Assembly (NCBI GenBank): GCA_002011125.2
Contig: MTMF02000009.1
Location: 288,001 to 352,000, forward strand
Direction: 5' to 3'
DNA from: Candidatus Hydrothermarchaeum profundi
Lineage (GTDB): Archaea > Hydrothermarchaeota > Hydrothermarchaeia > Hydrothermarchaeales > Hydrothermarchaeaceae
Length of the DNA stretch: 64,000 bases
Shown: one piece after another, positions 1 through 64,000 of the stretch
Layout of the letters: every line of letters starts with the position of its first letter
Position numbering within the stretch: the stretch's first letter is position 1
Made by a program: the position numbers and the translations under genes
The notes under the pieces: model-generated
The model's database searches: none
Told to the model about the DNA's origin: nothing
Seen by the model: only the letters and a program-made list of their open reading frames with translations

Positions 1-145
1 ACGTTTCATGGATAAGAGAAGTTGTCAAAAGTAATTCGGGAAAATTTTTGATTCCCATTTTATTTGCTACTGAGTGAGATTGCGAAGCGAAAGAAGGCCA
101 AAGTATTGTAGAGTTCTACCCGTTAGTAAGCAATTTACGTTATAT
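1..145 (-). repeat. Degenerate integron attC-like site, truncated by window edge
   Basis: The minus strand after the CPBP gene stop reads ...ATATAAC/TACTAAC...TTCGCTTCGC...GGGAATCAAAAATTTTCCC hairpin...CAACTTCTCTTATCCATGAAACGT|. The tail resembles the site at 5278-5356. The R' box would lie just outside the window. Confidence 0.4.
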
Positions 146-165
146 CAAAATTTTATTCTCAAATC

Positions 166-1059
166 CTAGTATTCAAACTCATCCCATCTTTTAAAATTTG
201 GCATTTGATAATGTTCTGCCATCCATTTTATTAAGAGCATTGTCAAAAGAGCAGTAAAAGGAAAAACGCTCATTCTTATCATAAATCCGGAATCGAATCC
301 TTGAGCGGCAACTGTATGTAGTAGATTAAATGTTGAGTTATTAATGGTATGTGCAAACCATGGTGCCCATAAGTTATTTGTTTTGAGAAATAGATAACCC
401 CACGCCAATCCGATTATTCCTGAAGTAAGTATGTATCCTATTGCAATTGTAACTGCCTGTAAAGCACTCATCTGACCTATCATGTAGGACTTTATTGGCC
501 AGACAATATGCCAAAGCCCAAAGAGAAATGCCTGCAGGAAGTTTGCTTTCCAAAATGAAAGAGGCACTCTAAAATGTGTAATCATCACGCCTCTAAACAA
601 ACCTTCTTCCATAAACGAATTCATAACATTACCAACGATCAGCCAAAGCCCAAAGAGAAATCCACCTTTAACAGCGAATTCTGGATCGAGAGAATGTCCT
701 CTAGCAGTAATTGTAAAGGAAGGTTGCACTCCATTTATGACAAGATACATCCACTCAGCAAAGTAGCTAAAAGCAAGGGTTAGTGTTATAACTACTGCTG
801 CTATCGATATGCTTTTGATAAAGTTGGTAGAATGAAACCCTATGTCTCTTATCTTCCTTTTGACCAGCCAAAGATAACCAATAATAATCAAGAAACCAAG
901 AAACTTTGAAACAGAAATTTCTCCCCATGCCTCGTCTAATCGTAGGATAAAGATTTCTATAACCCTAAGCACTAACACAATAATAAAGAGTATAAGGCTA
1001 ATTTTAATAGGATGCTTTAATGAAAAATCTTGAAAAAAGGCCTTTTTTCTTGATCCCAT
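166..1059 (-). CDS. CPBP/CAAX (Abi-like) intramembrane metalloprotease
   Basis: Multi-TM protein with EEGLFRG (EExxxR), FGLWH and AHTINN motifs. Confidence 0.9.
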   Translation of the reverse strand: MGSRKKAFFQDFSLKHPIKISLILFIIVLVLRVIEIFILRLDEAWGEISVSKFLGFLIIIGYLWLVKRKIRDIGFHSTNFIKSISIAAVVITLTLAFSYFAEWMYLVINGVQPSFTITARGHSLDPEFAVKGGFLFGLWLIVGNVMNSFMEEGLFRGVMITHFRVPLSFWKANFLQAFLFGLWHIVWPIKSYMIGQMSALQAVTIAIGYILTSGIIGLAWGYLFLKTNNLWAPWFAHTINNSTFNLLHTVAAQGFDSGFMIRMSVFPFTALLTMLLIKWMAEHYQMPNFKRWDEFEY

Positions 1060-1166
1060 ATTCTCAGCCCTTTTAAAGATGTATTAAATCATTAATCGCT
1101 ACCAAGATATCAAGAGCTATTATAAGACCAGTATAAATTTTGGTTGATATCAACATTTTTTCATAG

Positions 1167-1568
1167 TTATTCCCCTCTTATAAGCTCGATAACGGTTTTG
1201 TTATATTCTTCCCTGAGCAGAAATAGTTGCACTAACACAAACAGTAAATTTATTAAAGCAAATCCAGACCAGCAAAATGGAATTAGAAACAGGTTGAAAA
1301 TGATGCATCCTGCTAAGCCAATCTTTACTAAATTACCTTTGCTGAGAATAAGGACACCTGTAGTGATCTCAAAAACAACGACCAGCATAATCCAGGTCAT
1401 CAAATGCGGCATTACAATCGAGCTCCACAATGTTTTGTAAAGTATGATCGCAAAATCGGCAAACTCTTTATATACCTGAGGGTTAAGTAAAGCAAACTGT
1501 AGATTAATTGCAGCCCCAACTAAATAGATAATTCCAAAAGCAGTTCTTGCTATGTCATCTATCCTCAT
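1167..1568 (-). CDS. Small 4-TM membrane protein (DoxX-like)
   Basis: 133-aa hydrophobic ORF, FEITTGVLIL pattern, co-oriented with neighbours. Confidence 0.65.
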   Translation of the reverse strand: MRIDDIARTAFGIIYLVGAAINLQFALLNPQVYKEFADFAIILYKTLWSSIVMPHLMTWIMLVVVFEITTGVLILSKGNLVKIGLAGCIIFNLFLIPFCWSGFALINLLFVLVQLFLLREEYNKTVIELIRGE

Positions 1569-1569
1569 C

Positions 1570-2684
1570 TTATTTTTCCCTCAGTTTGTTGTACTCCACT
1601 TCCGTGATCTCCAGCCTATACCATGTAAAATCCTTCCCAAGCTTCCATGTCGCAGAAAGATTCACTGGAATTCTGATACCCTCGAATTCTCCATAATCTT
1701 TTGCTGTAATTACCCATCTTTCCAGAGTTGAACCCTCTTTGCGATAGTAATAACGGTTGGCTCCAAAACTCACGAAATCTCCATTCTCGTCAAATATGAA
1801 TATGCCGGAAGCTGTTATACCTCCATAGCTCGTTGTTGCTTTTGCTGCCGTTGAATTTATCTCCTCCCATCTGATATAATCACTCAAAGCAGCTGAAGGA
1901 TACCAGACAATTTCGCCCAGATAACGCAACAAAGCACCCTGATCTATCTCTTTTCCTCTTGCATCAACAACTGGAATGAGAGAGAACAGTTTGATAAGCA
2001 TGTGTCCTTTGCCATCGCTATATTTATCCCTTCCAGAGAGATGCAAAAATGGAACAGCCTTTACATTCGCTATCCATATAAAACCGGGCGGATCTGTTGT
2101 AATGTACTGCTCCGCATTCATGGACATCCAGTTGCCTTCAGGTTTTGTTCTCATTTCTCCTTTCTGTTCAAGATGTGCTACCTGAATCACTTCTTTTCCA
2201 ACAATATTTGAGCGCTTGAGCCACTTCTGTACGACATCGGGCACATGAGTAATCATTTCTTCAGTCACCCCTTTTTCTCCATTTTTTCAGGCAGAAGTGA
2301 GTTGAGCTCATCTTCTACCATTCTGTCAAAGCTCCAGCTTCCATATGAAAGAATGACAGCAATGATTATGATTACATTTGCAATAGTACCAAATCTCGCA
2401 TCTTTCCAGTAAATAAAAATTAGGGCTTAGGAAATGACGACTGCGACAATCGCAACCATCTACCACCATTCCTTTCTCAACATATATGTTACTGCAGAAG
2501 TTATGAAAAGCAAACATCCAATCAACCAGAGTAGTCCTGCTATTTTGGCTAAACTGCCAGATAAAGAGATGAGCATTTCTCCACTCAATTGCTTTACCTG
2601 AGCTAAATTCCATTCCTTCACGAATCCAAGCAGGTGGATTAATCCATGAAAGAAAACGACAAACGAAAATATTATTCTGATCAT
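1570..2684 (-). pseudogene. DUF6544-like membrane-anchored protein, disrupted
   Basis: The frame from ATG 2684 has an in-frame TAG (2460-2462) and TAA (2427-2429), then a frameshift near 2270 joining the 232-aa C-terminal ORF (GFIW..D.Y..GKG.M..LLRYLGEIVWYPSA). Confidence 0.75.
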
Positions 2685-3622
2685 GGTTTATCTCCCCCCT
2701 CATAATGAATATTCCGCTCAATCCCAGATATTGCTTCATATTCTTCTAAGTGAAACATGTAGCCTATCAGTCCACCATAAATACACGCGGATATTGTTGT
2801 CTCTACTGTGTGCGCAACTAAAACTTCTGGTGGAAAAATACCCTGAGCCATTATTATCTGAAAACCGTGATAACTGAATATTAACATCAAGCTCATCATC
2901 GCCTTTGTTCTACCTCTTATCATCAATATAACTGGTATTGAAAATAAAACCCATAATAACCCCCTGATAAAATGATAGGGTAAAAATAATGGCATCTCTT
3001 TCATTGTTCTTACTATTTGAGCTATGAGACCTAATTGTTCTGCACTTCCGGAATAGAACAATCTTACTGCTTCAAATTGCCAGGCAACATAATATCCAAA
3101 GAGTAAATATATTGCTATGTAAAATAACGCAAAAAGTGGGGCTTTTTTCATCCAGCTTTTCATTTCAACCCTTCTCAGACTCTCCTTTACACTTATCTTC
3201 CCTGTTTCCTTTCGTTTCCCAAAAATAATAACTGAAAGTGGAACTGCTATTGTGGTTGTAATTGCACCCCTTAGTATGATGTTCAGAATCTCTGTATTCG
3301 TCATAAATGTAAAAGCATCTCTAAAATAGAACGTTTCTATTTGTGCCATAAAATATTCTATCCCCCAGAAACTCAAACCTAAAGCTATGATCAATTTAGT
3401 CCCATTCCATTCTGACAGTTTCACGTTTATACTTAGAGCAATTGCTCCAAGCAGAGATGCAAGCAACATTAGTCCAAATATTTGCGCACCTATCGTTACT
3501 CTTGATGCAATCTCCAGAGATACTGGTATTATCAAAGTTGGAACCGTGATTGCTACAACAAAAACTAAAGTGAGTATTACTATTCCTAATATATTGCTAA
3601 GTATATTTTTCATTTTGGGCAT
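2681..3622 (-). CDS. Multi-pass membrane protein, unknown function
   Basis: 313 aa with about 8 hydrophobic segments; overlaps the next gene start by 4 nt. Confidence 0.75.
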   Translation of the reverse strand: MPKMKNILSNILGIVILTLVFVVAITVPTLIIPVSLEIASRVTIGAQIFGLMLLASLLGAIALSINVKLSEWNGTKLIIALGLSFWGIEYFMAQIETFYFRDAFTFMTNTEILNIILRGAITTTIAVPLSVIIFGKRKETGKISVKESLRRVEMKSWMKKAPLFALFYIAIYLLFGYYVAWQFEAVRLFYSGSAEQLGLIAQIVRTMKEMPLFLPYHFIRGLLWVLFSIPVILMIRGRTKAMMSLMLIFSYHGFQIIMAQGIFPPEVLVAHTVETTISACIYGGLIGYMFHLEEYEAISGIERNIHYEGGDKP

Positions 3623-3641
3623 GTTATCATTCTAGTCACTC

Positions 3642-4328
3642 CTATGTGATTGTGGTAACTATCCTTTCTTTGCTCAAATATCTGGTTAGATAACCCGTGA
3701 GAATTACCAAAAATAATGAAATTATCATCAATGCTACCTCGATCAACCAAGAGATGTGGCTTTTCCCTATCAAACGGAGCCCCCCAAAGAGAGCGCCGAA
3801 TATCACTACGAAGATTACTGTGCCAGCTGCTCTGATCTCCCTCATACCAGCGAGCAGATAAAGAAACCCTATCAATCCGACCACTACGAGGAGGAAGAGG
3901 GGGATGGTTATCAGCATATGAAGTAAGAGAATCGGAGAGGGCAAAACGAGAGATTTCATTAGCGTATTTGAGACCAAGACGATCAAAATCGCTGAGAAAA
4001 TAGACACAGCATACGAGGGGATTGCAGCACCCAATACTTTACCAAGCCATAGCCTTTTCAGGCTAAGTGGTGTGCAGAGTAGGGTCTCTATGATTTTATC
4101 TTGCTTCTCCCTGAAGAAGATCCTTCCTGTGGATACATAAGCAAATAGAATACCTATCAGGAGAGGAATATAGAAAATAACGGTATCCATCGTTCCCGGA
4201 ATTTTCCTGATACCCAGAGCAGTCATGACAGAGAAGAAGATGGGGTAACCTAGGGCAAAAAACAAGGAACTCTTGCTCTGGAGTATTTCCCGCATTTCCT
4301 TTCTCGCAATGATAAACTCCTTTTTCAC
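3642..4328 (-). CDS. ABC-2 type transporter permease
   Basis: IARKEMRE start, REKQDKIIETLLCTPLS..LWLGK motif, 6 TM; coupled to the ATPase. Confidence 0.9.
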   Translation of the reverse strand: MKKEFIIARKEMREILQSKSSLFFALGYPIFFSVMTALGIRKIPGTMDTVIFYIPLLIGILFAYVSTGRIFFREKQDKIIETLLCTPLSLKRLWLGKVLGAAIPSYAVSIFSAILIVLVSNTLMKSLVLPSPILLLHMLITIPLFLLVVVGLIGFLYLLAGMREIRAAGTVIFVVIFGALFGGLRLIGKSHISWLIEVALMIISLFLVILTGYLTRYLSKERIVTTIT

Positions 4329-5242
4329 CTTATCTCCTCCTTTTGCATTATTTCCAGATAGATATCCTCTAATGATTTCCTTACCTTTTTGATCTCTTCA
4401 ACTTCTATGCCATTCTCAGTTAATATTTTAAGCAAATTTGGCTGCTTCTCTTCCTTCAGAATTAAGGTTATTGTTTTATCTTTTATCTCACAACCAGAGA
4501 CAAAATCAAGAGAATTGAGAACTTCAAGCACTCTTCTACCATTCTCCTCATCACTCATTAAGATAGAAACCATAGGTTTGCTGAATCTTTTTCTAAGGCT
4601 CTCTACAGCATCGCATACCATTATCCTTCCCTTATGCAGGATCGCTATCCTATTACATATCCTCTGAACCTCATCCAGGTCGTGAGAGTTCAGGAATATT
4701 GTTTTTCTCTCCTTTGACAGCTCAAGGATGAGCTCCCTTACCATTATCTGTGCTTCCGGGTCAAGACCTGTAGAGGGTTCATCCAGAAATAAAATCTTGG
4801 GATCATGGATAATAGCCCTGGCAATCGCAAGCTTCCTACGCATCCCCTTTGAGAAGACTCCTACCTTTTCATTCCTACGCTCATAAAGTCCAACGAATTT
4901 GAGCAATTCCTCAATCCTCTCTTTACATCTTGAAACATCATAGAGTTGAGCATAATATTCTAAATTATCATAGGCAGAGAGGTCTTCGTATAAACCATCG
5001 TTCTCTAGGGCCACTCCTATACTTCTTCGCGCTTCATCGTCCTCAGCCAGATCCTTTCCCATCACAAGTACTTTGCCAGAAGTTGGATTTAGAAGACCGA
5101 GAATTATTCTCATAGTTGTGGTTTTTCCAGCTCCGTTAGGTCCTAAATAGCCGAATACCTCACCTTCCGCCACACTGAAGGTTATATTATTTAGAACTGT
5201 TCTTTTTCCAAATTTTTTCGTAAGATTTCTGACTTCTATCAT
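4325..5242 (-). CDS. ABC transporter ATP-binding protein
   Basis: Walker A GPNGAGKT, signature FSKGM, Walker B LFLDEP, H-loop NSH. Confidence 0.95.
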   Translation of the reverse strand: MIEVRNLTKKFGKRTVLNNITFSVAEGEVFGYLGPNGAGKTTTMRIILGLLNPTSGKVLVMGKDLAEDDEARRSIGVALENDGLYEDLSAYDNLEYYAQLYDVSRCKERIEELLKFVGLYERRNEKVGVFSKGMRRKLAIARAIIHDPKILFLDEPSTGLDPEAQIMVRELILELSKERKTIFLNSHDLDEVQRICNRIAILHKGRIMVCDAVESLRKRFSKPMVSILMSDEENGRRVLEVLNSLDFVSGCEIKDKTITLILKEEKQPNLLKILTENGIEVEEIKKVRKSLEDIYLEIMQKEEIR

Positions 5243-5277
5243 ATTCTCTCACCTTTATTCATCCCGAAGCCAATTGC

Positions 5278-5356
5278 GTATAACGATTGCAGGTATGCGA
5301 TGTTGCCCTAGTAGAGCAATTTGGTAAGCGTAGCGAGCCGCCTAAAGTATATCTCA
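5278..5356 (-). repeat. Integron attC-like recombination site (R'' end decayed)
   Basis: Minus strand: AGATATACTTTAGGCGGCTCGCTACGCTTACC-AAA-TTGCTCTACTAGGGCAA-CATCGCATACCTGCAATC-GTTATAC-GCAA. It has internal hairpins and an R'-like GTTATAC (loose fit to GTTRRRY). The next gene starts about 36 nt later with its own RBS. Confidence 0.55.
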
Positions 5357-5952
5357 TCCATTTTCCTAGAGATTTCTCCAGTAGTTTTCGTATCTTAACT
5401 AATTCGCTGAGAATTTTTAGTTCTATGTCTTCCTCGTGAGTTTCTATTGCTACAGGCTTCTTACCTTTAACAAATCCCATTATCAACTCCCTTAATTCCT
5501 CAAATTGTTCCATCCCTTCTATCCTTATTTCAGCTCTGGCTTGTTGCCCAGAATAACCTGCGGTTTGAATTTTAAGAGTTGCAATTCCTAGTATCCTTGA
5601 AATAGGCCCTTGGGTTATGTCGATATTGGTTACCCTGTTATAAGGTACGATTCCTGTTTTTTGAACCATACTCCTCTCCTCTATACAATTTCATTTTCGG
5701 TAAGCTTGTAAACCATCGTATCATAGTATTTTGGGTCCAGTATGCTATGAAAGCGAAAGTAGCCAGAATTGGTACTAAAATACCCACAGTAATCATGAAT
5801 GCAATGTTGAGTGAAGCAAGAAAAAACACAGGAATATACCACGTTGAAACACCTAAGAAGATCCCCAGCATCAGATAGATGTAATAAAGCTTCTTAAATT
5901 GGGGTGCTGGCTTGAATTCTTCACCAATTTCTATTTTGAGTTTTTCTCTCAT
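5357..5952 (-). pseudogene. bPH_2 (YdbS-like) PH-domain membrane protein, disrupted
   Basis: Two ORF pieces join through a frameshift near 5735, an in-frame TAG near 5682 and a frameshift in the T-run near 5660; VPYNRVTNIDITQGPISRILGIATLKIQTAG motif. Confidence 0.8.
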
Positions 5953-6183
5953 GTTTATTACCTCATAATTTCTTTAAATTTAGTATATTTTACTGTTTTA
6001 ATGATATTTAAGCTTTTTTCATTGATATTTTTATGAAATGTCAGTTAAAAATACTGAAATTCGTTTATACTCATTTAAAATCCCTTTTTTAAAATTTAAT
6101 ATTTGATTTCGATATTATGAAATCTAATTGCATAAAAAAGCAAAGTTTATATATCGACTATCGACTAAACAAAATTTGGACAG

Positions 6184-7011
6184 ATGAAACCGCAGGAAAT
6201 TATTAAACTGCTCTCGAGTGAAACAAACTTCAGGATACTCGAGCTTCTGTCAATGAGGGACAGCTACCCAAGGAAAATCGCAAGAGAGATAGGCAAAACT
6301 GAGGGAGTTGTTGTTAGGGCACTAAAATCCATGGAAAGAGCAGGAATATTGAGAAGTTCTTGGGGTGTCCTAGATGAGAGACCTGCCAAGGTTTATACCC
6401 TTAGGCCAGGAATACTGCTCCTGATCATAGATTTCACCTCACAGAGGTCTCATGTAATAGACGTTGACAAGAGAGATCTCAGCATTATCGAGAGGATATT
6501 AGAGAGAACTCCAGATGAGTTCTCCGACCAGGCAAATTTTTTAAGGTGGAAGAATGGAACAGTTGATGAAACAGAGCTGGCCTACTTCTCAGGAGCTGAT
6601 GAAGAGGAGGTTAAAAGGTTCATCAGCTTTGTTCGTGATGCACCATGGCAGGTGTTCCTAGTGGCTTGCTACTCTAGAGTTCTGCGCTGGGAGAAGGAAG
6701 AAGATGAAAGTTTTTTGAAAAAAGCAAGACTCACTGAATTCGCCGAAAAAATGCTATCCAAGCTAATCTTAGCAGATCCAGAGGCCATGGAGTACAGGAA
6801 CATGCTGAACTGGAAAAGAGGCAGGATAAATGTTGAAGAGCTTGCAACAAAACTTGAGGTCGAAAAAGAAGAGGCCGAAAAATTCGTTGAGTATGTTTCC
6901 GAGCATCTCAGCGAGGCATATGTAAGATTCCACGAGCTGAAAATAAGGAGATGGCTCACATCTAGGGGGACTGGATTTGAAAAAATGGATGAGTTTTTCC
7001 CTGTTAGATGA
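6184..7011 (+). CDS. ArsR-like winged-helix regulator with duplicated C-terminal domain
   Basis: N-terminal HTH (LLSSETNFRILELL..YPRKIAREIG..VVRALKSMERAGIL); two similar ~55-aa units in the C-terminal half. Confidence 0.75.
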   Translation: MKPQEIIKLLSSETNFRILELLSMRDSYPRKIAREIGKTEGVVVRALKSMERAGILRSSWGVLDERPAKVYTLRPGILLLIIDFTSQRSHVIDVDKRDLSIIERILERTPDEFSDQANFLRWKNGTVDETELAYFSGADEEEVKRFISFVRDAPWQVFLVACYSRVLRWEKEEDESFLKKARLTEFAEKMLSKLILADPEAMEYRNMLNWKRGRINVEELATKLEVEKEEAEKFVEYVSEHLSEAYVRFHELKIRRWLTSRGTGFEKMDEFFPVR

Positions 7012-7020
7012 GATGAACCT

Positions 7021-7656
7021 ATGAATTTACTCGCTCTCCTTGGGATACTAACAATCCTTATCTCTCTAGTCCTCTCTGGGCTGATGCTCTACCATTATTC
7101 TAAAAAAAGACATATTACTTCCTTGATCTGGACGGTTGCCTGGACGGTTGTTGCAGTTAGAGTCTCAATTGGAATATATCTCCCTCTCTCCATACCAACA
7201 GACATACTCCACAATGCGCTGAATGCTCTACATGATTTTTTATGGCTGATAGGCATTGCCATCATCCTTGAGCTAGAGCGCTTCAAGTCCATCGTTCTCC
7301 CAGCTATCTGCTATTCCCTTTATGTGCTGGCTAGCGGAGCGCTTTCAATCAAAGCAGGCTTCTTCTACTCTAACATGCTAATGCTAGGTGAGAGCACTGT
7401 AATGTTCTTCATCCTAGCATGGTTCTTTAAAAGATACCATGATAAATTCAAGCGAAAAGGCGCACGCCTTCTCTGGATCGGATACTTCACCTGGGGCTTA
7501 GACAACCTTATCTTAGGCCCACCCTACTATGCTCTAGGTCTTGAATGGGTGGGCGTATTCGGGTTCCTTATAGGATTTCTCTGCAGACTCCTGCTGTTTA
7601 TAGGCTTCTTTCAGCTCATGTTCCAACCAATAAAGCCGCACCGGGAGAGAGCTTGA
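7021..7656 (+). CDS. Stand-alone 7-TM membrane protein (sensor-like)
   Basis: 211 aa, about 7 hydrophobic helices, 9 nt downstream of the regulator. Confidence 0.7.
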   Translation: MNLLALLGILTILISLVLSGLMLYHYSKKRHITSLIWTVAWTVVAVRVSIGIYLPLSIPTDILHNALNALHDFLWLIGIAIILELERFKSIVLPAICYSLYVLASGALSIKAGFFYSNMLMLGESTVMFFILAWFFKRYHDKFKRKGARLLWIGYFTWGLDNLILGPPYYALGLEWVGVFGFLIGFLCRLLLFIGFFQLMFQPIKPHRERA

Positions 7657-7904
7657 GATGGCGACAAATCAACTGTGACATACTCTGCTATGGAGAAAAC
7701 TTATTGGAACCCCATAGAGAACCATCAATAAAAAACTTAGACAACAACGTGAAGAATAACCTTGTCCAAAAAGCCTAATAATAGGAAGTCTGCAATAATA
7801 CCCTCAATCATTCGATGAATCCTATAGCTCGCTTGACTTTCTCCACGTCCTCAGAGCAATTGAGCATCTTCAAGAGCCTTGAAAGCTACTGCAAGACCTG
7901 GGCT

Positions 7905-8230
7905 GGATTGGTACCGTGATTGTACGATCCGCGCCTTTAACCTTGATCTCAGCCTTAATATCGTGGTGGTTGTGTTGCCGACAACAAACAGCCTTCAACG
8001 TGCTCCTGAGGTAGCTACCGGCATGCCCCTGTTTTTCGCTCCAGCTCATGAGGTCCTGAATAGATTAGAAATCTCCTTATCGCTGAAGGAGAGGAGCTCC
8101 AAGGCTCTATCTTCCAGTTTACCGTAAATCCGCCAAACCTCCTAAGACTGCCTTGGACCCTAGGACCCCTAGTAAGGTTATCAGGCCACCACCTAACACT
8201 AGAATCATTGAAGAGGGAGGCATACTTCAC
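7905..8230 (-). pseudogene. Relic N-terminus of archaeal tyrosine recombinase/integrase
   Basis: Frameshifted pieces KYASLFNDSSVRWWPDNLTRG..LRRFGGF and GHAGSYLRSTLKAV..HN..DIKAEIKVKGADRT resemble tRNA-associated archaeal integrases; starts 70 nt downstream of tRNA-Lys. Confidence 0.6.
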
Positions 8231-8299
8231 AGGGGATGTAATATAATCATGTTATAACTGGATATAAATGTCTTATATAGTTTCGAACCGGAAATGATA

Positions 8300-8374
8300 C
8301 GGGCCCGACGGGATTTGAACCCGCGACTAGTTGGTTAAGAGCCAACCACTCTAGCCAGACTGAGTTACGGGCCC
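8300..8374 (-). tRNA. tRNA-Lys (anticodon CTT)
   Basis: Reverse complement GGGCCCG..TAACTCAGTCTGGCTAGAG..GTTGG-CT-CTT-AA-CCAAC..GCGGGTTCAAATCCCGT-CGGGCCC-G folds as a cloverleaf; no intron; CCA not encoded. Confidence 0.97.
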
Positions 8375-8473
8375 TCTCAATGATAAAGCCTTACATAATA
8401 AAAAATTTTTGCATAGAACTGAGTAGTTATAACCCTACTGCAGAAAATATTAGGCATTAATTAGACATCAATA

Positions 8474-8692
8474 TCAGCGGCGTGGTGGTACTTCTGGGAG
8501 TTCTATAATGGTGAACCTGTTTTCTTTTAGTTTGCACACTCGCCTTATCTCTTCATCTGACAGCTCTCTATTATGAGCCCGTTTCATATGCTCTTGAGCT
8601 ATCCTAAAGAATTCGTCATCACTCATGTCCTCTGCTTCAACTTTGAACTTGCATGGAATCCCCTCGATCTTACATTCTAGCTTTTTCCCCAT
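8474..8692 (-). CDS. DUF1059-family small metal-binding protein
   Basis: C-x6-C-x-F..EH...AH pattern; AGGAGGTG RBS before ATG 8692. Confidence 0.75.
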   Translation of the reverse strand: MGKKLECKIEGIPCKFKVEAEDMSDDEFFRIAQEHMKRAHNRELSDEEIRRVCKLKENRFTIIELPEVPPRR

Positions 8693-8755
8693 CGTAAACC
8701 CACCTCCTTTTATTAAATTATTCATAAAAATTATTTAAAACTATTGGACCATATT

Positions 8756-11161
8756 TTATGCCGCTTTTATCTCTGCTTTATCCTTTCTCGGACCAAGTTT
8801 TTCTAAGATATCCCTGAGTTCAATAATGGTTTTTTGGAACTTTGCCCCCTCACTCGCAGATATCCATGTCAGCTTAAATCTTTCCTGCTCGATTCCCTTG
8901 GCCTCCATTTTTTTCCTTATCATCTTTTCTCTTTTTGCCATGAATTGATTACCCGAAATATAGTGGCAGTCGCCCATATGACAGCCGGCAACTAATACCA
9001 TGCCAGCACCTTTCTCAAATGCGTAGTCTACAAATTTTTTGTCTACTCTGCCGGTGCACATCACTCTAACAACCCTTAAGTTCGGAGGATACTGCATCCT
9101 ACTCACACCTGCCGTATCCGCCCCACCATAAGAACACCAGTTGCACAATATGCCTAAGATTTTTTCTCCAGGTTTTTCTTCTAATGCTGCGTCTATCTGT
9201 GAATAGATCTGCTCATCAGTGAAGTGCTTCATTTCAATTGCATCCTTCGGGCAGTCTGCAGCGCAAGTTCCGCATCCCTTACACAACGCTTGGGTTATTT
9301 CAGCTCTTTTTACTGGCTTGCCGTCTTTCTCCCCTATTTCAACCAGCTTCCAAGCGCCATACGGACATCTTTTAACGCATATACCGCAACCTATGCATCT
9401 CTCAGGTATAGGATGAGCGATATCACCTCCCATAGTGATCTCGCCAGCTATCATCGGTATAGCTGCCGCAGCTGCTGCGCCTCTAGCCTGAGCCACCGAC
9501 ATAGGTATATCCTTTGGTCCCTGACATGCTCCTGTTATGAAAATTCCATCTGTTGGAGTATCTATTGGAGCTAGCTTAGGATGCTTTTCTAGGAAGAATC
9601 CCTCGGCTGACCTAGAGATATGGAGTATCTGGGAAAGTTTACCGGCATCTTTCTTAGGAACCATGCCGGTAGAAAGTACAACTAAGTCGAACTCTGTTTC
9701 ATCAACTGTACCGGCAAGCGTATTTTCCCCAATTAGTATTAGATTCTTTGTTTTAGGGTCTTCTCGTATTTCCGCCGGTTTACCTCTTATAAACTTTATT
9801 CCCGCTTTTCTAGCCCTAGTGTAGAGTTCTTCAAAGCCCTTGCCTATTGACCTTATATCTATATAATAAATTACCACATCCTGCTCTGGATGTTTTTCTT
9901 TAAGCATAGAAGCTAGCTTTAAGGTATACGTGCAACATACGCCTCCAGAGCAATAAGAGTCATCTCCTCTATCCCTAGTACCAATACATAGGATAAATGC
10001 GATCCTCTCTGGGTCTTTCCCGTCAGAAGGCCTTATAACATGCCCCATGGTAGGCCCGCTTGCATTCATAAGCCTTTCAAGCTCTAGTGCTGTTATGACA
10101 TTGGGATAATCTAAGTAGCCATAGTCGTTCTTTTCAGCCGGATCGTAGATATCGTATCCCGTGGAAACGATTACCATGCCTACGTCTAATACTTTCTCCT
10201 CTTCTGTATCGTCCCTTTTTATAGCGTTCTTTTCACACACAATCTCACAGAAACCGCAGTTAATGCAGTGCTCAATATCTATTGTCGCCTTGTTCGGTAC
10301 TGCCTGAGGGAATTGTCTGTATATGGCACCTCTAGGTCCTAAGCCTTCATCAAACTCGTTAGGAACCTTAACGGGGCAAACTTCAAAACATAGCCCACAG
10401 CCATTACACTCCTCACTAACGTATCTAGGTTTCTTTACCACAGTAACTTTGAAGTTTCCCACGTACCCATCCACTTTCTTCAGCTCATGATATGTAAGCA
10501 ACTCAATATTCGGGTGCTTCCCAACATCGCTCATCATTGGCCCTTCTATGCAGATAGAGCAGTCCAATGTCGGAAAGGTCTTATCTAACTGAGCCATAAC
10601 CCCCCCTATGCTAGGCTCTTTTTCAACAAGATAGACTTTAAATCCCATATCAGCCAGATCAAGAGCCGCCCTCATACCGGCAACGCCTCCTCCTAACACC
10701 AAGGCAGATCTAGTAACTGGTACCTTGAAGAGAGGGAGAGGCTCAAGTAATCTGGCCTTTGCTACTGCCATCCTAACTAGATCGATGGCTTTCTCAGTTG
10801 CCTTATCCGGCTCTCTGGTGTGTACCCATGAGCAGTGCTCCCTGATATTAGCCATTTCAAATTGATACCTGTTTAAACCCGCTTCTTCGACCGTTCTCCT
10901 AAAAGTAGGCTCGTGTAGTCTAGGAGAGCACGAAGCTACGACAACCCGGTTTAGGTTATATCTCTTTATTTTCTCTTTGATATCCTGCTGTCCGGTATCA
11001 GAACAAGTATACTTATTAGCTTGAGAATGAACGACGTTTGGGAAAGACTTGGCCACTTCAGCTACCTTATCGCAGTCTACTACCCCTCCAATATTTAATC
11101 CACATTTACAAACGAAGACTCCTATTCTGGGTTCTTCATTTGTCTTATTATTTTTAGCCAA
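8756..11161 (-). CDS. hdrA: Heterodisulfide reductase subunit A with C-terminal MvhD fusion
   Basis: IGVFVCKCG, ASCSPRLHEPTF, GGGVAG FAD motif, DKTFPTLDCSIC, ferredoxin motifs; C-terminal CNWCSY..RVMCTGRV..GCHMGDCHY MvhD domain. Confidence 0.95.
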   Translation of the reverse strand: MAKNNKTNEEPRIGVFVCKCGLNIGGVVDCDKVAEVAKSFPNVVHSQANKYTCSDTGQQDIKEKIKRYNLNRVVVASCSPRLHEPTFRRTVEEAGLNRYQFEMANIREHCSWVHTREPDKATEKAIDLVRMAVAKARLLEPLPLFKVPVTRSALVLGGGVAGMRAALDLADMGFKVYLVEKEPSIGGVMAQLDKTFPTLDCSICIEGPMMSDVGKHPNIELLTYHELKKVDGYVGNFKVTVVKKPRYVSEECNGCGLCFEVCPVKVPNEFDEGLGPRGAIYRQFPQAVPNKATIDIEHCINCGFCEIVCEKNAIKRDDTEEEKVLDVGMVIVSTGYDIYDPAEKNDYGYLDYPNVITALELERLMNASGPTMGHVIRPSDGKDPERIAFILCIGTRDRGDDSYCSGGVCCTYTLKLASMLKEKHPEQDVVIYYIDIRSIGKGFEELYTRARKAGIKFIRGKPAEIREDPKTKNLILIGENTLAGTVDETEFDLVVLSTGMVPKKDAGKLSQILHISRSAEGFFLEKHPKLAPIDTPTDGIFITGACQGPKDIPMSVAQARGAAAAAAIPMIAGEITMGGDIAHPIPERCIGCGICVKRCPYGAWKLVEIGEKDGKPVKRAEITQALCKGCGTCAADCPKDAIEMKHFTDEQIYSQIDAALEEKPGEKILGILCNWCSYGGADTAGVSRMQYPPNLRVVRVMCTGRVDKKFVDYAFEKGAGMVLVAGCHMGDCHYISGNQFMAKREKMIRKKMEAKGIEQERFKLTWISASEGAKFQKTIIELRDILEKLGPRKDKAEIKAA

Positions 11162-11165
11162 GCTA

Positions 11166-11573
11166 TTACCTCCTTACCGGATTAGGACCTAATTCTTTAA
11201 GAGTATTAGTAAACTCCTCTACCAATTTCGCAAATCTCCCACCCTCACTGGCCGAGACCCATTCCAAGCGAAAGCGCCTTGGATCTACTCCCACAGCCTC
11301 CAGAAGCTTTCTCGTCATTTCAACTTTTTTCTCTGTTTTAAGATTTCCTTCTCTATAATGACAGTCTCCCGGATGACATCCTAATACTAAAACGCCGTCT
11401 ATGCCTTTCTCAAAGGCCCTGAAGGCGAATTCTGGATCGAATCTGCCCGAACACATAGTACGGACTATCCTTACTGTGGGAGGATACTGCATCCTACTCA
11501 CCCCTGCTAAGTCAGCCCCTGCATATGAGCACCAGTTGCAGGCAAACACGACAGCTTTAGGCTCGAATGTCAC
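11166..11573 (-). CDS. mvhD: MvhD-type [2Fe-2S] electron transfer subunit
   Basis: CNWCSYAGADLAG, MCSGR, GCHPGDCHY, WVSASEG. Confidence 0.95.
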   Translation of the reverse strand: MTFEPKAVVFACNWCSYAGADLAGVSRMQYPPTVRIVRTMCSGRFDPEFAFRAFEKGIDGVLVLGCHPGDCHYREGNLKTEKKVEMTRKLLEAVGVDPRRFRLEWVSASEGGRFAKLVEEFTNTLKELGPNPVRR

Positions 11574-14500
11574 GATGGAACCTCCATTAATTCATCAATC
11601 ATAGCAATTATCTGCGCCTTTTCAAAGTGCCGGGGATTAATAGCGCCATTTGGACAAACAGATGCGCAGGTTCCGCACCCCGCACACAATGCATCGTTTA
11701 CCAGAGCTTTCGATTCTCCCTTCGAATTCTTAATCAAGGATATAGCTGAGAAGGGGCATACTTCCGTGCATCTTCCACATCCTATACACAGGTCTTCATT
11801 AACGACCGCTGTTATAGCTTCTGTTTCTATCTCGCCCTTAGATAGAAGAGCACACGCTTTTGATGCTGCCCCAGAAGCCTGAGCGATTATAGAGGAAACC
11901 TCTTTAGGACTTTGACAGTTACCGCATAGGAATATTCCCTCTGAGCTGAACTCTAATGGTCTTAACTTCGCATGCGCCTCCATAAAGAACCCGTCTGGGC
12001 TACGGGGGACTTTTAAAGCTTTTTGAATTTCTTCTATCCCTTCAGGTGGAACTTGTGGAGTGCTCAACACTAGATAATCCACCTCTAACTCCAATTCCTT
12101 CTGTAAAAGAGCATCGTAGACCATGAGCTTAAGTTTATCTCCCGAGGTCTCCACTCTAGGAGGTCTTTCAGGGACGTATCTAACATATTGCACCCCATAC
12201 TCGGCCTGGGATTTACGATAATAGTCTTCATATTTCCCAAAGGTCATGATGTCCCGGAAAATGATAAATATCTTACCTTCAGGGTTTCTTTTCTTAAGAA
12301 TAATGGAATTCTTTACTGCCTCTATACAACACGTCCTTGAACATGATGGATGCCCTTCAACGCGTGCACCAACGCATTGAATCATAGCCAAGTTCTTGTA
12401 GCTCAGGCCTTCTTTGAGTTTTGCTTCAAGCTCCATTTGTGTCATAACCCTCGGATTCTCGCCGTATAGGAACATGCCCTTAGGCTTCATCTCTTCACTA
12501 CCTGTTGCGATGACTATTGCTCCTGCCTTAATCTTTCTTATATCTCCATTTTCCTTTACATCGATCTCGAAATTTCCAACATAGCCATTCAATCCTGCTA
12601 TAACGGAATTCAGATGCACTGTTATCATCCCGCTCTTCTCAACCTGCTCTACTAGAGAATCAACCAGTTCTTTGGCGTCTATGCCTTCCATGAATACTGT
12701 GCTCATCTCAGAAACCGAACCACCAAGCTTGGAGCTTTTTTCTACTAGGTCTACTCTGAAGCCTTGCTTGGCTATTTCTAGAGCAGCCGTCATACCCGCT
12801 ATCCCTCCGCCAATGACTAAGGCCGATGGGCCTACTTCTATCTTCTTGCTCGTTTGCGGCTTAAGCAATCTAGCTCTAGCAACTGCCATCCTAACTAGAT
12901 CTTTCGCCTTCTCTGTAGCTTTTTCAGGATCCTTCGCATGAACCCATGCATCGTGCTCTCTAATATTAGCCAACTCAAAGAGATATGGATTGAGCCCTGC
13001 TTCCTGGCATGTGCTCCTAAAAAGAGGCTCATGGGTTCTCGGCGTGCAGGATGCAACGATTACCCTGTTTAGGTCGTATTTTTTAATGTCTTTTTTAATT
13101 TGGGAGCGAGTATCATCGGAGCAGGTATATAACTTGTCAGTTGCATAAACAACGTTTGGCAGGCTCCTAGCATATTCCGCTACTGCCTTCACATCAACTA
13201 CCGCTGCAATATTAAGACCGCAGTGGCAGACATAAACCCCTATTCTCGGCTCGCCTGATACTTCTTTTTCTGGTACTTCCTGCTTTATGGATAACTGTGT
13301 ACCCCTAGACTCGACTAGGAGTCCTCCTACTTGGGCTGCTGCCCCACCCGCTTGTCCTACGGAGTCAGGAATATCCTTGGGTCCAACGCAGGCCCCAGTT
13401 ATAAAAATGCCTTTTCTTGATGTATTGAATGGGGCATGTTCGTAGGTCTTGAAATAGCCGTATTCGTCTGTTTCAATCTGGAGTATTTCGGACAGTTTTT
13501 CGGAACCTGAAGAAGGCTTCAAAGCTGATGCTAATACAACCATTTCGAACTCTTCTTGCTTGGCTTCCCCTGTGAAAGTGTCATCATAGTGAATAATGAG
13601 ATTCCCTGTCCTCAGGTCTTCTGTGATAGCTGATGGCCGGGACCTTATATATCTCACATTGTAAGTGTTTTTTGCTTTGTCAGCATACTCTTGGAATCCT
13701 TTTCCAAAAGCCCTTAAATCCATATAAAAGATTGAAATGTCCAGATCAGGCGAGTGCTCTTTAGCGATTATTGCTTCTTTAGTTGAAGCCATGCAACATA
13801 TCTGTGAGCAGTATGGGTAGTGCCTCACGTCTCTAGAACCTACGCACTGGATAAACGCGATTTTCTTGGGCTCTTTTCCATCAGAGGGTCTTATAACATG
13901 TCCTGCAGTAGGTCCAGAGGCGCTTAATAGCCTTTCAAACTGCAGATTTGTTATAACATTCTTATATACCCCATATCCATACTCTTCCAGTGCAGACGGG
14001 TTATAGAGATCATAGCCAGAAGACACTATTATTGATCCAACGTTTACCTTCACTATTTCATCTTTCATATCGTAATCGATAGCGTCTGCCTCGCAAACTA
14101 TCTTGCACATGCCACAGTTAATGCAGTGTTCTTTGTCAATAGTGTATATTAGCGGGGCAGCCTGAGGAAAAGGTATGTAAGCCGCTTTTCTAGAGCCAAG
14201 TCCCATATCAAACTCGTTAGGAATCACTGAAGGACATACCTCTGCACATAGACCGCAACCAGTGCACTTATCCTCCCTGATATACCTGGCCTTTCTTCTT
14301 ATAGTTACTTGGAAATTGCCCTCCTCACCATCTATTGCTTCAACCTCTGATAGAGTCATAACTTCTATGTCAGAGTGTCTGACAGTCTCCACCATTTTAG
14401 GAGCCAGCGTACACATAGCGCAGTCATTCGTTGGGAAGGTCTTATCCAGCTGCGCCATTCTGCCACCTATTGTCGGGCTCTTCTCCACTAAATAAACCTT

Positions 14501-14584
14501 AAACCCTGACTCTGCTAAGTCAAGGCTTGCCTGTATTCCAGATACGCCAGCTCCTATTACGAGTACTGACCCTATTTTATCCAT
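11570..14584 (-). CDS. hdrA: Large HdrA-family flavoprotein with two FAD modules
   Basis: GAGVSG and GGGIAG FAD motifs, DKTFPTNDCAMC, internal IGVYVCHCG domain, several CxxCxxCxxxCP. Confidence 0.93.
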   Translation of the reverse strand: MDKIGSVLVIGAGVSGIQASLDLAESGFKVYLVEKSPTIGGRMAQLDKTFPTNDCAMCTLAPKMVETVRHSDIEVMTLSEVEAIDGEEGNFQVTIRRKARYIREDKCTGCGLCAEVCPSVIPNEFDMGLGSRKAAYIPFPQAAPLIYTIDKEHCINCGMCKIVCEADAIDYDMKDEIVKVNVGSIIVSSGYDLYNPSALEEYGYGVYKNVITNLQFERLLSASGPTAGHVIRPSDGKEPKKIAFIQCVGSRDVRHYPYCSQICCMASTKEAIIAKEHSPDLDISIFYMDLRAFGKGFQEYADKAKNTYNVRYIRSRPSAITEDLRTGNLIIHYDDTFTGEAKQEEFEMVVLASALKPSSGSEKLSEILQIETDEYGYFKTYEHAPFNTSRKGIFITGACVGPKDIPDSVGQAGGAAAQVGGLLVESRGTQLSIKQEVPEKEVSGEPRIGVYVCHCGLNIAAVVDVKAVAEYARSLPNVVYATDKLYTCSDDTRSQIKKDIKKYDLNRVIVASCTPRTHEPLFRSTCQEAGLNPYLFELANIREHDAWVHAKDPEKATEKAKDLVRMAVARARLLKPQTSKKIEVGPSALVIGGGIAGMTAALEIAKQGFRVDLVEKSSKLGGSVSEMSTVFMEGIDAKELVDSLVEQVEKSGMITVHLNSVIAGLNGYVGNFEIDVKENGDIRKIKAGAIVIATGSEEMKPKGMFLYGENPRVMTQMELEAKLKEGLSYKNLAMIQCVGARVEGHPSCSRTCCIEAVKNSIILKKRNPEGKIFIIFRDIMTFGKYEDYYRKSQAEYGVQYVRYVPERPPRVETSGDKLKLMVYDALLQKELELEVDYLVLSTPQVPPEGIEEIQKALKVPRSPDGFFMEAHAKLRPLEFSSEGIFLCGNCQSPKEVSSIIAQASGAASKACALLSKGEIETEAITAVVNEDLCIGCGRCTEVCPFSAISLIKNSKGESKALVNDALCAGCGTCASVCPNGAINPRHFEKAQIIAMIDELMEVPS

Positions 14585-15730
14585 TTACTTATACTCCGGG
14601 ACATATTTTCCTTCTTTATTCCTACTTTCAGCTGTAGCTTCTCTTTTCTTCTTTTTTAGTGAAACATTCTTCTTAATCTGAGAAACATCTACCTCATCCT
14701 TGGTCTCGATATACCCGAGCTCCAAGGCTTTTTCTACTAGTTTCATTCCTTTTTCGCTTCTAACAATCACGGTAGACCAACCTGTCTCTGTACCAATACT
14801 GCCCGCTGTTAAATCCGAAAACTCGGCAGTAAAATCAATACATAGATTACAAGACTCAGGTACACATTCGTTAAATTTCTTCACCGATACAGAGAGCTCC
14901 TCTCCGTCTTTTTTGGTTATAATAAATTTACCCTTAGTTATATCTGTCTTAACTATGTCTTCCAAGTTGACTCCAAACTCTCTTTCAAGAGCTTTACTTA
15001 TACAGGGGTAAGGGAAGTTTTCAAAACAGAAAAGTCCAATCAAAGTTAGGTCTAAAGGCCTCTCAGACTCTTTAGTTTTCTCTACCACATCTTTTAATAT
15101 AGAATGCATTGCACGTCTAGCTCCAGCTATCTGACACCCAGTTCCAACCAATGCGAGGTTACGGATTTCCCTTATCATCTTACCGAATTTCATTGCTGTA
15201 GGAGTCCGGGTATACTTGGTTCCTGAGGCGCTCATCAGCTCTTCTGGGGTTCTAGCAATTTGTGCCTCAGTCTTCCAGTTGTCCATCCTATTGGCAACGA
15301 TTGCACCTCCAATTAGGCCGGATTTCAAAGCCGCTGCTAAGATAGCAGTGACAGCGCCTCCATCCTGCGCTCTTTCAAGGATTTCCTTCTTTTTGGACCT
15401 AACGGCTAGGAGCTTCTGGTAAAAACCGAGGTCTTCATCCTCTCTTACGCTACCGAAGGTATCCTGTTCTAAATCTTGTTTACTATAGGATACCATCGGA
15501 CAGCAATCATAGCATGTTCCTTCGGTAGAGCATTTCACGGCTCCTATCTCCAAATTACAATCCTTTTCAAGCTCTGGAATGCCGTCTTCGTTAATTATTA
15601 TCCGCTCGCAAAAAGCAGCACAGTTGCTACAACCAGAGCATATACCCTGGTCTATTACGGTTTTTTTCAACTCACTGAAACCCTTACTGGGCTTCATGAG
15701 AGGTATGAAGTTTTCAATCTCAACTTCCAT
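14585..15730 (-). CDS. frhB: FrhB/FdhB-family F420-binding subunit
   Basis: CSGCSNCAAFC ferredoxin, AQDGGAVT, ASGTKY, VGTGCQI, IGLFCFENF, CNLCIDFTAEFSDL. Confidence 0.9.
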   Translation of the reverse strand: MEVEIENFIPLMKPSKGFSELKKTVIDQGICSGCSNCAAFCERIIINEDGIPELEKDCNLEIGAVKCSTEGTCYDCCPMVSYSKQDLEQDTFGSVREDEDLGFYQKLLAVRSKKKEILERAQDGGAVTAILAAALKSGLIGGAIVANRMDNWKTEAQIARTPEELMSASGTKYTRTPTAMKFGKMIREIRNLALVGTGCQIAGARRAMHSILKDVVEKTKESERPLDLTLIGLFCFENFPYPCISKALEREFGVNLEDIVKTDITKGKFIITKKDGEELSVSVKKFNECVPESCNLCIDFTAEFSDLTAGSIGTETGWSTVIVRSEKGMKLVEKALELGYIETKDEVDVSQIKKNVSLKKKKREATAESRNKEGKYVPEYK

Positions 15731-15734
15731 TTTA

Positions 15735-16853
15735 TCACCTCGATAGGGCCTTTACAAGAGCCGTAGTGAAGTCCATTATCTCTATATTATAGTCTGGCTC
15801 AGATTTATCTCTTTGCAGGCATTTTAGGTGAATTTGGCACTTTGCACACGGTGTGATCATTATTTCTGCCCCAGTCTCCAAGGCGTCTTTCATCTTTTTT
15901 CTGCGGATCTCTTTGTTCTCATCGTCACAGTTCACCCATTGGGGTACGCCGCAGCATAGGGCATTTTCCCGGTTATTCTGCATTTCTACTATCTCATAGC
16001 CCATTTTGGATAAGAGCTCTCTAGGCTGGTCGTAGACTTCCATGAATCTGCCTAGCCTGCAGGAGTCATGGAAAGTAACTTTGGCTTTCTTGCCGTTTGG
16101 CTTTAACTTGTCAACATATTCAACAAGATATTCCGAGATATGTTTGACATTTAACTCCGCGCCAAATTTTTCATTATAGTCAACTGCCAAGGTACGATAG
16201 CACTCAGGACAGCTAGTCACTATAGTCTTGTAATTTTGGAGATACTCTAAATTTTGCTCTGCAACCTTATTGAAGAAGTTTAACTGCCCCCTCCATAGCT
16301 GGTCATGGCCACAACATTTTTCTTTCTCAGATACTGCGGGTCTAATTCCCGCAGCGTTAAGAAGTCTTATCGTATTATCAGCTATCCCCATTCCCTCGAA
16401 ATTGACATCTTCTTTAAATATGATGTCAAAGTAAGGTATGCATCCCATAAAATACAAAACATCACTATTATCATCTATCTCAACGTCTTTTGCTAGGAAC
16501 TTTTTCCTCTTTGGATTGACCTTATCGCTGGCCATAATATTATAAAAAGCAAATGTATTCGAATGGGCGACATTGCAAAATCCATCCAACCCAGTTTGCC
16601 TAGCGGACTTTACTAGTTCCACGATGCCCACATTCATAGGGCATTTTTCCTCGCAGAGACCGCAGGTCAAGCAGTCCCAGCTACTCCCACTATTTATCAC
16701 TCTCTCGGGATGCCCTATTAGAGTATTAAACACCATTCTCCTAGGTAGAAAACCCGGTTTAACTCTGGCTTTAGGACATATTCCTGAACAAATAGCGCAC
16801 TGATAACACCTACTGATATACTCCCCTACCAAAATAGAAGCTTTGCTTTCCAC
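15735..16853 (-). CDS. HdrD-like Fe-S oxidoreductase (HdrC-like ferredoxin plus two CCG domains)
   Basis: CYQCAICSGICP, CLTCGLCEEKCP, CCG x2, FHDSCRLGR, TPCAKC. Confidence 0.88.
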   Translation of the reverse strand: MESKASILVGEYISRCYQCAICSGICPKARVKPGFLPRRMVFNTLIGHPERVINSGSSWDCLTCGLCEEKCPMNVGIVELVKSARQTGLDGFCNVAHSNTFAFYNIMASDKVNPKRKKFLAKDVEIDDNSDVLYFMGCIPYFDIIFKEDVNFEGMGIADNTIRLLNAAGIRPAVSEKEKCCGHDQLWRGQLNFFNKVAEQNLEYLQNYKTIVTSCPECYRTLAVDYNEKFGAELNVKHISEYLVEYVDKLKPNGKKAKVTFHDSCRLGRFMEVYDQPRELLSKMGYEIVEMQNNRENALCCGVPQWVNCDDENKEIRRKKMKDALETGAEIMITPCAKCQIHLKCLQRDKSEPDYNIEIMDFTTALVKALSR

Positions 16854-16988
16854 TGTACCAGACCCAAAAAGAACCTTTATAAATCACATTTAAAAGTATA
16901 GTTATAAATTCCGTCGGTAATGTACAAATCTTTTTTGGATATGAAGATTTATATAATGGTTAATCATTACAAATTTGGTGGATGAGCT
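16854..16988. promoter_or_regulatory. Divergent promoter region between hdr and frhB-cdhAB operons
   Basis: 135-nt intergenic region with TTTATAAA (~16877) and ATTTATATA (~16948) TATA-like boxes at archaeal spacing from each start. Confidence 0.45.
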
Positions 16989-18128
16989 ATGACATACGCT
17001 ATTTCAAAAGGTGAAATAATAGAATATACCTGGCTAGGTAAAGAAGAAGGATACAAGGCCCTTGAACAAGAAGTTATCTTCAAGGATCTTTGTTGTGGAT
17101 GCGGCAATTGTGAAGCTGTATGCCCTGAAAATGTGATCAAAGTTAGCGAGTTCCCAGAACTGATCGGGAAGTGCACAAATTGCGGATACTGCCTAATGCA
17201 ATGTCCTAGGAGCTTCTTTTCGAGCGAAGAAGCAGAAGAAAAACTTTTCGGGGAGATAACGGAAGACGAGCTTGGGCATATAGAAAGCAAGATTGGAGTA
17301 AGAGTGAAAGACGAGGAAATAAAGAAAGTCGTACAGGACGGCGGTTTTGTAACTGCTGCTTTGAAATACCTCCTTGAAAAGAATATCATAGATGGCGCAG
17401 TAGTTTCAGCGAAAGGAGAGGATAACCCCTGGTCTCCTATGGCAAAGCTCGTTGTTTCCCCCAGAGAATTATTAGAGAGCGCTGGTACTAGATACACAAA
17501 CAGCCCTAATACTGCTGCTTTAAAAGAAGCAAAAGAGAAAGGACTAAAGAACCTCGCTATTGTTGGACTGCCATGCCAAATAGAGGCTGTGCGAAAGATC
17601 CAGAATTACCCGATAGAAGATGTGGATATCTCTGATAGAATTAAGCTGACTATATCCATTTTCTGCTCATCAAACTTCATGTATGATGGGCTGATGAATA
17701 AACTCGTTCAAGAGAAATATAGAGTTCCTTTAAAGGATATCAAAAAGATGGATATAAAGGGCAAAAACGTGTTGGTTTTCACAGAGAAAGAAGAGGTCAA
17801 AATACCTCTAAAAGAAGCATATACTGTGAAAAGGGAGCCCTGCAAAGTATGTTCTGACTTCACAGGCAGGCTGGCGGATATCTCTGCTGGGGCGGTAGGC
17901 TCTCCAGTTGGCTACACCACTGTTTTTGCAAGAACGAAATTCGCCGTTAAACTTTTAGATGACATGCTAAATTTCGGTATCTTTGAGACAATAGAACTGG
18001 AAGAAGAAAAACCGGGACTGGGAATAGCGAGAAAGCTTCAAATGAAGAAGGAAAAAGAAGCCTCTGAATATGTCAGGAAACGGATTAAAGAGGTCTTACC
18101 TCTTCCCTTTAAAGGATTGAAATTCTAG
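16989..18128 (+). CDS. frhB: FrhB-family F420-binding subunit
   Basis: CCGCGNCEAVCP, VQDGGFVT, SAGTRY, VGLPCQI, IFCSSNF, CKVCSDFTGRLADI. Confidence 0.9.
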   Translation: MTYAISKGEIIEYTWLGKEEGYKALEQEVIFKDLCCGCGNCEAVCPENVIKVSEFPELIGKCTNCGYCLMQCPRSFFSSEEAEEKLFGEITEDELGHIESKIGVRVKDEEIKKVVQDGGFVTAALKYLLEKNIIDGAVVSAKGEDNPWSPMAKLVVSPRELLESAGTRYTNSPNTAALKEAKEKGLKNLAIVGLPCQIEAVRKIQNYPIEDVDISDRIKLTISIFCSSNFMYDGLMNKLVQEKYRVPLKDIKKMDIKGKNVLVFTEKEEVKIPLKEAYTVKREPCKVCSDFTGRLADISAGAVGSPVGYTTVFARTKFAVKLLDDMLNFGIFETIELEEEKPGLGIARKLQMKKEKEASEYVRKRIKEVLPLPFKGLKF

Positions 18129-18142
18129 GAGGGTGTAAGAAA

Positions 18143-20488
18143 TTGCCAGAAACAAAGAAAATAAAAATAGACAAGCTCAAAGGTAAGGGCCTTACCTTCG
18201 AGGATATGATAATAGAGTTTGGTAAAATAGAAGAAGAATGGGACGAGCCAATGGGTCCTACTCCTAAGCCAAATCTCCTCGCCTTAAGATCATGGGATAG
18301 AAAGCTTCTTGAGAGATATGAGCCTTTCTATACCCCAATCTGTGATATGTGTTGCCACTGTGCTTTTGGCAAATGCGATCTTAGTGGAGGGAAAAAAGGT
18401 GCATGTGGCATAACTATAAGAGCTCAGCAGGCGAGACAGATAGCCTTGGAGAGCGCCATAGGTACTGCCTGCCATGGAGCTCACGCAAGACACATGTTGG
18501 AGCATCAGATAAAAAGGAAAGGCAGAGATTATCCAATAGACCTAGGCCTCAATGTTGCAACGGAGGCTCCTATAACTAGGACGATTGTAGGTATAAAGCC
18601 TAGAACTCTAGGAGATTTGGAGGAGGTAATGGATTACGCCGAAAAAGAATTGCAAAAAGTTCTTGCGTCTATCCATGCCGGCCAAGAGGGGGATTATATC
18701 GATTTTGAATCTAAGGCTTTGCATGTTGGAATGATAGACAACTTGGTTAAGGAGGTAGGGGACCTAGCTCAGATTGTGGGATATGATTTCCCTAAGGGTG
18801 ACCCTAATGCTCCTCTGATTGAATTCGGTGTGGGAACTATAGATCAAACTAAACCTGTGATTCTTGCCATAGGGCATAACGCTGCTCCAGGTGCTGAAAT
18901 CATAGACTATTGCGAGAGACACAACCTCTCTGATAAGGTTGAGATAGCGGGCATATGCTGCTCTGCCCACGATTTAAGCCGCAAGAAGGATTCATGTAAG
19001 ATAATTGGACCCTTATCTATGCAGACCCGTTTCGTGAGGTATGGTATAGCGGATGTTATCGTGCTTGACGAGCAGTGCGTTAGAACCGACTTACTTGAAG
19101 AAGCTATTAAGGTAAAAAGCCCAATAATTACAACTAGCGAGCAAAACTGCCGAGGATTAGAAGACCGGACAGACGATAACCCGGAGAATATTGTTAGGGA
19201 CTTAGTTGAGGGTAAGATTCCAGGGGTCTTTATTCATGACCCAGCAAAGGTCGGGGAAGTAGCGGTTGAGGTGGCTTTAAAGATAGCTCCTCTGAGGAAG
19301 GATATTAAAGCTATCCCTGACACGAAAGAGCTTATAGCACAGGCATCTCGTTGCGTAGCTTGTGAAGCCTGCCAGAGAGTTTGCCCTGTGAACCTGCATA
19401 TCTCCGAGGCTCTAAAAGAAGCTGAAAAAGGAAAGATAGATAAGTTGGCAGAGTTGAGAGACCTTTGTGTTGGATGCATAAGATGCGAGTCCGCTTGCCC
19501 CAAGGAGATACCAATAGTATCCCTAATGGAGAAGGCTGTAGAGAAACAGATCAAAGAAGAGAAATCTAAAATAAGAGCAGGTAGAGGACCAATCCTAGAT
19601 ACTGAGATTAGAAATGTGGGTCCACCTATTGTTTTTGGCGAGATCCCTGGTGTAGTTGCTTTCGCTGGGTGCTCCAATTATCCTAAGGGTGCTAAAGAGA
19701 TAGGTGAAATAGCTGAGGAATTTCTGAAGAGAAGGTTCATTGTGACCTCTTCGGGATGCGCTGCCATGGCCTTGGCCCAATATAAAACAGAGGATGGTGA
19801 AACACTATATGAGAAATATCCTGGAATCTTCGACTCTGAAGGCCTCACTAACGTGGGTTCTTGTCTAGCTAATGCACATATCTTGGGCGCAGCGGTTAAG
19901 ATACCGCACATATTTGCTAGGAGGAATCTCAGAGGGAACTTTGAGGAGATCGCTGACTATATCCTCAATAGGGTAGGAGCGGTTGGCGTAGTTTGGGGTA
20001 CGTATTCTCAGAAGGCCCTTGCTATCGGAACTGGGTTAAATAGGTGGGGTATACCTGTTATCCTTGGACCTCAGGGATCAAAATATAGGCGGCTCTACCT
20101 AGGTAGAAAAGATAAAGAAGAGAAGTGGGAGATATATAACGCCAGGACAGGCGAAAGGGTAAAAGTAGATCCCACTCCAGGACATCTCACCTACGTTGTT
20201 GAAAGCAAAGAAGAGGCCATTGTCGCTATTGCTAAGCTTGTGATGAGACCTAATGACACTACTAAGGGGAGACAAATCAAGCTGGCCCACTATATCGATC
20301 TGCATAAAAGGTACATGGGAACTATGCCGGATGACTTGCACCTTTATGTGCGAATAGAGGGAGACATACCTATGAATATGAAAGAAGAGGTCAAAGAGAT
20401 ATTAAAAGAGAAGGGCTGGAAAGAAAGGATAATTCCTGATCCAACGCTTGTTGAAAGGCTTGTATGGAAAAAGGAGGCAAAGGCGTGA
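18143..20488 (+). CDS. cdhA: CO dehydrogenase (ACDS) alpha subunit
   Basis: CDMCCHCAFGKCDL, GACG, GHN, GICCSAHD, two ferredoxin motifs, AGCSNY, SGCAAM, VGSCLANAH. Confidence 0.97.
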   Translation: MPETKKIKIDKLKGKGLTFEDMIIEFGKIEEEWDEPMGPTPKPNLLALRSWDRKLLERYEPFYTPICDMCCHCAFGKCDLSGGKKGACGITIRAQQARQIALESAIGTACHGAHARHMLEHQIKRKGRDYPIDLGLNVATEAPITRTIVGIKPRTLGDLEEVMDYAEKELQKVLASIHAGQEGDYIDFESKALHVGMIDNLVKEVGDLAQIVGYDFPKGDPNAPLIEFGVGTIDQTKPVILAIGHNAAPGAEIIDYCERHNLSDKVEIAGICCSAHDLSRKKDSCKIIGPLSMQTRFVRYGIADVIVLDEQCVRTDLLEEAIKVKSPIITTSEQNCRGLEDRTDDNPENIVRDLVEGKIPGVFIHDPAKVGEVAVEVALKIAPLRKDIKAIPDTKELIAQASRCVACEACQRVCPVNLHISEALKEAEKGKIDKLAELRDLCVGCIRCESACPKEIPIVSLMEKAVEKQIKEEKSKIRAGRGPILDTEIRNVGPPIVFGEIPGVVAFAGCSNYPKGAKEIGEIAEEFLKRRFIVTSSGCAAMALAQYKTEDGETLYEKYPGIFDSEGLTNVGSCLANAHILGAAVKIPHIFARRNLRGNFEEIADYILNRVGAVGVVWGTYSQKALAIGTGLNRWGIPVILGPQGSKYRRLYLGRKDKEEKWEIYNARTGERVKVDPTPGHLTYVVESKEEAIVAIAKLVMRPNDTTKGRQIKLAHYIDLHKRYMGTMPDDLHLYVRIEGDIPMNMKEEVKEILKEKGWKERIIPDPTLVERLVWKKEAKA

Positions 20489-21000
20489 GAGTTACATCTT
20501 GGAGGATGGGACATGATCAAGGGCCTAGAAGAGCTTGGCCCATTAATCCAGATGCTGCTAGCAGGCTTATAAAAAAAGCTGAGAGGCCTGTTCTTGTAGT
20601 GGGCTCTGCTATAGAGGAAGTAGATGGGTTAATAGATATAGCTGTGCGGGTATCTAAAACAGGGATACCTATCGCGGCGACTGGTCATTCGATAAAGTTC
20701 TTCGCAGATAAAGATGTTGATGTTGCTGAGGTAAACGTAGTAGAGATAACTAATATGCTCACTGATCCAGAATGGGAGGGTCTTGACGGTCAAGGGAAGC
20801 CTGATTTGGTGATAATTCTAGGTGTTAACCTTGATCTAACTAATCAGACTTTTTCAACGTTGAAGAATTTCACTGATATCCCCGGCCTTAACATTAGTAG
20901 GTACTATAATACTAATGCCACCTATTCTTTTCCAAACTTAGATAATGAGCTGTGGTTGGAGTACTTGAATCAGCTTTGTGAGAAGCTTGAAAGCGAGTGA
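20485..21000 (+). CDS. cdhB: CO dehydrogenase (ACDS) epsilon subunit
   Basis: IKKAERPVLVVG, DPEWEGLDGQG, NATYSFPNL; GTG start overlaps the cdhA stop, AAGGAGG RBS. Confidence 0.93.
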   Translation: MRVTSWRMGHDQGPRRAWPINPDAASRLIKKAERPVLVVGSAIEEVDGLIDIAVRVSKTGIPIAATGHSIKFFADKDVDVAEVNVVEITNMLTDPEWEGLDGQGKPDLVIILGVNLDLTNQTFSTLKNFTDIPGLNISRYYNTNATYSFPNLDNELWLEYLNQLCEKLESE

Positions 21001-21064
21001 AACTGCTTCAATTGCACGCTGAGAACCGTAAGCCTTTCTTAGGGTAGCTTCTAAAGTAGTTTAT

Positions 21065-22105
21065 ATGATCGAGATAGACGGCTCATATGGGGAAGGTGGC
21101 GGACAGATACTTAGGACATCCCTTGCTCTGAGCTCTCTAATAAGAAAGCCTATTAAGATAACAAACATAAGGGCTAATAGACCCAAACCTGGGCTGGCAA
21201 GACAGCACTTTATAGGGATAAAAGCCCTTAAAGAGATAACTAACGCAGATGTAAAGGGGCTAGATATTGGATCGACTGAGATAGAGTTCTATCCGGATAA
21301 AATTGGATCAGGCAGGCATCGGATAGAGATAGGCACAGCCGGCAGCATTACACTAGTCTTGCAGGTTCTTTTTATACCCTGTGCTTTTGCTTCAGGAAAA
21401 GTCGTGTTAGAAATATCTGGCGGTACTGACGTAAAGTGGTCCCCACCTATCGATTATGTTAGTAAGGTGTTTTTACCTATAGCCGAGAGAATGGGGCTTC
21501 GAGCTAAGTTGGAACTGATATCGCGGGGGTATTATCCTAAGGGAAATGGCAAGGTTAGAGTAGAAATCCATCCTGTTCATAGTTTTAAAGCGCTGAAAAT
21601 CACTGAGCGAGGAGGGCTTAACTGTGTAAAAGGTGTGGCCCACTCTCTTAATCTTCCATGCCACATAGTTGAGAGGATGAGCAGGGCTGCTAAGGAAGTT
21701 CTCGAGGGATATAATTGCGATATATCTATTCAGTGTAAGAAGAACTTTTCAAGTGGGTGTGGGATAACTTTGTGGGCCGAGTATGAAAAAACCTCGCTTG
21801 GCTCTGGCTCTCTTGGCGAATTGGGAAAACCTGCGGAGGAGGTGGGTAGAGAAGCTGGTCTTGAGTTATTAAACGAGATCAGGGGTAAGAGCACGGTAGA
21901 CCTTCATATGGGAGATCAAATACTACCCTACATGGCGCTTGCCAAGGGTACCTCTGAGATAGTTGTCAGAGAAGTGACATCGCATTTGAGGACCAACTTG
22001 TACATTATTGAAAAAATCTTAGGAAATAAATTTAAGATAAGTGAGGTAGATGGAGAGTATCTTATAAGGACTAAGGGCCTTGGTTTTGAGAATGAGAGTC
22101 TTTAA
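21065..22105 (+). CDS. rtcA: RNA 3'-terminal phosphate cyclase
   Basis: IDGSYGEGGGQILR, RPKPGL..QH, GTAGSITL, RGYYPKGNG, DLHMGDQI, HLRTN. Confidence 0.96.
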   Translation: MIEIDGSYGEGGGQILRTSLALSSLIRKPIKITNIRANRPKPGLARQHFIGIKALKEITNADVKGLDIGSTEIEFYPDKIGSGRHRIEIGTAGSITLVLQVLFIPCAFASGKVVLEISGGTDVKWSPPIDYVSKVFLPIAERMGLRAKLELISRGYYPKGNGKVRVEIHPVHSFKALKITERGGLNCVKGVAHSLNLPCHIVERMSRAAKEVLEGYNCDISIQCKKNFSSGCGITLWAEYEKTSLGSGSLGELGKPAEEVGREAGLELLNEIRGKSTVDLHMGDQILPYMALAKGTSEIVVREVTSHLRTNLYIIEKILGNKFKISEVDGEYLIRTKGLGFENESL

Positions 22106-23066
22106 TTATTTCCTTTATTATTTCGGTTACTCCCTCTCCTGTTAAGGCAGAGCATGCCTTCGCTCCCTTTAGCTTCTTCTGTAGGTTATTTATCTCCTCG
22201 CTTGTCAGAAGATCTGCCTTGTTTAAAATCGGGATAACATGTGGGAATTCCTTTTTAATGCTGTGGTATATGTTCAACTGGGTCTTCAACTCGAAACCAC
22301 AGCTTTCTGAGGGATCTAGTACAAATAACACCTCATCTGCGAGATGCTTTAAAGCGAGGATCGCCTGCCTTTCAATAGGATTTCTATCTTCTAGAGGCCT
22401 ATCCAATAAGCCAGGGGTATCTACGACTTGATATCTCTGATGATTCGAGTGAAAATATCCGAGAAGGATTTTTTTCGTTGTGAATGGGTAACTTTCAACC
22501 TTCGGTGTAGCCGTTGTTAGAGCTCTCAGAAGAGTTGACTTCCCCACATTTGGAGCGCCTGCAATAACTATAGTAAAGGTTTCCTCGACAACAGGGAATT
22601 CATTAACGGTTTCTTTCACCTTTGCTAGAAATTCTAAGTCTTCAGATAGCTTTTTTATCAAAGATGCAAGCCTGCCGTAGAACTCGCTGCGGGATCTATA
22701 AATAACTTCCAGCTCCTTTGCTTTGCCCAGCTTAGAGTTATAGGCTTTTTCCAGATTTTTCACTTTCTTTATTGTTTCATTGATATTTTTTACTGTGCTC
22801 TTGATCTTGTCGATTCCTATAAGGGCTTCTATTAGCTCGTGATAAAAGGGCGGGAGATCATCCCAATTAGTTTTTAGGAGTTCACCAAGTTTTCGTTGAA
22901 CTGTTTTAGAAGCCGTCATAATTTTGGTTCTTTCAGACCTTCTGATTCTGGTTCTCTTGGGCCCGCCTTTATATAATGCCCTTTTGCCTTCCTTAGCCGC
23001 TCTTCTGAACGCTAGAGCCACTAGCTCATCAGCGGTTAAAATGTGCGGTAGCTTAGGAATCTTCAT
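22071..23066 (-). CDS. NOG1-family GTP-binding protein
   Basis: GAPNVGKS, YPFTT, DTPGLLDRP..RNPIE, NKAD. Confidence 0.93.
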   Translation of the reverse strand: MKIPKLPHILTADELVALAFRRAAKEGKRALYKGGPKRTRIRRSERTKIMTASKTVQRKLGELLKTNWDDLPPFYHELIEALIGIDKIKSTVKNINETIKKVKNLEKAYNSKLGKAKELEVIYRSRSEFYGRLASLIKKLSEDLEFLAKVKETVNEFPVVEETFTIVIAGAPNVGKSTLLRALTTATPKVESYPFTTKKILLGYFHSNHQRYQVVDTPGLLDRPLEDRNPIERQAILALKHLADEVLFVLDPSESCGFELKTQLNIYHSIKKEFPHVIPILNKADLLTSEEINNLQKKLKGAKACSALTGEGVTEIIKEIIKDSHSQNQGP

Positions 23067-23149
23067 ATTTAAATAGTATCCTCCTTAGCTTGTTCTTAAA
23101 CTATTCTTTTTATTTTGTCAACTGGTATTCTAGTAATCCAAAATTTTAT

Positions 23150-23177
23150 ATATGAATATTTGATTAATTGTTCATAT
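23150..23177 (+). promoter_or_regulatory. Probable SmtB/CadC-type operator
   Basis: Inverted repeat ATATGAA-N14-TTCATAT between the TATA box and start codon of the ArsR gene. Confidence 0.6.
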
Positions 23178-23529
23178 GGACAGAGATGATGTTTGTGAAA
23201 TTGAACATGTGAATGAAAAAGCTGTTCAAGAAGTAAAATCCAATATGTTTGATGACCAAACGATCTTAAAGATAGCAAATATCTCTAAAATTTTAGGTGA
23301 CGCTACCAGAGTAAAAATATTATTTGCATTATCGCAAAAAGAGTTGTGTGTTTGCGATTTAGCATCTTTGCTTGGTATGAGTCAATCCGCTATTTCTCAT
23401 CAGCTGAGATTGTTAAGGAATACTAATCTAGTTAAGTTTAGAAGAGAAGGAAAAGTTGTCTATTACTCTCTTTCTGATGAACACGTAATAAAATTAATTG
23501 AAATTGGAGCTGCACATGCACAAGAATGA
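23176..23529 (+). CDS. ArsR/SmtB metal-sensing repressor (CadC/ZiaR-like)
   Basis: ELCVCDL alpha3 motif, SQSAISHQL helix, alpha5 DEH-x10-H-x2-E site. Confidence 0.92.
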
Positions 23530-23553
23530 TCTAAAGATAAGGAGGTAGAAAAA

Positions 23554-23754
23554 ATAAATACAAAAGATTGGCTTTTAGCGGGCATTGAAACTTTGGCGTG
23601 GTATGGATTTATTTACTATTCACTTTACAGTATAAAGAACCCTGTTAATCTATTTGTTAGTGCATCAGTTTTGTTGGTTTTGGCATACATTGGAACTATT
23701 TCCTGCCCTTGGTTCAGAAGAACTGAAGCTTTCAAAAAAATGCTTAGAGAGTAG
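23554..23754 (+). CDS. Small 2-TM membrane protein missed by the ORF track (ATA start)
   Basis: AAGGAGGT RBS, then open frame INTKDWLLAGIETLAWYGFIYYSLYSIKNPVNLFVSASVLLVLAYIGTISCPWFRRTEAFKKMLRE*. Confidence 0.6.
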   Translation: MNTKDWLLAGIETLAWYGFIYYSLYSIKNPVNLFVSASVLLVLAYIGTISCPWFRRTEAFKKMLRE

Positions 23755-23782
23755 ATAACAAATCCTCTAGAGAGAATTAATA

Positions 23783-25720
23783 ATGAAAGAAACACATAAC
23801 CATAAAACTGAGAAGAGTTGCTCTACTTGTCCAACTGATATTTTTGATGAAAAAGAACCTTTATGGAAACAGAAGGGTATTTTGATTATTATAATCGCTG
23901 GGATACTCTTCGGTATCGGGCTATATTTAGAGTTTTTAGCACATCAATATTTATTTGCCCAGATTTTATTTCTTGCGGTTGTGCTGATCTCCGGGCATAG
24001 CCTCATAAAAGAAGGGCTCTTTTCTGTATGGAAAAGAAGATTGGATATAAATTTTCTAATAAGCATCGCAGCTGCAGGAGCTTTTTTAATTGGTCACGGT
24101 GAAGAAGGCGCGGCGGTCATATTTCTGTTTTATATCGCAGAATTTTTAGAAGATTATGCTACCGAACGTGCAAGAAAATCCGTCGCTTCACTTTTGAAAC
24201 TTGCACCTGAAATGGCAACGATAAGGAAAAATGCAACAGAAGTAAGAGTTCATGTGCATGAGGTCAAAGTCGGAGATATCCTTGTAGTCAAACCTGGTGA
24301 TAAAATACCTTTAGATGGAATTGTAATTAAAGGGTCCTCATCAGTAAACCAGGCTCCGATCACTGGTGAAAGCATGCCTGTCCCTAAAGTAAAAGGGGAC
24401 TATGTCTTTGCTGGAACTATTAATGGAGAGGGCTATCTTGAAATAAAGGTAACAAAAAAATCAGATGAAACCATACTATCAAAGATAGTCAAGATTGTGG
24501 AGGAAGCACAAAAAGAAAAATCAAAAACAGAAGCATTTATTGACAGGTTTGCTAAATATTACACTCCAAGTGTTGTAATTCTGGCTTTTCTTACCATGAC
24601 TTTCCCACCTCTGGTTTTTGGCTTGGAGTTCAGTGAATGGTTTTATAGGGCACTAGTATTACTTGTGGTTTCCTGTCCCTGTGCATTGGCAATTTCAACT
24701 CCTGTTTCGATAGTTTCTGGACTGACTTCTGCTGCAAAAAACGGGGTTTTAATAAAAGGTGGAAGTTATCTTGAAGAAATCAAAAATGTCAAAGTGATTG
24801 TGTTTGATAAAACAGGGACATTAACAGAGGGGAAACCTGAGGTAATAGATGTCATCGCGTTAAATGAATATTCCGAGAAGGACGTGTTACAGATAGGGGC
24901 TTCTCTTGAATCAAGATCTACACATCCACTTGCCGAGGCTATTATAGAAAAAGCAAAAGAAGAGAATGTTAAATTAAAAGATGTTCGAGCATTTAAATCA
25001 ATAGCTGGTAAGGGATTGAAAGGCAGAATTGAGGGAAAAAGATTTTATGTAGGAAGCAAGAGCTTCTTTAAGGAATTGGGTATTGAATTTCCTGATAAAC
25101 TGCTTGGAGATATTGAAGAGGAGGGGAAGACAGCAGTCTTAATAGGCAACGAAAAACATGTTATTGGAATAATTGCATTAATGGACAAGATAAGAGAGGC
25201 TTCTTATAGTCTTATAAAAGAGCTGAAGGCCAAGGGAATAACGACAATAATGCTTACTGGAGATAATGAAAAAGTTGCGAGAGTAATTGCGGAAAGACTT
25301 AAGATCGATGCATATTATGCTGAACTTCTACCAGAGGATAAGGTGGAGGTAATTAATGAGCTGTTAAAAAAACATGAACATATAGTTATGATCGGTGACG
25401 GTGTGAATGATGCCCCTGCTCTGGCTAAGGCTCATGTTGGAATTGCCATGGGGGCTATTGGTTCTGATGTAGCAATAGAAACTTCAGATATTGCTCTGAT
25501 GCACGATGATTTGACAAAGGTAAACTATCTTATCAATTTAAGCAAGAAGACAATGTCTGTTGTAAAACAAAACGTTTTAGTCTCAATTTTAATTAAAGGT
25601 TCTTTTGCAATCTTGGCATTTCCAGGAATAATCACTCTGTGGCTAGCTGTTGCTGTTGGTGATATGGGGTTGAGTTTGGCTGTTATATTAAATGCTTTAA
25701 GGATTGGAAGGGAAAAGTGA
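23783..25720 (+). CDS. cadA: Heavy-metal (Zn/Cd/Pb) P1B-type ATPase
   Basis: TGES, CPC, DKTGT, HP, GDGVNDAP, C-terminal KQN and GDMG. Confidence 0.93.
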   Translation: MKETHNHKTEKSCSTCPTDIFDEKEPLWKQKGILIIIIAGILFGIGLYLEFLAHQYLFAQILFLAVVLISGHSLIKEGLFSVWKRRLDINFLISIAAAGAFLIGHGEEGAAVIFLFYIAEFLEDYATERARKSVASLLKLAPEMATIRKNATEVRVHVHEVKVGDILVVKPGDKIPLDGIVIKGSSSVNQAPITGESMPVPKVKGDYVFAGTINGEGYLEIKVTKKSDETILSKIVKIVEEAQKEKSKTEAFIDRFAKYYTPSVVILAFLTMTFPPLVFGLEFSEWFYRALVLLVVSCPCALAISTPVSIVSGLTSAAKNGVLIKGGSYLEEIKNVKVIVFDKTGTLTEGKPEVIDVIALNEYSEKDVLQIGASLESRSTHPLAEAIIEKAKEENVKLKDVRAFKSIAGKGLKGRIEGKRFYVGSKSFFKELGIEFPDKLLGDIEEEGKTAVLIGNEKHVIGIIALMDKIREASYSLIKELKAKGITTIMLTGDNEKVARVIAERLKIDAYYAELLPEDKVEVINELLKKHEHIVMIGDGVNDAPALAKAHVGIAMGAIGSDVAIETSDIALMHDDLTKVNYLINLSKKTMSVVKQNVLVSILIKGSFAILAFPGIITLWLAVAVGDMGLSLAVILNALRIGREK

Positions 25721-26027
25721 AAGTAATTTCTCCAAAAAGTCAATGAACCTTTTTTGGAAAGTTTAGGTAGAGGTTGTCCCTTAGTCACCTTGTCTTCTAT
25801 GGGCTGCTTTATGGCATCTGTTATTCCTACCCAGTCTCGTCTCCTTTTAATGATATTCTATTTATTTCGGCTTTTCACTTCTTGATTCTTAACCTGCTAC
25901 TCTATAAACCTTAATTCAACAATTTTTTCTTTATACTTAACAGTAAATTAAAAAAGACTATTTACTATTTCAGAATATAATATTTCATGGATAATCATTA
26001 TATATTTTGAAATGCTTATCGTTTTAT

Positions 26028-26933
26028 ATGAAACTCACACCGGTGCAAAGAGAAGTACTTTTAGCCTTATTTGATTTATATCACAGGTCTAGAGGAGAAG
26101 CTATTAAGGGGGAGGATATAGCTCGTTTGATAAACAGAAACCCCGGGACGATTAGGAACCAAATGCAGGCCCTAAGATCACTGGGCTTGGTAGAAGGCGT
26201 TCCGGGGCCTAAAGGAGGCTATAGGCCTACCCGTGAAGGGTATACTTCTCTGAATATGACTAAGTTTGAAAAAGAGGCGCCTGTACCGATCTGGATAAAC
26301 GATACAGCATTGGAGTCACTTAGCGTGACCGAGGTAGACCTTATTAGCATTCCAGACCCTAATAGCTGTAAAGCCTACGTCCGCTGTGTTGGAGACCTGA
26401 AAAATCTTCAGGTTGGACAGAAGGTTAGGATTGGTCCAATGCCAATTACAAAGCTCATTATGGAGGGGACTGTGATAGGCAGAGACGATATAGACAATGT
26501 ACTCCTTATTGAGATAATGGAGATGATCTCGATACCTAAAGAGAAAATTATTGACATTGCTACTAAAAATGTCACATCAATATCCCCGAAGCAGTCTGTT
26601 AGAGATGCTGCTAAGATATTATTGAAGGAGAAGATCAGAGGGGTACCTGTGTTATACAACGGCACTCCAGTAGGGATAATCTCAACAACTGATGTAGCTA
26701 GGGCTCTCGCGATGGGTATGGAGGATAGTAGTGTCAGAGAGCTGATGACCTCTAATGTTCTGACAATCCATCAGGACGCCTATCTATGGCAAGCGATAGA
26801 GAAGATGGAGAACTATAATATAAGCAGACTTATCGTAGTAGACTCAGATGGGAAGGTTAAAGGTATTGTGACGAGGACGGACATATTGTGCAGGATCGGT
26901 AAGCTGTGCCAGGCTATTTCCTCCTTCTCCTGA
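26028..26933 (+). CDS. HrcA-like HTH transcription regulator with CBS domains
   Basis: NPGTIRNQMQALRSLGLVEGVPGPKGGY plus a C-terminal CBS pair. Confidence 0.88.
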   Translation: MKLTPVQREVLLALFDLYHRSRGEAIKGEDIARLINRNPGTIRNQMQALRSLGLVEGVPGPKGGYRPTREGYTSLNMTKFEKEAPVPIWINDTALESLSVTEVDLISIPDPNSCKAYVRCVGDLKNLQVGQKVRIGPMPITKLIMEGTVIGRDDIDNVLLIEIMEMISIPKEKIIDIATKNVTSISPKQSVRDAAKILLKEKIRGVPVLYNGTPVGIISTTDVARALAMGMEDSSVRELMTSNVLTIHQDAYLWQAIEKMENYNISRLIVVDSDGKVKGIVTRTDILCRIGKLCQAISSFS

Positions 26934-27192
26934 GCTCTTCATATACTTCCTCCAGCTCTATGTCTTTATAACCCAGTAGCACCAAGAGGTGAAATAGTAG
27001 GTCTGCTGTTTCAGAAACTATCTCGCTACGTGAATCTTTCTTAGAGGCTAGGATTACTTCAACTGCCTCCTCGCCGATTTTTTCTAGGATTTTATCTTCG
27101 CCTTTAGACATTAAGCTTGCGACGTAAGATACTGGGGGAGGATTCTTTTTTCTTTCCTTTATAACCCTAAAAACTTCGTCTAGAATATTCAT
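26914..27192 (-). CDS. hisE: Phosphoribosyl-ATP diphosphatase
   Basis: SYVASL..G..KILEKIGEEAVEV..ETADLLFH. Confidence 0.95.
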   Translation of the reverse strand: MNILDEVFRVIKERKKNPPPVSYVASLMSKGEDKILEKIGEEAVEVILASKKDSRSEIVSETADLLFHLLVLLGYKDIELEEVYEELRRRRK

Positions 27193-27258
27193 CCATCTGG
27201 CTATTTAAATCCGGTTTTTATATATTTTTTCTTACTTAACCTAGCTTTTTAGTTCATA

Positions 27259-27499
27259 ATGCAGATTAAGATCAAATGGAGTAAGAAGGCTGAGCAGCAT
27301 ATCGCAGGCATGGGCTAACTAAGTCGCAAGTCAACCAAGCTCTCAAAGGTAGAAAATTCCTTAAAAGGACAAGGCATGATAGGTTTAGAATTCTCTGTGA
27401 ATGTCATGGTAGAATCATAGCTGTGGTAAGCTCATTACAGCTAGGGATGCCGATGATAAGGAGAAAAGACTAATAGAAAAAGAGCTAAGAAGCAGGTCT
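27259..27499 (+). pseudogene. BrnT-like toxin relic
   Basis: Frameshifted MQIKIKWSKKAEQHIA/HGLTKSQVNQAL...GRIIAVV/KLITARDADDKEKRL. Confidence 0.55.
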
Positions 27500-27652
27500 A
27501 TGACTGAAAAAATAAAGAAGTTTAGGCCAAAAAAACCTGAGGATCTAATGAAGCTGAAGATAGATGAAGTAGTAGAGCTTGAGGGAGTGGAATTCGAATT
27601 CTATGAGGATAGGCCTAAGAAGAAGCTCCGGATTGGCATGTTCGAGGTCTAA
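27500..27652 (+). CDS. Small ORF, possible antitoxin remnant
   Basis: 50-aa ORF MTEKIKKFRPKKPEDLMKL... directly after the BrnT-like relic. Confidence 0.35.
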   Translation: MTEKIKKFRPKKPEDLMKLKIDEVVELEGVEFEFYEDRPKKKLRIGMFEV

Positions 27653-27808
27653 GGATTTTTATGTACAATCATGATAAAGCTATGGTAGATTTTTCTGTCT
27701 TATATTAATACCGCCATTTGATCATGAAAATAATCCGTATTTAAGCTTTTTTTATACAACCACTAAGAATACGTACTTAAAGATAGGGAGACAAGAAATA
27801 CCTCAAAA

Positions 27809-28597
27809 TTAAGCCTTAGTTGAATCGATGACCTCTACTATTCCCCTGTCTGCTTCCTTGGAGATTTTTATATCCTTGATTGATCTTAATCCCATGCTTT
27901 TAGCCGTTCTTTCTAGGCCGAGTTCAATGTTTTTGCTAAGAGCTATAACGAAGGCATCTATTTCATCCATCCCAAGCTCCATTGCAGCTAGTACCCTGTG
28001 ATGGCCGTCTACTAGTATATTCCTATCGCCTGTTCTCACGACAACTATCGGCTCTGCTAGGCCTCTTTTCATCTCGTATTCTCTTCCTCTGAATTCCTCA
28101 GGCTGAACCTTATTTTGGGTAGGTATAAGCTCTGAGATCTTTACTTTTGTAAGCCTGACAACTGTTCTTACGGAGTAGAGGCTTTCTAGGGTTTCGCGTA
28201 CTTTTCTAACTTTATCTGGTGTAACCCTCTCTATATGGGACCGTATAACATCCATGTTGGTGAAAATCCCAACAAGTTTTCTCTCTTCGTTTATTACCGG
28301 CAGCTTGGATAGGCCTTCTCTAAACATTACTCTCGCTGCGTCGGTTACATGGGTGTTGGGGTAGGTAACTATGACTTTCTTAGTCATTACATCCCTAACC
28401 TTCTTCCCCTTCCTTCGCAGAATTAAGTCCCTGCTGGTCACTATTCCTACGATGTTTCCGTTCTTAACCACCGGAAATCCATCGTGACGGCTCTTTCTCA
28501 TAAGCCTTGCAACTTCTTCGAGGGTCTGGTCGGGTGCAACTGTTACAACATATTTTGACATGTAATCGCTGACTTTGCTGTCCGCTTCTTCTTCCAT
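27809..28597 (-). CDS. CBS-pair / ParB-Srx domain protein
   Basis: Two CBS repeats followed by LIPTQ..EPIVV..LVDGHHR. Confidence 0.9.
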   Translation of the reverse strand: MEEEADSKVSDYMSKYVVTVAPDQTLEEVARLMRKSRHDGFPVVKNGNIVGIVTSRDLILRRKGKKVRDVMTKKVIVTYPNTHVTDAARVMFREGLSKLPVINEERKLVGIFTNMDVIRSHIERVTPDKVRKVRETLESLYSVRTVVRLTKVKISELIPTQNKVQPEEFRGREYEMKRGLAEPIVVVRTGDRNILVDGHHRVLAAMELGMDEIDAFVIALSKNIELGLERTAKSMGLRSIKDIKISKEADRGIVEVIDSTKA

Positions 28598-28676
28598 ATA
28601 GCTCAACCCCAAGTAGGACTTTAATCTTATAGGTAATCCGTAACATTAAATAAACTTTCTTACACTATTCAACGCC

Positions 28677-28916
28677 ATGGCTAAAAAAGTACTTGATGAG
28701 CTAAAATGGCATCCCGAGAAGTCCCTGAGAGAAAGTGAGATAGTGTACATTCATCGCGGAGCCCCGGGAGACGTGTTGACTGTGAAAGGAGATGAGATAA
28801 TAAGGCTCGAGAAATCTTTTTTCGTCATCCTTAGGTCTGGGAGAGAAACATGTATACCTTACCATAGGATTAAGGAGATAAGAGTTAAAGGGGAGAAGAT
28901 TTGGGAAAAAAAATAA
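28677..28916 (+). CDS. DUF504/MJ1316-family protein
   Basis: VLDELKWHP..YIHRGAP..IPYHRI..W. Confidence 0.88.
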   Translation: MAKKVLDELKWHPEKSLRESEIVYIHRGAPGDVLTVKGDEIIRLEKSFFVILRSGRETCIPYHRIKEIRVKGEKIWEKK

Positions 28917-29101
28917 AAGAGAGTAGGATAATTTCTATGCTCATGGAGATAGGCAGGATTGATCTGTGGACGGGCTTAGGATGGGCCTTGGGATTGGGTG
29001 TGATTTTCGCCGGCTATAAGATGTTGGGAGAATCAGTTTTAACAGGGATAATATTTATTCTCGCTGGACTGTTTATATTACTCTACCACTATAAAGACTG
29101 A
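28901..29101 (+). CDS. Small 2-TM membrane protein
   Basis: 66-aa hydrophobic ORF coupled to the upstream gene; start uncertain. Confidence 0.55.
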   Translation: MGKKIKESRIISMLMEIGRIDLWTGLGWALGLGVIFAGYKMLGESVLTGIIFILAGLFILLYHYKD

Positions 29102-29184
29102 TTTCGCCTCAAATTTTTTATTTAAAAAATAGAGTTTTTAATTAAAGTAAAGTATATATAATTCGCATGGCCTTTTTTTTAATT

Positions 29185-29928
29185 ATGAGTAAAAAGCTTA
29201 TTATTTCTGGGGACCGGGTTCATGATGTTGGCTATAGGTACTTTTTAATGGAAGCTGCCTTAAATTTAGGCATTGAAAGATTTAGGGCTGAAAACAGGGT
29301 TAACAAGAAGCAGCAGGTAATTGCCTTCGTTGAAGGTGAAGAAGAGCAGCTTAATGAGTATTTTGAATTTGTTAAATATAATTTTCCTGAAGGCGCAGAG
29401 GTCGATGATGTTAGGTGGGAGGAATATTCTGGATATATTCCTCGGATCGAGTATTTTGCACTCTTTTTTAATGTCATGCAAACTAGGAAATTTATTGATA
29501 TTGGTAGAAGCATCGATGGAAAAATGAGTGCCTCTTTAGGGAAACAGGACAAGATGCTAGAGAAACAAGACATGATGCTGGAAAAACAAGATAAGATGCT
29601 AGAGAAGCAGGACACTATGATAGAGAAACAAGACATGATGCTAGAGAAACAAGATAAGATGCTAGAGAAACAAGACATGATGCTAGAGAAACAAGATAAG
29701 ATGCTAGAGAAGCAGGACACTATGATAGAGAAACAAGACATGATGCTAGAGAAACAAGACATGATGGTGGAAAAACAAGACGAAACAATTCGCGTTATAA
29801 AAGAGGAGGGGAGAAAGACGCGGGAAGCTTTTAAAAGCCATTTTGACAGGGATATAGCGAAAATTTATGAAGAAATTAATGAGATAAAGACAACGCTTGC
29901 TAAGGTTATTGAGAAAGTTGGAGCGTAA
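29185..29928 (+). CDS. Acylphosphatase-domain protein with heptad-repeat coiled coil
   Basis: GDRVHDVGYR acylphosphatase motif; MLEKQDx repeats. Confidence 0.88.
   Translation: MSKKLIISGDRVHDVGYRYFLMEAALNLGIERFRAENRVNKKQQVIAFVEGEEEQLNEYFEFVKYNFPEGAEVDDVRWEEYSGYIPRIEYFALFFNVMQTRKFIDIGRSIDGKMSASLGKQDKMLEKQDMMLEKQDKMLEKQDTMIEKQDMMLEKQDKMLEKQDMMLEKQDKMLEKQDTMIEKQDMMLEKQDMMVEKQDETIRVIKEEGRKTREAFKSHFDRDIAKIYEEINEIKTTLAKVIEKVGA
29536..29784 (+). repeat. 21-bp coding tandem repeat (about 12 units, MxEKQDx)
   Basis: ATGCTAGAGAAACAAGA(C/T)xxx units; higher-order duplication at 105-bp spacing. Confidence 0.95.
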
Positions 29929-30027
29929 AAATCTTACATCGTCTTTAGTTCTGAAATTCCGTTTAGTAGGCTTGTGAGTCATCTAAAATTTAATGGGATT
30001 AAGGACAGAAGATTGAATTGTGAGGGG

Positions 30028-30681
30028 CTATCTCTCTATTCCTTCCCTGGTATAGCTCGCTTTTACTTTAGTTCTTATACCTCCTCTCACTTTGAAATCC
30101 ATTTCTATATGCATCTCTAAGGGATCACTAACCTCAACAAGGTCCTCAAGGATTTTGTTAACCGCGTGCTCATATGCTATGCCAACATTTCTATAGGAAA
30201 GTAAGTAGTATTTAAGGGACTTAAGCTCTATGCATTTCTTGTTCGGGATATAGCGGATTACTAGGTTAGCAAAGTCGGGAAGCCCGGACCATGGACATAG
30301 GCTGGTGAACTCTTCAGTATCTATGAGTACTTCTATTTTTTTCCCTGGATACTGGTAGTCGAATGTCTCCAAGAAATTTTTATTAACTGCTTCAGGCGCC
30401 TGTATCTCATATGTTAACTTAAACTTCTTTGAAGCCTCTACTATTGAGAACCCTAGTTTCTTTAGCAGCTGCCTCGCCTCTCTGCTGGTGAAATCTTGAG
30501 GCTTTAGTTCTCTGCCGTTTGCATACTTATTCGCCAGCTGTATGATATACCTTGGAGGAAACTGCTCTCCGTCAACCTCTAGATGAAACTTTTTTGAGTA
30601 GCTACTTTGGGGTATTCCCTTCTTCTTTACCTCTTCTATCGCCTTTAGGATATGTTCTCTCGCTATGTTTTTCGGAATCAT
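30028..30681 (-). CDS. queF: preQ0 reductase QueF (type I) with extra N-terminal domain
   Basis: EFTSLCPWSGLPDF (catalytic Cys/Asp), QueF motif ELKSLKYY, YEH, RGG; ~85-aa N-terminal extension. Confidence 0.88.
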   Translation of the reverse strand: MIPKNIAREHILKAIEEVKKKGIPQSSYSKKFHLEVDGEQFPPRYIIQLANKYANGRELKPQDFTSREARQLLKKLGFSIVEASKKFKLTYEIQAPEAVNKNFLETFDYQYPGKKIEVLIDTEEFTSLCPWSGLPDFANLVIRYIPNKKCIELKSLKYYLLSYRNVGIAYEHAVNKILEDLVEVSDPLEMHIEMDFKVRGGIRTKVKASYTREGIER

Positions 30682-30760
30682 GACAAATTCCCGCTCTTTA
30701 TTAGAGTATTTCAAGTTTTCCTTGCTAATAAGCTTACTTTAGTTAATGGTATAACACCTT

Positions 30761-31225
30761 ATGAGAACGTTAACAAGGTTTGAGGAGAGTAGTGAAAGAA
30801 TGTTGAAATATTTTTCTTTAGATTCTAAGATAAAGGGATCAATAAAACAAAAAATGAGAAAAATACTTGAAAACATACCAGAAATTCAATTTGCATATAT
30901 TCATGGCTCATTTCTGAGCGATAAATTTAGAGATATCGATGTAGCTGTTTATTTTGAGGCTGCATACGACAAAAAAAAGCTTTTAAAAAAAGAACTTGAG
31001 CTTGAGGAACTTCTGAGTAGAGAACTAGGTTACCCTGCAGATGTCAGAGCGCTTAATAGCTCCCCCCTCTCCTTTAGATTTAATGTGATAAAGTTTGGGG
31101 AGGTGGTTTTCAGTAAAAATGAGGATCTGAGAAGCGACTTTGAAGCTATGATTATTTCACGATATCATGACTTTGCCTACTTCAGGAGGCTTTACATGAA
31201 GGAGGCTCTTGGTATTGAAATATAA
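30761..31225 (+). CDS. MNT nucleotidyltransferase antitoxin
   Basis: YIHGSF..FRDIDVAV motif; precedes HEPN. Confidence 0.88.
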   Translation: MRTLTRFEESSERMLKYFSLDSKIKGSIKQKMRKILENIPEIQFAYIHGSFLSDKFRDIDVAVYFEAAYDKKKLLKKELELEELLSRELGYPADVRALNSSPLSFRFNVIKFGEVVFSKNEDLRSDFEAMIISRYHDFAYFRRLYMKEALGIEI

Positions 31226-31649
31226 TCCTGATAAAATTAGAAGAGTCTCTTCGGAGTTATTGAATGCCCTTGATAAGCTCAAAGAGCTGGCAAACCTGCC
31301 GAAGGAAGATTTTTTAAGAGACACCCACAAGGTTGCAAGTGCTAAGTATCATCTTCTTGTTGCTATTGAAGCATCTATAGACATGTGCAACCATTTAATT
31401 TCCCAAAACAGGCTGAGAACACCTGAGGATTACGCCGATACCTTTAGGGTTATGTATGAATATGGCATGTTCTCCGAGGAATTCCTATCTAATCTACTCG
31501 CAATGGTGAGATTCAGAAACCGCCTAGTTCACATCTACTGGGAAATCGATAACAGCCTTGTATATCAAATCCTTAAGGAGGATATCTCTGACCTAGAAGC
31601 TTTTATGAAATATTTCACCGACTTCCTTAATAGAAGTCAGGAAAGGTGA
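31209..31649 (+). CDS. HEPN (DUF86) RNase toxin
   Basis: FRNRLVHIY (RX4HXY). Confidence 0.9.
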   Translation: MVLKYNPDKIRRVSSELLNALDKLKELANLPKEDFLRDTHKVASAKYHLLVAIEASIDMCNHLISQNRLRTPEDYADTFRVMYEYGMFSEEFLSNLLAMVRFRNRLVHIYWEIDNSLVYQILKEDISDLEAFMKYFTDFLNRSQER

Positions 31650-31894
31650 GGTCTATATAAAAAAGTCTTAGAAAGTAAGAGTTATTTTAAGACTAAAAAG
31701 TTAATCTGTAAATGCAACTTTCCAGCGCAGGGCTATAGAAATTGTTTTTTATGAAATGCATTATCTTCAAGGTGAAATGTTAGCACCAGAAGTAAGCTGT
31801 TCAGAGCAGCCAAATGTGCTGATAAAACATTGGATTGAGCTTACTTCTGGTTAAGCTTATTAATTATGAGACATCAAAATACCTAAGGAGTTCC

Positions 31895-32289
31895 ATGAAA
31901 GAAAAAAGAGTAATCAGATACAAGGACAAAATAGATTTCATCGTAAGTAATATTGAATCCATACCAGAAAAACCAAAAGGTGACCTAGAAATAAGCGGGG
32001 TATTTTATAAGCTTCATACATCTATAGAAGCTGTAATGGATCTGGTAGCAAGGGTTTTGAAGGACATTGGAAAAAAATCGAAGACGACTACGCAAACATA
32101 GAAGTTTTAAAGGAATCTGGAATAATAACAGAGAAGCTTGCTGAAAAGTTGAGAAAGTGCAATGGGTTGAGGAACTATCTTGTTCATAGATATAACAAGG
32201 TTGATGATAAGATAGCATTAGGTTCTGTTAATGAGGTTAAAGAGACTCTCTATGATTTTATAGAGGTTGTGGAGAGGTTTTTAAAGTGA
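31895..32289 (+). pseudogene. HEPN (DUF86) gene, frameshifted
   Basis: The frame breaks at A7 32071-32077 and continues IEDDYANIE..CNGLRNYLVHRYN. Confidence 0.8.
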
Positions 32290-32682
32290 ACTTGAAAAAA
32301 ATAAAAAAAAGATCTCAAATTTCTGAGGGATTATGAGGTAATCCTCTACCGATCCTATATAACAGGGGAGTTTAGATCTGGATCAGATATTGATGTCGCA
32401 GTAATAACTAGGATTAGAGATTATGATAAAAACATAAGGCTTTTGAAGAGTTTTATAGGGAAAACCAAACCGATCTATGACATAAGAATATTTGAGCTTC
32501 TTACGCTTAAGCTGAAGGCATCTGTGATGAGCGACTATCTAGTTATTTATGGCGATGAACTGGAGATATCAGAATATTTCTATTATTATAGAAAACTGTG
32601 GAACGACCAAAAGCACAGGATACTAGGAGGATATTATAAAAGCTATAATGAGAAAATAGCTGCTATAAAATCTGGACGATAG
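32286..32682 (+). pseudogene. MNT nucleotidyltransferase, frameshifted
   Basis: Extra A in A8 32303-32310; motif ILYRSY..SDIDVAV with the conserved GS changed to RS. Confidence 0.75.
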
Positions 32683-32780
32683 CCTTTTTTCTAATTGAGG
32701 ACTACAATAAAAATAAGTGAAAGGTTAAGCTTAATTTATACACGTTTTCCAAAATATTTGTGATTGCATACCGGAATTAG

Positions 32781-32845
32781 GGTTAGGCTTATAATTAAGA
32801 GGCTGGAGGAGTAGAAGGGTTTGAAAAGGTTTACTGGTTCAGACG
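32781..32845 (+). repeat. Relic copy of part of the gene at 34478-34849
   Basis: VRLIIKRLE-VEGFEKVYWFRR versus VRLITKRLEKVEGFEDVYWFRR at 34696-34761. Confidence 0.8.
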
Positions 32846-32954
32846 AGGAAGGAATACTCAATGGACCCTTACCCTTGGCAATATATTACTCTATACTTTG
32901 TTAAGCAAATATAATCCATAATGTTTATATATAAATTGCTTATTTTATTTGCAT

Positions 32955-34310
32955 ATGGAAAAAGACTATATCATAAATTATCTTAAAACGAAAAACTACT
33001 GGTGGACTAAGAGAAAAGTTGAGCCAGAAGATAAAGGAATTCTAAGGAAAGAGTATATCAAAGCAATCGAAGAGATGTTTAAGTACGAGAGGATAGTAGC
33101 ACTTTCTGGATTAAGAAGGTCTGGGAAGACAACAATATTGTTTCAAGTTATCGATGATTTAATCAAAAAGGTTGACCCAGAAAAGATCGTGTATTTTAAA
33201 ATAGATGATTTGATTGAAAAAATAAATGACCTGCATGACGTAATAAAAATATATCAGGAAATTACTGGAAGGGACCCGATAAAAGAGGAAATTTTCTTTT
33301 TTATTGACGAGTTACACTTTTTGAAAAACTGGCAGATTCAGGTGAAATACTATATCGATGCCCACGCAAAAAGCAAGTTTATAGTATCTGGGTCTTCAAA
33401 AACACTCCTTTACAGGGATGCTTCTGAGAGTCTTGCAGGGCGTATAAAGTTTATAGACGTCTTCCCTTTGACATTTAAAGAGTTTTTAGAATTCAACGGC
33501 ATAGAAATTAAGACTTCTATAGATTTTCTTGATTACGAGAAAATGAAAGATTTTTACTATGATTTGATAACTCAAAAAGAACAGATATTATATTATTTTA
33601 ATCGGTATATGGAAATAGGCGGTTTTCCAGAATGGTTCAAAATTAAAAACCTTTCTTCTTGGTATAAAACCCTTGAGGATTACATTTCCTTAATACTGTT
33701 TAAAGACATCGTCAGTGTGTTTAAAATTAAAGATCCTCTACTACTCGAAAAGATGGTTAAAGAAATTGCACAGCTTTCGACAAACAGATTCAGCTATCTT
33801 GGGCTTTCCAAGAGGCTGGATGCAGATAGAGAAACTATAAAGCTTTACCTCTTCTATCTTAAAAGTTCTATGCTTATTTTTACAGCAGAAGTGTATTCAA
33901 CAACCAAGAGAATGCGGGAGATGAAAGAAAAAAAAATCTATTTCTGGGAAGAGGGGCTTAGGAAAGCATTAACGCTGGATACTGTTGAAGCCAAGGCTGT
34001 GGAAAATATTGTTGCTTGGCATCTCATAAAGAAAGGGCTTGAATCTAAGACATTCTTCACTCCATTTTACTGGAAAAATAGGCATGAAGTTGATTTTGTG
34101 TTCGATGACTCAAAACACATAACGGCAGTAGAAGTGAAATACAGGTCAGAGATATCTAACAGCGACATCAAAGGCCTGCTGGAGTTTATCGGAAAATTCA
34201 ATCTTGAAAAGGCCGCGGTAGTAACAAGAGACCTAATTGAGAGAAGAGAGATTGAGGGAAAAGAGATTTTATTCATCCCTGCATGGCTGCTTTTGCTAAG
34301 CCTACGCTAA
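32955..34310 (+). CDS. AAA_14/DUF4143 ATPase
   Basis: GLRRSGKT, FFIDE, SGSS, LAGR, GGFPE, C-terminal EVDFV..AVEVK. Confidence 0.92.
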   Translation: MEKDYIINYLKTKNYWWTKRKVEPEDKGILRKEYIKAIEEMFKYERIVALSGLRRSGKTTILFQVIDDLIKKVDPEKIVYFKIDDLIEKINDLHDVIKIYQEITGRDPIKEEIFFFIDELHFLKNWQIQVKYYIDAHAKSKFIVSGSSKTLLYRDASESLAGRIKFIDVFPLTFKEFLEFNGIEIKTSIDFLDYEKMKDFYYDLITQKEQILYYFNRYMEIGGFPEWFKIKNLSSWYKTLEDYISLILFKDIVSVFKIKDPLLLEKMVKEIAQLSTNRFSYLGLSKRLDADRETIKLYLFYLKSSMLIFTAEVYSTTKRMREMKEKKIYFWEEGLRKALTLDTVEAKAVENIVAWHLIKKGLESKTFFTPFYWKNRHEVDFVFDDSKHITAVEVKYRSEISNSDIKGLLEFIGKFNLEKAAVVTRDLIERREIEGKEILFIPAWLLLLSLR

Positions 34311-34477
34311 AAAGGGATGATAAAGGACGGTCTTGTACGCCTTCTACTATAAGCTCCCATTCAAATTCCGGATCTAGGGTTCGTATGGTTTTTTCGATTC
34401 TCATCGCTTTTTCTAAATGCTTTTCTTTTTTCACCGCAAAGCTTTAATATCCTATTGCTAGGATAAGGCAAATTTAG

Positions 34478-34849
34478 GTGAGGAATAAGTTGAGGTGTAG
34501 TCACAGAGACTCTGGAAAGGATTGGTTTCCACGCTTGGATAACAAGATTTCCTCTCCTCATCCGGTATGCGGGGGATGTGGCGCCGTTAAGAACATCGGA
34601 GATAGAGGGAAGAAGCTCGGCTACTACGTTAATACGCTTTACGAGATCAAAGAATACCTGGAGGAGAGAAAGAAAGGAAAGATAACTGAAGCCCAGGTTA
34701 GGCTCATAACCAAGAGGCTAGAGAAGGTAGAGGGATTTGAAGATGTCTACTGGTTTAGACGCTCAACGCAGAAAGACATTTTCGTAGAGGCTGTGAATAG
34801 ATATACGGGACTATCTCCGAGTTTCATAGAATCCTTCCTAGCCAGCTGA
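34478..34849 (+). CDS. Conserved archaeal hypothetical protein (Cys/His motif)
   Basis: CSH..PHPVCGGCGAVKN pattern; 123 aa. Confidence 0.75.
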   Translation: MRNKLRCSHRDSGKDWFPRLDNKISSPHPVCGGCGAVKNIGDRGKKLGYYVNTLYEIKEYLEERKKGKITEAQVRLITKRLEKVEGFEDVYWFRRSTQKDIFVEAVNRYTGLSPSFIESFLAS

Positions 34850-34929
34850 ATCGACCTGTATGGAGGAATGAGAAGAGGCTGGTTTGGTGTAGCTTAGGGT
34901 ATCGTCGATATTAAAAACTGGAAGATTGC

Positions 34930-35291
34930 GGGTATATCTTAGAACTTAGCTTTATCTGGCCAAAAATCGGTATCGGTTTCTTCAGAGGTGTACGACGGCA
35001 TAATAACAGCATATATTTCTAGTGGCTACGAAATTCAAGGGATTCAAAGCTTGATGCAGATCTGAGGTCGCTTCCTCATGAAGTTATACCTCGCACCTTG
35101 GAGATATTAGTCAAAGCGCTAGAACTATATGCAAGAAATGGAGGAAGCTGCATTATTTTGACTCTTTTCATGTTGCTACATCAATAATATTAGAGTTGCC
35201 CTTGATTACTAGCGACAGGTATATCCTGAAAAACTCTGAATCCCTAGGTTTAAAGGCAATTGCTCTGGGAAAGGTGGAAGAATTTTTGTAA
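34930..35291 (+). pseudogene. PIN-domain (VapC-like) relic
   Basis: Frameshifted pieces VSSEVYDGII.. / LEILVKALELY / KLHYFDSFHVATSIILELPLITSDRYI. Confidence 0.6.
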
Positions 35292-35384
35292 AAAACCATG
35301 CTCCAGGGAACATAGAAAATAGTAAGAGAAGCATGCTCAAGTAGCAAAACTTTTATAGCTGCCTCGTTAAATTGCAACTCTAGC

Positions 35385-36581
35385 ATGGAAGAATATGAGG
35401 TTTCTCTTAAGGACTATATTGATGTTATTTGGAAGGAGAAAATAATCATAGCAATAATCTTAGCCTTGTCACTTGTTTCAGCACTGATTTTCTCTATCAT
35501 GCAACCTAATGTGTATGAAACTCGTACTACCTTAATGATCACTCCAAGGATAGCCGAGGAGCTTGAGGGAGCCCAAGCTACTGCTACTGTGCCTAGTTTT
35601 TATATATCTCCTGAGACCTATGAGAAGCTCGCGGTTACTAATGACATACTGGTTGGGATAATTAAGGAGCTACAGCTGAAGGGGAATAGCGAGGAGTTGA
35701 CCGTAGAGGCTCTAAGGAGTATGATGACGCCTAGGATAGAGATGGCTGAGAAAGGTAAAACGCTACTACCCTTGCTTACCATGAAGGTGAAAGGCACCAA
35801 CCCTGAGGAGCTGAGAGATATCGCCGATGCCTGGGGGAGACTTTTCATAGAGAAGAACACTGAACTGTTATCCACTAGGACGGCTCAGTCTTACGAGTTT
35901 ATCTCTGAGAGATTTGAGGAGGTCAGCAACGATCTCAGAAAGAAGGAAGAGGAGAAAATAAAGTATATGGAGGAAAATCCCCTGAGCACTCTTCAGACCG
36001 AGCTAACTGTGGCGAAAACGACATATGAGGAGCGGCTAAGCATGCTTGACGCTAAGAGGAGGGAGCTGAACGAGAGCGCGGCAAGGCTTAAGAGCTTGGA
36101 AGAAGAGATAAAGGATGAGCCAGAGTTCCTCCAATGGAGTGCTCCATCCGCGTCTTGGATCGTTACTGCTGAGGCTCTGAAGAACCCCACCTATTTCTCA
36201 TTGAAAGAAAGCATAATAGAGACCAAGGTATTCATAGACACTACCAAGGGTGAGATCTCATATCTAGAGGAAGAGGTCCGCAAGCTCAAGTCTGAGATAG
36301 ATGAAAAGGAAGCCAGAATAAACGAGATCCAAATAATCTTGGACAGGATGGATAGGGAGATTTCTTCTCTTAAGTCTGCCTACGATTTCCTCTCTGACAA
36401 GCTTTTAGAAGCAAGGATAGCTAAGGAAGAACAGCTACAATCAATAAAGATCGTTGAAGAGCCTGTCGTGCCACAAGTCCCCACCGGGCCTTCGAAAATA
36501 CTCAACATCGCTATCGCCAGTATATTAGGGTTGTTTGTCGGCATCTTTGCAGCATTTTTCAAGAATTACATGGAAGAATGA
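35385..36581 (+). CDS. Wzz/GumC-like polysaccharide chain-length determinant
   Basis: EVSLKDYIDVIW + TM + PNVYE, long coiled coil, EEPVVPQVPTGP + C-terminal TM. Confidence 0.88.
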   Translation: MEEYEVSLKDYIDVIWKEKIIIAIILALSLVSALIFSIMQPNVYETRTTLMITPRIAEELEGAQATATVPSFYISPETYEKLAVTNDILVGIIKELQLKGNSEELTVEALRSMMTPRIEMAEKGKTLLPLLTMKVKGTNPEELRDIADAWGRLFIEKNTELLSTRTAQSYEFISERFEEVSNDLRKKEEEKIKYMEENPLSTLQTELTVAKTTYEERLSMLDAKRRELNESAARLKSLEEEIKDEPEFLQWSAPSASWIVTAEALKNPTYFSLKESIIETKVFIDTTKGEISYLEEEVRKLKSEIDEKEARINEIQIILDRMDREISSLKSAYDFLSDKLLEARIAKEEQLQSIKIVEEPVVPQVPTGPSKILNIAIASILGLFVGIFAAFFKNYMEE

Positions 36582-36877
36582 GTATTGATCTATTTTTCCT
36601 ATTAGCTATATGATAATATCTCCAGTATATTTCAGTAGGAGTAGTTATAAGCATAAAGTTTTTTTACGTTTTTAAAGATCAGTTATTCATGCTCAGAAGG
36701 AGTTGAGAGTAATTGAGTGGAAGCTTAAAATCTCTCATATCTAATACACACAAACTACAATGGCTTTATTATAGAGGAGTTATAAATTAAAAACCGTTCA
36801 TAGTTCATAACGGCTTATCAATTTTATATATTCAGGTATATAAATAAGTTATGATATTTCTAGGAGGTAGAAGAATT

Positions 36878-38041
36878 ATGAATATCTTATTAACAGGTAT
36901 AGACGGCTATATGGGTTGGCCAACTGCTCTGAAGCTTTCCCAAGAGTTTCCAGATGAACGCATTATTGGTGTAGACAATTTTTCAAGGCGCAAGTGGGTA
37001 AAGGAATGTGGTTCTGACAGCATAATACCCATATACAGCATGAAGGAAAGGCTTAAAGTTGCAAAGGAACATGGTTTTGAAAACATTAGTTTCATAGAGG
37101 GAGACCTTACCAAAAAGAACTTTGTTGACAAGATAATTTCAATCCACAAGCCCGAGGTTGTGTTACATTTAGCAGCGCAACCAAGTGCTCCCTACTCACA
37201 GATAAACGGTGCAAAGGCAACGTTCACCCAGAAAAATACAGTACTGAGTAATGCCAACATTATGTGGTCACTTAGAGAACATGAGCTCACAGATACGCAT
37301 TTCATAGAAACGACCACTACAGGTATATATGGTGCCCCTAACATCCGCATTGGTGAAGGATTCGTGAAGGTTGTAGATGGAGATGGCAACTCTGACGTAC
37401 TACCATTCCCTAATATTGCCAGCAGTTGGTACCATGTATCACGTGGCTTTGGCGCTACCAATATGATGCTTATGAATATGCAGACCGGCATGCCGTGCAC
37501 CGACGTAAGAACCAGTATCGTTTATGGTATAACCACGGAAGAAACTACGTTAGATGAGCACTTAACCACACGGTTTGACATAGACTTCTATTTTGGCACA
37601 CTGTTCAACCGTTGGTGCGCGATGATGATTATAAACCACCCACTAACGGTTTACGGTTCTGGTAGACAGATAAAGCCCTTTATAAGCCTTGAAGACACCG
37701 CTACCTCGCTAGTTAAGATAGTCAAGAAGGGAAATAAAGGCGAGTATAAGGTTTACAATCAGCTGGTAGAGTACGTAAGAATAAAGGACATAGCAGAATG
37801 GATGAACAGCGCTGCAGAAGAACTCTTCGGTAAGGCGCCAGGGATAGAGTATATCCCAAATCCTAGGAAGGAGAAGGAGGAGAGCAAATATAGCTTTGAG
37901 AACAAGAATTTTTTAAAGGTGCTTGGTAAACCCAAGCATACAAGCATGCGGGATGCTCTGCCGGAAGTGCTGGAAAAGCTGAAGAAGTATGAGGATAGGA
38001 TTGGGGCTTATAGAGACAGGCTAATACCCAAGAAGAGGTAG
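36878..38041 (+). CDS. sqdB: UDP-sulfoquinovose synthase (SqdB/Agl3)-like
   Basis: GIDGYMGWPTAL, GVDNFSRR, HLAAQPSAPYS, SWYHVS, TRFDIDFYFGT..NR..HPLTVYG; AGGAGGT RBS. Confidence 0.82.
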   Translation: MNILLTGIDGYMGWPTALKLSQEFPDERIIGVDNFSRRKWVKECGSDSIIPIYSMKERLKVAKEHGFENISFIEGDLTKKNFVDKIISIHKPEVVLHLAAQPSAPYSQINGAKATFTQKNTVLSNANIMWSLREHELTDTHFIETTTTGIYGAPNIRIGEGFVKVVDGDGNSDVLPFPNIASSWYHVSRGFGATNMMLMNMQTGMPCTDVRTSIVYGITTEETTLDEHLTTRFDIDFYFGTLFNRWCAMMIINHPLTVYGSGRQIKPFISLEDTATSLVKIVKKGNKGEYKVYNQLVEYVRIKDIAEWMNSAAEELFGKAPGIEYIPNPRKEKEESKYSFENKNFLKVLGKPKHTSMRDALPEVLEKLKKYEDRIGAYRDRLIPKKR

Positions 38042-38047
38042 CTCTTA

Positions 38048-38980
38048 ATGCATGTTCTTGTCACAGGTGGCTGTGGATACATAGGCTCAGAACTTATCCC
38101 TCTTTTGCTTGAAAGAAGTTACGATGTAACAATTCTGGACAATTTCTCTTTGAGTAGTCCTTCTGTTCTTTTTTATTTTAAAAAGAATATAAACTTTGTT
38201 TTTGGGGATATCAGGAATAAAGATGATGTGAGAAGTGCTCTGAAAGACTGTGATGCTGTGATTCATCTCGCAGCACTGACTGGAGCGGATGAATCTTTTA
38301 ATGCAAAAGAGCGAACTTTTGACATTAACCTCCGTGGCACTGAAGTCCTACTGGAAGCTTCAGTAAGTGCAGAGGTGAAGAAATTTATCTTCTCCTCCTC
38401 ATGCAATATTTACGGCAGACAGAATAGAGTGATTAGTGAAAATACTAAACCAAAACCGCGGAATCCATATGCAGAGTCAAAGCATCTCGCAGAAGAGGCA
38501 TGTCTTAAGTACCAGCAAAATTATGGATTGGTCACCAGCATATTGCGCTTGAGCACCTTATACGGCTACGCCCCAGGGATACGCTTCAACTTGGTAATAA
38601 ACATGTTTGCTTTATATGCTCTAACGAATCATCCGTTAACCATCTATGGAGATGGCACCAACTGGAGACCTTATATACACGTTAAAGATGCCGCTAGAGC
38701 CTTCCTTTTCGCTCTTGAAAGAAGAGATTTTGAGAATGACGTGTTTAATGTGGGCTCAAACAGGGAGAACTACAGAATTAGAGATATTGTCGCTCTTTTT
38801 AAGGATACATTTAAAAAGAACCTACAGGTTGTTTACTTAAGGGAGAGAGACCCTGGCCCAAGTTACCGTGTAGATTTCTCTAAAATTGAGAAAACCGGAT
38901 TCTCCTGCAAACGGAGTGTGAAAAACGGCATCAAAGAACTGATAGAGAAGTTTAGTAAAATAAAGGGGAAAATGAAATGA
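38048..38980 (+). CDS. NAD-dependent sugar epimerase/dehydratase
   Basis: TGGCGYIG, YAESK, RFNLVIN. Confidence 0.9.
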   Translation: MHVLVTGGCGYIGSELIPLLLERSYDVTILDNFSLSSPSVLFYFKKNINFVFGDIRNKDDVRSALKDCDAVIHLAALTGADESFNAKERTFDINLRGTEVLLEASVSAEVKKFIFSSSCNIYGRQNRVISENTKPKPRNPYAESKHLAEEACLKYQQNYGLVTSILRLSTLYGYAPGIRFNLVINMFALYALTNHPLTIYGDGTNWRPYIHVKDAARAFLFALERRDFENDVFNVGSNRENYRIRDIVALFKDTFKKNLQVVYLRERDPGPSYRVDFSKIEKTGFSCKRSVKNGIKELIEKFSKIKGKMK

Positions 38981-39972
38981 GTGTAATACTCGTTACAGGT
39001 GCTGCAGGATACATAGGAGGGCATCTAATAAACAGCTTACTGGAAGACGAGTGCTTCTCGGATTACTATATTCGCGGAATTGATAACTTTCTAGTGGGCA
39101 AACGCAGAAATTATGCGCTGATAAGGAAGTCTCCTCGCGTGAAGTTGCTGAAGATGGATTTTACTAAGGCAGAAGATGTAAAGGAGATGATAAAAGATGT
39201 AGAGATAGTTTACCACCTCGGAGCCATATCTGGCGTTGTTTTCTGCAACCACAATCCCGCAAAGGCTTCTCACATAAACGTAGAAGGAACGAGAAAATTA
39301 CTCGAAGTAGCGTCAAACGCTGAATGCGAGCGGTTTATTTTTCCCTCTTCTACAGCGGTTTACGGCAATTCAAACGTGAATCCTATCACCGAAGAAGTGC
39401 CCTGCCTGCCCCAGAATATTTACGGCGCACTTAAAATTAGTGCCGAAGCTTTTTGCGATGTCTACTACTACAGCTACGGACTGGGTACTACAATACTTCG
39501 GTGGACTAACATTTATGGCAAGGGTACATATATGAAGTGGCGCACTGTTATTCCTGCATTTGTGCGTCGTGCTGTAAGCGGCGAGACCTTGCTGATTCAC
39601 GGCTCAGGCAAACAGAAGCGTAACTTCATCCACATCGATGATGTGGTTGACCTATATAAAGCTGTTATAGATAAACGCGCTATAGGAGAGAAGTTTAATG
39701 CTGGCGGAAAGAGCGACATTAGCATCCGCGATCTTGCAGAGATGGTGAAGAGGATAGGTAAAGAGAGATTCGGGATTGCTGTTAAGGTGGAATATGCGCC
39801 GGCTAGAGACCTTACACCTGAACGACAGTTTAGCACATCGATAGAAAAGCTGGAAAAAGTTCTGAAATGGAAACCTGAAATAAGTCTTGAGGAAGGTGTT
39901 ATGAAAGTATTTAAATCGGTGATTGAAGAAGGAGAGAATGGATTTTACGAAGGACAGAAGGAGGTAGTATAA
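38977..39972 (+). CDS. NAD-dependent sugar epimerase/dehydratase
   Basis: TGAAGYIG, YGALK, RNFIHIDD. Confidence 0.9.
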   Translation: MSVILVTGAAGYIGGHLINSLLEDECFSDYYIRGIDNFLVGKRRNYALIRKSPRVKLLKMDFTKAEDVKEMIKDVEIVYHLGAISGVVFCNHNPAKASHINVEGTRKLLEVASNAECERFIFPSSTAVYGNSNVNPITEEVPCLPQNIYGALKISAEAFCDVYYYSYGLGTTILRWTNIYGKGTYMKWRTVIPAFVRRAVSGETLLIHGSGKQKRNFIHIDDVVDLYKAVIDKRAIGEKFNAGGKSDISIRDLAEMVKRIGKERFGIAVKVEYAPARDLTPERQFSTSIEKLEKVLKWKPEISLEEGVMKVFKSVIEEGENGFYEGQKEVV

Positions 39973-40185
39973 GATAATCAATTCCTTTTATAGTCTGTTA
40001 CCTAATTACCTTACATCCTCTCTTATTACTAACTTTCGTAGAAACCAAGTAGTTTACATCATTGTAAATCCTGCCTAAATTAACAACTCTTTGTTAAAGT
40101 GATGATGAAAAGAAGAAAATTGATGTTATAAAGCGGCTAGGCACGATAAAAGGTACTCTATAAGATTTATGGAGAAAATGAGCAA

Positions 40186-41766
40186 ATGAATTTGGAAGAA
40201 CATCAAAATAAGCCTGAATCAGTGAACCACGCAATATTTGAAGAATATATGGGACAACTAACAAAGAAAATAGCTAGAGGTAGTGGAATAATATTTATAG
40301 GAATGGCAATTGGTTCATTCTTAGGTTTTTTAACTAGGATAATCATAGCCAGATTTTGGGGACCGTCAGACTATGGTTTATTCAACATTGCATTTTCAAC
40401 TTTAATGATTTTTCAGATAATTGCTATGGTAGGATTTAGAGCTAGTGGTGCAAGATTCGTTGCATATTATAATGCATTAAATAAAAAAGAAGAGATTAAA
40501 GGAACTTTAGTCTCTGGAATCAAAATTTTGATACCATTGAGTATAACTTTAAGTATCCTTCTTCTGGCTTTTTCAAAAAAAATTGCGATAATTTATTCAG
40601 AACCAGAATTAACTCCACATCTACAATATTTCTCTCTAGCATTGCCAGTAATAGTACTTTTCTTTTATATTTGCGCCATATTGCGAGGATTTGGAGATAT
40701 GGAATATTTAATATATAGTAGAGAATTTATTAATAAGGGGTCAACTTTCTTATTAATATTGACCTTTGTTTTTTTGAGAGTTAACATAATTTATGTCACA
40801 TATTCATTTATCATGGGGTTCATATTTGGTACAATATTAGCGATATATTATCTCTTTAAAAAACATAGCTTTTTGAAAAGAGTGAAGAGTGCTCCATTAG
40901 GAAAAAAATTATTAATTTTCTCTCTTCCACTTACCTTATCATTTTATCTAGACATATTCCGTAGAGGGTCTGACAATCTTTTAATTGGTTATTTTATGGA
41001 AAGTTCTTCAGTTGGGATCTATAATGCATCTTTTACTATTGCTCAGATGATGTTAAATTTGCTAACCCCTGTTGCAACCGTCGCATTACCTGTCATTACA
41101 GGACTTTATGCTTGTAATAGGATAGAAGAATTAAAAGTGGTTTATTCAAATATATTGCGATGGATACTCTACATATCATTTCCATTATTTTTATTAATTT
41201 TTATATACCCTACGGACTTTATTACGGTACTGTTTGGTCAAGTTTATTCAAATGGGGCAAATGTTCTTCAAATACTTGTGGTAGGTTTCATTTCAAGTTT
41301 ATTCGTAGGTCCCTTGGCTGCTCTTATTAACTCCATAGGAAAAACAAAATTCTTTATGGCTATGAGTGGAATAAGTTCCCTAAGCAACCTTGCACTAGAT
41401 TTAGTATTAATACCTCCTCTAGGAATAGTAGGTGCAGCGATAGCCACATCTATATCAGTGATATTGTTTAATATAACAGGTTTATATCTCGTATTTAGGA
41501 CGTTAAAAGTGAATTTTTTTAATAAGATACATATACTTTATCCTACTTTCATTTCTATAGCTTTACTCTTACTTCATATCTTTTCAAATAAAACAATGAT
41601 ATATCTGGAAGTTCCACCACTAATATTATTGCTCGGGAAGATGGTTATTCTATATACTATATCTGTATTTGTGATATTCAAGTTAATTGGTTTATCGTCT
41701 GAAGAAGAGAAATTGATGAGTAGTATAAAAGGGAAAGTAATAAGAAAAATATCTCAAGAAAAATAA
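40186..41766 (+). CDS. Wzx/MOP-family flippase
   Basis: About 14 TM, ARFWGPSDYG, VGIYNAS, LIPPLGIVGAAIAT. Confidence 0.92.
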   Translation: MNLEEHQNKPESVNHAIFEEYMGQLTKKIARGSGIIFIGMAIGSFLGFLTRIIIARFWGPSDYGLFNIAFSTLMIFQIIAMVGFRASGARFVAYYNALNKKEEIKGTLVSGIKILIPLSITLSILLLAFSKKIAIIYSEPELTPHLQYFSLALPVIVLFFYICAILRGFGDMEYLIYSREFINKGSTFLLILTFVFLRVNIIYVTYSFIMGFIFGTILAIYYLFKKHSFLKRVKSAPLGKKLLIFSLPLTLSFYLDIFRRGSDNLLIGYFMESSSVGIYNASFTIAQMMLNLLTPVATVALPVITGLYACNRIEELKVVYSNILRWILYISFPLFLLIFIYPTDFITVLFGQVYSNGANVLQILVVGFISSLFVGPLAALINSIGKTKFFMAMSGISSLSNLALDLVLIPPLGIVGAAIATSISVILFNITGLYLVFRTLKVNFFNKIHILYPTFISIALLLLHIFSNKTMIYLEVPPLILLLGKMVILYTISVFVIFKLIGLSSEEEKLMSSIKGKVIRKISQEK

Positions 41767-41768
41767 AA

Positions 41769-43349
41769 ATGAACGGAAAAGTTGTCATTCTGGGTCTTGA
41801 TGGAGCAACATTTGATGTCATAAAACCTTTGATAAAAGAAGGACATTTGCCCAACTTAAAATATTTACTTGACAACGGTGCCTATGGAGAACTCGAAAGT
41901 ACCTTTCCACCGGTTACCGCGGCGGCTTGGATGTCCATTGCTACCGGAAAAAATCCTGGAAAAACTGGGGTATTCACTTTTAGGAATCGGAGAGACGATG
42001 ATCTTAAACTTTATCCTTTGAGTTCAAATGACTATGTGGCTAATGGTGCACTTTGGGACTATTTATCTAAAAGCGGGTTCAAAGTTGGGATCTTAAATTA
42101 TCCCGGTTTATACCCTCCGTACCCTATTAATGGATTTATGGTTGGTGGCGTTGGAACACCGGAAAAAAATATTTGTTATCCAAAAAGTTTTGAAAAGGAA
42201 CTAGATAGAGTAACAGGTGGATATGAAATTAGTATTCCCATAAATTCTCCAAAATATAAAAATAAAGAAGATAAATTTATTAAAAATATTGAGAAACTTA
42301 TTGCTAAACGGAAAAAAGCTATTAATTATATTCTAAAGAATAAAAAAATAGATATTTTAATCCTTGTCTTACCAGAATCTGATTTCATCCAACATTATTT
42401 ATATAAATACTGGGATGATAATTATCCAGGTATTGATGAAAATAAAAAGAAAAAATATAAACGTGAATTCATAAGATTATGGGATAAAATAGATGAAATT
42501 GTTGGCGATGTGGTCGAACATATCTATACAGATGATTATTTGTTTGTGATTTCAGACCATGGATTTGGTAGACTTACTAAAGGTTTTAGGATAAACCAAT
42601 GGCTAATAAATGAAGGGTATCTTAAATTAAAGAGAAATTACGGAACTAAACGGGAATCTATTTTTTACAATATTTTCAACAAACTTGAAGATAGAAAAAT
42701 TAGAGGATATCTGAGGTATTTTAAGAATAAATTTAAAAAGATTCCGTTTGTCGATTCATTTGAAAATTTTATTGACTATGAAAACAGTTTAGCTATAGCT
42801 TTCCAATATTCAGGGGTAGGCGGAATTGAAATCTTAAATCATGACCAAAAATTAAGAGAAGAAATATCAATCAAACTTATTAATTTTGTAAATAATCACC
42901 CTTTATTGAGTAATATTGAGTTATATCGGCCGAATGACATTTATATTGGGGATAAATTGGACAATTTTCCAGATATAATATTTTTGATCGATGAATGTGA
43001 AGTAGAAATATTAGCGAATTCTTTTGGGAGTAATATTGTTATTAACGGAACAACCGGTAATCGAAGTGGAGATCACAGAAGATATGGGATATTTATAGGA
43101 TTTAGCAGCAATATCAGACATATTAATATTAAAAATGCAAAAATATTTGACATTACGCCAACAATATTTTATATATTAGGTTTAAGGCCATCAAATGACA
43201 TTGATGGTAGAATATTAAAAGAAATTTTCATATCTACTCAGTTTAATAGTAAAAATCTACCACAGGTAGTATCAGATAAAAGCAAAATGGCTTTTCGGAG
43301 AGATGATGAAGAAATAAAGAAAAAATTAAAAGATTTAGGGTATTTATGA
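41769..43349 (+). CDS. Alkaline-phosphatase superfamily (nucleotide pyrophosphatase/phosphodiesterase-like) protein
   Basis: GLDGAT, STFPPVTAAAW..TGKNPGK, SDHGFG, SGDH, C-terminal LKDLGYL. Confidence 0.9.
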   Translation: MNGKVVILGLDGATFDVIKPLIKEGHLPNLKYLLDNGAYGELESTFPPVTAAAWMSIATGKNPGKTGVFTFRNRRDDDLKLYPLSSNDYVANGALWDYLSKSGFKVGILNYPGLYPPYPINGFMVGGVGTPEKNICYPKSFEKELDRVTGGYEISIPINSPKYKNKEDKFIKNIEKLIAKRKKAINYILKNKKIDILILVLPESDFIQHYLYKYWDDNYPGIDENKKKKYKREFIRLWDKIDEIVGDVVEHIYTDDYLFVISDHGFGRLTKGFRINQWLINEGYLKLKRNYGTKRESIFYNIFNKLEDRKIRGYLRYFKNKFKKIPFVDSFENFIDYENSLAIAFQYSGVGGIEILNHDQKLREEISIKLINFVNNHPLLSNIELYRPNDIYIGDKLDNFPDIIFLIDECEVEILANSFGSNIVINGTTGNRSGDHRRYGIFIGFSSNIRHINIKNAKIFDITPTIFYILGLRPSNDIDGRILKEIFISTQFNSKNLPQVVSDKSKMAFRRDDEEIKKKLKDLGYL

Positions 43350-44032
43350 ACATAGAGAAAATAAACATTAAAAGCTTTTCTTCTAAAGAAGCATTAGAAA
43401 TATACAATAGTTATAATTTGAAACAAATAGAAAAAGAAATTGTAAATAAATATTTTAATCGGAAGAACGCTAAAATATTGGATCTTGGATGTGGCACAGG
43501 CAGAACAACTGTGCCTCTTATGGAAATGGGTTATAATGTTGTTGGTGTTGATATTTCAAAGGAAATGATTAAGCAAGCCAAAAAAAAATTTCCACAAATA
43601 GATTTCAAAGTAGGAGATGCCTGTAATCTATGTTTTGATGAGAATACTTTTGATTATGTAATTTTTTCATATAATGGGTTGGATTATATTCATCCTAAAT
43701 CGAAAAGAATTAAAGCATTGAAAGAGGTCTATAGAGTATTGAAAGACGGAGGATATTTCTATTATAGTTCTCACAATAGTTTGTGGATACCTAATTATTT
43801 GGGTGGATTTAGAATTATACTCAAAAATATTATTGGCTTGAATTTTTTTAAAAATTACTGGAAAGTTGAAGGGAGGATAGGAGTATTATTTACTTTCCAT
43901 GAAAATCCATTTAGCCAAAAAAAAACATTAGAAAAAATTGGGTTCAGAACTGTAAGAATGTTTGGTGGAGAAAAATATACCAATAAATTATGGTTTATTG
44001 AGCCATGGATCCATTATTTAGCTCAAAAATAA
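43346..44032 (+). CDS. Class I SAM-dependent methyltransferase
   Basis: LDLGCGTGR, GVDIS, RVLKDGG. Confidence 0.9.
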   Translation: MNIEKINIKSFSSKEALEIYNSYNLKQIEKEIVNKYFNRKNAKILDLGCGTGRTTVPLMEMGYNVVGVDISKEMIKQAKKKFPQIDFKVGDACNLCFDENTFDYVIFSYNGLDYIHPKSKRIKALKEVYRVLKDGGYFYYSSHNSLWIPNYLGGFRIILKNIIGLNFFKNYWKVEGRIGVLFTFHENPFSQKKTLEKIGFRTVRMFGGEKYTNKLWFIEPWIHYLAQK

Positions 44033-44033
44033 G

Positions 44034-44691
44034 GTTTGGTACTCATCTTTCTTAAAATCAGGTTCTTAGTAGTACTTTCTTCTTTTAGGTTTGAAAAAGT
44101 TTTTTCCTGAAGTCTCATGATCCTTATTACGCTCACCACAATATCCATATCTTTCAATGCCCCCCTGTGTCTATGGCGTCTAAAAATCTTTCTTTGCACA
44201 AACGCACTGCTTGAGGGCATGCTCTTACGCTGTATTTTAGGGCACTTAGCAAGACATTTTATCTTATAGTGCCAGTAGTTGCTAGTAGTTCATCTTTGTC
44301 AAGGCTTTCAGCTTCTCTATAAAAGAGTAAGAAGTCATCTTCATTTTTCTTTCTCTGCACCAAGATGCCTAGAGTAAGTTGTTGTGTTTATTTTAACATT
44401 ATATAAAATAAATTATATTACTCTGAGACTTTTGTAAAGCTCCTTAATCCTAAGAGGCTACTTCCTTCTGCCTACCACATCCTAGTTCAACAAGCACCTT
44501 CTGCTTCATACCAGATGGGATGTTAAAAGATGAGTAAGTCCTACCCCGTAATCTCTTATAGTTTCACGGAGCATTTCTTTAAATACCTTCTTATCCCATT
44601 CTCCAAGGTGATAGTGGTTTGCAGGTGAAGTGGTGCAATATTTACCTTATTCCCCCACCAAGAGAAAAAACTTAAAAAAGTGAGTAGACAC
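44034..44691 (-). mobile_element. Degenerate IS66-like transposase relic
   Basis: Minus-strand FVQRKIF..HR..GA..MDIVVSVIRIMRLQ resembles an IS66 transposase C-terminus; imperfect inverted ends TACTCA../..TGAGTA. Confidence 0.5.
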
Positions 44692-44701
44692 GGTTTTTAA
44701 A

Positions 44702-45718
44702 ATGAGCGAATTAGATGTTAAAAAAATAACAAATCTAGATGAAATAAATAAGGATGAATGGAATTCTTTCGTTGATAAAAATTCTGATAATTTTTTCATA
44801 CGGTATGAATGGCTACAACATCTCAAAGAAACTTTGAAATTAGATCCAATAATTTTTATTATAGAAAAAGATTCTAATTTACAAGGTGTATTTCCAAATT
44901 TTATCAAAAAGATAGGAAAAACTCCATTCAATAAATTAATCTCACTACCTATAATGAGGGGAGGATTTTGCTTATCAAAGGAGTACATGATAAAATCTTT
45001 ATTGTATGAAGTTAGCAAAAACATATATAAGGAGCGAATTCTTTTTCACAGAATAGATGTATGTGATTTAACTCAATTAAAATACCAAAAAATACTTTAT
45101 AAATATAATTACAAGCTTGATTTAAGCGTCTGTAGATTTATAATTCACTGTAAAAATAAGACATATCAAGATATAAGTCAAAATTTTTCAAAAAATAAAA
45201 TTAGAAATTTAAAAAAAGCTAGAAAACAATCTACGGCTGTTAAGGAGTATCCAATAAAAACAAAATATTTAGAAAAATTTTATGGATTATACTCTATGAC
45301 TATGCAGGAAAAAAATAAAAGGCCGATTAGATCTGAGTTTTTTATAAAATTAGACCGATTTACAAAAAAATTTGTAAAATTATTTGTAGTAGAATTAGAT
45401 ACTGGCGAACCAATTGCTGGGCTTTTGCATTTTATATGGAATAAAAAAATTATCTACAGTTTTGGGGGGTTTAATAGGAATTATAAAAGATTAATGCCAA
45501 ATGATTTGCTACACGAATATACAATAAAATATTGTTTAGAGAATAAACTTGAACATTATGATATGGGTGGAACAACGGCTGATTTTAGTGACACTCTGTT
45601 TAAATATAAGTCGCAGTGGGGAGGTCAAATTTATCCAATATTGAGATTTGAAAAAATTAATCCTGCGTTTTTAAACTTTTTTATAAGTATATATAAAAAA
45701 ATTAAGGGATTAAGATGA
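44702..45718 (+). CDS. FemAB/GNAT-fold acyl/aminoacyl transferase
   Basis: RNLKKARK, PNDLLHEY..YDMGG..LFKYKSQWGG. Confidence 0.85.
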   Translation: MSELDVKKITNLDEINKDEWNSFVDKNSDNFFIRYEWLQHLKETLKLDPIIFIIEKDSNLQGVFPNFIKKIGKTPFNKLISLPIMRGGFCLSKEYMIKSLLYEVSKNIYKERILFHRIDVCDLTQLKYQKILYKYNYKLDLSVCRFIIHCKNKTYQDISQNFSKNKIRNLKKARKQSTAVKEYPIKTKYLEKFYGLYSMTMQEKNKRPIRSEFFIKLDRFTKKFVKLFVVELDTGEPIAGLLHFIWNKKIIYSFGGFNRNYKRLMPNDLLHEYTIKYCLENKLEHYDMGGTTADFSDTLFKYKSQWGGQIYPILRFEKINPAFLNFFISIYKKIKGLR

Positions 45719-46656
45719 TTTTTTTAACCGGGGATGTTCATAATATGTCGCTAAAAGCGTTAGACCAAGAATTTTTAAATATAACTGAGTTAGAGGCGGC
45801 TTTAAAATTTGCACGCATAGCATCAAAATATAGTATTAATTTTACTTTGTTTATATCTGGTAGAGCTTTCTTAGAGGAAAGAGATACAGCAGAAAAACTT
45901 TCTTCATATAAAAATTTAGAAATAGGAGGACATACTTGGGATTCTTTTAGATATAGTTATTTGCATGATATATCCAATCTTCTTTTTTCCACATATTATG
46001 GTCCGAAGATATATCAGAAGTGGGACATAAAAAAAACGATTAAAATTATTGAAGATACAACAGGCGACAAAGTTCTCTCCTGGAGAACACATTCTTACAG
46101 GTCTGATAATTTAACTAAGGAAATATTATCTGACATTGGAATAAGGGTGATATCCGAAGAACACACTGTGAATGGAAAGATAAGATATAATCATGGACTA
46201 ATTTATCTTCCAATCAATACTCCGGAGGACCATACCACAATTATTCATGGATATAGAGAAAAAGAATTTGTACAGAGATTAAATTATGCAAGACATAATA
46301 ATCCCTTATCTTTTTGTAAAAGATTTGGAAATTTCACCAAATTAGAATTTCAAGCTAGTTTAAAATATGTAATAAAGAAAATTAAGAAAAAGGATACTAA
46401 AAAATACTTCTATTATAATAATTTATATAATATAAATGAATGGGGAGAATGGATAAAACAAATAATTAAAGATAGAATAAAAGAAGTAGGCTTTGCTACT
46501 TTGGTTATTCATCCTGTTTGTATGGAAATTGCTGATGGTATGAGAACATATGAAGATTTATGTAGATTTATATCTCAATATGATACATATAAAGCAAAGG
46601 ATTTATTGATATTATTAAAAAACGAATCTTTGAAAAACGGGATATTTTTTAAATGA
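45715..46656 (+). CDS. Polysaccharide deacetylase family protein
   Basis: LTGDVH, EIGGHT, WRTHSY, LVIHP. Confidence 0.8.
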   Translation: MIFLTGDVHNMSLKALDQEFLNITELEAALKFARIASKYSINFTLFISGRAFLEERDTAEKLSSYKNLEIGGHTWDSFRYSYLHDISNLLFSTYYGPKIYQKWDIKKTIKIIEDTTGDKVLSWRTHSYRSDNLTKEILSDIGIRVISEEHTVNGKIRYNHGLIYLPINTPEDHTTIIHGYREKEFVQRLNYARHNNPLSFCKRFGNFTKLEFQASLKYVIKKIKKKDTKKYFYYNNLYNINEWGEWIKQIIKDRIKEVGFATLVIHPVCMEIADGMRTYEDLCRFISQYDTYKAKDLLILLKNESLKNGIFFK

Positions 46657-46987
46657 GTAAAATTAAAGAAGAACCCATCAAGAAAGAGTAAGAGAGTTAT
46701 GATAAACTAAATTAAAATAATATAAAAAGAATTATAAGTTAGGCATTAAGTTGCTCCATCTCTTTTAAACTCTCAGTGTGGCGCAAGCCCACTCCTGCTA
46801 CTTCTGGCTATGAGTAAACCAGTTTTCTTTGATAGTAGCTTAAACAGGAAAACATGGCCACAAGCACTGCATAATGAGTACTCCCCAACGCATGAATTTT
46901 TTATATACTGTTTCATCAACTATTAGAAAAAAGAGATTTAAAGTAGTAGCAAGGAAAGTATCGTTATTAGATTATGAGGGTTACTAA

Positions 46988-48099
46988 ATGAAACCAAAAA
47001 TTGGGATACTAGTAAATCCTTCTATTTCACATGGCGAAGAACATGTTTTAGATAGCATTGGGATCATGCTTCGTAATAATTTTAAATTAGAGATAGTTGG
47101 AGGGTATGATTTGCCTAATCGGATAGAAAAAAAGTTTAAAAATTACAACTATATAATTAAATTTTCCACTTCAAGGTTCTCAATTATAAACTTATTTTTA
47201 TATCCTCAGAAATTCCTTAATCTATTAATTTATGTTATCAAAGAAAAGCCTAATATCCTTTTTCATATAGGGAGTACAGGGCCTAATGGTATTCTTATTG
47301 GCATTACTGGCAGAATATTTGGAATTCCTACAGTAATTAGAAGTACAGGAAATACTTTTGAAATATATAAACATATAAAAAAAAAGAGTTTAAAATTAAA
47401 AACTTATATTAAAAACAATATTTTAGGATATATCGCAATCAAATTATCTTACAAAACCATTGTTCTTGGTCACGGTATAAAAAATGAAATAAAAAAAAAA
47501 ATATTCCTGAAAATAAATTATTTGTCCTTCCACAACCTGTAAATCAAGAAATTTTTAAACCGCCAAGAAATAAATTTAGAAGCAAAGAAAAACTTGGTTT
47601 TCCTACTGATAAAAGAATTATACTTTATATAGGGAGGATGGAGTGGGAAAAAGGTATAGACTTTTTAAGCGAAGTAATTAAACAAGTTCTCAAAGAGAAT
47701 ACAGATATTTATTTTGTCCTAATAGGTTCGGGGCCGTGCAAAATTAAAATTAAAAAACAGTTTAAAAACGAAAAGAATGTACGATTTGAAGGCTATGTGC
47801 CACATGAAAAAATAAATGAATATTTTAAAGCTGCAGATTTATTAATATTGACCTCACCAATAGAGGGTCTCCCAAATGTTGTTTTAGAGAGTATGGCTGT
47901 GGGGATACCAGTTATAACAAGACCATCAAGTCCAGATATAAAAATGTTAATATCGAATATTTGTGATACGCCATGGGACTTTGCTTACATGATTAAAAAT
48001 AAGACTTATGTAACCGATAAACTTCCCCCAGAGTACACATGGGAAAATTTAAAGCAAAGATATATATCATTTTTCAAGGATTTACAAGGAGGTAGATGA
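46988..48099 (+). pseudogene. GT4 glycosyltransferase split by poly-A frameshift
   Basis: A11 at 47491-47501; A12 would read NEIKKKNIPENKLFVLPQPV..YIGRMEWEKG..EGLPNVVLESMA. Confidence 0.85.
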
Positions 48100-48888
48100 G
48101 TGTTTATTTGTCCCGTATGTAAGAATATTCTAAAGAAGGAAGTAGTTTCATATATTTGTGAAGTTTGTGAAACTAGATATCCAATTAAAGGAAATGTACC
48201 GATTCTCTTAAAAGATGAAATCCAAAAGGCATTGATCGAGAGGGACAGAGAATTACTTAACGCTTTTGAAATTTATAATAGACCTCCAAGACTTGCATAT
48301 TTGCAATGCAACAAATTAATTTCCAAAAAAAATAAAAAAATTTTAGATCTGGGCGCAGGATATGGTGGGTTGTCAAAATTATTGTTTGAACAAAATAAAG
48401 AGGTATATGCAATGGATATATCCCCCAATATTGCTATTGAAGTTTCTAAATTTGCTCCATTCCCGTATATTGTTGGAGAAGCTGAGAATATACCTTTTGA
48501 AGATAATTTTTTTGATACTGTTGTATCCATCCAATCTTTTCCACATTTTATAAACCCTGAAAGAGTTGTTAAAGAAATGAGACGTGTTTTAGTAGAAAAA
48601 GGGGAAGTAATAATTACTATTGAGAATATTATATGGTTCTATTATAGAATTTTGATGGTGTTAGGAAAATGGGGGCAGATAGCAGAGAAAAATGGACGGC
48701 ATTTTATTAGTTCGATGTATTCCTATAGTGATTTATTAAAACTTTTCAAAAAGCAGGGATTTGAACCAATTGCTGACGCATCTACTGTTATTTACATTAA
48801 TAAGAATAAAAAAAAGATTATAACAATACCTCTATTCAAAAATTTATTGTCAATTAATTATGCTATTAAATTTAAACTGAAGAAGTGA
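48100..48888 (+). CDS. SAM methyltransferase with N-terminal Trm112-like Zn finger
   Basis: CPVC..CEVC..YPIKGNVP; LDLGAGYG. Confidence 0.85.
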   Translation: MFICPVCKNILKKEVVSYICEVCETRYPIKGNVPILLKDEIQKALIERDRELLNAFEIYNRPPRLAYLQCNKLISKKNKKILDLGAGYGGLSKLLFEQNKEVYAMDISPNIAIEVSKFAPFPYIVGEAENIPFEDNFFDTVVSIQSFPHFINPERVVKEMRRVLVEKGEVIITIENIIWFYYRILMVLGKWGQIAEKNGRHFISSMYSYSDLLKLFKKQGFEPIADASTVIYINKNKKKIITIPLFKNLLSINYAIKFKLKK

Positions 48889-48892
48889 TGTT

Positions 48893-49693
48893 ATGAAATT
48901 TGTAGTCAGAGATGATGATACAAATTTTTTTACAAAGCCTGAAGAGTTAAAGAGATTATATTCTGATTTGTGGGATATAGCACCTATATCTATTGCGGTT
49001 GTTCCTTTTCATTCATGTACTAAAACTCAGGCCATTCCAAAAAAATATTGGAAAGGAGACTTAGAATTTCCATTACTCCGCAATAAATCTCTAATTGATT
49101 ATCTAAAAAAACAAGTAAAAAATGAAAGAGCTGAAATACTATTACATGGTTACAATCACATTAAATATCAAAATGGCTTTGAATTTGAAGTCGATAATAA
49201 TTTATACGAAAAAGTTAAAAAAGGAAAAAACTATCTCTCAGAGATTTTCTCACAGGAAATAACCACCTTTGTGCCACCTAATAATACTCTCTCAATTGAA
49301 GGAACCAAAGCAATTGAAAAAAACAGTTTAAATGTTTTAATTTCCTTTTCCCACCAAATATGGGAACGGCCTATAGACATTTATAATATAACAAACTTTT
49401 TACGAATGTTCCATTTTTGGCTCCGTTACGGTAAATCCAAGAGATATCCTCATGTTTTAAAATTTAAAGGCCATAAAGAATTCGGATGCTATCATCTTAT
49501 TCCTTCTATACCATTTAAAGAATTAATTGAAGGTCTAGAATTTGCATACAAAATGGGTGGAGATTTCTGTGTGGCAATTCACTATTGGGAGACCTTAAAA
49601 TATAATCTAAAACCCTATTTAATTGAATTGATTAAACATGCTAAAAAATTGGGTAATGTAGAGTTTGTTACTGCAAAAGAATTATGGAGATGA
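48893..49693 (+). CDS. DUF2334/NodB-like polysaccharide deacetylase
   Basis: RDDD, LHGYNH, FVPPNN, IHYWE. Confidence 0.85.
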   Translation: MKFVVRDDDTNFFTKPEELKRLYSDLWDIAPISIAVVPFHSCTKTQAIPKKYWKGDLEFPLLRNKSLIDYLKKQVKNERAEILLHGYNHIKYQNGFEFEVDNNLYEKVKKGKNYLSEIFSQEITTFVPPNNTLSIEGTKAIEKNSLNVLISFSHQIWERPIDIYNITNFLRMFHFWLRYGKSKRYPHVLKFKGHKEFGCYHLIPSIPFKELIEGLEFAYKMGGDFCVAIHYWETLKYNLKPYLIELIKHAKKLGNVEFVTAKELWR

Positions 49694-49702
49694 TAGTGCA
49701 AT

Positions 49703-50814
49703 ATGAAAATACTTTTTATCTCAAGGGAGATGTGTATGAATCGGGGTGGAGGCGAGGTCAATGATCTTAATCTAGCTAAACAATTCAAGGAAAAAAAAGA
49801 CGAAATTATTTTTGTTTGCCGTAAACCTTTGAGTAGTAGGGTGGAGATTCCCTTACTGGAGTTTCCAACAATTCTAGTTTCCTCCCCTTATTTATATGGC
49901 ATATCGCAAAGGTTTCCTTCAATGCTTGGTAAAATCATGCGATTCTTAGATTCTTTCTTATTTGGATGTTTATTAGTTAGACACATTAAAAAGCTTGATT
50001 TTGATATTATCCATGTAACAGATATGCCGCCAGTTGTTATATTCAAAAAATTTATTAAAAAACCTGCTGTATATTCAATAAGGGGGGTTATATCGCCTTA
50101 TTATAAAAAATTGCTCAAAAATTTTGATGGATTCATTGCTTGGGGAAGTTCATACGATATTATTAAAAAAGAATTAGATAGCTCTAAAATAATTCATTTA
50201 AATCCTGGAGTTGATACTAACCTTTTTACACGATGTGACACCACTAACCTAAAGAAAAAATATAACTTATGTGGAAAAGTGGTTTTATTATTTGTGGGCC
50301 GATTTGTATATTTGAAGAATCTACCTTTTCTTTTAAAAGCTTTCCGAAGATTATCTAATTATAGTAATAAATATGTACTTATGCTTGTAGGTGATGGACC
50401 ACTTATCGGGAATATAAAAAAAAAGCAAAAGAGCTAAAAATAGAAGATCGTACAATTTTTGTTGGTCATATAGAACATAAAGATTTGAATAAATATTACT
50501 CTGTTGCAGACATTTTTGTAATTACCTCTCATTATGAAAATTTTCCAATAACTGTACTGGAAGCTATGAGCTGCGAACTTCCTATATTAGCGCCTAGGGT
50601 AGGAGGGATTCCACTTCTTGTTGAAAATGGAATTAATGGATTTTTGTATGAACCCGGTGATATAAACAGCTTCATAAATGGTATTGACAAAATAATGTCA
50701 GCTGATAGAAAAAGGATTGGCGAAATTAATCGTGAAAAGATTTTCAAAAAATATAATTGGGAAAGAATTTCGGAGATAATAAGAAATTTTTATTATGAAA
50801 TTTTGAAGTCATAA
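49703..50814 (+). pseudogene. GT4 glycosyltransferase split by poly-A frameshift
   Basis: A9 at 50416-50424; A10 would read IKKKAKELKIEDRTIFVG..ENFPITVLEAMS. Confidence 0.85.
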
Positions 50815-50832
50815 AAATAGAGGAGATTATAT

Positions 50833-51675
50833 ATGGGTTCAAAATTTGGTTGGGGAGTACTAGAAAATGGAGAAGAAATGTGGTATTCTGAACCTATTTT
50901 TAAAAAAATGAGTTTATTTGAAAGAATAAAATGGTTCTTAACAGTCAAAAAATATATGGTTGAAAAAATGTTAGATCCTAGCCCTTCAAGTGTTATTTTA
51001 GATTATGGATGTGGAACTGGATCCTATGCTATTGATCTATCTAAAAAAAGAAATGTATTTATAATAGGAGTTGACATCTTTGAAAACCAATTAAAAATTG
51101 CAAGAGAACTTTCAAAGATGTATAATGGCAACTGCAAATTTTTTAGAATTGATAGATATAATATTCCATTTGAGGATAATTACTTTGATGGTTTTGTTTC
51201 TTTAGATGTTTTAGGACATATTGTTGATCTAGAAAAAGCTTTAAATGAAATCAACAGAGTTCTTAAGCCAGGGGGAATTGGCGCAATCTTTTCTGAAAGT
51301 GCATTAACGAAATGGAATTTAATAAAATATTACCTTGCAAAAAATGGGGTAGTAATAGATAAACATTTTAAATTTCACGTGAACTTAAAAAGAAAGCACG
51401 AACTTAAAAAAATTTTAGAAAATTCTGGATTTAAAGTTGAACGTATATATTCCTTAAAGACCTTGCTTTTTTTTACTGATCCAAGCGGCTACTATGAGGC
51501 GTTAAAAAATAGGAATGACTTCAAATTAATAAAATATTTTAGTTATTTTTTATCGAATATCGAAAAAATACCCATATATAAGATGTTATCTTCAATTTAC
51601 ACATATTTTGAATTATTTACATTGGGAAGAATTTCAGAAAGTCAAGGACTATTGATTAAAGTAAAAAAAATATAA
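50833..51675 (+). CDS. Class I SAM-dependent methyltransferase
   Basis: LDYGCGTG, DVLGHI, RVLKPGG. Confidence 0.9.
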   Translation: MGSKFGWGVLENGEEMWYSEPIFKKMSLFERIKWFLTVKKYMVEKMLDPSPSSVILDYGCGTGSYAIDLSKKRNVFIIGVDIFENQLKIARELSKMYNGNCKFFRIDRYNIPFEDNYFDGFVSLDVLGHIVDLEKALNEINRVLKPGGIGAIFSESALTKWNLIKYYLAKNGVVIDKHFKFHVNLKRKHELKKILENSGFKVERIYSLKTLLFFTDPSGYYEALKNRNDFKLIKYFSYFLSNIEKIPIYKMLSSIYTYFELFTLGRISESQGLLIKVKKI

Positions 51676-51709
51676 AAATACCATCATATTTTTTGAATAG
51701 GTATCCAAT

Positions 51710-53143
51710 ATGTTATACCATCAACCAATAAAGGAGCCAGTAACAGTCTTGGGGGCACCTTCTGGGTCAGTAATCGTCTTTTCATTGTCTGAATTACTAT
51801 GGTTATCTGTATTAGCATTTTTTATTCTTCTTTTCATTAAAAAACGTCAAAAAGTATTGTTAATTATTATTGCTTTGAGTATGCCTTTAACGACAGAATT
51901 TATTTTCCAAATCGGAATTTCAATAACTCTTGGATATTTTTTCGGATTACTACTATGTATATATTTTTGGTTAGATACGATGTCCAGAAGACGTAAGATA
52001 TACTTTGATAGGAATATACTAATTACATTTTATGTGATTATATTTATCTCTATTATTTCATTAGTGTTCGCTCCGGAGATACCAAAAAACCTTACTTTCG
52101 ACATTTTTGGAAGAAGAAATCCTACAATTAGAGGAATCACAGAATTACTTAGATGGGTTTTTACTTTTCTTGTAATAATAGCCGTTTATAATGCCGTCAA
52201 TAAAGAAAAAGATCTCCAAGAAATATTACATTGGCATGTTTTTTCAGGCACTTTAGTGTCCTTTTCATCTTTGAGTATATTGTTTTTGACTTATCTAAAT
52301 GTTTTATCAAACGACATTTCAGCGATTGTTATAGAACCTGGGGGTAGAATATTACGCTTATCAGGGTTTAATCAAGAACCGAGTGTTTTCGCCTTTTATT
52401 TATTAACCGTTATTGGGTTTACATATATTTTCATTTTAAACAAACAGAAAATTTTAGGGAAATTAAATCCAAAAATGGCATTGTTTGCCCAACTATTAGC
52501 GTTTTTATTCACTTATTCAACGGGAGGGTTAATAACTTTTATTTTAGCACTTATTGCAGTAGTCGCCTTTTCATCGAGATCTAATTTACTTCAATTACGG
52601 TTTTGCGTCCCCAAAAAAATAGGTATAATCAGTGCGGTTTTACTATCTGGTGTATTATTCATAACTGTAATCGGGATGGTAGTCCAATCCCCATCTTTCA
52701 TATACAGTGTGTACATGGAAAAGATAGCAAGTTCATTAACAACAGCCAGAGGTGGACGCTATTTAACTGATCTGACAGTAATATATAATCATCCTCTTAC
52801 AGGTGTAGGCATTGGAAAATACCCTTACTTTTTCGACACTTATAAACCAGATTGGGGCGTTACCGGTGGTTTCTCAGGTCCCGGCTCTATGATTTTGGGT
52901 GTGTTTGCAACCACAGGAATCTTTGGGTTTATAGCTTTTCTATTCTTTTTCTATTTATTCCATAAAAGACTACTAGTAGCCTTTAAGAAGTCCTTATATA
53001 AAGAAAATAACATTTTTATTGCAAATTATTTCACATTTTGGGTTATTTTTTTCCATCTTTTAATTCAAAAGAATTTCTTGGACATGTTTACTATATTTAT
53101 TTTAGGTGTTTTATTAGCTAGTACAAAGCTACACGATTCCTAA
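51710..53143 (+). CDS. Wzy polymerase / O-antigen ligase family membrane protein
   Basis: About 12 TM, RLSGFNQEPS, TYSTGG, HPLTGVGIG. Confidence 0.82.
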   Translation: MLYHQPIKEPVTVLGAPSGSVIVFSLSELLWLSVLAFFILLFIKKRQKVLLIIIALSMPLTTEFIFQIGISITLGYFFGLLLCIYFWLDTMSRRRKIYFDRNILITFYVIIFISIISLVFAPEIPKNLTFDIFGRRNPTIRGITELLRWVFTFLVIIAVYNAVNKEKDLQEILHWHVFSGTLVSFSSLSILFLTYLNVLSNDISAIVIEPGGRILRLSGFNQEPSVFAFYLLTVIGFTYIFILNKQKILGKLNPKMALFAQLLAFLFTYSTGGLITFILALIAVVAFSSRSNLLQLRFCVPKKIGIISAVLLSGVLFITVIGMVVQSPSFIYSVYMEKIASSLTTARGGRYLTDLTVIYNHPLTGVGIGKYPYFFDTYKPDWGVTGGFSGPGSMILGVFATTGIFGFIAFLFFFYLFHKRLLVAFKKSLYKENNIFIANYFTFWVIFFHLLIQKNFLDMFTIFILGVLLASTKLHDS

Positions 53144-53249
53144 TATTGGAAGTACATCGACCCATGACAATGAAGTTATTAAAATATAAACTTGATAATA
53201 TGAATTCAGAGTTAATTTCGAAATAAATTAGATGACAATCGGTGTATAA

Positions 53250-54413
53250 ATGGTTGCAAAGAATAAAATCCGTCTTGCTTTCTTAATCAACTCTTTCACT
53301 GTAGGCGGTGCTGAAAAAGCTTTAGTAAGGATTTTATCTTCTCTTAACACGGAAAAGTATGAAATAACTGTAATTTCCTTGAGAAAAGATGGAGGAGAAA
53401 TTCTCTCAGATTTAAAGATGCTTCAAACTGATTTGGTAGATTTAGATGCGTCATCTAAAATAGATATTTTTGCCATCTATCGTTTATTCAAGTTGATAAG
53501 AGAAAAAAAAATTGATGTTTTGATAGCATCGCTCTTCCATTCCACTATTATAGCTAGAGTTATAGGAAGACTTGCAGGTGTACCAACCATTATGAATTGG
53601 GAGCATAACGAGAACTTTGGCGGATTACATAGAATATTATTGAATAGGTTGACTCACAGCTTGTCCGACAGGATTATAGCAGATTCAGAACATGTGAAAA
53701 AGGCCGTAATTAAGACACTTAAAGTAGATGAAAGTAAAGTGTCTACAGTACCAATTGGTGGGATAAATATAGAAGAGTTTACGCCCATTGATTACTTTAA
53801 ATCGAAAGATAAGTTAACTATTGGGTCTGTCGGTATATTATCAAAACAAAAAGGGTATGAATATTTGCTAGAAGCTATAAAGACTATAAACAGCAGATAC
53901 AAAAACATTAGATTCGTAATAGTCGGGGATGGATCAGAAAGAAAGAAGCTTGAGAGAATGGCAGAAAAGTTATCAATACAGAATGTAGAATTTTGGGGAT
54001 ATAGGAAAGATATACCCAATATCTTGGCAACTTTTGACATTTATGTACAACCATCTTTATGGGAGGGACTGTGTATATCTGTAATAGAAGCGATGGCTTG
54101 TGGGCTGCCCATTGTCGCAACTAAAGTAGGGGGTATACCTGAATCTATTATCGATGGAGAAAATGGCTTCTTAGTTCCACCAAGAAATCATGAAAAACTT
54201 TCTGAGGCACTTAGTAAGTTGATTGAAGACCCTAAACTTAGAGAATTAATGGGAAAAAGGAACAGAGAAAAAGCAAAAACAAAATATTCCTTGAGAAAAA
54301 TGATAAAAAAATTGGAAAAAATTGTAGATACGGAAATAAAAAATAAGGATCCTCGATATGACTCAAATCAAAGTTCTTCATATAATAACACGCTTTCTCA
54401 AGGGCGGCACTGA
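53250..54413 (+). CDS. GT4 glycosyltransferase
   Basis: GGAEK, QKGY, PSLWEGLCISVIEAMA. Confidence 0.93.
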   Translation: MVAKNKIRLAFLINSFTVGGAEKALVRILSSLNTEKYEITVISLRKDGGEILSDLKMLQTDLVDLDASSKIDIFAIYRLFKLIREKKIDVLIASLFHSTIIARVIGRLAGVPTIMNWEHNENFGGLHRILLNRLTHSLSDRIIADSEHVKKAVIKTLKVDESKVSTVPIGGINIEEFTPIDYFKSKDKLTIGSVGILSKQKGYEYLLEAIKTINSRYKNIRFVIVGDGSERKKLERMAEKLSIQNVEFWGYRKDIPNILATFDIYVQPSLWEGLCISVIEAMACGLPIVATKVGGIPESIIDGENGFLVPPRNHEKLSEALSKLIEDPKLRELMGKRNREKAKTKYSLRKMIKKLEKIVDTEIKNKDPRYDSNQSSSYNNTLSQGRH

Positions 54414-55509
54414 GAAAAATGTCTTATATTCAATAGAAGCGCTCCCTAAGGAGAAATACCGAGTAGAACTTATGGTAGGCAGGGACTCTGATTTATCACT
54501 TATACCAAATTCAATTAAAGTCATAAAAATTGATAGCCTTGTCCGAAGTGCTAATTTATTGAGTAATCTTCAGGCAGTAATTGAGATTTACAAAATTCTA
54601 AAAATTGGAAAGTACGACATCGTTCACACACACCAAGCCAATGCAGGTATGGCAGGAAGATTGGCTGCGAAGCTTGCTGGTGTGCCGATAATAATTCATG
54701 GATTGCATGGTTCTACCTTTTATCCCACCCAGAATATGATAGTAAGAAAATTTTATGTGCTATTAGAAAAAATGGCAGCAAAATTTACCACCTGTTTCAT
54801 CAGCGTTGGATATGACCTGAGAGACAGATATCTCAAGGTAGGGATAGGGAAAAGGAAGGATTACTATATAATCAGGAGCGGAATCGAGCTTGAAAAATTT
54901 TCCAATGCAGGTAATATGCACCATGAAGATATCCGTAACAAGAGAAAAGAGTTTGAGGCAAATGAGGATGATGTCCTTATAAGTGTAGTAGCTGCATTAG
55001 AGCCAAGAAAAGGGCATATTTATATGATAGAGGTTGCTAAAAGACTACGGGATAAAAACGTAAAGTTTCTTTTCGTTGGTGATGGATGGTATAAAGAAAA
55101 GTTGCAAAAGAAAGTTTTAGAAGAAGGACTTGAAGATAAAATAAAATTTCTTGGATATAGAGAAGATGTAGAAAAAGTTATGGCTGCGTGTGACATCCTA
55201 GCGCTTACATCCCTATGGGAAGGACTACCTCAAGTGTTAGTCCAGGGGGCTGCAGTTGGAAAACCAATGGTTTCTTTTGCTGTAGAGGGTGCCAATGACA
55301 TTATAAAAAATGGTGTTAATGGATTTGTGGTTCCTATTGAAGATGTAGATGGATTTGCAGAAAAACTTAAATATCTCATTGAAAATCCTGAAGAGGCAAG
55401 AAAGATGGGAAAAAAAGGCAGAGAAATAATAGGTGATGAATGGGAAATATCAAAGATGCAAAAAAAAATTAGAGAGCTTTATGACGGTTTAGTAGAAAAA
55501 CATCTATGA
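54358..55509 (+). CDS. GT4 glycosyltransferase
   Basis: GGTEKN, RKGH, SLWEGLPQVLVQ. Confidence 0.93.
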   Translation: MTQIKVLHIITRFLKGGTEKNVLYSIEALPKEKYRVELMVGRDSDLSLIPNSIKVIKIDSLVRSANLLSNLQAVIEIYKILKIGKYDIVHTHQANAGMAGRLAAKLAGVPIIIHGLHGSTFYPTQNMIVRKFYVLLEKMAAKFTTCFISVGYDLRDRYLKVGIGKRKDYYIIRSGIELEKFSNAGNMHHEDIRNKRKEFEANEDDVLISVVAALEPRKGHIYMIEVAKRLRDKNVKFLFVGDGWYKEKLQKKVLEEGLEDKIKFLGYREDVEKVMAACDILALTSLWEGLPQVLVQGAAVGKPMVSFAVEGANDIIKNGVNGFVVPIEDVDGFAEKLKYLIENPEEARKMGKKGREIIGDEWEISKMQKKIRELYDGLVEKHL

Positions 55510-55591
55510 AATCTCTAATAAGCGGTCTGCAGGTTTTATCGGCCCTCATATGATAGAGAGATTCATAAAAGATAGTGCTGGAGTAGCATGA
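55506..55591 (+). pseudogene. N-terminal stub of NAD-dependent epimerase
   Basis: MKSLISG/SAGFIGPHMIERF; ATG overlaps the GT4 stop. Confidence 0.55.
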
Positions 55592-55712
55592 AGCCTGATA
55601 ATTAAGGAGTATACAGCTTAGGGAGAAGCAAAAGAAATGATGAAGAAATAACGAATTCAAGCTTTTACAAGCCAAAAAACAACTTTAAATATCTTCTTCC
55701 CAATCTAAGGAT

Positions 55713-56711
55713 ATGGAGTTCCTATTGATACTGCTCTTAGGAAGCATAAGCTTCCTCATAACCTTCATTTCCCTGCCCTCATGGATACGGAGAGCAAAAA
55801 AAACAGGCTTTACCGGGAAAGATGTCCATAAAGGAAATAGCGAAGTAGCCGAGCTTGGAGGCATCACAATAATACTAGGGGTAGTAGCCTCCCTACTAAT
55901 ATATATCGCCCTCGAGACCTTCATTTTCAAGGGAAACTCCCTGAACTTTCTTCTCGCAGCTATAACAACCATACTCATCGCCACCATGATAGGCATGACC
56001 GACGACATGCTGGGCTGGCAGATCGGCCTGAGGCAGAGAGAAAAAGTGCTCCTGACCTTCCTTGTGCCAATACCTATGATGGCGGTGAACGCTGGCCACA
56101 GCATGATGCGCTTCCCTTTTCTCGGCGACATAGAATTCGGCATATTGTACCCACTACTGATCATACCAATAGGAATAATAGGAACCACCAACGGCTTCAA
56201 CATGCTAGCTGGCTACAACGGTCTTGAGGCAGGGATGGGGACGATAATACTCTCAGCCATGGGATACATAGCATGGAGAGTAGGAGACATCCCAGCAGTA
56301 GTGATATGCATATCCATGATCGCAGCACTAATAGCCTTTCTCTACTATAACAAATACCCCTCCAAAGTATTCCCAGGAGACGTACTGACCTACCCACTAG
56401 GGGCAATGATATCTGTAGTGGCAATCCTAGCTAACATAGAGAGGTTCGCGGTCATGCTATTCTTCCCCTACTATATAGAGCTCCTTTTCAAGGCGAGAGG
56501 CAAGTTCAGGCCAGAATGGCCTGCAATGGTTCTAGAGGACGGAAGCCTAACAGTAAAAGACAAATGCTACAGCGTACCACACCTAGCAATAAAAATACTG
56601 AGAAAAATCAAGGGAAAAGCCTACGAATATGAGGTCGTACTACTGATACTAGCCTTCCAACTACTAGTGGCCTTGATCACCCTCTACTCCTTCGGACTGC
56701 CAGTATTCTAA
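55713..56711 (+). CDS. aglH: UDP-GlcNAc:dolichyl-phosphate GlcNAc-1-phosphate transferase (MraY/GPT family)
   Basis: GKDVHK, AELGG, GMTDD, NMLAGYNGLEAG, YPSKVFPGD. Confidence 0.88.
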   Translation: MEFLLILLLGSISFLITFISLPSWIRRAKKTGFTGKDVHKGNSEVAELGGITIILGVVASLLIYIALETFIFKGNSLNFLLAAITTILIATMIGMTDDMLGWQIGLRQREKVLLTFLVPIPMMAVNAGHSMMRFPFLGDIEFGILYPLLIIPIGIIGTTNGFNMLAGYNGLEAGMGTIILSAMGYIAWRVGDIPAVVICISMIAALIAFLYYNKYPSKVFPGDVLTYPLGAMISVVAILANIERFAVMLFFPYYIELLFKARGKFRPEWPAMVLEDGSLTVKDKCYSVPHLAIKILRKIKGKAYEYEVVLLILAFQLLVALITLYSFGLPVF

Positions 56712-56835
56712 TGACGGGGCGTGGTAAAGAAACTCAAAAATACTTACAAGCGAAGGTTGGAAAATATAGAATCAAGCATGAATGTCTTATTTACAAGACA
56801 AAAAGCATTTAAATATTCTATATATAGAACAAAAT

Positions 56836-58162
56836 ATGACAGAGAAAACGAATGCTATAGTTGTTTTAAAGGAATGGTTTGAGAGTAATTTGCCAGAAAC
56901 GATCGAAAGAGAAGTAGCTTATAGAGACTTTATTCCTCTAAAACAATGTCTTGGTATAATAGGCGTTAGAAGAGCGGGTAAAACCTTCTTTATGTTCCAG
57001 TTAATAAAAGAAATCAAGAAAAACGTAATATATGTTAATCTTGAAGACCGCAGACTTATGCCTTTAACAGAAAAGAGCCTTGACACAATCTATGAAGCCT
57101 TTATAGAGAATTTCGATTATGACAAAAATGAAAGGCTCTTTTTCTTTCTAGATGAAGTACAAAATGTTCCTTCATGGGAAAGGTTTGTTAGAAATTTCTA
57201 CGACAAAGGCACGATAAAGTTTTTTTATCTCAGGCTCTTCTTCGAAGATTCTGAAAACAGAGCTTTCCACTCTACTAACCGGTAGGATAATAACAATAGA
57301 GATGTGCCCATTTTCTTTCAGGGAATTCCTTAAGGCAAAAGGATACGATGAAGAGCTAAAAGATAAGCTTTTATTTTACTCTCCAAAGATTCATGAGATA
57401 AAAAGACTTTTTAGGGAGTATCTAGAACTAGGAGGTTTTCCAGAGTGCGTTTTAACCGAGAAAGAAAATATCAAATTAACTCTCCTGCGGGAATATCTAG
57501 ACGGGATAATAAATAGAGACATTATATCTCGATATAAAATCAAAAACAGAGCCCTACTTGAAAATCTAGTGAACTACCTTTTCTCATGCGTTTCCTCTCC
57601 CTTCAGCTTTTCTAAGGCGCATAGGTTCTTCAAATCACAGGGGATAAAGGTAGGGAAGCAAACCCTCATCGAGTATTTTTCATATCTAAACCAAGTCTTT
57701 CTCTTCTTTTCAACGCCGATATTCTCCTATAAAATAAAAGACGCTATGAGATACCCAGTAAAAATTTACTGCATAGATAATGGATTTTTAAAAGTAGCCA
57801 CACCAAAAATTTCAGAAGATTTTGAGAAACTTGCAGAGAACCTTGTTTTTATAGAGTTAAAAAGAAACTCTACCCCATTTGAAAGAATTTTTTATTGGAA
57901 AGATAAGAAAGGGAGGGAAGTAGATTTTATCATAAAAGATGAATTAAAAGTTAAACAACTAATTCAAGTCTGCTGGGATATAAGCGACCCTGATACCAAA
58001 CAAAGAGAACTAAAAGCCCTAATAAAAGCCATGGAGGAATTCAAGCTAAATGAGAGCTTAGTGATCACGGGAGACCATGAAGGAGAAGAAGTGATAAAAA
58101 ACAAAAAAATAGTCTACAAGCCCCTATGGAAATGGATACTAGAAGACAAAGGCCCCCTTTAA
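56836..58162 (+). pseudogene. AAA_14/DUF4143 ATPase, frameshifted
   Basis: T7 at 57220-57226; T6 would restore KFFISGSSSKIL..LTGR; GVRRAGKT, LDEVQ, GGFPE, EVDF. Confidence 0.85.
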
Positions 58163-58225
58163 AAAAAGAACAAGCCTCCCTAGAGCCTACTAAAAGAAAA
58201 TTCGTAGAGCATAAATTTTTTCCAA

Positions 58226-58612
58226 TTAAGGAATAGTGACTACCCTTTCCTTTACCGCAACCTTCCTCTGTTTTTGATCCAAAGTAAGCAACCTCGCACT
58301 CATCTCCTTGGCCAGCTCTATATAAAGAGAATCATATACCGTTAAATTTTCCCTCAATGCTAGGTTGAAGGCATTGCCCATAAGAGCTAGCTGAGATTTA
58401 AATTCTATAATTTCTGCAAACTTGATAAGCGCTCTATAACAAGTCCTTAAGGCTGCCTCATCGATTCTCGCCTGCTCAAATGCTATTGTAAGTGCATTTG
58501 CCGCCTCTTTTACCACCAAATCTAGACTGTAGAGGTCCTCATGTAAAAAGCTCTCTAGATCTTCTTCTCCAAGCAAGTACGCAACCAGCGCAGAAGCATC
58601 AATGACTATCAC
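58226..58612 (-). CDS. PIN-domain VapC toxin
   Basis: IVIDASAL, E..NAL, TVYDSLYI, LLTLD. Confidence 0.92.
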   Translation of the reverse strand: MIVIDASALVAYLLGEEDLESFLHEDLYSLDLVVKEAANALTIAFEQARIDEAALRTCYRALIKFAEIIEFKSQLALMGNAFNLALRENLTVYDSLYIELAKEMSARLLTLDQKQRKVAVKERVVTIP

Positions 58613-58817
58613 GATCCTCCCTCAACAAGGCTGAAGCCGTGCCTTTCGGCACATTAACTCCCTTTAGCATCTCCCGAATTTCTTTAAGCTTCTGCTCTTT
58701 TTCAACCTCCCTTATTTTCTTCAAAATAAAGCTCCTTACCTCTTCGCTCCAGTTAATCTTTACTTCCTTCATTCTTTTCTTAATTGCTTCAGGAACTTTA
58801 ACGCTTACAACCGCCAT
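58599..58817 (-). CDS. VapB-type antitoxin
   Basis: VVSVKVP..INWSEEVR..REDRD; overlaps vapC. Confidence 0.88.
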   Translation of the reverse strand: MAVVSVKVPEAIKKRMKEVKINWSEEVRSFILKKIREVEKEQKLKEIREMLKGVNVPKGTASALLREDRDSH

Positions 58818-59277
58818 GTAATACCATTGATATTACCATAATATAAACTTTTTGGTAATTATAAGGTAATACTTTGTATATTACCTTATGGTCTTTCCCA
58901 ATTGTCTTATGAGCATTAGCTGAACTAAAGTGCTTCACAACAATAATATGCGTATTGTGAATAGCCTTTCTTCTAGTATACCAATACTTATAGTCCACAC
59001 AAGTGTAAGAAAGCCCCTGAAGATGTCGCCTAAAATAATACCTCAAAAATCAAGAACGAACAAATAAAGGCGGAATGGCCCTATTTTCCAAGTCTGTGAG
59101 CAAATTATCACCACCTCTCTATAGCATACTATAAAAGTTAGTGTAAGGGAAATCTAAGAGTGCTGGTAAAGGCAATTAACACTAAAAAAGCCACAGAAGG
59201 AGAAGATGCAATAATTATTATAAAGTGATTATATGTGAGTCAGACTAGGGTATGGAAATAGCAATTATAGCTTTCCA

Positions 59278-59394
59278 ATAATAGCCTTCCTATATAGCAG
59301 ATACATATCCTGAGTCTTTCCTAGACGCTAACCTACCCCTAGGGCCAACAATATACATAGCGACAATTCTGGCAAACAGAAAAAGATTCGCGGT
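59278..59394 (+). pseudogene. Relic copy of part of the aglH/GPT gene
   Basis: Aligns with indels to 56328-56452 (atagcctt..acctacc..ctaggg..gc.aaca.a..ag.ttcgcggt). Confidence 0.7.
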
Positions 59395-59469
59395 AAAGTT
59401 CAAAAAGTATTACTAAATTATATGAAAAGAAAATAAGTATGGTTGTTAAAAAAAGAATAAGGTGCACCG

Positions 59470-59862
59470 ATGAGTTTAAAAAAGCAAACAGCGATGGAGG
59501 AGATCGTAGGCATCCTGAAAACTGTCAAATCAATAAGAGAGTTTGATAGGGTCGAGTTTGTGATTCTCCACGGCTCTAGGGCCTTCGGAAAAGGATTAGA
59601 AACTTCTGACTTAGACCTCTGTATATACTACAGGGGTACACCCGAGGAGATGTCCAGATTTAGATTGAAACTCCTTTCAAAGCTCCCCAGCTATGTAGAT
59701 GTACAGATATTTCAGCAACTCCCTCTCTATGTGAGAAAAGAAGTGCTTAAAGGAAAGGTGCTCTTTGCGAAGGACAAAAAATTTCTGTACGAAGTAGCTC
59801 TAAAAACAGTGAAAGATTTTGAAGCCTTTAAGCCACGGTTTTACGACTACATCTACAGGTAG
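59470..59862 (+). CDS. MNT nucleotidyltransferase antitoxin
   Basis: HGSRAFG..SDLDL, VDVQIFQQLPLY. Confidence 0.9.
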   Translation: MSLKKQTAMEEIVGILKTVKSIREFDRVEFVILHGSRAFGKGLETSDLDLCIYYRGTPEEMSRFRLKLLSKLPSYVDVQIFQQLPLYVRKEVLKGKVLFAKDKKFLYEVALKTVKDFEAFKPRFYDYIYR

Positions 59863-59869
59863 TGCTAAA

Positions 59870-60301
59870 ATGAGAGAAGACATTATAAGGACAAAAATAA
59901 TTGAGATCGAAGAGAGTATTAAACTAGTGAAAGAGCACCTGCCTGAGAATGTTGAAGAGTTTATCGCCTTAGGTCTGGTGAAAGACGGGATTTACAAGCG
60001 TATCGAGTTTGCGATTGAAAATGTGCTTGATATATGCGCCATAATAAACACCGACCTGGAACTCGGGATACCAGTAAGCGATGAAGACATAGTAGATAAC
60101 CTAGTGAGAAATAGAATCCTGAGCAAAAAGATGGGAAGAACAATAAAGGAGATGAAGGGATTCAGAAACTTCCTAGTACATAGATATGGAAAAGTCGACG
60201 AACACATAGCCTTCGAGAATATAAAAGATGGCATGAAAGACTTTTTAAAGTTTATAGAGGAGGTAAAGAATTTCCTAAGCAGGTACCGATCAGAAAAATA
60301 A
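59870..60301 (+). CDS. HEPN (DUF86) RNase toxin
   Basis: GFRNFLVHRY. Confidence 0.9.
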   Translation: MREDIIRTKIIEIEESIKLVKEHLPENVEEFIALGLVKDGIYKRIEFAIENVLDICAIINTDLELGIPVSDEDIVDNLVRNRILSKKMGRTIKEMKGFRNFLVHRYGKVDEHIAFENIKDGMKDFLKFIEEVKNFLSRYRSEK

Positions 60302-60626
60302 TATTTGTGACGCTTCTAAGGCTATAAATAAATTAACATTTGCTTGGTTTCTATCAAGCACAAAAACTCGTCTAATACTCGAAGACTACTTCCCAGTCAT
60401 CCTTCAAAAGCGACTTATCAAACATATTTCACTACGTCTTGAAACTCTTCTTGTCCCTGTAAATAGATAAGAAGTATATAGTTTGTTTATTTCTTAAAAA
60501 CTGAAAAAATATTAGTTCTGTTTTATCCTAAAACACCCCTATTAACAATTTTATAGATGACTATAATAGACCAAACTTTATAGTTTACTCGTAAAGAGGG
60601 AAAGATTTATAAGTAACTTTCCCTAT

Positions 60627-61913
60627 ATGCAGAGCATGGATAAAGAAACAATAAAAGAACTCATAATCCTATCACAAGAACAAGAAGTAAAACTAATAAA
60701 ACGAGACCTAAAAATCCACTTCGCTGGCAGGATAAACAGCATAATTGGTCCTAGAAGAGCTGGAAAAACATTTTTTATATACCAAAACATAAAACAACTC
60801 AAGAAAAAAAACAAAGATAAAATTATATATATCAATTTCGAAGATGAACGGCTTTTACCCATTAAAAAACAAGACCTAGACCTAATCTTAGAAGCATATT
60901 ACGAGCTATACCCAGAGAATAAAGGCGAGAAGCTTTACGTGTTTTTTGATGAAATACAAGCAGCTCCACATTGGCAGTACTTTGTTAGAAGACTCCACGA
61001 CCAGGAAAACATAGAGATCTGTATCACTGGCTCTAGCTCAAGACTATTGAGCAAAGAGATAGCGACTCAGCTGCGGGGCAGGACGCTAACATATTTCATT
61101 TTCCCCTACTCCTTCAAGGAATTTCTAAAGGCTAAAGGCATAGCGCTAGAAAGACATTTCGAGTATAAACCTATCCTCTATAAAATAAAAAAACTACTAG
61201 AAGAGTACACAGAGTTCGGCGGGTTCCCAGAGATCACAGATAAAGACGACCTACTCAAGACCAAGATCCTCCAAGAGTATTTTGACCTAATATTCTACAA
61301 AGACCTAGTAGAGAGGTACAAAATAAGAAACTTTGACATAGTAAAAGAAATACAGCTATATCTCGTAAACAACTTCTCCTCTTATTTTTCTACAAACAAA
61401 TACTACAAACTCTTGAAGTCCCAAGGAAAAAAAGTAAGTAAAAACACCCTGTTCACCTATATTTCCTGCATAGAAGACATAAACTTCGCTTTTCTAGTCC
61501 CAAAATACGGCAAGCTGAAGGAGCAATTCGCAAATCCCAAAAAAGTTTACATTATTGATACGGGCTTGATAAATGCGGTTGCCTTTAAAGTTTCAAAAGA
61601 TATAGGCAGGTTATACGAAAATATCGTTTTCATAGAACTTAAAAGAAGGGGTAAAGAAGTATACTACTGGAAAAACAAGTACGAATGCGATTTTTTAGTC
61701 AAAGAAAGGGAGAAAATTAAGGAAGCGATACAGGTGTGCTATGAGATAACAGAGGAAAATAAGGAGAGGGAAGTTAATGGAATAGTAGAAGCCATGGAGG
61801 AATTCAAGCTAAAGGAAGGCCTGGTAATAACAGGGGACCATGAAGGAGAAGAGACAATAAAAGACAAAAAAATAGTCTACAAGCCCCTATGGAAGTGGCT
61901 ACTACAAGATTGA
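60627..61913 (+). CDS. AAA_14/DUF4143 ATPase
   Basis: GPRRAGKT, FDEIQ, TGSSS, LRGR, GGFPE, ECDF. Confidence 0.93.
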   Translation: MQSMDKETIKELIILSQEQEVKLIKRDLKIHFAGRINSIIGPRRAGKTFFIYQNIKQLKKKNKDKIIYINFEDERLLPIKKQDLDLILEAYYELYPENKGEKLYVFFDEIQAAPHWQYFVRRLHDQENIEICITGSSSRLLSKEIATQLRGRTLTYFIFPYSFKEFLKAKGIALERHFEYKPILYKIKKLLEEYTEFGGFPEITDKDDLLKTKILQEYFDLIFYKDLVERYKIRNFDIVKEIQLYLVNNFSSYFSTNKYYKLLKSQGKKVSKNTLFTYISCIEDINFAFLVPKYGKLKEQFANPKKVYIIDTGLINAVAFKVSKDIGRLYENIVFIELKRRGKEVYYWKNKYECDFLVKEREKIKEAIQVCYEITEENKEREVNGIVEAMEEFKLKEGLVITGDHEGEETIKDKKIVYKPLWKWLLQD

Positions 61914-62227
61914 CAATTTGAAGATACCTGAAAAACTCAGTACCAAAAAAGTGGGGGTAGGAAATGTAGAGAGAATAGTAAAGAGAAAAATAGAAAGACA
62001 CTACACGGAAAAAGAGCTCTCCTCTTCTCTTCAAATACTCGCCCACTATCCCCTCTAATACTCTAGGCTTCTTTTCCGCTGAGATATCACTAGCACCAAA
62101 AGCATATCTGCCGAAAAACCCTCCTCATTACGAAAAAAAGAAAGCCCAAAAAAAACTTTTCCTCAAACATATATACAAAGAAAAACAACCCAGATTCCAA
62201 GCATAAATATGAGGAGAATATCACAGA

Positions 62228-63448
62228 ATGATCCAATTCAAACACCTCATCTACTTACTAGTAGCCCTTACCTGGTTCGAGGGAGCAACCTTCAGGGAAC
62301 ACAGGATAATAATACTCTACGGACTCCTCCTAGGCGGACTATGGCTGCTTTTTAACCTAAAAAAAATAATCACCCTAGAAATCTCATTCACAGAAAAAGG
62401 CTTCTACCTTATAGGAGTATTACTACTATTCTGGACATGGGAAGCGCTTTCCCTAATATGGGCGAATGAAATCACACCAGTATCAGAGGAAAGGATATTC
62501 AACGTGATAGCAGCCGTAGGGTTCACAGTCCTCCTATTAGACCAGCTAAAAACCGATAGAGACTGGATAAACACCTACAAGATACTCGCCATAACAGGCA
62601 CTACATCCTCATTATTAGTACTCTATGAAGCCTACACGGGAACAATCCATAGGCCAACAGGCTACATCTCTCCTGACCCTAACTACACCGCCATGCACAT
62701 CACAATACTGCTACCACTTCTATACTACTTGGCTAAAGACCTCAAGTACCCGTTAAAAATCCCATTAATAGGCGGCATAATAATAACAGCACTAGCAACA
62801 GTATCAACAGGCTCCAGAGCCGGAATAATTTCCCTAATGATGATAGCGCTTATTATCTTCTACCAAGAACTAAAGGAGAAGGACATAAAGACCATAGCTT
62901 TAACTTTTCTTGCACTCCTAACCGTATTTTCCATAGCTGCAAGCATATCCCCAGAACTGCTATCCCCTGGCTTTAAGCGTTTCGAATCACTTATAGATAT
63001 AGCAAAAGGAGAAACCAAGCCAGACTTCAGCGTCTCTAACAGGTACAGCTTAATAATCGCAGGAACAAAAATGATCGCTGACAACCCAATTCTAGGGGTA
63101 GGCACGGGAAACTTCAGAAACAGAAGCCCCGAATATGGCGCCCTCCGCCCTAATGAAGCCCACAACACCTACATCGAAGTGGCAGGCGAACTGGGGATAA
63201 TAGGTATAGCAATCTTCCTAGGCTTGATTTATTTCGCAATTAAAAACTTCCAAAGCCTAGAAAAAAACAAGTATACAACAGGAGCTAAAATCTCCTTTAT
63301 AGCGGTACTAATCAACTTCCTATTCCTTACCGCATTCACTGACCGCAGGTTCTACCTCCTAATAGCCCTTACAGTAGGAATGAGTCACGAGAAGCCTCTC
63401 ACCTTAAGAGAGTTCCTACAATCAGCTAAAGAAAAGATAAGGCTATAA
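62228..63448 (+). CDS. O-antigen ligase/Wzy family membrane protein
   Basis: DPNY, TGSRAG, NPILGVGTGNF, AHNTYIEVAGELG. Confidence 0.9.
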   Translation: MIQFKHLIYLLVALTWFEGATFREHRIIILYGLLLGGLWLLFNLKKIITLEISFTEKGFYLIGVLLLFWTWEALSLIWANEITPVSEERIFNVIAAVGFTVLLLDQLKTDRDWINTYKILAITGTTSSLLVLYEAYTGTIHRPTGYISPDPNYTAMHITILLPLLYYLAKDLKYPLKIPLIGGIIITALATVSTGSRAGIISLMMIALIIFYQELKEKDIKTIALTFLALLTVFSIAASISPELLSPGFKRFESLIDIAKGETKPDFSVSNRYSLIIAGTKMIADNPILGVGTGNFRNRSPEYGALRPNEAHNTYIEVAGELGIIGIAIFLGLIYFAIKNFQSLEKNKYTTGAKISFIAVLINFLFLTAFTDRRFYLLIALTVGMSHEKPLTLREFLQSAKEKIRL

Positions 63449-63640
63449 CTAGTGCTATCTCAAGTAGATAGCAAACAGAGACACCACTGCTCAAATAGTA
63501 TTTAAAAAACTTAAAAAGAAGTCCATGCAGATTTGGAGGCTATTTTTATATAATTATGATTACATCTCAAATGATTTTCTTCTTCTAAAGTACTAATAAA
63601 TCGTACGAAAGTATTATATATCATACGATAAAGTCAGGCG

Positions 63641-64000
63641 TTAGACAGCTCTTGACGCAATCGCTGTCTCAGGGTATTTCATTTCCCGATAAACCTCCAA
63701 AATCCTTTTAGAGATCTCCTCCCAAGAAAACCCTACAACCTTCTTTCTAGCATTAGTAGCCAGCTTATCTCTCAGAGTATTATCCTCTATCAGCTCTTCC
63801 ATCGCCTTAGCTAAACCAACTGAATCTCTAGGCTCAACCACGAGGGAGTTCTCATGATCAACACAAATGCTCTTGATCCCCCCAACAGATGTAGCAATCA
63901 CAGGCAACCCTGCCGCCCAAGCCTCTAATACCGTGAGGGGCAACCCTTCCCACGTAGAAGGCAAAATAAAAGCATCACTACTCAGATACAGCTCCACCAG
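63641..64000 (-). CDS. GT4 glycosyltransferase, C-terminal part (runs off window)
   Basis: PSTWEGLPLTVLEAWAAG. Confidence 0.9.
   Translation of the reverse strand: MVELYLSSDAFILPSTWEGLPLTVLEAWAAGLPVIATSVGGIKSICVDHENSLVVEPRDSVGLAKAMEELIEDNTLRDKLATNARKKVVGFSWEEISKRILEVYREMKYPETAIASRAV

Follow-up and report, generated by a model that had tools for sequence, protein, structure and literature searches.

Why should an archaeal gene for QueF, the reductase that makes preQ1 from preQ0, begin with a domain of the kind found at the N-terminus of type IV restriction endonucleases? The question is raised by an open reading frame in a 64,000-nucleotide stretch of DNA (the window) of Candidatus Hydrothermarchaeum profundi (contig MTMF02000009.1, positions 288,001 to 352,000). 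The initial annotation of this ORF started from the premise that preQ1 serves no purpose in an archaeon and proposed that the protein acts either on nucleic acids or in defence, by diverting preQ0 from viral DNA modification. The features of the locus are listed in Table 1.

Table 1. Features of the head-QueF locus (positions in the window)
Feature	Position	Strand	Evidence or remark
Fusion ORF P0001, 217 aa plus stop	30028..30681	-	stop codon 30028-30030
Head domain, ScoMcrA-type, residues 1-83	30433..30681	-	profile match, AlphaFold2 (AF2), Foldseek/VIA
Junction and hinge, residues 84-90	30412..30432	-	alignment A2, full-length AF2 model
Predicted unimodular QueF (preQ1 synthase, T-fold), complete, residues 84-217	30031..30432	-	TIGR03139, PF14489, structure match
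Cys129 codon, predicted thioimide-forming catalytic Cys	30295..30297	-	alignment with the Cys of 4f8b
ELKSLKYY, codons 152-159, QueF NADPH-binding motif	30205..30228	-	motif fit and 4f8b alignment
MntA/HepT type VII toxin-antitoxin pair, divergent	MntA 30761-31225, HepT 31209-31649	+	NF047752, NF047751, Pfam
AAA_14/DUF4143 ATPase	32949..34310	+	Pfam AAA_14 111 bits, DUF4143 81.4 bits; PADLOC PDC-S01 232.3 bits

The coding part of the fusion ORF (30031-30681, minus strand) opens with ATG and runs without interruption for 217 codons. An alternative in-frame start, a TTG at 30714 upstream of this ATG, would give a product of 228 aa, and this longer version (P0280) is the one recorded in a second assembly, on a 364 kb contig. 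The ATG is the likely start, since 135 of the 150 head-family matches listed (of 3131 representatives) begin no more than 5 residues from their own N-terminus. The gene is internal to a contig of 1.9 Mb, and the reading frame passes through the junction of the two domains without an N or a frameshift. In an index search of sequencing runs, one run of a second study contained 82% of the sampled words of the stretch, suggesting that the fused gene may be present in more than one population; the same search listed no RNA run containing the stretch.

The C-terminal part of the protein was analyzed by profile, motif and structure comparisons. The NCBIfam model TIGR03139, preQ(1) synthase, matched residues 100-212 over model positions 2-114 of 115 with 141.7 bits (equivalog cut-off 86.9), and Pfam QueF (PF14489) matched residues 135-213 (E 1.2e-29, 102.8 bits, cut-off 27.3). 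In the alignment with Bacillus subtilis QueF (4f8b, E 3.8e-22), residues C129, D136 and E171 sit on Cys55, Asp62 and Glu97; the number of Cys55 follows the titles of PDB entries 4fgc (C55A) and 5udg and corresponds to index 56 in 4f8b, and that of Glu97 follows the title E97Q. We take Asp62 to be a functional residue along with Cys55 and Glu97. The AF2 model agreed with 4f8b_B (E 2e-13, TMt 0.77, rmsd 1.3 Å over 117 columns, 40% identity). QueF is a homodecamer, and His96 is important in it. Where B. subtilis QueF has His96, the fusion protein has Y170. In an alignment of 16 QueF rows that includes the fusion protein (A2), this column holds Tyr in 8 rows (7 of the 15 others), His in 7 and Gln in 1, indicating that Tyr at this position is not peculiar to the fusion and that stand-alone homologues vary alike. 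The same alignment has 25 invariant columns, which by definition are all kept in the fusion protein, and C129, D136 and E171 are invariant over its 16 rows. The motif ELKSLKYY sits on Glu78-Tyr85 of the B. subtilis enzyme (ESKSLKLY in 4f8b) and fits E(S/L)K(S/A)hK(L/Y)(Y/F/W), the NADPH-binding motif that separates QueF from QueF-L according to PMC10516641. As judged from its sequence, the region of residues 84-217 is a complete type I (unimodular) QueF with the catalytic set intact, as the initial annotation had stated, and would be expected to reduce preQ0 in an NADPH-dependent manner.

The fusion ORF is the only QueF in this genome, which is 97.65% complete. Bacterial-type Tgt scored 472.3 bits with TIGR00430 (cut-off 306.75), and QueA reached 408.2 bits (cut-off 324); their genes are adjacent on contig C8, of 135 kb and GC 0.392 against 0.391 for the main contig. 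QueH is also present (231.5 bits), and the genes for QueC (190.7 bits, cut-off 150.3) and QueD (96.7 bits, cut-off 89.25) have a QueE-like radical-SAM gene between them. Together with this QueF, these genes make up a full bacterial-type queuosine pathway. Consequently the premise that preQ1 is of no use to this archaeon does not hold, and the presence of the tRNA-queuosine pathway, for which a genome check for tgt and queA had been suggested, argues against a role in defence. It was this genome-wide pathway check that changed the reading of the locus.

Of the 38 genomes of the phylum, 35 gave QueA and 33 gave Tgt above its cut-off. Stand-alone QueF lies about 0.5 kb or less from QueA in 8 relatives, and the closest stand-alone QueFs adjoin genes that by eye appear to encode ribosomal proteins and TruD. 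On the other hand, 20 of the 38 genomes gave no match whatever to the fusion query and two more matched its head only, though nearly all have Tgt and QueA, so that salvage of queuosine precursors may be common in the phylum. Literature searches found no description of queuosine in Hydrothermarchaeota. As a separate observation, the near-universal bacterial queuosine pathway of this archaeal phylum occurs together with archaeosine genes. Four TGT-family genes were located in the genome (C8:6.8 kb, C9:1890 kb, C9:49 kb and C3:5 kb). A separate TGT-like/DUF5591/HerA operon, on contig C3, resembles a 7-deazaguanine nucleic-acid modification system; the sole DpdA-like gene of the genome lies on a contig other than that of the fusion, and contig C3 carries a DpdA-like/ArcS2-like pair.

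The N-terminal domain was compared with known proteins by profile and by predicted structure. A profile built from its closest relatives matched residues 4-96 of ScoMcrA (5zmm_A) with E 1.2e-4. The AF2 model of the head (pLDDT 87.6, at least 90 at 70 of 95 residues) found ScoMcrA in Foldseek (5zmm_B, probability 1.0, TMq 0.63, 27% identity) and in VIA, where it gave Z 8.7 with rmsd 3.4 Å over 74 residues, the sole match with Z of at least 5 among 48,161 chains; the second-best match had Z 4.2. ScoMcrA is thus the only clear structural match of the predicted head, and the initial recognition of a domain of the ScoMcrA, type IV restriction kind was borne out. Weak resemblances to winged-helix and TetR HTH domains had Z of about 3 to 4, a range that VIA itself labels common arrangements. 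The head carries the precomputed label PF26345, presumably the ScoMcrA-type head family; a Pfam scan of residues 1-95, with a copy of Pfam that does not include PF26345, gave no match. A single-sequence PDB search with the head gave matches at chance level only, to ribosomal protein L1 and to a de novo designed protein, and these were discarded.

A family HMM from which the fusion protein had been left out gave the head 115.2 bits. At E of 1e-3 or less the family counts 3131 representatives, and its usual C-terminal partners are HNH or PD-(D/E)xK nucleases and McrB-like ATPases; among the matches listed, the 103 representatives of at least 190 aa included 12 with HNH, 6 with HNH_2 and 6 with AAA_5. 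The head departs from the family at 6 of the 25 columns conserved at 85% or more (R27S, K44R, S48Q, G65 deleted, G66S and N70R), and deviation at 6 or more of these columns was seen in just 3 of 160 family sequences. R27 and SGG, which ScoMcrA and at least 95% of sampled family members keep, are replaced in the fusion protein. The net charge of the head is +6 over 83 residues (family mean +2.45, sd 3.5), a basic charge that would suit nucleic-acid binding. GC3 was 0.482 in the head and 0.433 in QueF, against 0.359 (sd 0.077) in the ORFs of the genome, and neither base nor codon composition pointed to recent acquisition, a comparison of little power over such short stretches. Domain scans did not detect a modified-DNA reader domain (SRA, SBD, EVE and similar) in the fusion protein, and a nuclease or McrB-type NTPase effector was not found in the same protein or operon, the head being followed by QueF only.

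The junction is sharply placed. In alignment A2 the start Met of the stand-alone QueF homologues aligns with S84, which directly follows the terminal motif of the head, a motif also present in the relative P0121. In the full-length AF2 model (pTM 0.57) residues 85-90 have pLDDT below 50, so that the two domains are predicted to be joined by a disordered hinge, with no confident packing between them. The initial annotation had considered a full queuosine pathway combined with QueF translated from an internal start; the pathway is present, but no ATG or GTG was found at the junction. In the absence of a canonical start there, QueF, if it works, works with the head attached. Production of QueF also, or only, as a separate protein from a TTG at codon 104, with the head-bearing form as a minor product, is hardly to be expected: this TTG is the sole in-frame ATG, GTG or TTG between codon 1 and Met190 (by reading of the codons), and the TIGR03139 match begins close by at residue 100, but a start there loses about 20 residues present in every close stand-alone homologue of A2 and the first positions of the family model.

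The distribution of the fusion was determined by several searches. A match spanning head and QueF was found in none of the 37 other genomes of the phylum (QueF only in 15, head only in 2) and in none of 6 metagenome loci. In a full-length search the best 120 of 2089 matches covered at most 64% of the query, a junction-spanning search found the query alone, and all 10 of the relatives found with the N-terminal region have other C-termini. Among the matches listed from the 3131-member head family, none of the 103 representatives of at least 190 aa contains QueF. In all the data searched the fusion stands alone as a singleton, an outcome that the initial annotation had named in advance as counting against its proposal. 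Its remark that the architecture is undescribed agrees with our literature searches, in which no description of a head-QueF protein was found.

The gene does abut a toxin-antitoxin/ATPase block, as had been noted. The divergent pair matches NF047752 with 63.3 bits and NF047751 with 117.2 bits (cut-off 60 in both cases) and the Pfam Polbeta and HepT-like families, and the ATPase matches PDC-S01, a candidate defence family of PADLOC. The fusion protein itself matched no PADLOC family. The surroundings consist of this small toxin-antitoxin and ATPase islet amid housekeeping and polysaccharide genes. The neighbourhood had also been proposed as a place to look for dpdA and tgt; no TGT-family gene or dpdA was found there, and our searches gave no link between the fusion gene and dpdA or DNA modification.

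Comparison with known systems separates the two halves of the protein. The QueF part has the catalytic residues, NADPH motif and fold of B. subtilis YkvM (unimodular QueF; 4f8b, 4fgc and 5udg), and the genome provides both its substrate preQ0 and the enzymes that use preQ1 (Tgt, QueA and QueH); the 83-residue N-terminal domain, however, is absent from all other QueF sequences examined, and the host is an archaeon. QueF-L, the archaeosine synthase of Crenarchaeota (5jyx and 5k0p), is an archaeal T-fold paralogue that acts on the preQ0 nitrile through a Cys thioimide, and its target, preQ0 already in tRNA, is a precedent for a nucleic-acid-directed reading. According to PMC10516641, however, QueF-L has neither the NADPH motif nor reductase activity. 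The fusion protein has the motif and is much closer to QueF (40% identity, E 2e-13) than to 5jyx (22%, E 9e-8). The same paper describes viral QueFs that are encoded on the virus with DpdA and preQ0 genes and use the free base as substrate, assays phage QueFs through Q-tRNA in an E. coli queF deletion strain, and reports 7-deazaguanines, preQ1 among them, in viral DNA; the fusion gene, in contrast to these viral genes of DNA modification, is chromosomal and has no adjoining dpdA. In ScoMcrA (5zmm), the type IV restriction endonuclease of Streptomyces coelicolor, the head is likewise at the extreme N-terminus and, according to PMC6224610, is small, flexibly attached and of no known function, its attachment resembling the hinge of the fusion protein. 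There, however, the head is followed by SBD, SRA and HNH domains, and here by a metabolic enzyme.

The nearest relatives of the head are head-Zn-ribbon-DUF7255-like proteins (P0121-P0127, P0132 and P0208), whose heads are 54-64% identical to it, begin with the same 'MIPKNI' and end at the same point. Where the fusion protein has QueF, these relatives have a putative nuclease domain that contains a CxxC pair as well as an 'EFDExQH' block. This domain gave weak matches to DUF7255 (13-24 bits, under the cut-off) and no PDB match in a profile search. Accidental products of the head family occur elsewhere, as indicated by a truncated head-nuclease ORF adjoining a PIN gene in a genome of the same phylum (G004) and by P0254, in which a head is joined to the last 105 positions of PdxA. 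The idea of a decayed two-gene system composed of a head-nuclease and the AAA_14/DUF4143 ATPase was rejected: in metagenome locus L039 the 457-aa gene beside the head-nuclease encodes a cation-efflux protein unrelated to the ATPase of the window.

The explanation that we favour, with a probability of about 0.55, is that the gene encodes the sole, housekeeping preQ1 synthase of the organism, carrying an accidental passenger head left by a decayed head-nuclease gene. The C-terminal 134 residues would act as a normal unimodular QueF, reducing free preQ0 to preQ1 with NADPH; the preQ1 would pass through bacterial-type Tgt, QueA and QueH to queuosine at tRNA position 34, alongside an archaeal arcTGT/ArcS route from preQ0 to archaeosine. 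The source of the head was most likely a solitary head-Zn-ribbon-nuclease gene like those of the relatives. An in-frame deletion or recombination probably brought codon 2 of queF up against the end of the head, an event that would have supplied a promoter and start codon and removed the nuclease. The present head would then be a tolerated passenger on a flexible hinge, its ancestral binding surface eroded. Some results sit poorly with such a passenger. The head fold shows no decay (the pLDDT, the 115-bit score and the open frame all attest to it), and an intact fold fits a very recent event and retained selection equally. In addition, the charge of +6 is apt for nucleic-acid binding, composition shows no trace of recent acquisition (in a low-power test), QueF is made with the head attached for want of a canonical junction start, the altered residues could mean a new specificity instead of a loss, and the run of the second study suggests that the fused gene may not be confined to a single population.

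Several of these results would be accommodated by a functional fusion whose head has kept or acquired the ability to bind nucleic acid, tRNA or another partner, Tgt for example, and thereby places QueF where preQ1 is used, or lets it act on inserted preQ0 as QueF-L does on tRNA. We consider this unlikely, although the fold is intact and basic, QueF is obligately produced with the head, the family is found on DNA-acting enzymes (the HNH, HNH_2 and AAA_5 partners among the matches listed), an HTH-like resemblance exists and a second occurrence is possible. Against it, the fusion is a singleton, the most conserved residues of the family (R27, SGG and N70) are gone, no contact between the domains is predicted, the head has no known function even in ScoMcrA (PMC6224610), the winged-helix matches fall within the common arrangements of VIA, and the full NADPH motif is that of free-base QueF enzymes, absent from QueF-L. 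A bolder form, in our estimate improbable, makes the head a retargeting module and the protein a nitrile reductase brought to a nucleic acid or to the transglycosylase, which would be the first of its kind: it would reduce preQ0 inserted by arcTGT, Tgt or the DpdA-like/ArcS2-like pair of contig C3, or channel preQ1 to Tgt in a cell whose single preQ0 pool is contested by three pathways, those of archaeosine, queuosine and possibly DNA modification. If so, the changed surface of R27, SGG and N70 would be the mark of a new specificity and not of decay.

A defence role, in which preQ0 is drained to keep viruses from making DNA with dPreQ0 or dG+ or the enzyme is aimed by the head at modified viral DNA, has in its favour the type IV restriction character of the head, the adjoining MntA/HepT and PDC-S01 genes and the viral 7-deazaguanines, including preQ1, reported in PMC10516641. 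We judge it very unlikely: the gene is the sole QueF copy and is needed for the queuosine pathway of the host, the protein has no PADLOC match and no nuclease or other effector, the closest stand-alone QueFs adjoin apparent ribosomal-protein and TruD genes (by eye), the fusion is a singleton, and its neighbourhood is a small islet amid housekeeping and polysaccharide genes. An assembly or gene-calling chimera, or an inactive protein in a cell that salvages queuosine precursors, is highly improbable as well. The singleton status and the many genomes that gave no QueF match (20 of 38, and 2 more with the head only), in a phylum where nearly all have Tgt and QueA, fit such a reading, but the gene is internal to its contig, the identical ORF occurs in the second assembly, the frame over the junction is open, all invariant QueF residues are present and the second-study run holds 82% of the words.

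In view of these results, the fusion is better read as an accident of evolution than as a novel defence system, a caution that a gene does not belong to defence just because it has a defence-type domain and toxin-antitoxin neighbours. It is a clean natural example of the widespread ScoMcrA head changing partners, and it sets the boundary of this domain at residue 83, to single-residue precision. If the head does retarget QueF, the protein would represent a new coupling of 7-deazaguanine chemistry to nucleic acids. The queuosine pathway of the phylum and the TGT-like/DUF5591/HerA operon are perhaps worth more attention than the fusion itself.

The fusion ORF P0001 comprises a head (residues 1-83), that is, an N-terminal domain of the type found in ScoMcrA, a Streptomyces coelicolor type IV restriction endonuclease, and QueF (residues 84-217). 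A TTG at 30714 offers an alternative in-frame start that would add 11 residues; since 135 of the 150 listed matches to the head family begin at residue 5 or earlier in their protein, the ATG is the likely start. P0001 matched the Pfam QueF family (PF14489, residues 135-213, E 1.2e-29) and the NCBIfam preQ(1) synthase equivalog TIGR03139 (residues 100-212, 141.7 bits, cut-off 86.9), and aligned with Bacillus subtilis QueF (4f8b) at E 3.8e-22. In this alignment C129, D136 and E171 occupy the positions of Cys55, Asp62 and Glu97 (numbering per the PDB titles C55A and E97Q), and 152-ELKSLKYY-159 corresponds to the Glu78-Tyr85 NADPH motif, as defined in PMC10516641. The His96 position holds Tyr in P0001; this column is mixed in the 16-row QueF alignment (Y 8, H 7, Q 1), indicating that stand-alone homologues vary likewise. 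The QueF half of the P0001 model superimposed on 4f8b_B with an rmsd of 1.3 Å over 117 columns (40% identity, E 2e-13), whereas the archaeosine synthase QueF-L (5jyx) was a far weaker match (22% identity). On every feature checked (profile, residues, motif and model) P0001 is a predicted QueF member, in agreement with the complete C-terminal QueF described in the initial annotation.

A Pfam scan of residues 1-95 matched no family; the precomputed label of the protein database for the head is PF26345.1, which we take to be the ScoMcrA head family. A region search with the N-terminus retrieved ten proteins whose heads share 42-64% identity with that of P0001 and whose C-termini differ, and the profile of these heads matched residues 4-96 of ScoMcrA (5zmm_A, E 1.2e-4). 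The AlphaFold2 model of the head (33-sequence alignment, pLDDT 87.6) gave credible Foldseek matches to ScoMcrA chains only (prob 1.0, TMq 0.63, 27% identity). VIA-align against 48,161 representative chains found 5zmm_A (Z 8.7, rmsd 3.4 Å, 74 residues) as the sole match with Z of at least 5, followed by weak winged-helix and TetR-type matches with Z 3-4, a range that VIA-align itself classes as common arrangements. The ScoMcrA-like domain proposed in the initial annotation was thus confirmed by profile, Foldseek and VIA-align.

The head scored 115.2 bits against a family HMM built without P0001, indicating that its fold signature is intact. Of 25 columns conserved at 85% or more in the 159 other members, six deviate in P0001 (R27S, K44R, S48Q, G65 deleted, G66S and N70R); three of 160 head sequences deviate at six or more, and R27 and SGG are retained even in ScoMcrA. 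Its net charge is +6 (family mean +2.45, sd 3.5). By fold the head belongs to the ScoMcrA head family, whose conserved residues it lacks.

An exhaustive head-profile search yielded 3131 representatives at E ≤1e-3 and 1312 at ≤1e-10. Among the 150 matches listed, 47 were shorter than 190 aa, too short for head plus QueF; the other 103 were scanned with Pfam (E ≤1e-5; some proteins carry two domains). Partners were HNH (12/103), HNH_2 (6/103), McrB-type AAA_5 (6/103), CN_hydrolase (4/103), EVE and DUF7255 (2/103 each), and Schlafen/AlbA_2, NucS_C / PD-(D/E)XK, DUF3427 and PdxA (1/103 each); 70/103 had no Pfam partner family, and QueF was the partner in none of these 103 listed representatives of at least 190 aa. 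By these counts the head is an N-terminal module chiefly of restriction-like proteins. The PdxA case, P0254 (201 aa), is another head joined to a housekeeping enzyme; it holds only the last 105 PdxA model positions and cannot be a whole enzyme.

The start Met of stand-alone QueF homologues aligns with S84 of P0001 and the residues that follow it (KKF K/Q/E ...) with positions 85-88, and the terminal residues of the head are shared with its relative P0121; the last residue of the head thus meets QueF codon 2 directly, without a linker. By eye, the first in-frame ATG, GTG or TTG after codon 1 is the TTG at codon 104, so QueF would be made with the head attached, which speaks against the internal QueF start considered at the outset. 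The full-length model on a composite alignment (pLDDT 87.4, pTM 0.57; residues 85-90 below 50) describes two well-folded domains joined by a hinge.

The contig that carries the window is 1.9 Mb long; the genome totals 2.19 Mb, with a completeness of 97.65%. This genome encodes arcTGT (TIGR00432, 588.7 bits, cut-off 350) and an ArcS split into two adjacent ORFs (locus L005), and its relatives carry S3Ae-type and S2 ribosomal proteins and TruD, read by eye from translations; for G023, from the same order, the aligned QueF is identical to protein P0005, which one source assigns to a Candidatus Hydrothermarchaeales archaeon. By these genes and the gene content of relatives the genome is assigned to an archaeon. 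Coexisting with arcTGT and ArcS are bacterial-type Tgt (TIGR00430, 472.3 bits, cut-off 306.75) and QueA (408.2 bits, cut-off 324), adjacent on a 135 kb contig (C8) with GC of 0.392 against 0.391 in the main contig, QueH (231.5 bits), and a preQ0 cluster of QueC (190.7 bits, cut-off 150.3), a 183-aa ORF, a QueE-like radical-SAM protein (best 52 bits, under all QueE cut-offs) and QueD (96.7 bits, cut-off 89.25). P0001 is the sole QueF-family gene. The genome is thus predicted to encode a complete bacterial-type queuosine pathway; the check for tgt and queA proposed in the initial annotation was positive, and its premise that archaea mostly do not make preQ1 or queuosine does not hold here. The 183-aa ORF overlaps both QueC and the QueE-like gene and had no NCBIfam match; it could be a further, uncharacterised gene of the preQ0 operon. 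A weak QueG match elsewhere could represent a disrupted ferredoxin-like gene, probably without a connection to queuosine.

Of the 38 phylum genomes, 35 yielded QueA and 33 a Tgt scoring over the equivalog cut-off, suggesting that the pathway is a near-universal trait of the whole phylum; by coordinates, a stand-alone QueF lies within ~0.5 kb of QueA in eight relatives. PMC8204110 reports the bacterial pathway in 34 archaeal genomes, of DPANN and Methanosarcinales. A literature search on this phylum and queuosine found no relevant paper.

Coordinates of features in the window, the source genome (C3, C8, C9) and genome G004
Feature	Location	Strand	Description
P0001 coding part	window 30031-30681	minus	open frame, ATG start, 217 residues
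P0001 stop codon	window 30028-30030	minus	
Repeat protein	window 29167-29928	plus	253 aa
AAA_14/DUF4143 ATPase	window 32949-34310	plus	PADLOC candidate defence family PDC-S01, 232 bits
Split ArcS, both parts	C9:47845-49820		
ArcS N-terminal part			292 aa, TGT-like; matches half of ArcS model NF040592, 131.5 bits
ArcS second part			308 aa, DUF5591+PUA; matches half of NF040592, 340.3 bits
Queuosine genes	C8:6824-8897, C9:846070-846588, C9:1132235-1134508		
183-aa ORF	C9:1132909-1133460 (L041 910-1461)		between QueC and QueE-like gene
QueG-like stretch	C9:1585889-1586503		TIGR00276, 78 bits, cut-off 200; one TGA and one TAG inside
C3 operon	C3 ~5000-13248 (L004, L033)	minus	five genes
C3 gene 1		minus	229 aa, no Pfam match
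C3 gene 2		minus	HerA-type ATPase, DUF87 86 bits
C3 gene 3		minus	1408 aa, no Pfam match
C3 gene 4		minus	DUF5591 protein, 59.9 bits
C3 gene 5		minus	TGT-like: Pfam TGT 84.7 bits; DpdA 47 and arcTGT 104 bits, both below cut-off
G004 head ORF	L021 1306-1779	minus	157 aa, head + CxxC segment

The ATPase near P0001 lies 1.3 kb from a MntA/HepT pair, with small unassigned ORFs between. At its N-terminus the repeat protein is acylphosphatase-like (Pfam 37 bits); an extended run of near-perfect 7-residue repeats (MLEKQDK / MIEKQDT) follows, and a long shadow ORF lies on the opposite strand. The C3 operon is flanked by a PIN gene and is a candidate cluster for 7-deazaguanine modification of nucleic acids or for defence, apart from the tRNA enzymes; its DUF5591 protein corresponds to the ArcS core, named 'ArcS2' in phage dG+ pathways by PMC10516641.

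The QueF half of P0001 shares 66-68% identity with the stand-alone QueFs of G023, G035 and G037, which adjoin ribosomal-protein and TruD genes (read by eye), and 76% with one metagenomic QueF, against just 35-47% for QueA-linked QueFs, including that of G001 from the same family. In a tree of 28 hand-selected rows, with poor resolution inside the fusion-containing group and two long-branch rows, the QueA-linked group (G001, G012, G015, G016, G020) was separated with moderate support (87/84) from the fusion, G023, G035, G037 and bacterial QueFs. The phylum has two QueF lineages (loci L013-L023), the first linked to QueA and the second adjoining the genes read as ribosomal-protein and TruD genes, both present in G035; the source genome has the second only and no QueF beside its QueA, and so appears to rely on this second lineage. 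The heads nearest to that of P0001 belong to solitary head-Zn-ribbon-DUF7255-like genes, one of them (L039) amid housekeeping genes. The G004 head ORF ends ahead of a nuclease-like block, suggesting a truncated head-nuclease gene, and adjoins a PIN-domain gene (by eye).

Among the 37 other phylum genomes, 15 had a QueF-only match, two a head-only match and none both in one frame. Coverage of the query did not exceed 64% in the best 120 of 2089 matches to full-length P0001, a junction-spanning search bounded by its word index recovered the query alone among six candidates, and a pattern scan of metagenome contigs found four QueF-only and two head-only loci, none fused. The fusion is an apparent singleton within the sequences searched, and the search for the same fusion proposed in the initial annotation gave no other instance in phylum genomes, proteins or metagenome contigs. 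An artefact is not obvious: the frame is clean and a second assembly records the same ORF on a 364 kb contig. By an index search, a sequencing run from a second study shares 82% of the words of the stretch.

P0001 is not a restriction enzyme. The link to DNA defence drawn in the initial annotation is without specific support, P0001 being the only QueF in a genome with a complete queuosine pathway, and a defence role seems very improbable. The head might instead functionally tether QueF to tRNA, DNA or Tgt; the head fold, which is intact and basic, and the obligatory attachment to QueF agree with this, which we nevertheless consider unlikely. Sequence composition gave no signal for dating the fusion. 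The best-supported reading (probability about 0.55) is that a decayed restriction-like gene gave its 5' end to a housekeeping preQ1 synthase: an in-frame event at the queF start codon would have joined the two, and the head would be a tolerated passenger on a flexible tether.
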